A DNA stretch of 63,813 nucleotides, counting the filler, from Cercozoa sp. M6MM (Eukaryota > Protista > Endomyxa: Ascetosporea): assembly GCA_040357565.1 (NCBI GenBank). It is 12 parts of 12 records of this genome, joined end to end, with 100 filler letters (N's around TTAATTAATTAA, not from the genome) between each part and the next. Parts side by side here need not be neighbours in the genome. Positions count along the whole stretch, not along the records: positions 48,777 to 54,446 come from JBDODJ010000867.1; 11 more parts are not named here. One strand, written 5' to 3'. The position numbers and the translations under genes are program-made. This document shows, piece by piece, positions 1-63,813 of the stretch. Under the pieces are notes generated by a model. It was not told the origin of the DNA and did not search any database. It saw nothing but the letters and a program-made list of their open reading frames with translations. Numbering within the stretch: the first letter of the stretch is position 1; the number at the start of each line of letters is the position of its first letter.

Positions 1-56
1 GGGGGGGGGTAAACAGGGGGGTAAACGGGGGGAGGGGGGGTAAAACAACGCATGTC

Positions 57-1235
57 TACCAGATCGCGAATGAGCTCGCGCGTTTTTTCTTGTATCTTCT
101 TTTGCTCCTGTACACCGAGGGAGTAAACGGAGGGGGGTAAACAGAGGGGTAAACATGGGGGTAAGCAGGGGGTGAATAGGTGGTAAACAGGGGGGGGGTA
201 AACAAGGGGGTAAACAAGGGGGTAAACAAGGGGGTAAACAGGGAGAGAAGGGGGGGTAAAACGAGTCTACTTTTTTCGAAAGTCGACGGCGACGCGGCGC
301 AGTTTCGGGACGATTCTGACCGTCGAGTGGCTACAACACAGCACACAAATGGCTACAATACAGACTGGCTACAATACAGACTGGCTACAATACAGACTGG
401 CTACACATATTTGTACCGTCTGAGTGGACGGTCCTTGTTTTTGTTGTTGTTGTTGTTGTTGTTGCAGCAGCGGGTCGAATCGCTCGTTCACCTTGATGAT
501 GGTCTGCCGCAGCTCCTCGATCTCCTGTGTAAAGTAGGGTGTAAAGTAGGGGGTAAAGTAGGGGATAAAGTAGGGGGTAAAGTAGGGGGTAAAGGGGTGT
601 TAAGTGGGAGTAAAAAGGGGGGTAAAGAGGGGGGTAAAGATGGGATAAAGAGGGAGGTAAAGATGGGGTAGAGATGGGGTAAAGAGGGTAGTATAGAGGG
701 TGGTATAGGGGGGGTAAAGAGGGGGATAAAGAGGGGGGTAAAGCGGAGGGCGGCACCTCGGGCGGGATCCAGTCGCCGGTGGCGGCGTCGCCGAGCGCCT
801 CGTCGGTGTGCACGACCTGGTCGAGCGGCAGGCGCCGGTCGCCCTCGATGATGCGCTGCCGTCGCTCGCGCTGCACGTCCTCCATCTCGGCGACTACCTT
901 GTCCTACACACACACACAGTAGACAGTAGGCAGTAGGCAGTAGACAGTAGACAGCAGACAGTAGTCGGCAGACAGTAGGCCAGACAGTACCGCCTGCTGC
1001 GACGACAGGCCGCGCGAGTGCTGCAGTTGCTGACGCATTTGCGTCAGCCGCTCCTGCCGGAAACGCTCAAAGTCAGGGTCCGCATCATCTGTACACACAT
1101 ACACGCGCCCTCACACAAATACACAAATTAGCTCTGACTGAAGCACGTGCTACCCTTGCCAGAGGTGTAAATTGGCGGTGTCGCTGCGAAATACTGCGCC
1201 ACTCGCACCGCGCGTGCTCTACCTTGCCTTAGCAT
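57..1235 (-). CDS. Multi-exon hypothetical protein, 3'-truncated at window start; R-rich N-terminus (possible organellar presequence), coiled-coil/poly-Q segments
   Basis: ATG at 1235 (MLRQGRARAVRVAQYF...); exons such as DPDFERFRQERLTQMRQQL, DKVVAEMEDVQRERRQRII and EIEELRQTIIKVNERFDPLLQQQQ are joined by GT-AG introns filled with repeats. Confidence 0.65.
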
Positions 1236-1559
1236 TGTGCTTGCGATCGCTGCTTGCACCTGCTCACACTAAGCACTTCTCAGGCGTGCACTCTCCCCAA
1301 GTCGGACATGTCCATAATTTGGTTCATTAGACCAAAGATTAAAGCACCTTAAGAATGACGGCAGTGGTCACATGATTGAAAAAAGATTCTTCCAACCTTG
1401 TGCTAATTTCGCGCCTTTGCATGGCCGTCGTGCTAGTAAAATTGCATTTTAGAGCTGCTTAAGTGGCGTCGCACTCTCGGTAACCGAGTTTTTGTGTGTT
1501 TTTTGTTTTTCCATCAAGGGAGGCATCTTGGTCTTCCGTGGGCAGGACCAGTCAAACTC

Positions 1560-2500
1560 ATGAATCGTTCGCTAGTTCTCGAGGACGACGTCCACGGAGT
1601 ACCTGTATCCAGTGTCTGCAGATACTGCACGTTTTGTTTTGTTGTATCCTGTATGTACAAAGGACGACGACGAGCTGACACGCGAGCAGGCATTGCGGGA
1701 CGGCATTACGCTCTCGCAGGCGTCCAAATGGACCACCGTCGCTAACATTGTACCAAGGTTAACTTCGGACTGTGTGTGTGAATGTGTATATCTGTACGTT
1801 CACAGGTGAACAATGTCATCGGCTCTGGTCTGCTCGTGCTGCCATGGGCTCTGTCACAGAGCTCGGCCATTCCCGGACTGTTGTAGGTTTCCCGTGGACT
1901 AACCCTGTTTCTTCTGTTCAGATTGCTTGTGTTTGTATTGGTTTGCAGAATGCTGACGGTGATTGGTTCCTTCTCGACCGCTTCGTTGCAGATGCTGGCC
2001 AGTGCGTGCGAAAGAACCAAGGTATATCGCTTCTGTAGGACATTCAGTTCCCTCTTTGGACCAAGGTGTAGACATTTTCTTGGGTACGGTAGGTGTTTAC
2101 GATTGAAGCACTGTGGACGCGTGCCTGGGGTCGCGAAAGGTGTGTCGTATTCTCTCCTTTAGTAAATCATATTACCTATTGCCATACGTTGCAGAGGCGA
2201 CTGGACAGCGCGCGTTGTCAACTGTACTGATACCTTGGGCATGTCTCGATGTCTTTGGCTTGGCTATTGTCTCGATTGCAGTCGTGTTTCTGTGCTTTGC
2301 GTACCCGCTGTCGTACCCTGTTCTTGTTGGTAGTCTTTTCTTTCAGAAGGGGATTTGTACTGTCGGTCGTATGCACATGTGTGTGTGTGTGTATGTGTGT
2401 GTGTGTGTGTATGTGTGTGTGTGTGTGTGTACGCATAGGCAACTTCATGTCGCCAGTGCTGCGCAACTGGTTCGGCCAGGACCACTTCTTGGTAGGCGCC

Positions 2501-2541
<41 letters not shown>

Positions 2542-3575
2542 TGTGTGTGTGTGTGTGTGTTCGAAAGTACTGTTGAACAGAGTCAGCGCAACGTGATTGT
2601 GATCGGTTCCACGGCGCTGTTGATGGTGCCACTGTCGCTCCTGCCGAACTTGTCCTCGCTGCGGCATGTGTCCTCGCTCGGCATTGTGTACTCTTGTTCT
2701 GCTCTTTGATATCTCTGTGCTACCCCACTGGGTGCTGAATTTGACGACTCAGTTCAGTCGCATTCGTTGCTATTCTTGTGTTGGCGACGACGGTACATTG
2801 TGTTCTTCGTGAAGAGGAGTCGTCTGATTCATAGAAACTTTGTTTGGGGAGACAGATCGAAAACGGCATCGCTGATTCCTTCGAGTGGTTCCGACTCGAC
2901 TTTGGCATCTTTGTGTACCTTGCCTTTGTTTCTGTTTGACCTTTGTCGTACCCTGACTATCCGTATGCGTGTGTGTGTGGGTATGAAGTGCCATGGGCAT
3001 CATGAATATGGCGTATGCGTGTCACTTCAACGGACCACGACTGTATGGCGAGATGCGGCATCGCACGCCTTCCAAGTTCGGTATCTGTAGTTGCCTCTAC
3101 TCATGGGTTGTATCTGTCTCCCCCTACGGTCAGGCGGAGTTGCACTGCTGTCCATCGGCTCCTGCTTGCTGGTATTCTTGGTGTTTATTCCTCCCTCTTC
3201 CCTTCTGTCTTTTGTGCATGTGTACTCTTGCAGGTGTACGGCACGAGTGCACTCAGTGGCTACATGCAATTTGGCGAGGACGTGTGCGGCGACGTTCTGT
3301 CTGTACGAGGCTCTATTATTCGCGTGTACTCCCTCCCTCTTTCACTCTCTTTGAATACCCTTCAGTCGCTACCGGGTGATGGTTGGCTTTTCGCACTGGC
3401 GCGAGTGCTGATGAGCATCGTGGCCATCTGTACCTACCCGCTGCCTCTGTATTTTCCTGCCATATCTATACCGCCCTGTTTCTTTGTTACTCTCATACTG
3501 TGACTAGTGCTGCCACTCGGGCCAATCTGGACGCAGCGATTTTCGGCGGCAAACGAACCATGACCCGGGCGAGGT
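1560..3575 (+). CDS. Amino-acid transporter, Aa_trans/AAAP (SLC38/AVT-like) family, multi-exon, 3'-truncated
   Basis: Spliced motifs: [22 protein letters not shown] (TM1), [73 protein letters not shown]. Confidence 0.88.
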
Positions 3576-3610
3576 TCCCTTTTCTGCTCGTTTGTTCAGA
3601 CAGTCAAACT

Positions 3611-3926
<316 letters not shown>

Positions 3927-3953
3927 GAGTGTCCATGGAATCTTGTCAAACAG

Positions 3954-6900
3954 TATTGGTACGCTCGGGTACGGCTCCCGAGTGGGACATGTGCTCGCAG
4001 TCGGTCGACTCGGCGCACGCACTAGACTGTGCGTGCACACCGGGCACAACTCACAATGTAAAAAAAACTGCTGTTCTCCGCTCTGAGACTCCGGATTCTT
4101 ACACACCGAGGTGATTGCAGGGCGATTCGGTCAAAGTCCCCCTGGCGACGGTGTTTAAGCACGTGCTGGCTGCAGCAGTGGTACTACAACATTTTACTGA
4201 GATAGTAAGCCACACAATACCGATAAAGTAATATGAATGACTTTGATACAACACCTCACGCTGGAACTGAATAGACGCGAGTTTGTCGTTACTGCGAAGT
4301 TCGTCCTAATGAAATCAAATGGACGTTAACCGTCCCCGCCTTTCAAGGCAACGACATGGCCAAGGAATGGCTCGAAGACCTTGCAGTTACCCAAGGTTTG
4401 AAGGCGAGTCTCGAGCTCGAACCCTTGACCGCACTGAAATCGATGTGCGCACAATTGCCGAAGGAGATCGAGCAGCACGCCACTGTTGTCGTCGCCGATT
4501 TGGGAGCCGGTACTGCCGACGTTTGCGCGTTGAAAGTTCTCGAGACGTCGGCTGACGGTGCGCCGACCAAATGTGCCGTCGACTACGCCGATGCCGTCCA
4601 TGTACTCCCTTAGTTTTTCCACTGTTCGCCGACTTAGTAACTATACTGTTCGTTGATCGCTTGACACAGGCAGGAGGAACCGACGTCGACAAGGCATGCG
4701 CGCTGCTGCTGGAATCTGTCTTCGGTACTATGGATGTAAATTAAATGAACTGCGAAAGTGTTTCATCCTGAGCAACTAAATGCTTACTTAGGTCAATGCT
4801 GGAGCAGCAGAACGACTAACCTCGACAAAGTCGCAATCGCGAGCGACTTTGAGATCAAAAAGGCTAATTACTGCGGCAACAAGCTCGGTATGTTTACTTA
4901 CCTTGAGATGAGATAAACTTGAGTCGTTCTAAAATCTGTATACTTATTCGTTGTTCGAACAACGACAGTGCTCAACTTGAGCCGCGCGAATTCGTTGCTT
5001 GACGCCGTGAGTGAACTCACGGTCGACGAGCGCGACGCACTGATGGGCAGAGTCACCGACTTGGGCGAAGGCGCGAAGTTCAACGAAAAACGCGCCCGCC
5101 TCACGCTGCCTGCTGACACAGTGACGCAACTGTTCGCTCCGACAGTCGAAAAAATCATTAACTTCATCGAGCGAGTGCACTATGCGGCAAACAGTGACGT
5201 TGCGGCTCTCTTCGTGACGGGAGGCTTCTCGCAGTCGAGTGTTGTGTGCGAGGCACTCCGCGCCTCGCTCGGAGATGTCGACTTGCTGCAGTGCGCTCGT
5301 CCGCGCGTGGCAGTGGCGCACGGTGCTGTTCTTTTGTCTCTACACACAGAGTTTGTGTTCTCGCGACGCATGCATCGTACGTATGGTAAACTCGCTTTCC
5401 GCCGGGTATCGTTTCAGTCGAATACTTCTTTATCGATCCTCTCTAGGCAAAGCCGTATACGTCCCGTTCAACCCGCACCAACACCACGATGCCTCAGCTG
5501 CAAGCATGGTACAGTACCGACTTTGGATGTAAATTTATTTAGACAGTAAATTTAAATATGCATACTTAAAAATTAACTTATCAAACCGGTCCTCAGGTTT
5601 CGCTACCTGACGGCAGTACGCTCGTTGCCACGTTCCACACCTTTGTGCGCAAGGGGGAAGAAGTAGAGGACAACTACACTGTACTTACTTTCGCCTCTCT
5701 AGCTTTATATTTGGGATACTGGTAATTGCTTTCACTTCTCGCACAGACAAGTGTCAAGACACGTGCCCCAAGCAGAAACCAGCGACATGTCGACATGCTT
5801 TTGTTGTCAAGCGAAAACACGCACCCCAAGTATGCATTCGACAGCGACGTCGACCACGTGCGCACGTATGCTAACTTTTATGCTTGATGCTTCCTCTGCT
5901 TCTCCTATAAGTTACATCGGTCAAAAATACAAGTGCTCCATGTTGGTAGTTGGCGTATCGAGGCGACGAACACCTCACTGCTGCGTCTTAAGACGAGTGT
6001 ATCCTTTGGCGCGTCGGTTTGCGTGCGAGCCGAGCAAGAAGGCTCGATCGACCGTGTCAATCTCGCGTATCCGCACAAGCAGAAGGCGGTGGAGCAAGCT
6101 GCAGACGCGCTGCGTGGTACAACCAGTTCCTTCGAGTCCACAGGTGCGACGAAGGTCGATCTCGCCTTCCTCGTCGACTGCACTGGCAGCATGGGACCGT
6201 ACCTTTTCGTTTAACTGCTAATAGTGTGTAACAGTTTTTTTTTACACCTCTATAGCTACATCGATGGTGTTAAGAACAAAGTCCAGCAAGCAGTTCGTGA
6301 GGTCCAACGGGCATGCCAGAAGAAGATTGAGTTGCGCGTTGCGTTTGTGGGATACCGTGATTACAAGTAAATATTGCTTTGTTGAGCGCTGCACGTAGCC
6401 TGTACGGGTGGTTAATATTGCTTTGTTGAGCAGCACTTTGGGAGCCAACACCCACTTTGTGAAGACTGACTTCACCAACAACTTGACTCTATTCTGCAAC
6501 TTTGTCAATACCGTTCGGGTACCTAAAGCTCAATCTGTTCCTCGTTGATATTTGTCGCCGCCGTACATCAATCAGTACCGCCGCATTTGCGCAGAGTATT
6601 GCCAATCAAGACTCTGCAGAAGACGTTCTCGGTGGCATGGATTTGTTGCAATCGGTATCTCAGCGTTTTGTTTTCTTACAGTCATTTTTCACCGGTTCAC
6701 TCGATTTGCGGTCTGGTTGTGTAGCTGAGCTGGCGCAAGGAGCCGTCAGTGTATGTGGTGTTCCACATCGGTGATTGTCCACCGCATGGCACGCAGTTCC
6801 ACGGAAATCGAGTCAGCGACTTGTACCCTCTCGGAGCACCTCAAGCGGATCTCTCATATCTTCGCAACACGATAAACCGGATCACTCGACGTAACATACT

Positions 6901-7319
6901 GAACTTTTAATTCCACTGCCGGATGCATAAATTTCACACTGTATGCTTATTGGGTGCTGAAGAAACAATGGCTCTTGGAGAGGAGCAGGGAGGCCCGGAA
7001 GGCTCGCAGCTTCATTACCACTTTGTGCACATTCACCGCGACCTGGTACAGTATTTTGCCGGCCAAAGTTGCTTTTTGCTGGTAAACTGATATCTGTAAT
7101 CGGTGACAATTACAGACGGAGCAGTTCGTCAAAGTGATGCGTGCGAACGGTCTCCAAATCTTCGGTACTGTGTGCATTCAGTACTCATCTCACTTTACGA
7201 GGGTCTCATGGCACCGGCTCCTCTGTACAGAATCGGAACTCGCCAGCGCCGATATGGTGGGAGACGTGACGAAAAACGTCCTTCTCAAGGCGATCGAAAT
7301 CTACGACAACGGCAACTGA
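3954..7319 (+). CDS. Hsp70-like (HSPA12-type) actin-fold ATPase fused to a C-terminal vWA domain; 5'-truncated, at least 13 exons
   Basis: Hsp70-like motifs IKWTLTVPA, VVADLGAGTAD, AGGTDVD, LFVTGGFSQS, AVAHGAVL, RRMHRTYG. In-frame GT-AG splicing continues into vWA motifs DLAFLVDCTGSMGPYI, RVAFVGYRDY, DSAEDVLGG, FHIGDCPPHG; TGA at 7317-7319. Confidence 0.82.
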
Positions 7320-7546
7320 CCGAACTCCCGCCGTTGTGCACTGTCTCGACCTCGAACTTGAACCTTGCGCTGAACGATCTATATCTTTATAGTTGAGTGT
7401 TCCTTGCACTCGATCGACTCGCGAGTCTCATCTTCAAGAGCATTTTAAATTTAAAGTCAGTTCGGTTGATTTCTTTGCCAGGCTGCTGACGACTGGGGCC
7501 TTACAGTCAAACCGAGGGCTTGAGCTGACTGAATTCAGACTGCACG

Positions 7547-8282
7547 ATGAGCTCGAACACATATGTCGACCTCTTTAGTGAGCACTTTGCTCAAAGCAGA
7601 GTGAGTTTCAGTTTTGCTCAACGTGATCTGACTTCGATGCTGAGCGCGGCGTCTCAGAGAGTGCAGGACTCGCTGTTGCGCGTCGAAGCAGCAGTGAACG
7701 GATTAATCACGTCTCAAAAGCATCACGGTGGCAGCACAACTCCACTGCGACCGACGCGAGAAATCAAGTCGGGACTGAATGCAGAGCAATCTTGCTGCGA
7801 ACGAGTGACAAAAACGAACTACGCTGCGCTGAACTCTCGCGTATCGGCGCTGTTTCGTCGACGAAGGAAGGCCAGAGCAGTGGACATGAAGTTCCTGCTA
7901 AAGCAGTACTGCGGCACGCGACTGGGTCGTGACGAGTTTAAAAACTACGGTCAGTTTTGTGGCTTCTGGATGCACTTGCGGTAAAACTACACTACGGCAA
8001 CTGCTTAATTCAGTGGAAGCACGGTTTTCTGCCTTGCGACGACAGCATCCGGCGCGAATCACTGTGCGCGAGAAGAACCACCTCGAATGCACTGCATGCG
8101 ATGCTTCCTTTCGATCGTACAGGAGACATCTTCAGCTTGCTTCGATCGTGTTGATATACGAGTTCAGATTTCTCTGCAGGTTCCAAGAACTGAACGACCA
8201 CAAGGAGCTTTCATGCGAGCGAAGCTGGCGCGAGTACCAGTCCGAGCTGCGTCAACGCATCCTGGCATCTCGGACTTTATGA
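7547..8282 (+). CDS. Hypothetical protein with a C-terminal C2HC-type zinc finger
   Basis: After splicing: LECTACDASFRS|FQELNDHKELSC (C-x2-C-x12-H-x4-C). Confidence 0.55.
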
Positions 8283-8520
8283 GCGTTCTAGACTTCCTCG
8301 GATGTTCTACGCCATAGATTTAATACCATCAGTATCGTTTTCGCACCTCCGATTGATGTTGTATAACATGGTTAATACAATCCGCGCGGAAGGAGGCGAC
8401 TGCAACATATTCCAATGCCAGGCACTGTCAGACAGCTTGTACTGAGCTCTGGTCAAAGGCTACCGTGAGCACGTGGGAATACTGCTCTTGTTAGTGAGCG
8501 GAAACTGTGATTGAAGTCAG

Positions 8521-10667
8521 ATGTCAGCATTTGCAACTGCTCCCGGGAGAGAGAAAGTTCGCAGGTCTCGCGAGCAAGCTGCACTCGCTGCCTTGGAGCC
8601 GAAACTGCAGCGCAGTTTTCGTGGTCACTCGCAGGCAGCACGCTGTGTGAGCTTCAATCCGAATCTCAAGCAAATAGCGTCCGGTGGAGACGATGGGCTT
8701 GTTATGGTAGCCATGTTTGCAGGACTGTGGTATTTTTTATTCCGTCCTGTTGATGTTTCGAGTGTGTCAGGTGTGGAACTTTAAGCCATCCCTTCGTGCC
8801 TTCAAGTTCAACGGCCATACTGCCCCAGTCACGGCAGTTCAGTACACGGACTATGCCTGGCGAGGCTCTTCAGGTACTGTGGCCACAGTCGTACCGCTCG
8901 TGAGAATACAGGGTTAGTTTACATTTGAGCAGAGCGAGCAAGTGCGGACCAAGTGCTGCTGGCGAGTGCTTCGCGCGATGGCGAGATCCGTCTGTGGCAG
9001 CCTCGTGTGACAGGCAAGTCGCGTGTTGTGCGGGCGCACCTGTCTCCTATCAATGATCTCGACGTGCACAGTGCCACCACGTGAGTGGATACTTCTGTCG
9101 GTGTCTCAGTGCTCGTTGTGACCCTGAAAACTGCAGAGGAGGCGAGCTGCACCTGTGCACGGCCAGTGATGACAAGACCGTGAAGCTGTGGACTGCCGCC
9201 AGCGACGGCGGCGGCGGCGAGCTGCGCTTCCGGCGCACTCTGCGAGGCCACACGCACTGGGTCTCCTCGGCCGCTCTGTCGCCTGACACGCTGCTCGCGC
9301 TGTCGGGCGCGCACGACAAGACCGTCAAGCTGTGGTACTCTAGTTGTATTCTCCAATCTGTATCGCAGTATCTCCATCATATATGTATAAAAAAATACAT
9401 ATATATATAATATGTGTATATATGTAAATAATATATATATATATACAGATACTGATATATATATATATATATATATATATTAATAATATATTCTACAGTA
9501 AAAGATATACAGATATATGTGTGTGTATGACAGGGACGCGCACAACGCGCAATGCGTGCAGACCTTTCGGCAGCACGACGCGCCAGTGCGCTGCGTGCGG
9601 TTCCACCCGGACGGCTCTCTGGTGGCAGCCTGCGGCGACGACGGCTCGGTGAAAGTGTGGGACGTGCGTAGCGGCAAGCTGCTGCAGCACTACGATGCGC
9701 ACACCGGCAGCGTCAACGGCATTGCCTTCCACGCGAGCGGAGCCTTCCTACTCAGTGTGGGTGACGACAGCGCCATCAAGGCCTGGGACCTCGCCGAAGG
9801 ACGCCTGCTCTACACGATCGAGGCGCACACCGACGCAGTGCGCGGCGCCGCCTTCTCTCCGCACGGCGACTACTTTGCCACGGCCGGGCAAGACAAGCTA
9901 GTGCTCGTGTGGCAGACCTGCTTCGACCGCAAGTACCAAAACATGCTGCGCGGCCGCACCGGGTCCGCAAGCTACAGCAATGCGAAAAAGCCGAGTCAGC
10001 GCAAGCTGTCGAAAGCAACGAAAGCGCAGTCGACACTTGCTGGGTCAGTTCAGTCATATGGATTATGGATCATGATAGCTCGACTTGTCTTGCCCTGTCA
10101 GCAGAGAGGAGACACTCAAGAGTGATGACAAGCAGGTGCAAGCAGCACAGTCACAGTGCGATCAGACAGACAAGAGGAACATGGTGGTGCAGGCACGTGT
10201 CACTGCGTCCAGCAGTCCGCGCGGCAAGCTGTCCGAGGACTCGATCGTGCAGGTGCTCAGGTCGCTGACGGAGCGACTGGACCTGGTCACTACGGCACTC
10301 AGTTCGCTGGACCAACGACTCGCCATACAAGAGGAGAAGATGCTCGCACTGGCGCCTCCACACACACGAACTGCGCATGTGCCGACACCGGCAGCAGCAG
10401 CAGCAGCAGCCACCGGCGACAGCAGCATCAGCGAGCTGCAGATCCGCGTCGACTCGCCCGACGCTACCGTGGTACACACGCATGCATTCAGACACAGCAC
10501 TAGCAGTATGCCTCAAGTCGCTGCAGGAGTTCCACGTGCCACGTCAGCACACTGCCGACTCGCAGTCCTTCCTGTCCTCCTCGCAGTCCTCGCTGTGCAC
10601 CTCGACCACCTCGGAAGTCAGCACTCCAACCACAAGCGAAGTCAGCGACGCTGCTGCCTTTCATTAA
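8521..10667 (+). CDS. POC1: POC1 centriolar/basal-body WD40 protein
   Basis: N-terminal EPKLQRSFRGH...IASGGDDGLVMVWNFKPSLRAFKFNGH, further WD40 repeats, and the C-terminal Poc1 coiled coil LRSLTERLDLVTTALSSLDQRLAIQEEKM; stop 10665-10667. Confidence 0.92.
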
Positions 10668-10887
10668 TTCAACGGCATCGTCCAGCAGGCGTTAATTGCA
10701 CTGCAAATTATAAGATCGCACTTCCTGGCTCGAGTGACCTGGCTACAGCATCCCCCAGGCAGATCGCTTGACGCCAACGCGCACGATTAGAGTTCTTGGT
10801 GCTTGCAGGGTACTGTAACTAGCGTGTACACACGAGAGAGCCCAACAGGGAGACATGCAACTCGTGTGATTGTGTTGCTTGCGCAGG

Positions 10888-12062
10888 AGTCTCCGATGCT
10901 GGCGCAAAGCACGCACGTCGAGCACTTCTTCGGCGACACAGCACAGGCGTCGCCGGCCGCCGACATGCTTGTGGTGTGTTTGCCCCCCTGTTTACCTCCT
11001 TACCCCGTTTACCCCCTCCCCCGCGCAGCGCACGGAGCAGGTGGTGCTCGACACGCAGCAGCGACTGCAGCGATTCGAAGCGGCGCTCGGCATGCAGCAC
11101 CAGCCTGCCTTTGTTGGTACCTTTTGTGAGTGACTAAGTGAGTGAGTGGGTTGGCCTCCCAGTTGGCACGTGGGCGAGTGCGCACGTGTGCACAGGCAAG
11201 ACACGTGGCGACTTGGTGTCGCTGAAGGCCACGGCCGCGAGTGCCGACGACAGCGCCGTGCGTCTGCTGCTGCGACTCGGCGACGGCAGCGGTTTCGGTA
11301 CCTCTTTGTGTTTTATTTAAGGGGGATGCGAGCTGTCTCTCTACCCTTCCGCGCGGACACTCTGTGTGGCAGACCGTGTGCTCGCCGTGATTGCCGCTCT
11401 GTGGTACATCTATATATATATATATATACGTGTACATATATATGTATGTCTATGTAAAGATGTATTGATGTAGACACAGTGTATATGATGTATATGGTGT
11501 GAACAGTGAGGAGAGCACGTCGCTACAGCAGCACGCCGAGCAACACCTGCTGCCTCAGGTAGGCAGGTAGGGGGGTTGGGAGTGGGGGCTGGGGTTGGGG
11601 TTGCGCCCCCCCCCCCCCCCTGGGGGGGGAGGGGTGGGGGGTAAGGGGAGGCGTGGGGGTAAGGGCAGGGGTGGGGGTAAGAGGGTAGCGGTACGACTGT
11701 GCCTACACAGCTGTCGGCGTTCGAGCTGCGCGAGGGCGAGCACGGCGAGGTGCGCATGGGCACGCTACTGCCGCTGCTGTCGGACGCGGCGGCATGGTCG
11801 GCACGAGTGCGCTCGCTGCTGTGCAACACGTGTCAGCAGGTACACACGTGCCCACTGGGACATGTGCCCACTGGGACATGTGTCCACTGGGACATGTGTC
11901 CACTGGGAAGGTCCTGGGTCACACGACTCACGTGCTCACTGTGTGCTCAGATGGGCGCACTGATGTCGCCGCAGCAGACGCTGTGCGAGCAGTATCTGCG
12001 ACCGGCACAGGCGCCACTCGGCGCTCTTTTCGACGCCGTCGGCGGCGCACTACGTGCTGTGT
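10888..12062 (+). CDS. Multi-exon hypothetical protein, 3'-truncated
   Basis: GC-rich exons (TQQRLQRFEAALGMQ; QLSAFELREGEHGEVRMG; QQTLCEQYLRPAQAPLGALFDAV) separated by repeat-filled GT-AG introns; no recognisable domain. Confidence 0.55.
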
Positions 12063-12073
12063 GAGTCTCAAGT

Positions 12074-12225
12074 TTTACCCCCCTGTTTACCCCCCTGTTT
12101 ACCCCCCTGTTTACCCCCCTGTTTACCCCCCTGTTTACCCCCCTGTTTACCCCCTATTTACCCCCCTGTTTACTCCCTGTTTACCCCCCTGTTTACCCCC
12201 CTGTTTACCCCCCTGTTTACCCCCC
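12074..12225. repeat. 12-nt minisatellite (TTTACCCCCCTG)n; dispersed intronic family, also at 1-260, 530-740, 48850-48990, 49233-49331, 49560-49632
   Basis: Direct reading; lies immediately after a GT donor. Confidence 0.9.
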
Positions 12226-12351
12226 NNNNNNNNNNNNNNNNNNNNNNNNNNNNNNNNNNNNNNNNNNNNTTAATTAATTAANNNNNNNNNNNNNNNNNNN
12301 NNNNNNNNNNNNNNNNNNNNNNNNNTTGTGTGTGTGTGTGTGTGTGTGTGT

Positions 12352-12485
<134 letters not shown>

Positions 12486-13042
12486 GGAGTGCACTTCAAG
12501 GCCATGGCACTTACGCGAAAATCGGCGCCGCCTCTGTACGGAGCTTGTTGTTTCTTCTTGTTGTTTTTTCTTGTTGTTTTTTCTTGTTGGTTTTTCGTGT
12601 TGTATTTTTTGTTATTTGTTGGTATTTCCTTATTTGCTGTTTTTTCTTGTTGTTTGTTTGGTTTCATTGTTGTTATTGCTTGTTGTTTTTGTTCTGGTGT
12701 TGGTTGTTGTTGTTCTTTGTGGTTGTTGACGTTGACTATCGCTGCAGGGGCTTTGAGAAGCCGGTAGTCTCTTCAACTCGCAACTGGCGAGTCGGTGACT
12801 CGGTACAGCTCCTACTTTGCTTACCCCTCCCCTTACCCATGTACGCCCCCCCCACAGATCGCGCTGAAGCGCCGGACCCGTTTCGCGTATCCGGAAAATT
12901 TCGACATGAAGACTATCGATGGTACCAAATGCACACCCTTAAGTGAAACCACCCTTTTACGGCACTTCGGACAGCCACGATGGAGGGCGTTCTGGCCAAC
13001 CCGTTGGAGAGAAGCATCGCCGGCCTCATGCCTCCTCTCTGA
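12486..13042 (+). CDS. 3' fragment of a hypothetical multi-exon gene
   Basis: Exons GVHFKAMALTRK / GFEKPVVSSTRNWRVGDS / IALKRRTRFAYPENFDMKTID / ATMEGVLANPLERSIAGLMPPL-stop with GT-AG junctions. Confidence 0.5.
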
Positions 13043-14375
13043 GCTTTCAGTTATTTAAGTTACACACTGTTACGCCGCTTCGTCACTTTAACGCTGCGCG
13101 AGTGAGCGTTACCGTATTGCTCACTGTCCCGAACCGAATAACGCTGTCACGTAACGTCGGTCCTACCGCACAAGTGCGAGAGGGGAATTGAACATGCCCC
13201 CATATGCCCGTGGAGAGGCGGACTTCAAGAACAAGGATTGGGTCTTGGCAACCCAGAGTAAACCGCGACAGACTTTTGAACTCAGATTGAATCAATGGAC
13301 ACATCATGCCAAACCACTCGAGGAACAAGGGAAGCACATGCACAAGGGACAGACAAGCCAGTGATGGCATATGCGTACGGCGCGTCCTGCGGCACGACCG
13401 ACGGTACGCTCTCGTCTTGTACAAGTACAAGCAAAGCAAGACTTGCCTGTGAGACTCACCAACAGTCTCCACCACAAACTGTCTCGATACCAGGTCACTG
13501 ACAAGATGTATGTATGTATGTGAGTAAGATAGCATAGATCATTGCTACAGACGGATATCGTATAAGGTAAAGAGATCCACTTTACAAGCTCACTTTGTCG
13601 CTGCTGTGCGTCTTTTACAATTCCATACAAAAATTAGGAGTCCTTGATGGCTGAACTCGGTGATGACTGAGCTTGCACGCCCAGGCCAAATAAAATTACG
13701 AGAAAACTACACCTCGTCCAAGTCAGTGTCACGACATTTTGCGGCCGCCGCGATGTGTGCGATGTAGACAATTGCGAACGCTCCTCTCGGCTGGTTACCG
13801 ATACAACAGCTGGGTACCGTTATTATAGCCCAGTAGCTTGTGAACTCAGCTGCACTAACGGACAAATAGCCTCGGTACCTTTTGCCTCATGGGCGAAAAT
13901 TGATCGCAATCAAGCAACATCACTTTTTCTGCGCTTGTGCGATCTATTTTGGCACTCTTGGGCCTGCTTGTGCGCTTCTTGTGCCTGTGTTTGTATAGAT
14001 CATCGTCCACAGGTACTTGGTGCTTCGCAGAAGATCTGAAGTTTTTTGAGATTTTTTGGGTCAGCACAAACAAACTCGTTTTCCACTGCCAGGCAGTGCC
14101 ACCTCGTGTGTCAGTGGATAGCACCACCTGTGACGTCAGGCGGGCTGGGTATAAGTCTGTCAAAACGCCGCGTTTTTGTGAGTGTTGTTTGTTTGGTGAA
14201 TCCCATATTTCTCGGTTTCTCGTTTTCTCGTTTTCTCCCCTGAGCGCCGCGTTTCCTGGTCCATTTTCGAAATAGTGCTAAAGGAGCTTTCTCTTTTGGC
14301 GCAAGGGGCGAAGTAGGGTGTGCACGAAACTTCATGGGTTGTCTGCAGGTGTGTGATACGCAGGCAGGCACACCC

Positions 14376-16620
14376 ATGCTGCCAGACGCGTCCTTTCGCT
14401 TAGATGACGACTCAGTTTCTCGTACAACGTCCTGAGTTTGTGTGCTTTCGCTCTTTATGTTTGCTTGTGGTCACAGCGAAACAGTCGACACCAGTGAACA
14501 CGTCAGCAGCGGTAAGTTATTAATTTTCGTTTTTTGGTTTCTGGGAAAAGACGTTTCTTGAATCTGTCATGTGTGTGTGTGTTTGTGCTTAGTCTTCGGT
14601 GTCGGAGCCGTTGTCGCCGACGAGTTTCGTTCTGTTGCCACGCGATAGGACGTACCCTGGAGTTTCTTGCATGCGGCCCCTTTCAGTACTCTTGAGTGTG
14701 CACAGGTACGCCATCGACATCCAGGTGACGTGGGATGACGAGAACATTCCCGAGCAGAGTCGACAGCATGTCGTAGCTTGCGCTAGCTTATTGCTCCCCC
14801 TCTTACCCCTTTTCCCCCTCTTACCCCTTTACCTATTTACCATTTACCCTCTTTATCCTAGCCCTTTCTTTGTTTACCCCCCCCCCCCCATCGATACAGC
14901 TGCGCATGCGGCCGTTCGACTCGGTGCACATGCTCAAGACGGAACTGACCGCGCGGACAGGTAGAGAAACCGACTTGTTTGATTGGGTGGTTTTTTTAAG
15001 GCTGCGTTGTGTCGAAGGACTGCCGGTGCCGTCGCAGCGACTTTTCGACGGCTGTGCCGAATTGAACGACCACAATGTCAGTTTCACTCCCTATCCCCAG
15101 ACCCCGACCCTTTTCCCCCCCCCCCTGGTGTAGGGCACGTTGCTGGCGGCTGGAGTTGGTGCTGGCAGTCGACTCACGTTGTATGACCCCCCCTTTCTCT
15201 GATATGTAACATGTGCAAGTACCATGGTGTGTGTGTATGAAACAGGCGATCGCGACCAGAGTTGGACGAGCGGCGCTATGGGTGCGACTGCCTGTTTACC
15301 CCCCCCCCCCCCGCTACTCAATTTTACCCCCTTTATCCTCCCTTTCAACCCCCTACTGTACAGTTTCGTGGTGCCATTTGGCGATATGGAGACACACGCA
15401 CGGCCGGCCGTTCGGACCTTGATGCGGCGTGTCAACATTGGTCTGGTACAGGGGTACAGGGGGGGGGGTACAGGGGGAGGGGTACAAGGGTGCAGGGGGG
15501 ACGGGTACAGGGGGGGGGGGGGGCTGAGAGGGGGAGGGCGAAACATGTGCGTGTGGGCGAGCAGAGGAAGCGCAAGGCGCAGAGCACGTCGCTGTCGGAG
15601 CCAGGGACGGCCGGCACGAGCGGCAGCTACTTTGTGCCGGTGGGTTTCACGGGTGTGGCCGGCGCCATCTTCAAACCCTCCGACGAGGAGGCCGGCATGC
15701 ACAACTGGTAGGCGTCGTACCCCTACCCCTTGCCCCCTTGCCCCCTTGCCCCTACCCTGTTTACCCCCGACCCCGGTGTGTCTGGCAGTCCACACGAACT
15801 GTACAGAGACCGCGCGTTCATGCGTAGTGGCATCGCACCCGGTAGGTTGGGTGTGTACCCTTTGACCCTTCCCCCTCCCTCCTTACTCCCTGGATCTCCT
15901 GGCCAGGTCAGTGCTTTGTGCGCGAGGTGGCGGCCTACCTGCTGGACGACGAGGGTCGGCACGATGTGCCGCCGACGACGGCCGTGGAAATCGTCGACTT
16001 TGGCGAGTCCTTCCACGTGCAGTGTCTGGACCCCTACGTGCGTTTNNNNNNNNNNNNNNNNNNNNNNNNNNNNNNNNNNNNNNNNNNNNNNNNNNNNNNN
16101 NNNNNNNNNNNNNNNNNNNNNNNNNNNNNNNNNNNNNNNNNNNNNCCCCCCCCCCCCCCCCCGTGGACAGGACCTGCCGCGCGTGCAGGCGGAGCGACGT
16201 CGTGCGCGCAAATTCGGCTCGCTGCAGAAGATGGTATAGAAGATGGTATAGCTGTGTCCGCGCGGATGGGTGGACACGTGTGTGACTGTGTGACCGTGAC
16301 AGGTGACCCCGTCGTCGCCGAGTGACAACTATTCCTACTCGCTGTTCAACACGCGCGACGTGCAGAAGATCGCCTTGCTGGGTAGTTTTACCCCCTCGCC
16401 CTGGTGTGCAGACATGCGCATTCTGAACAAGGATCGCAACGAGGCGAATGTGCTGGTGGTGAATGCGCCAGGTACCTCGTGCTTAACTGGGGGAGAGAGA
16501 GAGGGAGCAAAGAGGGGAGACATCTGTGTGTGTGTGTGTGTGTGTGCGTAGGCAACAAGCTGTCGCTGGTGCCGATCGATCACGGACTGTCGCTGCCGGA
16601 GCGACTGGACGTCGACTTTG
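14376..16620 (+). CDS. Type II phosphatidylinositol 4-kinase with an N-terminal ubiquitin-like domain (PI4K-gamma-like), 3'-truncated
   Basis: Ubl: MRPFDSVHMLKTELTARTGLPVPSQRLF. Kinase: GTSGSYF, AIFKPSDEE, VREVAAYLLD, VPPT, KFGSLQKM, DMRILNKDRNEANVL, LVPIDHGLSLP. Confidence 0.9.
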
Positions 16621-16720
16621 NNNNNNNNNNNNNNNNNNNNNNNNNNNNNNNNNNNNNNNNNNNNTTAATTAATTAANNNNNNNNNNNNNNNNNNNNNNNN
16701 NNNNNNNNNNNNNNNNNNNN

Positions 16721-17483
16721 ATCGGTCAACGAGGGTCTGCACTCGCTGATGCACGGTGCACAGGCACTTGACGCGGTCTCATTTTCCGCGGTAACGTTTT
16801 GCTCTTGTCTGTGGGTTGTGTCGGTGGGCCTGTGCATGCGAGTATCCTATGTACATATATGTGAGTGTCTGTACGTATGTATGTGAGTGTACAGGCACTT
16901 GGTGTGGTCGGCCTCGCGGGCGTTCTGGAGAGCGGCAGTTTCTTCAACGCACTGCGACAGGTGCGCATTCAGGCCAAGGTACAGCGCACCCTTTTTGTAA
17001 GTCCCTTGGCCATTAGGGTGTATTGCATCCTTGCTTTGTAGGACCATGGACAGTCGCTGTACGATTACATTGTGCGAGGACCTGATCCGATGGGTGTCGC
17101 TGTCATGGTACCTATCCAATGAACAGATGTGCTAGCAGGTGTATGTATCTGTGTGGGCATGTACGTACACTCGCAGGTGGAAGACGGTGCCGGTGTGCTC
17201 GGCAGTGTAGTTGCTGGTGTTGGTACTTGGCCTTAACTGCTGGACGTGCTTGTAATGTGTCAGCTATGCCTCCTGTCTACCCTTGCCTTCTTCCGCTCAG
17301 GCATCACACTGTCGCACCTCGGCATTGTGCCACAAGGCGACGCGATCGCTTCGCTCTGCATCGGTGGCATGCTCGCTTCCTCGGTATCTCACTCTGTCTT
17401 TTTTCTCACTTGCCACAGCACTCGTGTGTGTGTGTGTGTGTGTCTGTCTGTCTGTCTGTCTGTCTGTGTCTGTGTGTGTGTGT

Positions 17484-17532
<49 letters not shown>

Positions 17533-17542
17533 NNNNNNNNNN

Positions 17543-17596
<54 letters not shown>

Positions 17597-18205
17597 TGTC
17601 CCCAGTCGACGTTCCTGTGGATGCGGAACCGCAAAGCCCTGCTGGGTCGGCCGCTGCCATCGCCGGTGGTTACGAACATTCTTCGCAAGCTGGAGGCGCG
17701 TCCGTCGGTCGTGTCGTGCCACTGCGCACGCTCGATTTTCGTCGGCGCTGATCAGGTTTTCAAACCTTCTGACGGTGACTCTTTCCTGTCACGAGTCAGT
17801 TCCTGCAGGCACGCGTGGAGGTCAATGTGAACATGAACCCGGAGTACCTCGCGCGCGATGTGCTTCGACTGCGCCAAGATGAGTTGTGGGAGACACGCAA
17901 GCGCATGATGCACACCTACCTGTCAGAAAGGTAACTACCCTTTCTTTGTGTGGGTGTGCTGATGTTTGTGTCGCGACAAACGCATGTGTTCAGGTTGACT
18001 CCGGACGGTCTGGACGACTGGCAGGTTAACCGTGTCGCGCGCTACCACGTGCAGCTGCTGCGTGAGCGTGCGTTTTCCATATTCCTTTGTTTCAATGTAC
18101 TTGTCCTTACCCTTCCTTTCTCCCTGTGCAGGGGACGAGCTGTCACGCATCATCCAAAAGGAGCTGCAGCCGCTGCAAGTCGATGCCATCATCAACTTCT
18201 TCTAG
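16721..18205 (+). CDS. 3' part of a hypothetical multi-exon protein
   Basis: Exons FLWMRNRKALLGRPLPSP, YLARDVLRLRQDELWETRKRMMHTYL and ELSRIIQKELQPLQVDAIINFF-stop; no domain recognised. Confidence 0.55.
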
Positions 18206-18537
18206 TTGCGCCGCAAGCAAAACGTCGGCAGCGCAGGATTTATCGTAATTACTTTAGTTAACTGCTGAAATATGCTCAGCTCAGGTAGCATTTACTTGCT
18301 AACTGAAGTTGGTAGAATCCCTGACGGCGAGTCCCGGCCGACGGTCTCAGGCTGGTTTGAAATCAGATGTGCTAGCAGCCTGAGACCACCGACACTGGAG
18401 ATCAGCATGCAGTTGTCGTCGAAAGAAACCAGTGACAAATCGACCCAGTCGTCCGAAGCGAATCCAATACATCCAATCCCTGCGTTGCGGGGTATGTTTT
18501 TTGAAGGTCTGTGATCAACCAAACTAAGGCATGCGTT

Positions 18538-18973
18538 TGTTACAGCATGATCTACTGTATTCGCGCGGAAGCCACTTTAAGACTTACAAAATACCTCAAG
18601 AGAGGTGTGGAAGTTTTTGACGTGTGTTCGCTGGTATCCTGACCTACTGAGAGACACCTGTGTTTGAGTAAAAGCCTTGGGCAAGCTTTTGCAGCTGAAC
18701 TCAAAGGGCTCTCTCGACCAGTTGTCTCTACCCGTCCTTCTTTCTTCTTCCTTACTTCACGCCAACTCAGTTCTGACGACGCCTTTCCGTCTCAAGACAA
18801 CATCTGACGCGTGTCTTTCCCGTCCACCAGTGCTTTCCCGCCCAGCTGAACCGTCGGGGTGTCTCACTCTTTCAAACTGACACTTGGCCACTCTCCCTCC
18901 AAGAACAGACTTGCTTACTTCCTAAGTTCAATTTACCAAGGTTTGGTCCCTATCTGAGAGGGCTGCGGTAACA
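18538..18973 (+). mobile_element. Solo LTR (436 bp) of a Gypsy-type family
   Basis: Starts TGTTACAGCA and ends TGCGGTAACA (10-bp inverted termini, 1 mismatch); 4-bp TSD CGTT at 18534-18537 and 18974-18977; 3' end GGCTGCGGTAACA is identical to the LTR end at 22225-22237. Confidence 0.88.
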
Positions 18974-19100
18974 CGTTAGCTGGCAGTGCACAGGGAGGTG
19001 TTTATTTTTTCTGAAGTTGCAAAAGACCACACGTGTGGGGGCACGCACTACTGCGACTAGTTGGACGTCCTTGCGGCTCGTCGGAAAGCTAGCGAGGCAG

Positions 19101-19914
19101 TTACGCCTTACCAGCCTTGGCACCGGTGCGACGGGCGGCGATGAGACCGACCTTGCGACCCGGCACGGCCATGCGGTTGATGGTCGACGGCTTACCGATG
19201 TGCTGGTGGTTACCACCACCGTGGGGATGCTCGACCGGGTTCATGGCGACACCACGCACCTTCGGCCAGCAGTTGCGCTTGACACGGTACTTGTGGTAAG
19301 CGGCACCTGCACAACACAAGTGGGAATACAAAAAAAACACTACTGGCATAAAAACATGAGACTGGCGTACCAGCCTTGAGCATCGGCTTCTCGATACGGC
19401 CACCGCCGGCAACGATGCCGACCATGGCGCGGCACTGCGACGAGACCGACTTCTTGGCACCCGACGGCATGCGGATGAGCGTCGTGCCGTTCTCCTTGTG
19501 CGTCATGACGGTGGCGTAGTCGCCCGAGGCACGAGCGATCTTGCCGCGGTCACCAGCCTGCTCCTCGACGTTGCAGATGTAGGTACCCTCCGGCATGGCC
19601 TTGAGCGGCAGCACGTTGCCCGGGACGAGCTGAGCCTTGGCACCGCAGTAGATGTACTGGCCCGTGTACATGCCCTCGCACGCGACGATGAGCTGCACGT
19701 CCTTCTTGTGCTTGTACTCGTGGCGGAACACAACCTTGGCGAGCGGGGCACCGCGACCCGGGTCGTGCATGATCTCGGCGACAACGCCCTTCACGAAGCC
19801 GGCGCGCTCCGACACCGACAGCGGACGCAGCTTGGCGGCGCCCTTGCGCGTGCGCACGTGAGCCTTGAAAACCGTGCCACGGCCCTTACGCTGGCCACGA
19901 ATCACCTTACCCAT
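19101..19914 (-). CDS. RPL8: 60S ribosomal protein L8 (uL2); CDS intron 19307-19370, plus a 5'UTR intron ending just before the ATG
   Basis: [13 protein letters not shown]...[12 protein letters not shown]...[13 protein letters not shown]|[37 protein letters not shown]. Confidence 0.97.
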
Positions 19915-20306
19915 CTGCGCACAGACAACACACAGCATAGACAACCCAAGTAGAGATAAGTTACACAAAATAACACAAAACCGCGCACAAACCGCAACCA
20001 AACCTTACAGCAGAACAGGCACACGCACGGCACAACGCTTCCAGCACTCAGTGTGCGGCCAGTGAACGCACCGGCCAACCAACGCGCGAAAAACGCGCAG
20101 CAAGCCGGAAGCGCCAAAGGATCGTCATGCCGTGCACCGCCACCGTTCCAGGCACGCATACGGGGCTTACCGTGAGTTTTGCAACAAAAAATGAGGCACT
20201 TTGAATTTCCAAGGTTTTTGTTGTTTTCGGCGCTCCGCTCAGACACTTTTAGCGCTCTATTGGTGCGCGCCAGTGTGTGTGTGCACATTTGCCAGTGGAG
20301 ACTAGC

Positions 20307-21779
20307 ATGGGCAACACGTTTTCAGGTCATCATGAGATTGGTATGGTTGTCAGAATGAGTCTGGGTTGGGCCACAGATGCAGGTTGCAGCGCACTGTGTT
20401 TGTAGAATTTAGGAATTGTGACCGATACATCGGCGAGTGGAAGAACGGCAAACAGCATGTATCGAGTCCATAAGTTGCACCTAATGCCTGGAATGCGACG
20501 AAACGAATGTAACTTGCATTACAGGGGAAAGGCACGTACATTTCCTCTGGTGGCAGCCGGTACGATGGACAATGGGAGGAAGGACAGCGACACGGTAATG
20601 CTTTGGTTAGATGGTGTGTTGTGCTAATGAGCCACGTGACTGTGTAGGTTTCGGCACACTCGTGCTAGCATCTACTGAAAGGAAGACAGTGAGTTGTTTT
20701 AATGCAATGTGTCGATTGTCATCAGTTGATGCGACGCGTGCACACCTGCGCAGAAGAGTGAGTTGCACGTGATCTCACGAAACATGTTTCCGCACGACGA
20801 GCGGCATGAGTTGTTCGAGTCTCAGCAGCGCGAGAAGGAACTTACGCGGCAGCAGCAGAGTCCTGATCAGGGTAAGTTATGCTCGACCGCGTGAGTGCGT
20901 TTATGCGTGTCTGTGTGCAGATGAGAACGCTGATGAGAACGCAGATTTGTCGATCGACGGAACTGGAGAAGAGAAGAACGAGTGGCACCTTGTTGATGCC
21001 GACGACAATGACGGTAGCCGCAGCAGCAATGACACGGCCAGTGACGAGGCCAGCGACGAGGCCAACGACGCCAGCAACACTGACACCACACCCCAGCAGA
21101 GCGACGATGATGACTCGCTGCAATGTCAGGTACACACACACACATATACACACACATACACGCACACTTATCACATGTACACACAGGTGTCTTGGAGAGG
21201 CTCCTACGAAGGTTTTTGGAAAAACAACAAGAAACACGGACGCGGCATCTACAATTATCAGTACTGCTATTCATTTGTGAGATGTGCAATTCTGCTGGTC
21301 TACGATTCGGTGTCTCTGCGCAGCAACGGCGACGAGTACGAGGGTGAGTGGTGCGACGATCTGCGTCACGGTGTCGGCGAGTACCGTTTCGTCGACGGCA
21401 CGGTTTTCTCGGGCCAGTTTTATCGTGGCATGATGCATGGTAGCTCTGACTACTACAACTTCTCGATCGTACAATTGATACGCTCTTTGTGTCCGTAGGA
21501 GCCGGCACACTCATTCACACGTATATTGTCCTGTAGGGTCACCTTAATTAAGGGTATGAGCTATATTGTTTGCAGCAATGGCGATCGAGTTTCCGGGCGT
21601 TGGGCTCACGGGCGGCGTGCTGTACATCGACCATATGTCTGCTATTTTGGTGCCCATCAAGGAACTGTTGTCGTTGTTTGGCTTCACAGGGCCGGTGTAT
21701 TGTGGTGCTTGGTGACTCAGGACGCACGTTTGAAGAACACTACGACGACGGCGAACTTTTATTGCGCACTGAAGTATGA
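20307..21779 (+). CDS. MORN-repeat protein with an acidic central insert
   Basis: Spliced repeats RYIGEWKNGKQHGKGTY, RYDGQWEEGQRHGFG, SYEGFWKNNKKHGRGIY, EYEGEWCDDLRHGVGEY, VFSGQFYRGMMHG. Confidence 0.85.
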
Positions 21780-21813
21780 GGAACCATTTGCTGATTGTGC
21801 AATCTGAGTTCAA

Positions 21814-21870
<57 letters not shown>

Positions 21871-22240
21871 CTANNNNNNNNNNNNNNNNNNNNNNNNNNN
21901 NNNNNNNNNNNNNNNNNTTAATTAATTAANNNNNNNNNNNNNNNNNNNNNNNNNNNNNNNNNNNNNNNNNNNNCCAGCACAGAGAGCCTTTCTTTTTCTC
22001 CTTTACGTCCCTCCTTCTCCTTCCTTCCTTCTTCTGACTACCGGGCCTCTCTTCCTTCCCGACCAGTCTACTTCCTGTACTTTGCCGACCCTATCTTGGG
22101 GTAACTACCTCTGAACTGACTACGTCTACTGACTCAATTCTTCTTCACATCGATTCCATTTGTTTCTTTAGTCTTTTTCCTGGCATAGTACTCTTTTGCA
22201 CTACCAAAGCCCCAATTTCTGAAAGGCTGCGGTAACAAAT

Positions 22241-22256
22241 TGGTACGAGATCCGAG
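22241..22256 (+). promoter_or_regulatory. Primer-binding site (probably initiator tRNA-Met)
   Basis: TGG-T-A... 3 nt after the LTR end; complementary to CCA, A73 and U72, consistent with the A1:U72 pair of eukaryotic tRNAiMet (tRNA identity is inference). Confidence 0.65.
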
Positions 22257-22328
22257 GAGGATCGACCAGCCAGCTCTCGCAACCGAAGCATCTCGTGGTC
22301 AGCTAGAAGAAAACGAGCATCTTCTGCT

Positions 22329-25300
22329 ATGTCACGACCAAACTCATCTGTCAGCTCTCGAGCAATGAAGGACGAGCATGCGGATTTTGATGAGGAAACC
22401 TTCGAAACCTCCAATCCTTCAAAAGACACCTTGTCGTCGCGTTTGGACGCGCATGACAAGTACTTCCAAGAAATCAACGACGTTCTCGTTGCCATACGAA
22501 CTCGGCTGGACGCACGTGATGAGCGCCTAGACGAAGTTCTGGAACACATAAAGTCGCGAGATAAGTCACTTCAAGAACAAAACGCACAACTTGTTGAGCT
22601 CGCTCACTCCCAGTCGCAGTTTCAAGCGAAGTGCTCTCAATTTCATGACGAAGTGGATCAGCGGTTTTCTCGTTTAGAGAATGACAATGCTTCTCCGCCG
22701 CAGGAGATTCCCATGGACGTGTCAAGTACTACTGCCACGTCAGACTTGAAACCACTTTCACCCGAGATACTCTCCGACTTCTCTGTCGCTAACCTCAAAG
22801 GAAAGTATCTGCGCGAGCACGTCCAACTTGAAAAGGAAATTGAGTCACGAGAAAGGCTCGGTTGTAAGATTCACACGGAGTGTTTCAAAGCCCTAGAGGC
22901 ATTGAATCGCACTCTGAATCTATTCACCATTTCAGGTTCCTCGTTTCCCTTGGTGGAACTGGAAAAGTTGAAGAATGACTTCCTCAATAAGCTTGCGTTG
23001 AACACTCTGGCGTGTCGTCTCCCAATGTCAGTGATTTTGGAAGCTTTCATCTCCAAACTGAAAGGAAAGAGAATTGAAACTCTTGTGAGACTCTTTCTTT
23101 TCGAGAAGAGCCCGCGTCAAAGAACAGTGACGAATCTCACAAGCTACCTGCAGAAAGCCATTGAGGAGCAAGTGGGTCACTCTTTGCTCGCTGAAGTGAG
23201 AGACTCTCTGGATCAACTCCGATTCGATCCGAGAAGAGATGATTTCAATGACTTCATCTTCGTGTTCATCGACCGAGTTCAACTTTATGCGGCAGTGTCT
23301 GGTTCGCTTTCGGATACTGAAGCCATCGCAATGCTCCGATCGAAGCTTCCCAAGGCGCTGACGGACACCTACGATGAGTACCGTCTCTTTGAAGAAAGAC
23401 AACGTGAGCACCTGCCGAAAACCATTGGGTGGGCCATCAACTACGTGTTGAAACGGGCCTATTTCGCTTGGAAGCGCACTGTCTCGAGTTCTACGAATAA
23501 AACGACGAAGACAGTCACTGGCAAGCTTTCGCACTTGGCTTCGAACTTGAAAGCAGAGAAAAGAATGATGACGAAACCGAAGCTGTCTTCCATCGCCACC
23601 GAGACACCGCTGGCGACGCCCAAGAAGCTGAGTAACACCGTTCAGCGACATTGCAGTGCATGCAACATGGATGGCCATACCGAAGAGACATGCTTTACAC
23701 GGTTTCCTCACAAGGCTCCTCCGCGTTTGCGACGTTACTACCTTGAAAAGAACAAGCAACTCAAAAAGATGCTCGGTATCGGCGATGAACCGGAAAAGGA
23801 AGGCTCTGCGACATCACTTCACTTTATTAACGGTGAGGAACACGAAGCCGACAAGATTGTCACTTCCTTTGCTTTCCGAGCATCGCTAGGTGACGCGGAA
23901 TCACCACTTGAAGTATTGTTCGACACGGGTGCTAGGATCACGCGCCACGATTTCCTGCTCGAACAGGGAGCCTATCAAGTGCTGCGAAATTCTGGAAAGA
24001 TTGGTCGCTTCGATCCGTTGCCCCCGCAAGCACAAACAAGTGTCATTGTGAGTGGAAAACACGAAGGTGCGAAGAATGCGATTCCAATTCTGGGCGAACT
24101 CTCGACATCTGTCACCCTTACCGACAAGGAAGAAAGAAAGCATACTCTCTCCTGTCGAGTGGCAGTGATCGAAGACTTGAACGCAACACAAGAAGCCGTT
24201 GCAACCCAGAGGTTTATGCTCCGGCATCACATCTCAATGCACCTATGTCGTCGAAGTGGTTGCCTTGAGTTCAAGAAACATGGCTTCGTAGTGCCGTTCT
24301 TGCCTGCTGAGAACGCCTACAATTCGAAGCGGCAATCCTGTCATGCACTCGGTCTTCTTCCTGTCGTGTCTGCTACTTGCGCTGCCTCGACAGTTGTCAA
24401 AATACCTCCGCGCAATTTGGCGAAGTTGCCTATTTCTTTTGACATTGAAGCCTTTCCTGAGTCAGCTACGACAGTTGCTTTTGAACCCTCTGCATCGCTC
24501 TTTCCGCAAGTGTCTGAGGTGCCAAGTCTGATGCTCCTCGACCTGCAAAAGCACAAGAAAGACGCAGTCTTCGCTCTACCACTACTGAACAGTTCTCAGG
24601 ATGTTCTTGAACTGTCTCCAGGAGACTCAATCGGGAAAGTCGAGTGCTTCTTCTCTGAAGACCACGAACTGGTGTATTCCAATAACGATCTGTCCCCTCG
24701 CGCCTCGACGACGGACCTCGACTGGCGCTTTGGAGTNNNNNNNNNNCTTACCGACAATCGAAACCTCATGTGTCGAGCCGTGAAGAAAACCTCCAAGTTG
24801 GCAAGATGGGACTGTGAGCTCGCAGACTTTCGCTTCACCCTCTTGCACGTTCCTGGGAAGTATAACGTCATCCCAGATGCACTTTCGCGACTACCTTCAA
24901 TTTCACTGCCCTTTACAGAGGCAGAAATTCTGCCTTGGATCGGACCGGAAGATGATTCCTTTTCTTTCTCGGTGCCCTCAACCACTTTGTGTGACAGGCC
25001 TACCCACGAAGTGATTGGTCGCTTGTGTGACACTCTCCACCAAGGAAGAGTGAGCAAAGATCCTCAACTGTTCGAGCTTCCCTCTGTCGAAGAAATCGCT
25101 GAAACCCAGAAGGAAGACCCGCGCTTGAAACTTGTCATTGCACATCTCTCGGACCCTGAAGCCCATGACTTTGATACGCTTCCAGAGAACCTTCGACCCT
25201 TTGTCTCAAGGTTTCTTATTCAAGGAGAAGAACAGACTTTGTTCCTTCGTAATGACAAGGACGTCATTGTTCGCGTGGTGCCTCAGGAACTACAGTACTC

Positions 25301-26207
25301 TGTGCTGCACTATCTACATGACTCTCCGTTTGGCGCTCACGTGGGAAACCCCAAGTTAATCTCTGCTCTCGAACAACGTTTTTGGTGGCCTTCAATGCGC
25401 CGAGATGCACGAGAATTCGTCAAAACGTGCGTCACTTGTCAACTGCAGAAGTCCAGCACTCACCGTTCTTCAGTTCCTCTCAAGTCGTTCATAGCGATAC
25501 GTCCATTCCAAATCATTGGGATTGACCTGGTGGGACCGCTTCCTACGGACGAAGAAGGACACCGTTGGATCTTCGTCTGTATCGACAAGTTCAGTCGCTT
25601 CACCGAAGCTCTCCCCATGAAAACAACAACTGCGGAAGATATCGCCAAAATTATTGTGCCTATCTTTCTTCGCTATGGCATTCCATCTTCGGTTCTTTCT
25701 GACCGAGACCCGCGCTTTCTCTCGTCTATCTTTGAAGAAATCTCGAAAATCCTGCATGTCAAGACGCTTCGAACAACCGCGTATCACCCGCAATGCAACG
25801 GCGTGACCGAGCGCTTCAACAGGTTCTTGAGCACGTCTCTTGCAATGTTAACACGACAATTCAACGAAGAAGATACCCACGCTTGGCCAACCCTGCTTCC
25901 ATTGATTACCTTTGCCTACAACACAACCGAGAACTTTGCGACGAAATTCACTCCTTTTGAATTGGTGTTTGGGCGAAAACCTCGATTACCAGCCGAAACT
26001 GAAGCTTTCACACCTGGCCTCAACTTGCCAGACTCCTCCAAAGATTTCATCAAGCACCTTCGCAAAGATCTACGTCGCTTGCAGGAACTCGCGAACAAAA
26101 ATCAACGCGAATACGCAAAACGATACTCTCCTGACAACATCGGCAACGGAAAGCACATTTTCTTGTCCGGCGACATGGTATTGCGCTCGATTTCGAAAGT
26201 CCCACCA
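22329..26207 (+). CDS. Gag-Pol polyprotein (RT and most of RNase H missing at the scaffold gap 24737-24746)
   Basis: CCHC knuckle CSACNMDGHTEETC; protease LFDTGA; RH end LARWDCELADF...PGKYNVIPDALSR; IN zinc motif H..H..FWWPSM..CVTCQ; rve motifs GIDLVGPLP, SDRDPRF, TTAYHPQCNGVTERFN. Confidence 0.93.
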
Positions 26208-28115
26208 NNNNNNNNNNNNNNNNNNNNNNNNNNNNNNNNNNNNNNNNNNNNTTAATTAATTAANNNNNNNNNNNNNNNNNNNNNNNNNNNNNNNNNNNNN
26301 NNNNNNNCTGGATGCAAGTATACTGAAACAACAACAGAGGAGCGACACAGCACTCTTATACCGCAAATTCAAAGACCTCTGCGAGCAGAGGAAACGACTC
26401 CTGTTGCCAAGTCACTTCAGGCACCTCGAGTGCCAGCGCTTCCTTGACGAGGTCCTTTGTACAATCATGTCCCGCCATTCCGCAAAAACAAAAGAAATCG
26501 CTGTACCACACTAATTTCTTGGCCTGCCTCGTCGTCTGACATGATTTCACCCACTCTCCCCCCAGGGAGTCAAAGTACGACCAAAAGCTGTCGAATGATA
26601 AAACCGATCTTGATACCTGCATCCTTAAATTATGACTACTTTTGTAAAGTAGCTTTGATAGCTACATTCGGTAGTGCGGATCTGTGTGCTTACCGATTAG
26701 TTGGGTTAGACGTACGTATGGAGTCCTTTCTGCCCCCTGGTGTCGATATGGCGCTTGCCGATGGTGGCTCTGACAGTGAGGTACATATGTATACTGTGTT
26801 GAACTAGTATTTCACTGTTGTTGCGTCTCAGTTGGGTTCAGATTCCGAACTGGTCGAAAGATCTGCTCTGCCTCAAGTGAGCGTCCGCGCGGAAGACTTG
26901 AGTATTGGGGATTTGCAACGCAAGCTGGTAGAACGCGCGGCGCACAGCGAGTTCCTCGACGCTTCGACGCAGAAAGTCGTTCCTTTGAGCGTATTTTCGC
27001 TTTAGCACTTGAAAGCTTTTGGTTTGCAAATTGGAAAGCTTTGTTTTAAACTTAAAGCTTCGATTTAAAAAATATAATGCTAAATTTAAAAACTATGATT
27101 TAAATTGATAGCTTTAATTTGAAAAATGATCGCTGTTTTCTGGAGATGATAGTTGTTTGTTCTTCCAGGATTCGTGGCCAGTGCTGCGACACGCACTGCG
27201 AGCAGCTTTGCTTCAGCGATTGCATCAGTTTGTGCAGCAAGAGCTCGCTACAACTGGTAGGGGAGCTTCTTTCTTTCTTCTTTTTCTTACCTTCTTTGAT
27301 GTCTTGTTAGATGGCTTGCTGGCCTTAACGGCGACAGAATTTGCGACAAGATTTGGACGAACTTTGGCGGCACTTGATGGTAGCATAGCAACTTTAACCC
27401 CAGTACTCTGTTGTTTTGATATCCTTGCTTTACAGCGCAAGAGAGAGCACCACTCCGCGTCTCTGTTCGAAGGTTGGCCGAACTGGCGACCACGGATCAT
27501 GTTCAGTACACTGGTACTACGCTTTTGAAAAGAAGTTGATCGGGCAAGTTTGATCTCATTGTGCTCGCAGTTTCGGATAAGTTTTGGCGTGCCGTTCGAT
27601 GCTGTCTAGTTGTTGGTAGCCTTCTGTCTCATCCGTTTTGTGAAACAAGCTGTCTATTTTGTTTCTATAGACACGCACATGGAGTCTGTCTTGGATCGAG
27701 CGGCCGAACAAGGCGCACCAGCTGAGGTATCATGCCCAGAGCAGTTAAGATGCCTGGAGGGGGATGCACGGAGTGTATAATGAGCAGGTCGACATCAGCT
27801 TGTTGCCTCGCGACGAAACCTCTGCTCTGCATATCGTGGACGCGACCGAAGCGTCGGGGGCCATGCAAGACGACTATGACTGATCTGCCGGCGCCGGGGG
27901 TTACGCCGCGTTAGCTAGTTAGGGGAACCCACCCCTTTCGGGCGGCCCAATTTTTGAGCCGAAAACCTTGATCCAAAAAATAGATTTTGTTTGGTCAGCA
28001 CAACTAAGATAGCAGGTTTTATTTGTAGAGGCATTGTGCCTAAGTTACTGTGAGTTGCGGAGCGTTAAAATAAGCGCGATCGGCCTGGTGTGCGTTAAAA
28101 ATATCTTGATTCTTC

Positions 28116-29170
28116 ATGAGTGGCAAGCCAGAAGCGATCAAAACGCCTGAAGAGGCACTGGAGGTGCTGTATTCTGCGCGTGCGGCAACGCAATTATCGA
28201 AACTCAGCACCAAAACCCTGCTGACTGCGATACAGGTAAAATAACAAGTAACAGCACCAAGAAACAAGAAATATATACTATGTGCATGCAGTCGCTCGTC
28301 ACGCGCCGCAGATGACGTGCCAGAGTGCCGACACTGCAAGCAACGCCTCCAACTGGCAGTGCGCAAACGCCATGGTGAGGAGGTCCTGGTCTGGTGTTGC
28401 CTAAAAAAGGCAGGCAACAACAATCGCACGCCCAAGTGCAAGAAAGAGGCGGTGCGACTCTCGACCACCAATGACGACGGCTTTCACACCGTGCTGTCTC
28501 ACGGCAACGGCTCGATGAAGAATCAGTTGTTGGCGATACACGAGTTGCTGTGTAAGCGAGCAACGATCGAGTCCATGGCCGACACGGCGAATCAGGAGCA
28601 CCGGTGGGCACAGTCACTGCGACGTCGTGTTTTCTGCTCACACGCAGGCAGTGAGAGACTGCGCCAGAGCCGGTACAAGCTCGGTGAGCGTGTCTGCGGC
28701 ACGGACGACGAGGAGGAGATCAAGAAACTGTGGACATCGAAGGCCAAGGAGCTCGGGTTTGACGACTTTTTGGGCTTTGTCACCGAGATCGATGAGGTAG
28801 GTTATTTTATCTGTTGTATGGTGTAAGCTCGAAACAAAGTACCTGGGTTGTTCAGTTCTGTCTTGGCAAGAACAAGCTGTCTCGCAACCCCCATTGTCGG
28901 CCACAACGAGATACCAGAGTGTGGGTATTCTCGATGACGTTGTCCGCTCGCTTCTTTGAAAAGGTATTCTAGACTAACTGCGCTCTGTCACACACAAGTG
29001 AGTGTTAATTATGCAGGACAACAACACCGAGACGCGACGAGTACTTGAGTATCGGTACCAAGTGTCGCTGCGCCGAGACGCAGCAACATTTATTCCGATC
29101 GTCAAGAAAAACGTGTTGATAAGGCCTGGTTCCTCGCTTTTTCAAACACAAACGTACTTTTATACGTAGT

Positions 29171-29172
<2 letters not shown>
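28116..29172 (+). mobile_element. Merlin/IS1595 (ISXO2-like) DDE transposase gene with spliceosomal introns, 3'-truncated
   Basis: Zn-ribbon-like CRHC...WCC...KC; spliced TEIDE|FCLGKNKLSR...VWVFSM...|...RRDAATFIPIVKKNVLIRPGS...FIRSD matches the Merlin pattern EIDE..K.K..R..WVF..RDA.TL.PII..V.PGS.I.SD. The first exon junction was not resolved in frame. Confidence 0.75.
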
Positions 29173-29212
<40 letters not shown>

Positions 29213-29988
29213 NNNNNNNNNNNNNNNNNNNNNNNNNNNNNNNNNNNNNNNNNNNNTTAATTAATTAANNNNNNNNNNNNNNNNNNNNNNNNNNNNNNNN
29301 NNNNNNNNNNNNATGAAAGTGTAGACCTTGAGTGTGACGCAAGTGATCACAAGTGATCGGGTCACATTGCCTCAGTGACCCGCAGCGACAGGTTCGCCGA
29401 GTGTGCCACCATTTCGGCAAAAACTCGTGTTTCTCCGATTTTCTCCTTCCCTGGTGCATCTCAAGGGCTGCTGGCGCGTTTGTGTACTTATTTCTCGTTC
29501 CGCGTGACATAAGGTAATCACTCGCTCTAAAGTGCACTGCACTTCAATCTGGGCACTCAAAGTTCCCCCCAGCGGGTGGTCACAAGTTTCGAACGATTTT
29601 GAGAACTGGCGGCCGAACTAAGGTCTGCAAGGAACCCTGAGGACTGCAATTAGGTGTTCTACATGGCGCGTGAAAGTCTCAGGTCGTAAGAACTCTGTCT
29701 CGCAGACTGGCCATGATATTTGTTCGCAAAAGATGTTTTGTCTTTTTGCACAAGGAAACAACGAAAACACGCAAAATCAAAACACGAATTTGAAACACAC
29801 GGTTATTGAGGGTAGCGATAGCAACTGACACGTGCACGTGTTTCTGTGTGAATGCTATAATGCACTAAACCTCTAGTATGCAGAGCTATAGTCTCTTTTT
29901 ATTTTTTTTTTCTTTGTACGCTGTATTTTCTCCGTCAAGAAACGTTGCCGTGTCGCTCAATGACGCTGGTGCCGGCCCTTCGCATCGC

Positions 29989-32922
29989 TCACCGACGTTT
30001 CACGGGTTTCCTTCCCTTCTTCTTTGCGTTCCTGGCCAAAGCTGCCTGTCGCTCTTCGTCGATTCGAGTCTTCTCACGTTGTGCAAGGGCTGAAAGGAAA
30101 GCTGAAGTGTCCCAACTGAAGGAAAACCCGTATAAAAATCTGCACCAAAGAAAAGGCACCAAAAAGGAAGTCGAAACAAGATTTCGAAATGTTCACATCG
30201 GCAAACGCTCGTTGAAGTCGTTCGGTCGGTGTCGAGTCACTGGCCTTCTTATCAAACAGTGTGAGTGCGACTTCTTGCGAGAGAGCACCGTCTTGGTGAT
30301 CAGACTCAAGGTCAAACCAATCTTTTTGAAAGAGGTAACGGTGTTGCCGACTGAACAGGAGTGCACGAGCGGCAAGAAGCAAGAATTTCTCGAACTCAAT
30401 TTCTTCGGGCTTACATAGAGTCAGTGTTTGAAGCAAAAACTGAACTGGTTTTGGTTTTGTTCTTGTCTCGACGATCTCGATTGTTTGACTGTGATTCTCG
30501 AGCTCCGATTCGTGTTTGATGTGCATGGGCTCATCGTGCTGTGATGCACTCGAGCTTCCTTCAACCGTTTCTGGGAGGCTACGAGTGTCTTCAGCAGCTG
30601 GGTCTTGTGAATCTTCTTCCTTGATTTTTTGGATCCGTTGGTCTTGGTGTCTGCGGTGCAGAGGTAGTGCTTGCTCCGATTTGGCGCTCCGCTTTGAAGT
30701 CTTCGGCACTGTAGATGCGAAAACAACGCAATTTTGCAACTTGAAGCCATAGTTGCGATGCTTCCTCGCTTTTTGACGCTTCTTTGCTCGCAGCAAGAAG
30801 GTCTTCGGAATGACCAATTTCTGCTTGAAGATCGTACAGCGGATTCAGACCGTCTTCTTTTGTAGCAACGAGATCCGCATCAGTCTCGTCATTTTTCTCA
30901 CTCTTCGTTTCGGTTTCGTCTTTGTCGTTCTGCGATTTCGGTAACACGAGTGAAAGTAGCCGCTCCAACTTCATTTCTCGCGTGACATTGGTTGCAACAG
31001 TTGCAGGTTTGAGGGTGGCGTCTCGAGCAACCGAACATAGCAAGTCGATCAGTTGGTACTCGCGAACGGGCAGTCCTTCGACCTCGCTAGTTTTCGCAGC
31101 CAACAATCGCCGGGCGCTGCTGAAGTAAGCTGGGTTAGCAGCAAAGCGAACTCGGTTGGCCTAAGCGAGAGAATCCAGTGTGTGCTAGGTGCATAACGAT
31201 CTGTCATCTGTGCAATGTATGTACCTCGCCTTCCCAAAGAAGGTGCATAACAATCGATGAATCTGCGATCGAGAAGTCGAGTTCAAACTTCGCTTTGCTT
31301 GAACTGCGCGAGCGAGGCGATTTCTGAGACATAGTCCGACTGGTGCTTTGACTCGCCTCTTGCTCTTGGCCTTCTTCAGTGGCTTCCGTGTCGCGCAACT
31401 GGGCGGCATCGCCTTCGTTGGGCGTATCACTTGTTGCTTCTTCTTCATTGGTGTCTTGCTGTGAAAATGGAGTGCCGCAAAGTCCCTTTTCCCAGAGGAA
31501 AGTTCGCACAAGATCCGCTTCAACGAAGATTTGGTTGTTCGCCAGCGCGTGCCACATCTGTTTGAGCTCTCTGCGGTGCTTGAGAAGAACGCGTTGAATT
31601 CCAGCAGTGTCCAGCGCAGAAGGAAAGGGGAAGAACTGTTGTCTGTGCCTTTGGAGTGCTTTGGTAGGTAGTGCAATCTTCGACTTTCGTTTCTCTGTCG
31701 TTTTTAAGACGGAACGTCGAACTTCAGCCTTGCCCTTCTTCCTCTTCTTCTTCGAGTTGGGTGTCGACGTAGACGAGCGAGAAGGAGAATCGGACTTCAC
31801 ACTTTCAGTTCCAACGCTAGTTATAGCCGAGTCAATGACAGGTTTAAGTTCTCCGTCGACTGCATCTATCTCAAGCCGACGTCCGTTTGCACACACTTTG
31901 ATGAAGGAGCCTGTTTTGATCCCGCTGACCCAGGTTCCCAAGTACCGCTCAGTCGCTGCTTCGAGCAACCCCGTGCCGTTCATATTGTTTTCGGAAAAAC
32001 CACCAGTGTAGACGTTGTCTCCCCATTCGAGCGTGCCGAAGCTACATGCAAAAGCAGCTTTCCCAGTACTAGTACTGTACATGCAACCTGGTTCCTTAAT
32101 AAAAAGACAATTACCCTTGCTTCTGTCCTTCGATGAAGTCGCCTCTGTATGTTTGACCGCCAAGCTTCAAAACGCCCTTTCCATGAAAGAAACCTTTTTC
32201 GAATTCTCCTTCGTAATGCATGCCTTTCGTGTGCCTGAGAAAATTGGCCATTGCGCCGACTTGAGTTGGTACCGACGAAAGCTAAAAACTCACATTTTTC
32301 CTTCACCATGCGGCATTCCATTCAAGATACTTCCTTCGTATTGCACAGCATCGCCGGAAGGCGACACCACCGAGAGAACTCCTTGCTCGAAAGGAAGCCC
32401 GTCCTTCACTTTGCCGCGATAGCCACTCTTGTCGCTGGAATGGTTCACTCACATAAATCCAACTCCCTGTGCCAATGAAAAGAACTAGAAAACTACCGTA
32501 CTGTACCTGAAAGTAAACTCTCCCTCGCCACAAGGAAACCCTTGTTCAACGGAGCCGATATACACAGATCCGTCCTTGTATTCAAACGTGCCCTCGCCCG
32601 TCAGTTCGTACTTGACTTCGACAGCTTTCGCTTCTTCCTCTTCGCCACCAGAGGGCGCACCAGTATCGTTTCCTTGGGAAACCTCGGGCATTGCATTTCC
32701 TTCGGTCACTTCGATATCAGCCGCGATGGTCTGTCGTTGCACTGCCTCTCCGACGTAAGTGAAATTTGGTCCGGTGTATTCGACCTTTTCTCCGAGTTCT
32801 GCAGGCTTCACGTCGCTTCCTGCAAGTTCACCGCTATGTTCCTGAGGCGCTTTCATGTGATGTCTGGCAGCTTGCTTGCCTTGGGAGTTCAAGCTGTAAG
32901 GAAGCTTTGGTTGTTGCTGCAC
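29989..32922 (-). CDS. MORN-repeat protein with a long helical C-terminus (RSPH10B/radial-spoke-like)
   Basis: GEGTFEYKDGSVYIGSVEQGFPCGEGEFTF|SDKSGYRGKVKDG, YEGSILNGMPHGEG, VYTGGFSENNMNGTG, RYLGTWVSGIKTG; ends ...NAKKKGRKPVKRR-stop. RSPH10B assignment is by architecture only. Confidence 0.75.
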
Positions 32923-33137
32923 TGATGCAGATAAAACGAGAGATACGGATTGACTTTTTGTATCTATCCTTTCCGCCTGTACAAAGAAAACTGCTACGGG
33001 AAGGCCCGGGTGCGCTGCGCTGATAGTACGTACACGTAGCTAGGTTGAACCAGAACCGAACATGCCGTACCGTACGGTATTGTAGTACCAAACTTGAGCG
33101 AGCGGGTCTCTGGTCGGAAGGGTAGAGTTATGTTAGT

Positions 33138-34430
33138 TTAGTCTATGTGAGCGTGCGGGCGGTGCCGCAGACGCTGGTGCCGCGTCTGTTGCAAGGACTG
33201 CGCAGGTGGCGGCATGTAGACCAACTGTGGCAGATGTCGCTGCTGTCGCTCGTAGCTGCGTCGCGCTTCCGCAACGAACTCGGGCTCCCGATTGCTCGTT
33301 CTGTTAAACGAGTGGTTTAACAGATAATATAAAGAAGAAGTAACGAAGTACCTTCCAAGACAGTGGTTGACGCAACTGATCGAAATGAGCACGCAAAGCA
33401 ACGCTGCCACCTAAAGCACAGAAAAATATTTGATTATATACGTAGAAGCTGAAGCTGAGTACCAGAGCAGCAAAATTGATAAAGCCAAGCTCTTCGAGGA
33501 ACGCTTTCGCGGCAGAAGCAGCTTCACGACTGAACACAGCGGCACGCACGGGTTGCTGTGTCGGATCGATTGACATGCACCTGAGATACACACAAAACAC
33601 ATGCGTGATGAAACGAAACTTTGGCAGACATGGCATAAGTGTCAGCTCACTCTTCGAGTGTTCTGCAGTGCTCTTCAACAGCCGGGACACTGCACGAATC
33701 ACTGAGTAGTTTTCCATGCAGTAAGACTAAGTCAAGTACCGCAAGGTGGCACAATGATTGGCTTCGAAATCGCGGTGGCATTGTTGCACTCTCCTTAACT
33801 CCCTCGCCTGTGCATCATCATCCGTTTAGAGACAAGGAAAGCAACTGTTTTTAATAAAAACGCATTACGTGAGCACTCTTGAGACGAACGTCGACATCGT
33901 GCCACACAGCCACGGCGAGAAAGACAACGGCCAGCAGCAGACATAGCAACAGAAGGATGCACAGAAAGTTCTGCAGTCGCGCACGCCAGATGTGCGGGGC
34001 TGCCCACCTGTAAAGCAACAAAAGCGACACAATATTATAGAAAAGAAAAAAAAGATCAACGTATTACAAAAGAAAAAGTACTGTGACATTAACTGGCGCC
34101 TGAATTCCTCCGTTTGAGCGAATTCGGCAGCAATTCTTTGCAAAAAATGAACGTGGCAGAATTAACTCAACTTCTCAGAAGCACAGGTACTTTGCATCGT
34201 TGTTCCAGACCACTTTGTTGTTTTTCCCGCCTTGAGAAGCTGCCAAAAACGAAAATTCGGCATCAAACGAATTGAATCAGACACAAAAGATACTGTCGAA
34301 ATAAGCGTCTTCGTCAAACGGGTTCGTCACATTGCCGCCTGCACTCATGTCTACACAAAGAATGTGACCAAAGCTTTGCAAAAAGGCAAATAAAGACACC
34401 AATCTCGTCGTCACTGCCGTCGTGCATGCC
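33138..34430 (-). CDS. Hypothetical multi-exon protein with a C-terminal transmembrane segment
   Basis: Exons GGNVTNPFDEDAYFDSIF, IAAEFAQTEEFRRQLMSQ, FLEELGFINFAAL|VAALLCVLISISCV, and last exon ending HRPHAHID-stop; start uncertain. Confidence 0.5.
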
Positions 34431-34722
34431 GAAAAAGCTGTCGCCCATCTGGCTTTTCGTGGTTTGGGACACGTCGAAAAGTGAGATTGTTCGGCTCCGT
34501 CTAAATTACCTCTCACTCAACGATGCGGACACTCTATGCAACCCGCAATCCCATACACACACTGTTGCGGCTCCTAGTGGCAGCGGCAAGCGCTGAATGC
34601 AAAAATTAAGCAAAATCGGCGCTCTTTCACGTTTTAGGTTGCCTGGTGCTACTGTTTGGTAGCAGGCTAGAAAGGTTAGAACAACCAGCTGCTAGTACCA
34701 AGTTCTAGTAAATGAGACAAAT

Positions 34723-36244
34723 TTAGCAAACGAGAGCCGACAGCGAGTTGGTCAGCTTGTCGACAATGGCGTGCTGCAGCATGTCTTGACTCGCCTGCAC
34801 ACACGCATCCATCGCAGACACTAAGCAGAGCTGAAGGTAGGGGTGGTACAAGAAGGTGCGTGCGCGGGTTGACGCTGCCGACGCGTGTGGTCGCAAGCGC
34901 TGTCTTCTTGTTGGACGACTTCTTGTCGCTCTTGTCCTGGAGCCGCGGGGCGTTCTGTCAAGCCATGGGATGTAAAGAAACACAGAATGTCCATGTTGAA
35001 GTACCTTCGCTTCCTTCGTCTCTTCGTGCAGCCATTCGGCCAGTCGTTCAGCGTGCTGAAATAAAGAAATAACTTTAAGTTGCGACAGAGACAAAAGAGA
35101 AAACACCTGTGCAATTGATGCAACTGCTTCGACGTTGTCATTTCTGTCAACAACACATTTTGAAGGAATATGACAAGACAACAAACTGCCTTGCATAAAA
35201 ATGAGTACCTTCTGCGCATGTGATTCTGCGGCGCCAGTGCCGAGGACCACTGCGGCGCATGCAGTTTCATGAGCATCTTGGTCTCAGCGTCGCCCTTGCG
35301 GAAACCCACGCTGAGTGAGTAGTAAGCACGGTTCAAGCCATGCACGAGTGCCTGCAGCGACGGCTTCTGCAGGTGGCCCAGGTTACTCGTCGTCTGTCGC
35401 GGTTCCGAACTGAGTTGCACGGGTACACAGGGTGCTTTTAAAACACACAAAACTGCAATACCGAGTCATCATGACTTGTTGCGGAATCAGACGGAAAGCG
35501 TCAATGACGACATTGCCCTGACACATACGCACAGATCACGTACCCACTCAGCCCCTGTGAATCGGGTCTACCTTGACTGACTGCACGGGATCGACGACAA
35601 CGGCCACCGCGCGCTTATGCAGCGACTCGAAACTACAGCCCAAACAGTTTGAAGTACACATTGAACAGAAATTGAGACGTTTACTTTTGTTGCGTGTTCA
35701 TATCGACGTTCGACAGCCAGCAGCCCCAACCAGGATGCGAGTGGTACCTAAATCACAATGGAATAGCAACACAGCTAGCCCAAGAGACAAACAACTCACC
35801 AGCCAACAACACCGTCCGATCTGTTGGCTACAAAAAACAGAGTCAGTCAGACCAAAACGAAGAAGCAACCTAAGAATAAATACTGGCAGCGAGCTTCTCC
35901 ATAAACTCTTGCTGGAAGACCTCGTCGACGGACTCGACTGACACATTCGTTCCCGACAAAGGCATGGAGAAGGAGTCCACAACCTTGATCGTGTAGGGAT
36001 CGACAAACTTGCCGAGCATAAGGCCTATACAGGCAGTATCTCGAACTCAAAAAGGACGCTATGCTGTTATTTTGAAGCTATTACCCATAACCTCCATGGG
36101 CACCCCAGAGTTGGCGTGCGACAACATTTTCAGCAGCGCCTATATTCAAGCTGTTGACCTGAGACAGGAAAGAAACAGAAATCCTACCAAGGCAGAAATC
36201 TGGACGCCCTCGGCGTCATCATTCGTGTGAGCGGTCTTTGACAT
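34723..36244 (-). CDS. RPN11: 26S proteasome JAMM deubiquitinase RPN11/PSMD14 (about 10 exons)
   Basis: [45 protein letters not shown] (intact JAMM), [54 protein letters not shown]. Confidence 0.93.
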
Positions 36245-36595
36245 GCTCAGAAACCTTCCTCCAGATGTTCCCTCGAGGTTGCAAAATGTTCTTGCAAAAA
36301 CAGCTCTAGCCTCCAGGTTCAAGCCAGCAAATCTATAGAGCAAAGAACACGCCCTGAGCAGGTTGACACAACGTCCAGGTGCCAGTGTGCTTTTTAGGAG
36401 CTCTGGGCTCATTTGATCCGGAGATCGGGCTTCACTATTGAGCTAGGCCCATTTGAGCGACTGAGCTAAATAACTTATAAAGTGGAATTTTAGACTGTGC
36501 AGGCTTAAACGCTGGACTGAAACGAGAAACTCTTCAGTTCTATTTTCCGGTGGTCGGTGATCATCTTTGCAATTTCTGGTCTCCGTTCAGTAAGT

Positions 36596-37296
36596 CTAGC
36601 AGCTGATAGAGCTGGCGAGCCAGTCAAAGCCTTCACAAAGTCCGTCTCCCGTTAAAGCACACGACGCCTGGATGTGCCAGTTTCGGTTGCGCAGCGTGCT
36701 CAGCTCTGACCAAATAAACTTAATAAACTCCGAGTGTGGAAGAATGAATGTACCAAGACGCTCTGTAATTTCCTTGATTGAGAGTGCCTTCGACTGGTCC
36801 TGCTTGTTAGCAAACACCAACAGCGGGACACCTTCGAGGTCATCGGCCGAGAGCAGCGAGCGCACTGTACACGAAAACTATTAATAGATAAAAAGACAGG
36901 GAGTTAAAAGATCAAAGAGTAAACATTTATCAGCAGCGCTTTGCTCGCGGTTGCTGTTTTGGTCCAAGAGCTCGCCATTGGTCGAATCGACGACGAAAAT
37001 GATGGCATCCATTTGCTGGGAGGGACGGTGGTAGCCGCCGCCTATGTCCCACACCTTGAGGGGAAGATCACAGAGTGCGGCCGAGTCGAGATTCTCGACG
37101 CTGAATCCAATTGTCGGGGTTGATGAAACCACCTCGTTCAGTTTTATCTTGTAGAGTATCGTGGTCTTGCCGGCGCTGCGTGGACCCATCTAAACAGCAA
37201 CCAAGTCATCCAGTGGCGCGGTATTCACTGTTCGGATGACACCATTAAAACCTCGCGGTTCGGTTTTCCAAACGCTTTGCCGAGAAGATTGCCCAT
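36596..37296 (-). CDS. Arf/Arl-family small GTPase with an atypical G3/switch II
   Basis: MGNLL (myristoylation), [57 protein letters not shown]. Confidence 0.9.
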
Positions 37297-37693
37297 GGTG
37301 CTTCTCAAGTCCCTTGGAGCAGACACCAACGGCAGACCGCCAAACCGCCAGGGGAAGATGCTGTGAGCGCCGATCGACCGGTTATCAAGTAATCGACGCC
37401 AATGAGTATAACATGTGCAGTGTGAAGTACAGCACTGCACACACGAACAGCCAGCAACGGCAGACCGTGGGCACGCAGTCCGGCGAACATCATCACTCTT
37501 AATTAATCGTCAGCAAGCGATCATAAATCGCAATCTCTACGACGCGCTTATTTTGTGTGTTTGGTGCGCGTTCTTGTGTGCTTGAGCATAGACACCTCGA
37601 TCGGAACGCTATGACGCATGCTGGTACTCGGCATGTGACTGCCCGCCAGTTTCCAAGGCCGTTCAAGACGTGGTTTGTGTTCGTGCAGGCACC

Positions 37694-38700
37694 ATGCGTC
37701 AGCTGAAGGCGCTCCTATTAAAAAATGCGCGTCTCAAGCTGCGGAACTATGTGTCCACATGTACGGTCATCAGTATCTCACACGATCTCAGTATGATAAT
37801 TATCTTGTGTGATGGGGAGACAGTGGTGCAAATCATTCTGCCGATCGCGTTGATCGGAGGCTTGATGGCAATCCGCGCGGAAGTGGGAGTGACAACCCGA
37901 CCGGCTGACCCGTTGGCGAAGGAAATGCGACTGGTAGTCTATTATTTGGTGTTTGGTCGTTTTAGTTTGTGTTTAGGGGGGGAGAGGGGGGGTGGGGGGT
38001 GGGGGGGGGGGGGGGGGGGGGGGGGGGGGGNNNNNNNNNNNNNNNNNNNNNNNNNNNNNNNNNNNNNNNNNNNNNNNNNNNNNNNNNNNNNNNNNNNNNN
38101 NNNNNNNNNNNNNNNNNNNNNNNNNNNNNNTACTGATGTTTTTTTGCAGAGGCTATCGATGAATTCAAAGACCAAGCAAACGATCGCAATGTCTCCGAGC
38201 GACAGTGACTTTGTGCGGCAGTTGAAAGCGTCGTTGGAGGCTTCGATCAATGTCGGCAAGCCAGATTCGGACATTGACATTGTGCTCCTGGACAGTAGCG
38301 ATGACGTCGATGACTACGTTAAGGCCAACGACTACGGCGGTGAGGTTCGTTCCCTTTACCTCCTCCCCCTTTTCTCTTCCTCTATCCCCCTGTATCGTAG
38401 GAGAAACCGCCAATCGTTGCTGCGATCGCTTTCGATTTTTTGGATTTTGAAAACAACGATTTTCAGTACGCTTTGCGAATGAACTCGAGTCAGGTAAAAC
38501 CTACCTTTGGTCCACTCCCTAAGTCCTTACCCCCCTTTACCTGTCGCCTTAGTGGAAGGTAGCAGCGGTGCCACCGACCTTTATGCCGGCCGAGTTCACG
38601 CTGTCGGACAAGTACTCGCCGTTCGCATGGAAGCGTTTCTACCACGGCGGTTTCTTGCTGCTGCAGAGTTTCGTCGACGAAGCTTTGGCGGCCTACAGTG
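37694..38700 (+). CDS. ABCA-subfamily ABC transporter, N-terminal part
   Basis: MRQLKALLLKNARLKLRN...QIILPIALIGGL (ABCA N-terminal signature) and FYHGGFLLLQSFVDEAL. Confidence 0.85.
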
Positions 38701-39775
38701 TGTCTCGCACGGTTTTACCTCCTTTACCCCCCCCCNNNNNNNNNNNNNNNNNNNNNNNNNNNNNNNNNNNNNNNNNNNNTTAATTAATTAANNNNNNNNN
38801 NNNNNNNNNNNNNNNNNNNNNNNNNNNNNNNNNNNGGGGGGGTAAAGAGGGGGGTACGAATGTGCGCGTGTGTGACAGTGCACTACGCAGCGATGGCGGC
38901 GGCAACGCCGGTCAACATGAGCGGCGCGAGTCTCATGGCGCGGCACCTCTCAGAGCATGACGACGCCGATCAGCGGCCTTCCTGATGGTCACTGGCACCC
39001 GACGCTTGGCACCCGACCCTTGTACATACACATTGACACTCACACACACTGTCTGACACTGACGTGGCACACTCGACCCCCGTCGTCCAGAACTCAAGTG
39101 AGCCGCTTCCGTTTCTGTTTAATTCCGTCCGTCGATCGATGGGCGCACAATTTTGAAATTCCATCCACCAGAACTTGTCAGTCCTAGTCAAGTTAGTTGA
39201 GTCTTTCGTTAGGCCGTCTGTAAGAACGAGCTGAACTCGTGTCCTCGAAAACAGAGGCGAGCCCCCCTCGGGCCGGTGCACGGGAACTACTTAGTTGGTT
39301 GTATATAACTCGGCTATCTGAACAGATACGAGGACGGAGGACGGGAGACAGTTAGCGTAGAAAAGGAAACAATAAATTTATGTTGCAGAGGATTAAGGAC
39401 GAAGCAACATACCGAACCGATGTCAGAAGCGTCAAAGGCAGCCTTCGATTCGGGTGATGCTTAAGCCGACTACTGTACGATGCTCAACTATGTTGCTCAT
39501 CTCTGTGCGCTGGCTAGCGATTTTCCGAAACACTCGCAGACGGCAACCCATTTAATCTAAGATCCAGACGAACGATACTAAACTTGATTGCCCTAAAAGC
39601 TGGTGTGACTAGAGCTGGGCAAAAAAGTAGCAACTTACGCCACAATACCCAAACGGTCCGTCATGCTTACCGCATGTCATTATGATATCATCTCGTCCGC
39701 CGCGTGGACCAAAGTCCAACGCGATCACAGTGCGGTTGAATGAAATGCAATGCAAGTCAGCTACGCTAACCTGGT

Positions 39776-40177
39776 TTAGTCGATCTTGAGCTTGGGTTTC
39801 TCGCCAGAGAAGGAGAGCTTCATGCGACCGAATGCCTGTGCACACGAAGCAGAGTCATTCTGGATGAACCAGACAGACAGACAGAGAAACGCACCAGAAC
39901 GGCCAAGAAAAGCGAACCGAAAATTGTCGCCAGAAGCATCGGTTCGCGAAGCATCTTTAACAAACACAAGCAGTTACACACACAGACACACACCCAGACA
40001 CACAGACACAGACACACACAAAGCAACTTCAATGCAGCAAGGATAATGGAGAAGGAGGGAAGAGGGAGCACACACACCTGCCACTGCGCGAACCGGTAGC
40101 GAATCTCGACGTCCGCGAGTTTCGCGTGTCGCGACACGACGTTGCTCTTGGTGAGCACCACCACCGGTCTGCATTGG

Positions 40178-40208
<31 letters not shown>

Positions 40209-40759
40209 GGTCAGGTATATGAGATAAGATATCAACGCTATAGATATCTACATACATCTATATATAATACACACACAATTTAAACGAAAGGTATAGATAT
40301 AAATCAACAAAGATGAAGGGAGATATGTTATTGTATAGATAAAGATATGGATATCAAAGCTACAAAGACACACGACATACGACACAGGTACACATACACA
40401 CAAGATATAAGGACAGCACCTGCCCTCGAGAAAGTCAAGGTAGCTGAACTTGCGCGTGAAGTCCGTGTGCACCGGATTCAGCGACTGCGGCGTCTGTTCA
40501 GATTGTCGAAGTTGCAGTTTCAACAGTCGTAAGCAAGACCAGGCACAGAAAGACCAGACGGAAAAAGACAAAAACAAAAAGTGCTACGTGCACGCGGACG
40601 TCGGTGGCACCCTCCGGCAGCACGACTCGCACCTGTCATGTACACATACACATACAATACAGTACAGTACTGTCCAGTACACACACAGCACACACACACC
40701 TCGGCAGCGTCGACGACGGCGTCGAAAGGAACGCCGAACTTTGCTCGGAAGACGTACTC

Positions 40760-40807
<48 letters not shown>

Positions 40808-43014
40808 ACACACACACACACAGTTTCGATTAGACTAGACGAGTCGGGAAGAGAATCTACATTGCTGTCGGTGTCAAAGGCGACGAACTGCTCGATCGGC
40901 GTGTCGTAGCCGTACTGCAGGTCGGCCTTCCAACCGCCAAACAGCGGGTACCTACCAAAATAAATTCTCTATATAATATCGATATATATATATATAAATA
41001 TAGATATATACATATAGATATGTGGGGCCTGTGGTACCGCAGGAAAATGTCGAATCGGCGTCCCTTGTCCTTCTTTCGCACGTCTGTTGTTTTCACTCAT
41101 TCAGCAAGGCCGAAAAACCCACCCACATACACAACAGACGTGTGTTGTGTACCAGAAGTAGGCTGCAGGTGCGAGGACGAGATGTTGCCAATGCGGTCCT
41201 ATTCTCACAGTAGCCTATCTCTGAAGACTAGGTCAGAGGGTAGAGGGTAGAGGGAGAGGGTAGAGGGTAGAGGTAGAGGGGTAGAGGGACAGATAAACTA
41301 CCCTGAGCCACACGTCATTGGCTAGCGTCGGCAGCTGCGTCGACAGCAGACGGAACTCGTTGCCTGACAAGAAAGGAGTTAAAGGGGGCAGGGGTAGGGT
41401 GTTAAGGCAGTGCACCCTCACGAAGTTCCTCCTTGGTGGCACGGTGCCGCATGATGGACTGCATCGAGTGCGCCTGGTGGCGCTGGTAGCCCTTGTCGAG
41501 CTTGGCGCCTTTGTTGCTCACATCGATCAGACTCGTGACGGCCACGTTGCCTGCGTCAGGGGATCAGGGTATATATAGGGTAGGGTAGGGTAGGGGTAGG
41601 GTAGGGTAGGGTAGGGGTAGGGTAGGGTAGGGGTAGGGTAGGGTAGGGTAGGGTCAAGACTACCCCAGTGAGAGACCTCGTATTCCACAACGGCACTGTC
41701 GAACGTGACGAAAGCTGCGTCGTGTTGTGCGTGCACATGCACGGGCTCACTTCTGAGTCGACCCTTGATCTACGGTAAGTACACAAACAACCTTGTCTCG
41801 CGTGCGACTCTCCCTGTCCCCTGACTCGGCCTACCTCACGCACAGTCCGACTGCGCTCCTTGGCAGACGCTTTGACTGCCTCCTACACACACTTAATGTA
41901 CACCCCCTAATGGCACTCTTAAATGTGAGCCCTTATGCGCACTCCCTTAAGGAAACACCCCCTTAACAAACGCACCAACAAGGCAGTGCGCGCGGCCGAA
42001 ACGTCGAAGCCGCCGACGTCGTCGAACGCGCCGTAGCGAATGCGCCGGTCGCTCACTTTCGTCTTGGACGCGATCTCCGTGTGACTCAGGATCTGCAAAG
42101 GCGCAAAGCGGAGCAAAGAGGTAAAGGGCAGCAAAGGTGGCAAGGGAGTAAAGGAGCAGGCAGGTAAAGGGAGGACGAAAGGTGAAGTAACACGAGAGCG
42201 TAATATATAATATGCCGGATGGGACAGCAATGAAAGGCGCAGGGTCAGAAAGCACCTTGTTCTTGGTGGCACGCAGCTTGATTTCGGTGCTCTGCGTGGC
42301 GACAGCGTAGGACGACAGAAACAACGCGTCGCCTTCAAACGCGACGTTCTGCCGCTCCGTCTGCGCGACGTGGAGCGGCTTGGGCTGCAGCACGTGCGTC
42401 GAGATTCGGTGCAGTTTGAGCGACGTGCTGCCGCCCTTTTCCACTGGCCTACCTCCCACAGAAAGGTCAGCACAAAAGGCTGGTCAAAAGCAAGGTCAGA
42501 AGTCAGGTGGTACGCGTGCAGGGCCGCACGATAGACACGCGGCAAAGCAGCGTACATTTCGACCACTTCGGCAGGTGCTTCGGCCGGCAATGCAGGAGGC
42601 TCCATTTCCTGCAGCACGAGCGACTTGCCGTTCTGCATCGATCAGCGCAGGTAGAACACTCCACCCCCCCCCCCCCATCAAAAAGGTACCTGCTTTAGCG
42701 ACTGGTACGACAAGTGCTCCACACGATTGGCAGGCAGTAGTAGTTCCACCTGCAATACATTGAAGAATTGGTGACACAGTAAACACAGGAATTTGCTTAC
42801 TTCTGACACGGCTTCCGAGTCGGCATGCAGGTGGAGTTGCACCTTCTCCACCTCGAAATCATTATGCTCGAGCTCGAGGGTGCGCTCCACTTTGCTCAGC
42901 GTCGCGGCATCGACTACGGCGGCCAGCAGCAGCTATTTTTCCGAGTTTCAGACATTATTTTTAGTGAGGACGGGAGAACTGCATTTCACTTACCGCCAAA
43001 CGTGCTACCAGCAT
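39776..43014 (-). CDS. OST1: Ribophorin I (oligosaccharyltransferase subunit 1)
   Basis: Signal peptide MLVARLA|LLLAAVVDA; VLQPKPLHVAQTERQNV; EVSHWG|NVAV; DRIGNISSSH; RPRYPLFGGWK; FSYLDFLEG|RPVVVLTKSNVV; C-terminal KLKID (KxKxx ER-retrieval motif). Confidence 0.92.
41577..41653. repeat. (GGGTA)n/(TAGGG)n tract inside a ribophorin I intron
   Basis: Direct reading. Confidence 0.9.
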
Positions 43015-43242
43015 CACCGATACAACTCAAACAATACTTTTACACGTTGGTCTTGCTGAATTGCCCAATCTGCAGCACATTGGATTAGTTAAAGGCGCAC
43101 TGCTTGTCGTTAAGGGTGCTACAAAATGGTACTGTTGCTGGATGATCGTGAAAAAAAGGAATAGGGCTACGCTGCTGAGCATAACACCTGTACAAGTACT
43201 GTACCAACTGCGACGTACTGTGCTACACCTGAGATTTACAGT

Positions 43243-44561
43243 TGTGTCTTGAGCCGAGCCAAGCAGACGCTTTCGAAGCACTATCGATACACGAAACATT
43301 GCCAACACTGCCAAGAAGTACTCCGTCCTGTGTTGAAACTTCTTGCAGGGACAACAGAAGAGAAGCAACGACCCCAAGAAGATGGCGGCGTTGTCTGAAG
43401 ATTTTGACCTCGTGCCAAACCGATCACAAGTTGGTAAATACTTGTGATAAGAAACTCATCCGTATTTTCCGAGTGAGCGCAGATCCGCGTGGATGTGATG
43501 AGATCCTGATCAGTGTACGAACAAGGTTTGGTCTGTCGGGCCAGAAGTGGACTATCGAGCTGTTCGACGGAACCGATGTGCGTGAGGATGAAACGATAGA
43601 CGAGCTGGCACCTCTGTGCACCACAACGAGTCGACACAAGATCTCGTATTGGGAGGCCAAGTTCGGTCCTTTCTTTGGCTGCACCTCGTACTTTAGCTTC
43701 ATTGCCTTTTTTCTCGGGTTGAGCCTCAAACAACTAATGGTTGCTGCAGCGGAAAGAGAGGCGGCTTGTTCCGTCGCATGATTGCCAATGAGCTCGATGT
43801 GTGTCACACGCTAGATACGCCTGTTCGCTGTGAGAGAGGTAGCTTATAGTTTGCAACTTGGTCTATGAACAGTCGAAGTTCACACTCTGCAGGCGAAGGA
43901 GAGCAGCAGATCAACTGGAAGGGCCAGGGTGCTCAGGCCGTTGCTTTCAGTGGTCCCAGCCCGAGTGACAGCTACGCCGAGGCCGAGGTTCAACTGCAGG
44001 GCGAAAGCAGCGAAGATGAGGGTGAAACTGGTCTCCAAGAAGGCGAAACTGATCCGCAGGAAGGCGAAACTTGTCCACAGGAAGTCGAAACTGAAGGTAC
44101 GGGCAGCGAGCCCTGCACGCGGCCCAACAACGTCGGCGATGCCGATGAGCACAAACAAGAGGAGTCCGTCGAAGCTCTGCCGCATTGGCCGAACCGTTTG
44201 AGACTCGGTGCCACCTTTGGTGGATGTCGTATTGCTTTCTCTCTCTCTCTCTCTCCTTCTATCGCTTGTTTTTCTATTTGTGTATTTGTGTGTGTTTGGC
44301 AGGGAAGACAAGCGTGCTTTCACCGGGCGAACATTCGCTGTCGACTCTCAATGCCAACGGCGATCTCGTCGAATTCGCCAGCACAAAGTATTCCGTCTCT
44401 CTTCAGTTGATTCACTCTGGCCACAACGCAAACCTGTAGATACACTGGCGGCATGTTCACCTTCATCCGCCACGAGACGGTTGTCATTGTGAGTTTTTGC
44501 TTTTCATTATACGTATATATGTATGTATATAAGTGTGTGTGTGTGTATGTGTGTGTGTGTA

Positions 44562-44611
<50 letters not shown>

Positions 44612-44621
44612 NNNNNNNNNN

Positions 44622-44670
<49 letters not shown>

Positions 44671-45022
44671 TATGTATCTTTATGCGTATTGACAGATGGA
44701 GACAGGAACGCAGGAGCGAAGACTTGCAACAGTCGTGCCTGCGTTTCTGGACAGGTGCCTTTTCTTCCTAATACACTGTGACTCCTACGCTTCATTTTCA
44801 TCTGGACCGAGCAGAACATCACGTTCGTCGTCCATCATGTTGCGACTGTGCTTCCACACCGCCGTATCGTTTACTCTCTGTCACACACAGCCAGAAGACA
44901 CTTCAGTTCTCTTTTTGCAGGTCGAAACCACTCACGATTTTGAAGCACGAGGCATCATGATCGCCTTTGCCGTGCAGGACGCCGTCAAGCGCATCAAGAT
45001 CGAACAGTCGCAGGACTCGTAG
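43243..45022 (+). CDS. Hypothetical multi-exon protein with acidic heptad repeats (GETxxQE) and a possible ubiquitin-fold N-terminal domain
   Basis: DEILISVRTRFGL...WTIELFDGTDVREDETIDEL; repeats GETGLQE GETDPQE GETCPQE; last exon ...RIKIEQSQDS-stop. Confidence 0.5.
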
Positions 45023-46936
45023 GCGAACCTGACATGACACGACTCCGAGCGGTCGGATATCGATCGTACAGTGCCATCGAGAGTCTCTCCCGTCCACGGA
45101 TTTGAGGAATTACTCCCGTCCACGCAGCAAATTGGTTTCTGTAGAACTCGACTAACTACTACACACAGCAATTGCAGTGAGTACGCTAATTTTTAGGCGA
45201 TGAATGGCAGCTTGGTGCCTCTCGTCATTCCTCGAGAACCGGTTTTGAGTAATTTACTCGAATTACTCTGCCCTTTTTGAGCACTAAACGCACTCTAACC
45301 TACCGAAATGGTGCCCACAGTTAATTACCCACAGGATGCACGCCTTGAAATTCTCTAAGCACTCGTGCACTTCGACAATGAAAAATTACTCGCTTGGTAT
45401 AAATTTTTGGGCTGGAGTAATGTCAGTAATGTGAGCAATGTGAGTAACTGGCTTGGATACTCCGCGATCCCGAGACTTTGGTTAACCAGAAAAAGATATT
45501 TGTATAGCTCGTTTAACTCAATGTGGGAATTCTCTCAAACTGAAAAAAACTACGTGCACACTACTGCACTTAGTAGGGTACCTGAAAAACTCTCTTTACT
45601 AGGATTTGGTTGTTTCGCTGGCAGCTGTTAAAAAAATAAAGATCTCGAACGTTGCAGCCTGCACTAACTTTTCATATCATACGAGTGTACAGTGCTGTGG
45701 TTTCATAGCAGTGTGTTCATGCGTGCTGCTGTTCCGTGAGCCAGTTTTCAAAAGCTGTTCGGCTGCACTGGGCCCTCAGTGCCAGGCGGTACTGGTAGGT
45801 ACGGAAGTGGCCGTTTGAAGAGTCGAAAGGGTTGCAGCGGGCACTTGGTGCGAATTTTTGTGCTGTATTTATTTCTTGTTTCTTGTTGTTTTTTGTCTTT
45901 TTGTTTCTGTGCATTATGTTGCTTTGTGTTTCTAGAAGCAGGCGTTTTAAAGAAGAAATGTATTGCAAGTATGGCATCCTACGGCCCACATCCTACGGCC
46001 CACGAGGTAGAGGTCTATAGACCTGGGGTAAAGTCTGCGTCCTCTGTCGGTGCGAGGTGATACCGAGGTGATACCTGTCGGAAAGAGGCCGTGTGCTGTC
46101 CTTACGCACAAGGTTTCTTTCATGCGTCGACGCAACCGGACACTGACGGATGGAGCGACTTCGCTGGGTATTCGTGTTGTTAAATCCCTTCTTTTTCTCC
46201 TGTCCTGCCTAACGATACTAAACAGCATTTGCGGTGACTCTGCGATGCTTTCGCAGCTGTCGGCGAAGTACCCCGACTACGCCGACGACAATTCGCTGGT
46301 GTGTTTCCTTTAAAAGAACCTCTTAATCTCCGTGATGTTTCTTCGTCAAGACAGGTGAACGACATCATGGAGCAACCGTCGGCTCTGATGCTGCGGGCGG
46401 CCAGCGGCCGCAACAAGAAGACCCACGGCTCCTGCGCCCGCCCGTATCGTGACCTACAGACGCCAGGTGTTTCGAAAAGCAAGTTGCAGCGCGCTCTCCC
46501 AGTGGTCTTCGGCGTCATTCTGTAGCTTTAATCACTTAATTGCCTTCGTATTCGTTTCCGACCTTTCTCATGCACAGTCGAGACGCAAGTCGCTTGTCGA
46601 CGCACTTACAAGGACTTCTTCTTGCTGCCGCCGTTACATTCGGCTCTCCGTCTCGTCAAGACAATGACATTAATTCTGTTTCGGGGGCTTTGGTATTTGA
46701 CGTCCCTATTCCGTGATGGTGCTGTCCTAGTGTTGCATATATTTTGTTCTTCAGCGTGCCTCGTACGACAAGTGGCTTGTCGTCCTGCAACCCGAACAGT
46801 TGGTTTCAGCCTGATCTCTCGCCTGGGGAATCGTCGTCTGTCGAAATGTGTCGTGTGCGTGACGTTGGCCATGCTTGGTATCGGGCCTGTTTGTCGTGTC
46901 ACAACGCAAGTTCTCTTCTGCCGGTCCAAAAGCCGA

Positions 46937-47002
46937 GTAACTCGAGTAATTTATTGGGTAACTCGAGTAATTTATCGGGTAACTCGAGTAATTTATCGGG
47001 TA
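46937..47002. repeat. 21-nt tandem repeat GTAACTCGAGTAATTTAT(T/C)GG x3+, running into the contig end
   Basis: Direct reading; a related palindromic motif GAGTAATT-TACTCG-AATTACTC lies at 45247-45268. Confidence 0.85.
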
Positions 47003-47102
47003 NNNNNNNNNNNNNNNNNNNNNNNNNNNNNNNNNNNNNNNNNNNNTTAATTAATTAANNNNNNNNNNNNNNNNNNNNNNNNNNNNNNNNNNNNNNNNNN
47101 NN

Positions 47103-48661
47103 TGCGGCTGCTGTTCAAGAGAGATAAAAGGAAATAGGGGGGGGGGGGGCCTAAAGCAAAACCACGACGATACCATGGCCACCGGCGGCGGCGAGGCCAC
47201 AAAGCGATCAATGAGATCACGCACGGCAATGTGCGACTTCTCCACCGCGATCTAGGGAGGATAAAAATGAGACAAGAGGAGGTAAAGAAAGCAGGTAAAG
47301 TACATCGCGAGGCGTCTGGCCGTTGTACGCTCTGTCGATCATCTCGGCAGCACCGTTGCTGTGGAATGATCCGTACAAGATCACTGATCGATCACTGATC
47401 GTTTGGAGGATGTACTTAAGCAAGAGCTCGACACAACGCACGCTGCCCTTGGCGGCGGCGGCGAACAGCGCCGACTTGCCGTTGTGCTGATCGCACGCAC
47501 AGGCGCCGTGCTGCAACAGCACCTGCACTACGTCGCCGGCACCCTTGCTGGCCGCGCCGTACAGTGCCTAGGGGGGGGGGGGGGGTGGGAAAAACCAAAT
47601 AGTCGAGGGAGGTAAAACTGTACAGTCTCGTGCGAACGGCCACGCAGGTGAACATCGGCACCCTCATTAAGTAGNNNNNNNNNNNNNNNNNNNNNNNNNN
47701 NNNNNNNNNNNNNNNNNNNNNNNNNNNNNNNNNNNNNNNNNNNNNNNNNNNNNNNNNNNNNNNNNNNNNNNNNNAAGAAGGGTAAGATAGGGTAAATAAA
47801 GGTACCACGTAACGACGTCGACGTGATTGCTGCACGCAGCCTTGTACAAGGGACCTACCAGAGAGGGTAATAAAATAGGGGGAGGGGTAAGAAGTACAAC
47901 ATACCACCAAACGGCACATCTGTTGCATTGATATTCGCTCCGTGTTGCACCTGGATGTGGATATGTCGCAGTTAAGGGGGGGGGGTAAAAGGGTGCATAC
48001 CAGCAACTTGGCACAATCCAACTGGTTGTTGTCACATGCCACCTAAGCCACAGGGGGGAGGTAAACAGCACGTACAGCGGGGGGGGGGGGGGGTAAATGG
48101 TAAGATGGGTAGGGGGGTAAACAGGGGGGTATACCGACAGCGGGTTGCCGAAGTCGTCGTTAAGGTTAACATTGGCGCCTTCGGCGATCAGGTAGCGCGC
48201 AACAGCCAGGTGACCGTAGCTACCAAAATGTACAAACGTACCCAAGTACTATACCCAAGTACTTGAGTACAAATGTACCGAACAGCGCCGTACAGACCAC
48301 GTCCGAACGACGACGGGGCGTTAATCTACATACAAATCATCCCTCTTCAATAAACCATACACCCCATAACTAGAAACCACACCCCCTTAACAACACCCCC
48401 CCCTTAATAAAAAAGGCTACATCGCAGGAGGGCTGCTGCACGAGGAACTCCACGACGCGCAGATGGCCCTCGGCCGCCGCTTTTCTGGGGGATTAAGGGA
48501 GCGGGTAAAAAGCAATTAAAGGGCATAAAGGGGAGTTAAAGGGGGTTAAGGAAGGTGGTTAAGGGGGCAGGGTTGAAGAGAGGAAGGTTACCCCAGCGCA
48601 CCGCCGAACGACGGGTTCAAATTGATGTTGGCGCCACGTTGCACCAGCATCTTGACCAGCT
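47103..48661 (-). CDS. Ankyrin-repeat protein (internal fragment)
   Basis: GHLAVARYLIAEGANVNLND, ACDNNQLDCAKLL, PLYKAACSNHVDVV, GKSALFAAAAKGSVRCVELLL. Confidence 0.88.
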
Positions 48662-48776
48662 ACCGGGGGGGGGGGGNNNNNNNNNNNNNNNNNNNNNNNN
48701 NNNNNNNNNNNNNNNNNNNNTTAATTAATTAANNNNNNNNNNNNNNNNNNNNNNNNNNNNNNNNNNNNNNNNNNNN

Positions 48777-49990
48777 AAAGACAGTACCCGACGTTCCTCG
48801 CGCAGTTGCTGTGCACGCGTGTTCGCCTGCGGTCTGTCCCTGTACACTCTTGCTTTAACCCCCTCTTTATCCCTCTGTTTACCCCCCTCTTTACCCCCCT
48901 GTTAACCCCCCTGTTAACCCCTCTGTTAACCCCCCTCTTCCCCTATTAACCCCCCTGTATACCCTCCTCTTTACCTCCTTTACCCCCTAGAAGAAGAGTA
49001 CCCTTGTGCACCCTGAGCACGCGAGTGTTCCTCCGTGTGTCGCTGTGCCACATCGGCCATGTCCTACCAGATCGAGGAAGGGGGGTAAAAGGGGAGGGTA
49101 AGGGGGTAAAGGGGGGACAAGTACCCTGCGGAACAGGTCGACGACCTGCACGCGCGCTTCGGCTTTGTCCAGAGGCATGGCGCCTCGCTTTCGCCTCTGT
49201 GCACGGTCCAGGTCCTTCAGTGCACTACGGACAGGTAAACAGGGGGTAAACAAGGGGGTAAACAGGGGGTAAACAGGAAGGTAAACAGGGGGTAAACAGG
49301 AAGGTAAACAGGGGGTAAACAGGGGGGTAAAGCCAGGCCTACATCGCTTCCAGTTCGGCCAGCAGTCGCTGCGCGCGCGTCAATTCGCGCGAGTTTTCGC
49401 CTCGCATTCGTACCTGTCTCGGGGGGGGGGGGTTAAATTNNNNNNNNNNNNNNNNNNNNNNNNNNNNNNNNNNNNNNNNNNNNNNNNNNNNNNNNNNNNN
49501 NNNNNNNNNNNNNNNNNNNNNNNNNNNNNNNNNNNNNNNGGGGGGGGGGGGTTAAATTAATGGGGTAAATGGGGGAAGGGGGGTTAAATTAATGGGGTAA
49601 ACGGGGGGGGGGGGGGTAAACAGGGGGGTAAAACTACAGTGCGCGCATCGCGACCGACGCGAGCGACGATTTTGTTGCGCTCGTCGACGCGCTCCTTCAG
49701 TGCGTCCAGACACTCCAGCAGATCGCGCTTGTTCTACACACGCAGCTTTAAACATCGACAGTTGCCTGTAAAGTACCCGTAGTGCCCCCTTAAGTTAAGC
49801 CCCCTTAAAATACCCGTTGGAACCGGTCGAGACCCTCGTCATTGGCTTGATTGGGCCCGCCTTCTTCCGTGTCGCCCAAACAGGCTGCAAAACCTCCTTT
49901 CAATCAACACACCGAATGCAGAACAGAGCAGGCACCTCGTTCGATCTGTCGCAGCTCGCGCACGTAGTTGCGCAGCTGCACGACGTCCAT
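48777..49990 (-). CDS. Hypothetical coiled-coil protein, 3'-truncated
   Basis: MDVVQLRNYVRELRQIE...; ALKDLDRAQRRKRGAMPLDKAEARVQVVDLFRR; repeat-filled GT-AG introns. Confidence 0.5.
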
Positions 49991-50201
49991 TTTTCTTTGT
50001 GATTGCTTTTTGGACTTTTGCCTTCACAACTACAAGCAGCACACACTAGTGCAGCAGTGTGACAGTACTAGATAACACTCGCTCCAGCGTGCCACACACG
50101 GAATGACGCTAGCACTGGGCGCTTGGTTAAGGGTGTGTATATAGTGGGTCAGCATTTGCCGCACAGATAGAGTGCACAGTTACTTTAACAGACTACCAGC
50201 C

Positions 50202-50842
50202 ATGCTTACAATCGAACAGTTTCTCCGATTTCTGCTGACTGGATTGTTGTGGGGTACACTTCCACAATCCGATCATGTTTGAGACCACGTGCGTTTTTCC
50301 CAGGCGCCACGAATCCGTTCATCAACTCGGCGAACGCAAAGAAGGACAAAAAAGAAGGAAAAAGCACGTCGAAGCAGAGGCAAAAAGATGCAGAAAACAG
50401 GAGCAAAATCGCGCAAATCGCCGCCGAGATTTTTGCCGTGTTTCGCAACTGGCGCGTGCGTTTTTCTTGCTTTCATTTTCTGCTTGTCATTGTTTTAAGG
50501 GTGCACGTGCGCAGTTCCTGCTTCCGTTCGGTCTGAACCAGCTCGGCTCGGTGCGTTTCTCTCGCGGACACAAGTTTAATCTGTGAACTTAAGGAAGCGT
50601 ACTTGACAGGTGTCGTACACGGCGTCGCTGCAGAGTGCGCCAGTGTCGCTGGCTTTGCCAGTTTGGTAGGTCTATAGACTAATGTTTTAGTGAAGTGCAG
50701 TGGTGTTGCTGTCTGTAGCAATGCGCTGGCCTTGCTGTTCACTGCGCTGGTGTCGAATCTGCTGGGAGAGAAACGCCTCACGGCCAGGGGATGGCTCGGC
50801 ATCGCTCTAATCGTCGCAGGCGTCGCTGTCTCCAGTTCCTAG
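50202..50842 (+). CDS. TMEM234: TMEM234-family (DMT superfamily) small membrane protein
   Basis: Spliced LLWG|ATNPFIN...FLLPFGLNQLGS|VSYTASLQSAPVSLALPVC|NALALLFTALVSNLLGEK..GIALIVAGV. Confidence 0.88.
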
Positions 50843-50991
50843 GGTTGTATTGTACTGCGAAGCTAGCATCTGCAGCACACACTGACGTCGCACTCAACAC
50901 TAACTCTCAGTACTCAACAGTATGTACTCAGCAAAATTAATACAACACAGTACTATTCCGTGAGTTTCCGTACAGTCTATACATAGCTCGG

Positions 50992-52110
50992 CTACTTGTC
51001 AGAAGGCGGAACTGTATCGGGATCAATCGGATCGATCTCATGCGACTGCTTGCCATGCAGCAAGTACTGCGCGTACAGTGTAGTGGAGAGTCAGACTGGA
51101 AGCACAGTCCAAGGCCTGCAAAATCCTAAAGTTCTACTGTACCAACGTGAGAGGAACGCCAATGCACACGGCGACTGGAAAAAAGGATGGCATAATACTC
51201 TACACAGTATCGTTACATGTAGCTAAGACCTCTGATGGTAATGAGCAAAAAGAAAAGGCACGGATGCACAAGAAACACAGAATGGCGAGCACCGTCGTAT
51301 TTTTGCGAATGTAGCCCCAGCAGCAGCTTCAAGTTTCATCAAATGCATCCCCCCTGTACACCAATGTTGTCCGAATATTAAAGTTCCCAGTACGTATCTC
51401 TGCCGCAGAAGGGTGGGTGCCCTCGAAAGCGTTCCCAGTCTTCTGCACAAATCAAAGAACCGCTTATGTCGATGATTGTACTGTACAAGCTGTACCGCAG
51501 TCGGCAGTTTGTCTGGGTGGCCTCCTCGAGCTCACCCGTCGAGTTCGAGTACCGCTGTCACCCGCAGGTTCATTGACACCAATACTACTAGTGGCATCTT
51601 GCAATTGCAATTGTGTTTCTGCTGCAGGTCGCCATTCAAACGGCTGGAAAGGGCTCAATGGAGGCACCTACAAAACGATTCAAAACTGAAATTAAAAAGC
51701 ATGTGGTTGAGCTGGACTGACTGACCAAGTTGACGTTGGGCGGCGGTGGGTGCGAGTGAAACACCTGCAGGTCGACGTCCTTGTCACTGCAGAACAAACC
51801 TTGACTTCCTGCATGGACCGGCACATCTAGCGTGGTCGCGAAACCGTCGTTATGATCAAAGGAGTATCCGTTTGGATCAACATTGCTTCGGTGCAGTTCG
51901 CGAAGATCGTGCATAGCGTCTTGTAGGTGCACTGCGCTTGGAGTCGCAGGCGGTGCTACTCATGTATATTTAACCAGTTCATAAACAAAAAACACACCTG
52001 GAAGAATTACACTGTACCGATAGAAACTTAATTTGTAAAAAAACGCAACTGATAGTGAAATATGACATCAACTACAGCATGAAGACCCGTGTGTGATGGA
52101 AACTGCATGT
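50992..52110 (-). CDS. Hypothetical multi-exon protein
   Basis: Coding-like exons (HLQDAMHDLRELHRSN; PLSPFQPFEWRP; HEIDPIDPDTVPPSDK-stop); structure not fully resolved. Confidence 0.4.
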
Positions 52111-52288
52111 GCCTGTGGCACTAATCAAGTCGCCAGGTCGCGCATCGGCAAAAGCGACGTGACTGGCTTCGGACTTGGCAACTTTTGGTGACACTCAGTT
52201 TTTAATTTGATCCGAGACCTGGGAACAAGGAGGCGTGTGCAGTGAGTGCAACAGCAGTGGAACAGTGGAGCTGCCGTAGTGTTGTTCC

Positions 52289-52977
52289 ATGTGGCCCGTG
52301 CTGCTGCTGGCGATCGCGTGGTCGGTGCGCGCACGCACCGATGTGTACACGCACAATGCGGCCCAGATCGTCATGCTCGAGTCGTCTTCGCTGGATTTTG
52401 GTACTTTTGTGTCTGCACTCTTCTTTCAAGTTTTGCTCACACATTGTAGAAGGAGGAGAAGCGAGTTGTGATCGTATATCTTTCGGGCTGAGTCAGACGC
52501 CGCCTTTGCAGCCTTCTCTCTTGGTATAGTAGCTTGAGTGGAGGAAACCAAAAGGTCATGTTGCGGGTAACAGGAGCAAACCAACAGTCCGAACAGAGTC
52601 GCCGACGGCAGCGACTTGACTTGCAACAAGCCAGACATTCTCCAATCGATCTCCGCGACAGCCGCTGGCAGAGTATGCGAATTTACCTTCAGTTTGTACA
52701 TTGTGAGTGCACATTGACCCAACTGTACCCGTTTTAAAGAAGCGACTGCGCGTACACACGGTTCTGGCCGACGCGCCGTTGCTGCAGGAGACACTCAAGT
52801 GGCAGCAGCACCTGTCTGACTCTTGTAAACTACTAAACACCGACTCACAACTGGAATTACTCATTTGTTGTACTGTCTGAAAACTAGAGCACGTGTGTTT
52901 GTTGTCTTAGATGGAGACTACTCGGCTGCCACGCGGCTGGTTTGCGCCGAACGCTCGTCGTCTGGGTATTAAAATTT

Positions 52978-53018
<41 letters not shown>

Positions 53019-54352
53019 TTTATATATTGATATATATATATATACAAAAACTTACATATATAAACAACTAACATTCCTGGTATATACTGGTAGTACACCA
53101 CCCATACATAGGTAGTATCGAGATATGTACCTAAATATAGTATACATGTCTCAATGTCAGTACGACCCATACGTCTACTATCAATAAATGGATAAATAAA
53201 TAAATAAATGAATAAATATATATATATTTATATTTATATATATATATATATGTATAAACATGTATTATACAAAGATGTATGAGCATACACGCAGATCGAG
53301 GTGGCTGCGTCTGCTGCCGACGCTGCGCGGCGAGTCGATCAGCACGCCTTGTCGCTTCGCGCCGGCCTTCCTGTGCGCCTCACAACAGGAGACAGAGACA
53401 GAGACAGAGACGGAGACGGAGGCGGAACAAGAAGAGGCTCAAGACCTGCGACTGCTGTTGCGCGTCGAAGGCGGCAAGGTAGACCCAGCGTCCTCGCGGC
53501 TACACGTGTCGCTCCATCCGCGCGGAGGCGCCGACAGTGATGAAGACAATTGGCTCTCAGTGGCCACGGACATTTTGGACTCGGAGGTACCGCAATAATC
53601 TGTATAAATAAATATACTATAATATCTGACATGTCTTGACATGTAATCACAATACAGTAAATAACGTATGCATGGAGCATCTCTCGGATAGATTTTTTGC
53701 TTTATATTTAACAACAGGGTATCCCAAATGCCTATGTTTCAGTACACTTATAATACATATATATCTATATATATTATATATATATATATACATGTATTAA
53801 CTTACATGTAGGATGTCCCCCCCATATATGCATACCCCTGTATAGGAGGACGTGGAGTCCCGCCGCGTGCAGGCACTGCTGCCACTGGCGGTGGACACCT
53901 CGCAGACCAAGCGGTTGGCCGACGTGGCCCTCACGGCCGACCAGCAGTGGCACTCGCTGTCGCTGCAGGCACTCCTGGCCGAGTACGCTGGCCTAGGTAC
54001 TGTTGACTCAGGTACTGCTGACCCAGGTACTGTTGACTCAGATACTGCTGATCATGTACTGCTGTTGACCCAGGTACTGCTGACCCAGGTACTGTTGACC
54101 CAGGTACTGCCGACCCAGGTTGTTTCGACCTGGTGGCACGTGTCTCCTTCGGCGACGGCAGCGGCGCCGCCTCCGCGCTGACGCTGTGTCTGCGCGTCCC
54201 GGCGGAACACCCTGTGGTCACTCTGGTGCGACGTGTCACCCGAGGCAGTGACCTCTCGCTGTGGCCGCTGCTGCACACAGCTTCCGCGCGGACGGTCACC
54301 TCGCTCGCTCTCGGCGTCGTTGACTTGCCCTGCGAATACCTGCGTGGCATGG
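52289..54352 (+). CDS. Secreted/surface protein of unknown function, 3'-truncated
   Basis: Signal peptide MWPVLLLAIAWSVRA; in-frame exons through ...LAEYAGL-G|CFDLVARVSFGDG... Confidence 0.65.
53997..54118 (+). repeat. Intron consisting of 8 tandem ~15-nt units GTACTG(C/T)TGAC(C/T)CAG
   Basis: Direct reading; removing it restores the frame CTA G|GT TGT TTC. Confidence 0.9.
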
Positions 54353-54546
54353 TACGCTGGCTGGGAGGGGGTAAACAGGGGGGTTGAACAACAGGGGATC
54401 CCAAGGGCCGATGTTGCAGGACACTGGGGGGGGGGGGGGGGGGGGGNNNNNNNNNNNNNNNNNNNNNNNNNNNNNNNNNNNNNNNNNNNNTTAATTAATT
54501 AANNNNNNNNNNNNNNNNNNNNNNNNNNNNNNNNNNNNNNNNNNNN

Positions 54547-56900
54547 CAACTGTCCAGAAAACTGCCACGTACAAATTCAAGTTCGTTGCTGTACTTTTCG
54601 CAAGCCTCAAAATTCGCAGCTCTGCTCAAAATCAGCAGTTAAAAGCAGCTTGTATTTTGCAATGCTGGAAAATACAGAAACTCGGAGCGCCGCTTGTGCA
54701 GGACATCGAGACACACGGGCACCGACTTTTTCAGATCCAGCAGCGTCTTGATGAGGCCTGCAGATCACAAAAAAAACAAACAACATAATGAGCCAGAAGC
54801 ACACATGTCTTGTCAGCAAACTCAGTTGACCCAGAGGTGACGAGATGGCCTCGATTTGCTGCCGGGCGTGCTCGGGTGCCACCCGGTGCAGCAGCCACAG
54901 CTCCGAGTCACTCTCTACAACAATCGTAATACAGTGACAAGTCAGTTTGCATGCTTTCCGCTTGTTTGGGCAGAGTGATTAAAAAGGACCGAAAAAAACA
55001 GAGGCGTGTCAGATAACCATGACACGAGAGTTCCGTCACGTCCGGTCAGCAAGAGTAAGAGGGTGGACGCCTCCGTCTCCTCCCGCAACCCCGGGGGGCG
55101 CGGGCGGAATGCGCCCCGAAGCAGTGCTAAAACAGCACACCTCACAGCGCGAACGGACCATGCCGCGTGTTCCGTCCGAAACGAACGTACTAGGCAGCAC
55201 AGTGCGGCGTCCGAGAGGTTTGTTCAGGTTCTCCTCAGCCACGCGGGATTCAACCAGGGAAGAGAAAATCTCCATTCCGCAAACGCAAAAATCGAAAAAC
55301 ATCATGTCATGGGTCAAAAATCAACAGACCCGAAATGTCGCCAAAGCACCAAAACCCATGACAGAGACAGTTAACAGTGTCTCGGCGCTCTGGTGGCCAT
55401 TAAGCAGTTTACCGGGGAGTTCACAGCGACCTAGGACCATGCGCACCAGCTTGGTCATTGGGTCGAGGTGCGTCGCCTGTCGGTTTCGGCGCAGCAGCCT
55501 CCGCGGCTCGCTAAAGCATCCCAAAATATACGAAGGCGCTCTGGCAATAACAGCGTGCAGAGATCAGGCGAATTACGGCGTCTTGTGTTCCTCGAGTTTG
55601 CGCAAGACGGCGGCGCCGTACTGCGGTTTCCACGGCAGCTTCTCGGAGGTTTCGAGCTTACGGAACAAAGAGTCCGTGAGCTTCGTGAATGCCTTGCTTG
55701 ACTTGTCTACACGAACAGGGGTAGGTTTGCTGGCGAAAACAAGGCAGCAACGGCAGGGAACGGCATACCCAAGTGCAGAAGACACAGGGCTTGCGACAAG
55801 TCGGAGAGGTGAAACAACGGCACCGCTGTCACTGCTTGCTCGAGCACGTTCTTCCACTGCCAAACAGCATAAAAAGAAAGCTGAAGGGAAACACAGGTAA
55901 CACATGAAGGGAAAGACAAACACACGTCCTCAGAGCCATCGCAGTGCAGAGCGGCGCGTTGAACGAACACGTCGACAAAGTTTGCCGAGAACTGGAGCTG
56001 CACACATGACGAACGATCACTTTCGACACCGTGCAACACCCCTGAACAGGCATGTAGTACCGTTTGATCAGTGCCGTACAATCGTTCCAAATGCAGGACC
56101 TGCAATGAGTCGAGTAGCTGTGTTTCAACTCAATTAGACGAAGAAACAACTACCTCAGCGAGCAGAAGCTCCAACAGCGAGAAGGCCGAGGCATCGCTTC
56201 TCACCAGTTCGATCGTCTAGCAAATTGTACAGGCGGAATAAGGAGGGTGAAAGGGAGGAGGGGTAAATGGGGAAACTGGGGAGAGGAGCAAGGGAGGCAC
56301 ACCTTGGTCGTCACTTTGGCGAGAGCGAGCACACGCACGCGATCGTTCGGGAGACTCGTGATGAACGGCGTCAGGTCCGGTACCGTCAAAGCTGCGGCCT
56401 GTGCAAATGCATGTGTATCAATGATACACCTGACAGCAATCAAGGAGGAAGGTTGAAACAAGCACTGCTCACATTAGAAAACGCCAGTCGGTCCAGATCA
56501 ACTTCAATGTCGCCTACGAGGGTCGAAAGGGTACATCAGAGTCAAAGCGAAACGGTCAGTGAAAGCGAAAGCGAGTGAAAGAAGAGACAAAAGAATGAAG
56601 ATTTCAAAGAGGGTAGGTTTCAGTGAAACAAAGAAAGTGTGCGCATACGCATGAGCTTGTATTCTTTCATCGACAGCACGCCTTCTTGCAGCGCCGCATC
56701 GGTCACACTCCGCCGCTCCGCATCGTCGCTCTTCTGTTGATTATTCAAGAGACTTGCCGCTCGCTGAAGAACATTCTGACGACGATATGTTGCCGCCACG
56801 CTCGAGGACAGTTGGCTACATTAGTAGGTCAGGTCCGATCGGATTCAAAATCATGCTTCCCGAAGTCACTGTACCGCATGCATTTTGCATGTTGCGCCCT
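54547..56900 (-). CDS. Hypothetical multi-exon protein, 3'-truncated
   Basis: Coding-like exons (TVPDLTPFITSLPNDRVRVLALAK; KAFTKLTDSLFRKLETSEKLPWKPQYG; HLDPMTKLVRMVLGRCELPG) with short GT-AG introns; no domain recognised. Confidence 0.5.
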
Positions 56901-57090
56901 GGCCACAAACATGATCTTGCACACTCCCACACGTGCGAGCCGTCTCGTGCGATATTTGCTTGTCCTGGATCTTTTGTTAAGGCTCCGTATCGATAAAACA
57001 ACAAGACTTGATACAGTAAGATTTAAACCTGTCGTGCGGTGGTGAGTCGTGTACAGTGCATTTTGTCACAAACACCATGCACTAGAGGTA

Positions 57091-59206
57091 ATGTGGCTCT
57101 CGCGCGTATCGACTGTGTGCACCGCACTGCTGATCGCGTGTGCGATCGCATGCGCATTGCACGGTTTGTCCCACCGTGTTCCTGACTCCAACGGCGGTTT
57201 TGAGGACACGAGCGTGCTCGACTGGTCGCATCCGTGTGTGCGGCGTCAGCTAATTCGGCGGCGATCAGGAGGCAGTGTCGAAAAACGCCGACTGGCGATC
57301 CTCGGCGCAGGTCCGATCGGACTCGCAACAGCACTCGCATTCCTGTCGAAAGTGCCGCGAGCAGAAGTCACAGTTTTTGTAACGATGATTGCAGTCTCGT
57401 GTGTAGTTTTATGACAGGCGATCTGCACAGGAGAAACGCGAGTGGCTGTCGCGTGACACGTGGCTTGACTTGTACGGCGAGCCGTGGTATCTGGTGCCCA
57501 TACTGACTGGCTAGTCAGTGAACAACCTTGTTGGATACAGGTATGAGACACTGTCGCTGCTGCGCGAATGGGAGGTGCTCGAACGGTCAAATGACACACA
57601 CGATACTTCTGACGGACCCGAGGTGTGTCTGTGTCTGTCTGTATCTGTGTCTGTGTATGTTCAAAGTACAAACAGGTTTACGATACACAGAGTGCTTCAA
57701 AGCTACTTTGTGTTTTGTAGGTGCACATGATGCGAACCAAAGTGCTGCAGTCGCGCCTGTTGCAGCAGGTGCTTAAACGAGGTGGCACGCTGATTCACAA
57801 AACAGTCGGTGCTGACGATGTTGGCGACTGGGCGCGACTTCACCAATTCGACTTGCTCGTTGTTGCTGGTACTGTTTGGCCCTTCTTGATGTGTCTCAAG
57901 TGTCTATCCTTTTTCTACTTTGCAGACGGCTCAAACTCTGACTTGCGCAGTGCACTTGGCTTTGAGACAGTCATGTCTCCACACTCGTAAACTGTTTCAA
58001 TTAATCGGCACTGTGGATGTCTTGGTCTGTCGCATATTGCTGTGTGTGCGTGTGTGTGTGTACACGTGTGTACACGTGTGTGTGTGTGTGTGTAAATAGA
58101 CAGAAGGCACTGACGGTTGACTTTGCCACCGTGGATGGCACTTATTCTTGCGGATCGCGGCGCCGTCAGAACCGCGCGGAGTTGTCGCTGTCACCCTGGA
58201 GTTTTGGCGCCGTTCTTGGACACAAATTTGGTACATTGTAGCAACATGGTAGAAGTGGTATCAATTGAGAAAATACAGGCATACACTCCGTGTTTGAGCG
58301 TTTCTTCGAACCTACCAATCACTGCCAAATACAAATATTTTTCCGCGCGGACGTCACTCTCGATGACTTCATGTCAGCTGAGGCAGTCAATATGGTGCGC
58401 AAGTTGCTGAATGGACCAGACACATCGATCATTCGGTCACGAGTTGTGCCGGTCGAAATTGTGTCCGCGCGGACGTATCTTCGCTCTGTCGATGGACTAC
58501 CTGTACTTTGTTCTAGCATTTGATTACTTTCTCAGAATTTCCGCCTTCCCCCCTGTTTCATGTCAGGTGCTACTGCTTGGCGATGCTGCCACGTCGGCGC
58601 ATTTTCGTCTCGGCTTTGGCGTCAATGGCGGTATCGTTTCGTTTTCTCTCTATGACGCTGTCCTCGGCGTATTGAGGCGTATTGAGGCGTATTGAGTGGG
58701 CCAGTGTTTGTGTGCAGGTATCGGTGCCATGCGGCAGATCGTTGACCACATCGGTAGCATCAATGCTGACAACGGTGGCTTCGACATGTCAGGCGTCAAT
58801 GATCTCGCTACTCGCATCTTTTCCGTCAACGTGCCTTCTGCTTTACTCACATATCAAAGGGAAGGCTACCTGTAGTCGTTGTTCTGCAGGCACGAGTGCA
58901 AGACGCGATTATCCGTGCCGAGGCTGAGTTGGACCAGTTAGGTACGATCACTTTTACTAACAGCTCCACATAACACAAGTTTCCTGCACTGACGCGTGTC
59001 TAAATTTAGTTTTCTTCGATCGACATGACCCGAGTTTCGCTCAGTCGCTGCGTTTCTACGAGCGGCCCGTCATCAAGCTAGCCGACTCCGACGAGTGCAG
59101 ACGGTTTCGGCTGCACGATCGCAATCGCTTCATTCACCGAGACAGCATCCATGTTCCGCAGGACGCTGTTAACGCGTTTGAGTGCATCGCAGACTTCATC
59201 TATTGA
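57091..59206 (+). CDS. FAD-dependent monooxygenase with an N-terminal signal/anchor sequence
   Basis: Rossmann motif LAILGAGPIGLATA..VTVF|EKR; DG motif DLLVVA|DGSNS; GD motif LLLGDAATSAHFRLGFGVNGG. Confidence 0.87.
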
Positions 59207-59423
59207 CAAATACCGCACAAACCGTCATTGATTGATGATATCAAAAACCACGTGTCTGCACTTTGCAAAACGCGTGGATCCGTTGTTACTACGGGAATTT
59301 CAGATAGAACTTGCGTCTATTCTAGTGTCTCCCTGTCTAAACGGTAGACTGCTGCATTTTTTCATTTTCCCCCGTTTTTGTTGTGTTGTTCCCTAGTCCT
59401 ACTCGGCTTTTACTCTCTGTTAG

Positions 59424-60625
59424 ATGTCGGCGCCAGAGGAGGCGGCTGAGGAGTTTAACTGGCCGGTCAAGCCGGGCGATGTGGATCTCGCCCAGAAAGT
59501 GAACGTGCTGGAACAGCGACTGGTGCGGTCAGACACTGTATATTGTAAATAATGTAGTTTACTTGCACTCTGCAGGAGGCAGCCGAAGCCAGAATCCTCC
59601 AGCTTGAAAGACTGATCAACACAGGCGCTGGTGGTCAGTTTAAGCATTTCCGGCATCCGCGCGGACGATTGATCGCAGATGTGTTGCTGTGTTCAGGCAA
59701 CGTGCGTCCGATTCGTCCGGTTCGTCGTGCTCCTGCGCCTGTTCGAGGCAGAGGCAGAGGCGGCCGAGGCCGAGGTTCGACTCGGCCAGTTTCTGCCACC
59801 AAGCGGAGCTCGCGGCCTGGTCCCAGGGGTGTCAGACAGACTGGTGGTATAATTTATACCGATCAGTCTGTCTGTGTTACCGTAGCTAGTTGTTTTTGAA
59901 ACAGCGAGTGTCGGATCAGCCAGCAAGAGCAAAAGCAGCTCGAGTCGCAGCAATGCGAGCGAACTCTGCACTGTCACCTACAAGGTACATCCTTATTCTC
60001 CAATGTCTGGGGGTTAAAGCGGTACGCGCTGGGCTGCTACAGGTGGGCAAACGCAACGTTTCTGCTTTCGCGCCGAAGAATCACCAGGCACTCGAACAGC
60101 AGGCCAAGGTATGATCGCAGGGGGTCAAAGGGACAGTCAAAGGTCAAAGGGGGTAAAACCTGTCGTTTCTGCTGAAGGACGCGTTCGCGCATGAGCTTCA
60201 AAAACAACGCGTTTTCGGACACAACGGAACACTGCGTCGCAATGGTGCCTTTTCTTTTTTAATTGGTCCATTTGTACGGTACATTTGGTCTGTTTTGACA
60301 GTGCACGTTGTGAATGGACACATCGTGCACGTCGTCGGCGGTGTTGGTGCGTGTTTTAGCTTTCTTTTCTCCCCCCCCCCCCTCCCCCCCCCCCCCCCCC
60401 CGTATTTGGTGAATTGCCCGCAGGAGTGGTGGAAGGCGACGAGCAGCTCGTTTTCGACGGTCACTGCGATGACATCACGTAGGCTGTCTTGTGCTCCTTT
60501 ACCCCCCATCCCCATACCCCCATGTGCTCAGTTCGATCGACAGCAGCGGCGGTCGTTTGTTGTCGGCGCAGATGTTTAACAAGCAACATGGCGGTACTAG
60601 CATACCTGTATCAATACGATGTACA

Positions 60626-60667
<42 letters not shown>

Positions 60668-62506
60668 GATATGTCGACAGAGATATAGATAGATAGGTAT
60701 ATATAGATATAGGTATAGATAGATATAGGTATAGATAGATATAGGTATATGGGTAGATGGACAGTTATAGATACGCATGATTGCACAGGTCGACTGTGTC
60801 TGTGGAACGACGAGGCGAAACTGTTGGCGCACATCGATGGCCTTCCTGAGACATTGTACGCTTTCAACAAAAGAGGGTATAGGGGGTAAAAGGAGGGTAC
60901 GAAACTGCCTTGCCGTCAGATCGGTGGCACTGAGTGAGACACGTGCCATCGCAGTTGCCAACGACAAGGACCACACCGTCTCAGTCTACGACATTGTTGG
61001 TGTGCATGCTGTGTACGAGGGGGTAAAGGGTAAAGCCCTAAATCTTGAGTGTGACAGAGGACGCCGACAGCAGCAGCGCCGAACTGAAGTCGGTGCTGTC
61101 GCAGTCACTGACAAAACACGACGTTCTCGGAGTGACGGCGTCGAACGACGCGTGCTTTGTCTCCTACGGCAAGGCATGGCTCGCACTGCACACTGTCGAC
61201 AACGATGACAACACACTCGTCAGCAAGCCTTTTTGGTTCTCGTCCTTTAAATATATATACATATATACAATATATGTATATTTAGATATATGTGCATTTA
61301 TAGAATAACTGTAGATACATTTATTTGTATTATATATATATATATGTATTAAATGTATCTACATTTATTTATATTATATATATACTAAATGTATCTCCAT
61401 TAATTTTATATTATAATTATATATATATATATTCTATTTATATATGTACGACTGTGTGTAGTATGCATATATGCATATATCTCTGTCTCGAGTATGTCTG
61501 TGTGTGCACGTGTGTAGGCACCTGATAACATCGGAGAACCCAGGCGAGACGGCCATCGTGTCGGCAGTGGTGCAGACTCGGACTGACCAGGATGATACCC
61601 AGGACACGGTGGTCTACTGCGGCGGTGCCTCGGGGACACTGTACTGCGTCGACCCCAGCGCCGACCTGTGTCGTCGCAGTCTGCCGCTTTACCAGTCAGC
61701 TGTGTCGGCCCTCGGTCTCGACCCTGCTGGCTGCCTCCTTGCTGCCGTACCCCTCCCTACCCACATCCCTACCCATATCCCATCCCCCTGTAATTGTGTC
61801 CAGTCATTCAAGGGCGAGTTGTGCACGCTCGATCACGATCTGCAGGAACTCTCACGTTTGGTACACTACCAGGGGGTTAGGTAGGGGGAGGGGGTAAGTG
61901 GAAGGGTCATGGGGGGTGTGAGTGCGGTGTGCGTAGCAAGAGGACCGACTGAAAGGTGCTCGTGGCATTGCGCGCATCGAGGACGGTGTCGCTGTGTCGA
62001 CCTGTCACAACACGCTGTGCGCCGTCAGGGGTCTGCAAGGGTAGCATCTTTACCCCTCCCCCACCCCACCTTTACCCCGCTTCTTACCCACTTTATACCC
62101 TCCTCTTACCCACCCCTTTCTTATCTCCCCCCCCCCCCCCCCCCCGACAGTGACGAGACGAAAGTGCGCGTGATCCAGCGCGGCCACACTGGCGACGTGA
62201 CTGGTACTTTCTGACTTGACTGACTCAGGGATCAGTCGGCCACTCAGTGAGGGTGGTCACTCTGACACGTGTCACACTCACACACTCACACACTGTGTAG
62301 CATCGGCGTGCTTGCCGGATGGTCACTTTGTCACGTGTGGCACCGATGGTCACCTGCTGCTGTACTCGCTGGGTACCTGTGGCCATTTTACCTCGTCACC
62401 TTGCCTCCCCCCACCCCCCCCCCCCTCCATTCAACAGAAGGCAAGTGGAAGCACAGCTTGAATCTCAAGGAGGCACTCACGACGCTCGATGTTCTCGGCA
62501 GCACAT
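59424..62506 (+). CDS. EML/EMAP-like microtubule-associated WD40 protein, 3'-truncated
   Basis: N-terminal coiled coil (LAQKVNVLEQRL), basic region, HELP-like segment LQKQRVFGHNGTLRRN..HVVGGVG..VFDGHCDDI, AVANDKDHTVSVYD, VIQRGHTGDVT, HFVTCGTDGHL. Confidence 0.75.
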
Positions 62507-62663
62507 GTACCTCCTTTACCCTACCCCCATCTACCCTACCCTCCAGCCTTTACCCCCCCCCCCNNNNNNNNNNNNNNNNNNNNNNNNNNNNNNNNNNNNN
62601 NNNNNNNTTAATTAATTAANNNNNNNNNNNNNNNNNNNNNNNNNNNNNNNNNNNNNNNNNNNN

Positions 62664-62740
62664 GTTCACGACGAAAAATTGCAATCGTCGATCCCAATCA
62701 CGGTGACCTTCGGTCGCCGGTTCGATCCCGGCTGGCTCCT
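62664..62740 (+). tRNA. 3' portion of a probable intron-containing tRNA-Cys (5' half lost in gap)
   Basis: T-arm GCCGG-TTCGATC-CCGGC, acceptor 3' strand TGGCTCC plus discriminator T (U73 is typical of Cys), and a downstream TTTT terminator; upstream ~40 nt do not form a D/anticodon arm and contain TGCA, which could pair with a GCA anticodon. Confidence 0.55.
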
Positions 62741-63813
62741 CTTTTGCCTCCCAGGTGTCCACTGCCATACTCCGCCTCCATGGATAAGGCACAAGCCTCC
62801 TAAGCTTTCTCTTCAATTCTCAATCAAACCTCAGTTTCCGAACTTAAATCTACCGTCCTGTCCGATGGGGAGACCGTCGCGCTGGCAGGGCCTCAGTTGC
62901 AACTACAACCCTAGACCAAAAGCACGCAAACCGTTACGAACCAACACCCGAAGCCCCGATGGGCCTATTTATATTTGCGTTGAGTTTGAAAAGCTTGTCG
63001 ACCTTCAGTTGAACGCAAGATGTGTAAATAAGGTTCATTGGAACACCAAGGTAGCTTCAGTTCGTTCAAATTCATACTTCAAAAGGCCGCAGTTTTCATT
63101 GAGGCGTACTGTATGGCTACTGACTAAGTTAAAACCGTGAGACGCCCGTAATTAGTTGAGTCTGATTAGAAACCAACCATGTGCTTCCCTGCACCAGCCT
63201 GAGGTGGGTCATAAAAGTAAGACGCCCGTACGGAACCTAAGCACATAGTGCAATCGCAAGTGTTACAGACTGACTCAGATTATGCAGTCTCCGCGGGGAT
63301 AAATCCAGACAGACCAGTTGGTCTCCCATCATTGAAGCAAAAGAGAAAAAAGAGTTAAGAGTTTGTGGCTCTACGGTACTGCTGCCTATAGAGCTGTGAC
63401 TGGACCTGTCTGAAAGCCTGTCTTGTAGATTGAGCCTGCCAGTTGGCAAAGAGAAAACCTCATCTACTTGGCATCAGCTGGTCAGTTGCTCTGCAGTTTG
63501 TATTGGCTGCTGTAGAGAGAAGGTTTTTTTTTAAATCTTCTCACGATTTTCCCTCTGACGGAAGTTTCCGTCTGCAACTCCGTCTAGTTTGACGTAAGAA
63601 CCCAGTTGGGGTAATTCTTCACTTCTCTTCTACAAACTGAATCAATCGATTCCCTCGCTTCGTCTAATTTACGACTTACTTCTTTTATTTAGTTCTTTTC
63701 ACTGACAACTCGTCAGTAACACAAGTCAGTGCCGCAGTTTCCTGCTGTTCCGTCCGATCAGGCCCCGGGGAGTGGGCTTTCTTGCCGTAAGGTTCAGTTC
63801 ATAGTACCGTACG

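Follow-up and report, generated by a model that had tools for sequence, protein, structure and literature searches.

The window analysed here is a composite stretch of 63,813 nucleotides, filler included, from the genome of Cercozoa sp. M6MM, a marine rhizarian amoeba whose current name is Lemnamoeba sinaloensis, and the locus of interest lies at positions 48777-54446, which make up one whole GenBank contig of 5,670 bp. The strain was isolated from fish gills; Supernova served to assemble 10X linked reads into a draft genome, and the annotation was made by the train, predict and update steps of funannotate using RNA-seq (PMC11069148). The contig, a piece of this short-read draft (PMC11069148), contains a gap of N's at 49440-49539 and ends in a poly-G run at 54426-54446. 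According to the species description (PMC13746701), L. sinaloensis is placed in Apofilosa, Rhizaria, and its HiFi assembly of 27 Mb carries 13 introns per gene, which average 82 bp and have GT/AG borders in 99.5% of cases. The same source reports that simple repeats are abundant in this genome, a TAA[G]n motif occurring both at contig ends and within contigs, and that an introner signal is absent, its authors suggesting that "some other mechanism" may explain the introns.

Clean exon models, with exons joined by script to check the frames, were built for three genes on this contig, and no stop interrupts the translation of any of them. A minus-strand gene of at least seven exons, at 48790-49990, encodes a charged, probably coiled-coil protein and is truncated at the contig start; the N gap falls within one of its introns, and its last visible donor is GTACTG. 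A complete TMEM234-family gene of five exons and 139 aa follows on the plus strand at 50202-50842, with introns of 50-59 nt and a match to PF10639 on the last exon. The third gene, MHM6MM_007300, lies on the plus strand at 52289-54351, has eight exons and encodes the 393-aa protein MES1915331.1, listed in GenBank as "MAG: hypothetical protein MHM6MM_007300 [Cercozoa sp. M6MM]". Between the latter two, open stretches on the minus strand at 51000-52000, such as a 98-aa ORF at 51636-51932, suggest a further gene, and Pfam gave no match here. What is more, at least five introns of the contig carry a tandem G-rich motif of the TAA(G)n type (GGGGGTAAACAG and variants), with periods of 11-12, 23-24 and 32 nt, in tracts at 48854-48989, 49078-49116, 49234-49331, 49540-49620 and 54365-54385 that run either along or against the direction of the gene. 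In the intron at 48840-49001 of the minus-strand gene, where the G-rich orientation is the sense one, each unit contains GT...AG. The accessible part of the species description makes no mention of an intronic location of TAA[G]n (PMC13746701).

MHM6MM_007300 is an orphan: apart from the protein itself, 1.8 billion representative and 5.8 billion clustered proteins contain no homologue, the whole of MES1915331.1 having matched only itself in a word-index search, and the ORF at 54052-54384 gave neither a match nor a short transcript-derived fragment in a word-index search covering proteins of about 61-194 aa. The stretch 54121-54351 of exon 8 is identical to residues 306-382 of MES1915331.1 (100% over 77 residues, in a search of 1.84 billion representative proteins), and the exhaustive search of representatives with this exon returned, besides the protein itself, three matches at E values of 1e-4 or weaker. 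A cadherin/Ig-repeat fold for exon 8, as hinted at by two giant-adhesin matches with E of about 1e-4, was considered, and these matches are too weak for naming. Pfam found no domain in any exon or in MES1915331.1, an AlphaFold2 model made without an alignment was unusable (pLDDT 31), and the ESM Atlas holds the same sequence, with no usable neighbours. The N-terminus resembles a signal peptide when judged by eye, which is a weak basis for the earlier note's description of a secreted protein.

At its C-terminus, MES1915331.1 continues past the GTACGC donor at 54352, and the intron-like sequence within 54352-54446 is translated as ..VRWLGGGKQGG. Because the contig stops in the poly-G run, the 3' exons of MHM6MM_007300 are missing, and this assembly therefore contains only part of the gene. 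Being an orphan, the gene may lack function. Exon 3 ends at 52672 in the GenBank model, with the donor GTATGC and a 67-nt intron at 52673-52739, while an alternative GTGAGT donor at 52703 would give a 37-nt intron (52703-52739) and add ten residues in frame, which makes this the second site in the gene with two in-frame donors 30 nt apart. Exon 6 contains a (GAGACA)n coding repeat, read as (ET)n, at 53388-53426. Two introns of the gene are long (329 and 259 nt); they are AT-rich, filled by (TA)n and (AATA)n tracts at 52977-53044, 53183-53256 and 53749-53799, and differ sharply from its GC-rich exons.

The tandem array between exons 7 and 8

Exons 7 and 8 of MHM6MM_007300 are separated by a tandem array, which TRF places at 53983-54120 with 9.1 copies of a 15-nt period, 79% matches and a score of 158, and which reaches a score of 179 at a period of 30. 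Eight tandem units with the consensus GTACTGCTGACCCAG occupy 53997-54118, that is, 122 nt or 3x40+2. The TRF result and the listing of units bear out what the earlier note had described, namely an array of roughly 15-nt units joined as AG|GT whose total length is not a multiple of three. The pattern GTACTGYTGACYCAG, with up to two mismatches allowed, occurs seven times on the contig, always within the array, against 0.02 occurrences expected from shuffles, and the array is thus far beyond chance. Outside the array, the unit is absent from the rest of the contig (48777-54446), and two consecutive units found no match in a metagenome scan. RNA folding of 53975-54140 was no better than for shuffles (z = -0.42), Rfam gave no match and there are no tRNAs.

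All units run on the plus strand. The left block consists of three intact 15-nt units (53997-54011, 54012-54026 and 54027-54041) and the right block of another three (54074-54088, 54089-54103 and 54104-54118), the latter with candidate acceptor ends at 54088, 54103 and 54118. Each intact unit begins with GTACTG and finishes with CAG, because of which they abut as AG|GT. Where the earlier note had seen a single degenerate unit, there are two adjacent ones. Namely, a decayed 14-nt unit, ATACTGCTGATCAT, at 54042-54055 has three substitutions and has lost one nucleotide, with GT changed to AT at its start and AG to AT at its end, and the 18-nt unit that follows it at 54056-54073 has an extra CTG and offers the first acceptor past the frameshift (AG at 54072-54073). 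Copies of GTACTG start at 53997, 54012, 54027, 54056, 54074, 54089 and 54104, and AG|GT is found at 7 of the 9 unit boundaries, the two around the 14-nt unit being AG|AT and AT|GT. The GT and the AG are kept perfectly by every intact unit. In translation, a valine/alanine alternation of a 30-nt double unit spans the entire array, decayed copies included, so that the array resembles four double units.

The resemblance does not stop at the borders of the eight units. Exon 7 (53846-53996 on the plus strand, as set by the frame) ends in 14 nt, GTACGCTGGCCTAG at 53983-53996, that are a diverged copy of the unit, matching it at 12 of 14 positions with one gap, which is higher than for all of approximately 1,350 exon 14-mers (P < 1/1350). 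In other words, the first repeat spans the border, with the start of the array as given by TRF (53983) lying within exon 7 and identical GTACTG donors following it. Exon 8 (54119-54351, also on the plus strand and followed by the GTACGC donor at 54352) begins with 15 nt, GTTGTTTCGACCTGG, that make a weakly diverged copy, with 9 of 15 matches in register and P of about 0.01 against exon 15-mers. Judging by these matches, the array is apparently flanked by older, diverged and now coding copies of its own unit, and copies at both exon edges are what one would expect if tandem duplication at an AG|GT junction had built the array. We infer that it arose via slippage or tandem duplication.

Reading frames and productive splice pairs

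Read in the frame of exon 7, the left block gives GTVDS-GTADP-GTVDS-DTADH and then runs into stops, while the frame of exon 8 is open backwards across the right half (..TAVDP-GTADP-GTVDP-GTADP-G), the right block itself (54074-54118) being (G)TADP-GTVDP-GTADP in this frame. The sole frame break (-1) is the base lost from the 14-nt unit. A script was used that listed all GT..AG pairs of at least 20 nt within 53975-54140 and required that exon 7 be joined to exon 8 without a stop. Exactly 12 pairs are productive, combining the donors at 53997, 54012 and 54027 with the acceptors at 54073, 54088, 54103 and 54118, and the corresponding introns of 47, 62, 77, 92, 107 or 122 nt leave between zero and five GT(V/A)D(S/P) pentapeptides in the protein. 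This exhaustive enumeration exactly reproduces the 12 in-frame pairs and the range of pentapeptides claimed beforehand; the largest possible intron (53997-54118, plus strand, 122 nt) takes out the entire array. It also upholds the claim that splicing must cross the degenerate units to preserve the ORF, as only pairs spanning 54042-54073 are productive. Namely, since the central units are decayed and one base has been lost, this stretch must go from any productive mRNA, and the removal of single units cannot repair the reading frame. The unit lacking both GT and AG is the frameshift unit, and it sits where every productive splice removes sequence. Splices confined to one half (53997-54041 or 54074-54118, 45 nt each) retain both the frameshift and a stop, so that the array is as much a liability as it is a designed cassette.

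How does the existing annotation treat this region? Across the array, MES1915331.1 reads ..AEYAGL-GTADP-GTVDP-GTADP-G-CFDLV.., and because only the pair 53997/54073 yields this product, the GenBank intron can be deduced to be 53997-54073, a phase-1 intron of 77 nt on the plus strand. In other words, the GenBank model combines the first donor with the first usable acceptor, keeps three pentapeptides and treats the right block (54074-54118) as coding. The expectation of an intron at the array is thereby partly matched: the GenBank model does contain one there, only it is the 77-nt intron with three units left as coding sequence and not the 122-nt outer intron.

Intron, coding repeat or dead gene

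Micro-introns of about 15-20 nt are known from Stentor and from the chlorarachniophyte nucleomorph, and the earlier note had called the units of the array "micro-introns". However, a unit of 15 nt compares with 37 nt for the shortest local intron (n=17) and with a species mean of 82 bp (PMC13746701); as a single unit falls well short of the smallest local intron, calling it a "micro-intron" is probably no more than a formality. The 17 complete local introns range from 37 to 329 nt, and the candidate introns of the array (47-122 nt) fall within this range. Among 19 local donors, 8 start with GTAC and 5 with GTACT, and the GTACTG of the array is thus of the donor class that is most frequent locally. 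As for the proposed branch-point-like YTGAC, CTGAC is indeed present in each unit, but YTRAY is found in the last 45 nt of only 6 of 16 other local introns; it is thus not a visible consensus in these, and the CTGAC of each unit carries little weight.

The most immediate question is whether there is an intron here in the first place. One could argue for a coding linker, (GT[VA]D[SP])n, in which the missing base reflects a mistake in the draft assembly or a lesion specific to the strain, the annotated intron doing no more than rescue the frame. The same pentapeptide is encoded by both halves, each in the frame of its adjoining exon, and the period of 15 and the sole other indel, of +3, are both multiples of three, which speaks against an intron; the contig, which contains an N gap and ends in poly-G, comes from a short-read Supernova draft (PMC11069148). 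What is more, a gene predictor would put an intron at this place whether it was real or not. That said, Illumina-based assemblies seldom lose single bases outside homopolymers, and the three substitutions in the 14-nt unit mark it as a truly diverged copy rather than the consensus with a miscalled base. The perfect GT and AG of every intact unit likewise count against a plain linker, as does codon usage. Namely, read as codons, the array has a GC3 of 0.19, compared with 0.70, 0.74 and 0.69 in the three local genes, its codons GGT, ACT, GCT/GTT, CCA and TCA are among the rarest synonyms locally, and codon usage as poor as this is found in none of the equal-length windows of the three genes. On account of its low GC3, the array looks like intron and not like established coding sequence, and codon usage favours non-coding or very young sequence, although the test has few independent data points because one 5-codon unit is repeated. 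Moreover, the period of 15, the insertion of 3 nt and the open halves would be expected just as well if the outer units sometimes stay in the mRNA. We therefore regard a purely coding linker as unlikely, and an intron crossing 54042-54073 as likely.

An intron here could also be spliced in more than one way. If several of the 12 pairs were used, either directly or by recursive re-splicing at AG|GT, the protein would come as a ladder in steps of five residues, with a linker of tunable length. Three identical donors face four near-identical acceptors, all in frame, and a splice from exon 7 to any of the internal acceptors recreates a donor, TAG|GTACTG. Published precedents point both ways: IFI6/6-16 and CBS make constitutive use of three reiterated donors (PMC1557585) and the AG|GT arrays of UBC are used stochastically (PMC10809524), whereas F7, LMNB2 and PDGF use only the most upstream of their reiterated donors (PMC1557585). 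Unlike what one would expect of a designed device, splices within one half (45 nt) leave the frameshift and a stop, and in an orphan gene whose structure cannot be modelled (pLDDT 31) nothing marks the site as a linker. Taken as a whole, such a tunable arrangement appears quite improbable. Of its two components, an unregulated mixture of isoforms would be plausible, if at somewhat less than even odds, and regulated "tuning" of linker length is not plausible. Another possibility is that the gene is decaying or spurious, with a real and uncorrected frameshift in a neutral minisatellite of a pseudogene or non-gene. This would fit a protein that matches only itself among 1.8 billion representative and 5.8 billion clustered sequences, has no Pfam domain and yields no confident fold. 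Yet eight exons share one frame via canonical GT-AG introns, their GC3 of 0.74 stands in sharp contrast to the AT-rich, repeat-filled introns, the N-terminus resembles a signal peptide, and it would have to be a coincidence that 12 canonical pairs restore the frame; we consider a dead gene very unlikely.

In our view, the best explanation as a whole, to which we would assign a probability of roughly two in three, is that a young minisatellite, basically intron sequence and spliced across its decayed units, makes up the array. The splicing itself we infer. According to this explanation, the minisatellite would have expanded from AG|GT where exon 7 of the orphan gene met exon 8; two central units have decayed, one of them losing a base, and a phase-1 GT-AG intron of 47-122 nt would therefore be required. 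The spliceosome would be offered three equivalent donors and four equivalent acceptors, and the outer units would be kept in frame as GT(V/A)D(S/P) pentapeptides, their number set by its choice of sites. We expect the donor at 53997 to dominate, while the choice of acceptor would be uncertain, and we put the existence of more than one in-frame product at roughly even odds.

Why would such a locus matter? The origin of new spliceosomal introns is still debated, clear recent cases are few, and the intron density of L. sinaloensis is among the highest known for such a small genome. An intron built entirely from copies of its splice sites, with homology to the exon edge on either side, would exemplify a different route of intron gain, in which a minisatellite in coding sequence or at a proto-splice site grows long enough to be spliced. 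It would also be a natural test of how a spliceosome accustomed to short introns chooses among identical sites 15 nt apart. One may go further and speculate that in L. sinaloensis slippage-expanded short repeats bounded by AG|GT at proto-splice sites are a recurrent source of introns, of which this locus would be a young example with several in-frame isoforms; we hold this to be doubtful, with little more than a slim chance of being correct. The 27-Mb genome carries 13 introns per gene, and according to its describers, who saw no introner signal, introners do not account for this density (PMC13746701). The present analysis covers a single locus of a draft contig, within an orphan gene.

Comparison with known systems

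The extra donors of human IFI6 add in-frame multiples of a repeat unit. [quoted passage not shown] 1995 is cited in PMC1557585 for minisatellites of this kind. As in these three genes, the first tandem copy at the present locus lies across the exon/intron border, and identical 5' splice sites follow one another in succession. The differences are nevertheless substantial. Namely, the unit also ends in an acceptor here, so that both types of site are reiterated, the array makes up the entire intron without a unique core, the unit is 15 nt long and in frame on both sides, and the host is a rhizarian amoeba with short introns, in which the use of these sites is at present a candidate one.

A second parallel is provided by UBC, where, as here, AG|GT at the unit boundaries makes each boundary potentially a 3' or a 5' splice site and splicing from boundary to boundary alters the copy number of an in-frame repeat (PMC10809524). 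However, the units of UBC are ubiquitin domains of 228 nt that are normally coding (PMC10809524), whereas those of the array are 15 nt long, have a codon usage unlike that of coding sequence and include one frameshifting copy that needs to be removed. As regards origin, the array resembles introns gained by tandem duplication in that it is homologous to the exon edges and its removal restores the ORF (PMC3265369, PMC4974935). The known gains of this type are single duplications of an exon segment containing AGGT, tens to hundreds of bases in length (PMC3265369, PMC4974935). By contrast, a unit of 15 nt on its own falls short of intron length, and several rounds of expansion would be needed first.

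Joining exon 7 to an internal CAG recreates a GTACTG donor, much as in recursive splicing. Recursive splicing at ratchet points, that is, at AG|GT sites that regenerate a donor, is known from Drosophila Ubx and from long vertebrate introns. Those introns are very long, however, and nothing suggests that an intron of 122 nt needs or uses recursion. In summary, the locus combines a donor-reiterating minisatellite, AG|GT sites of dual specificity and intron gain by tandem duplication, each of which has already been described. It departs from them in that the array is the whole intron, that both types of splice site are reiterated in frame, and that the repeat unit would have been too small to act as an intron at its first duplication.
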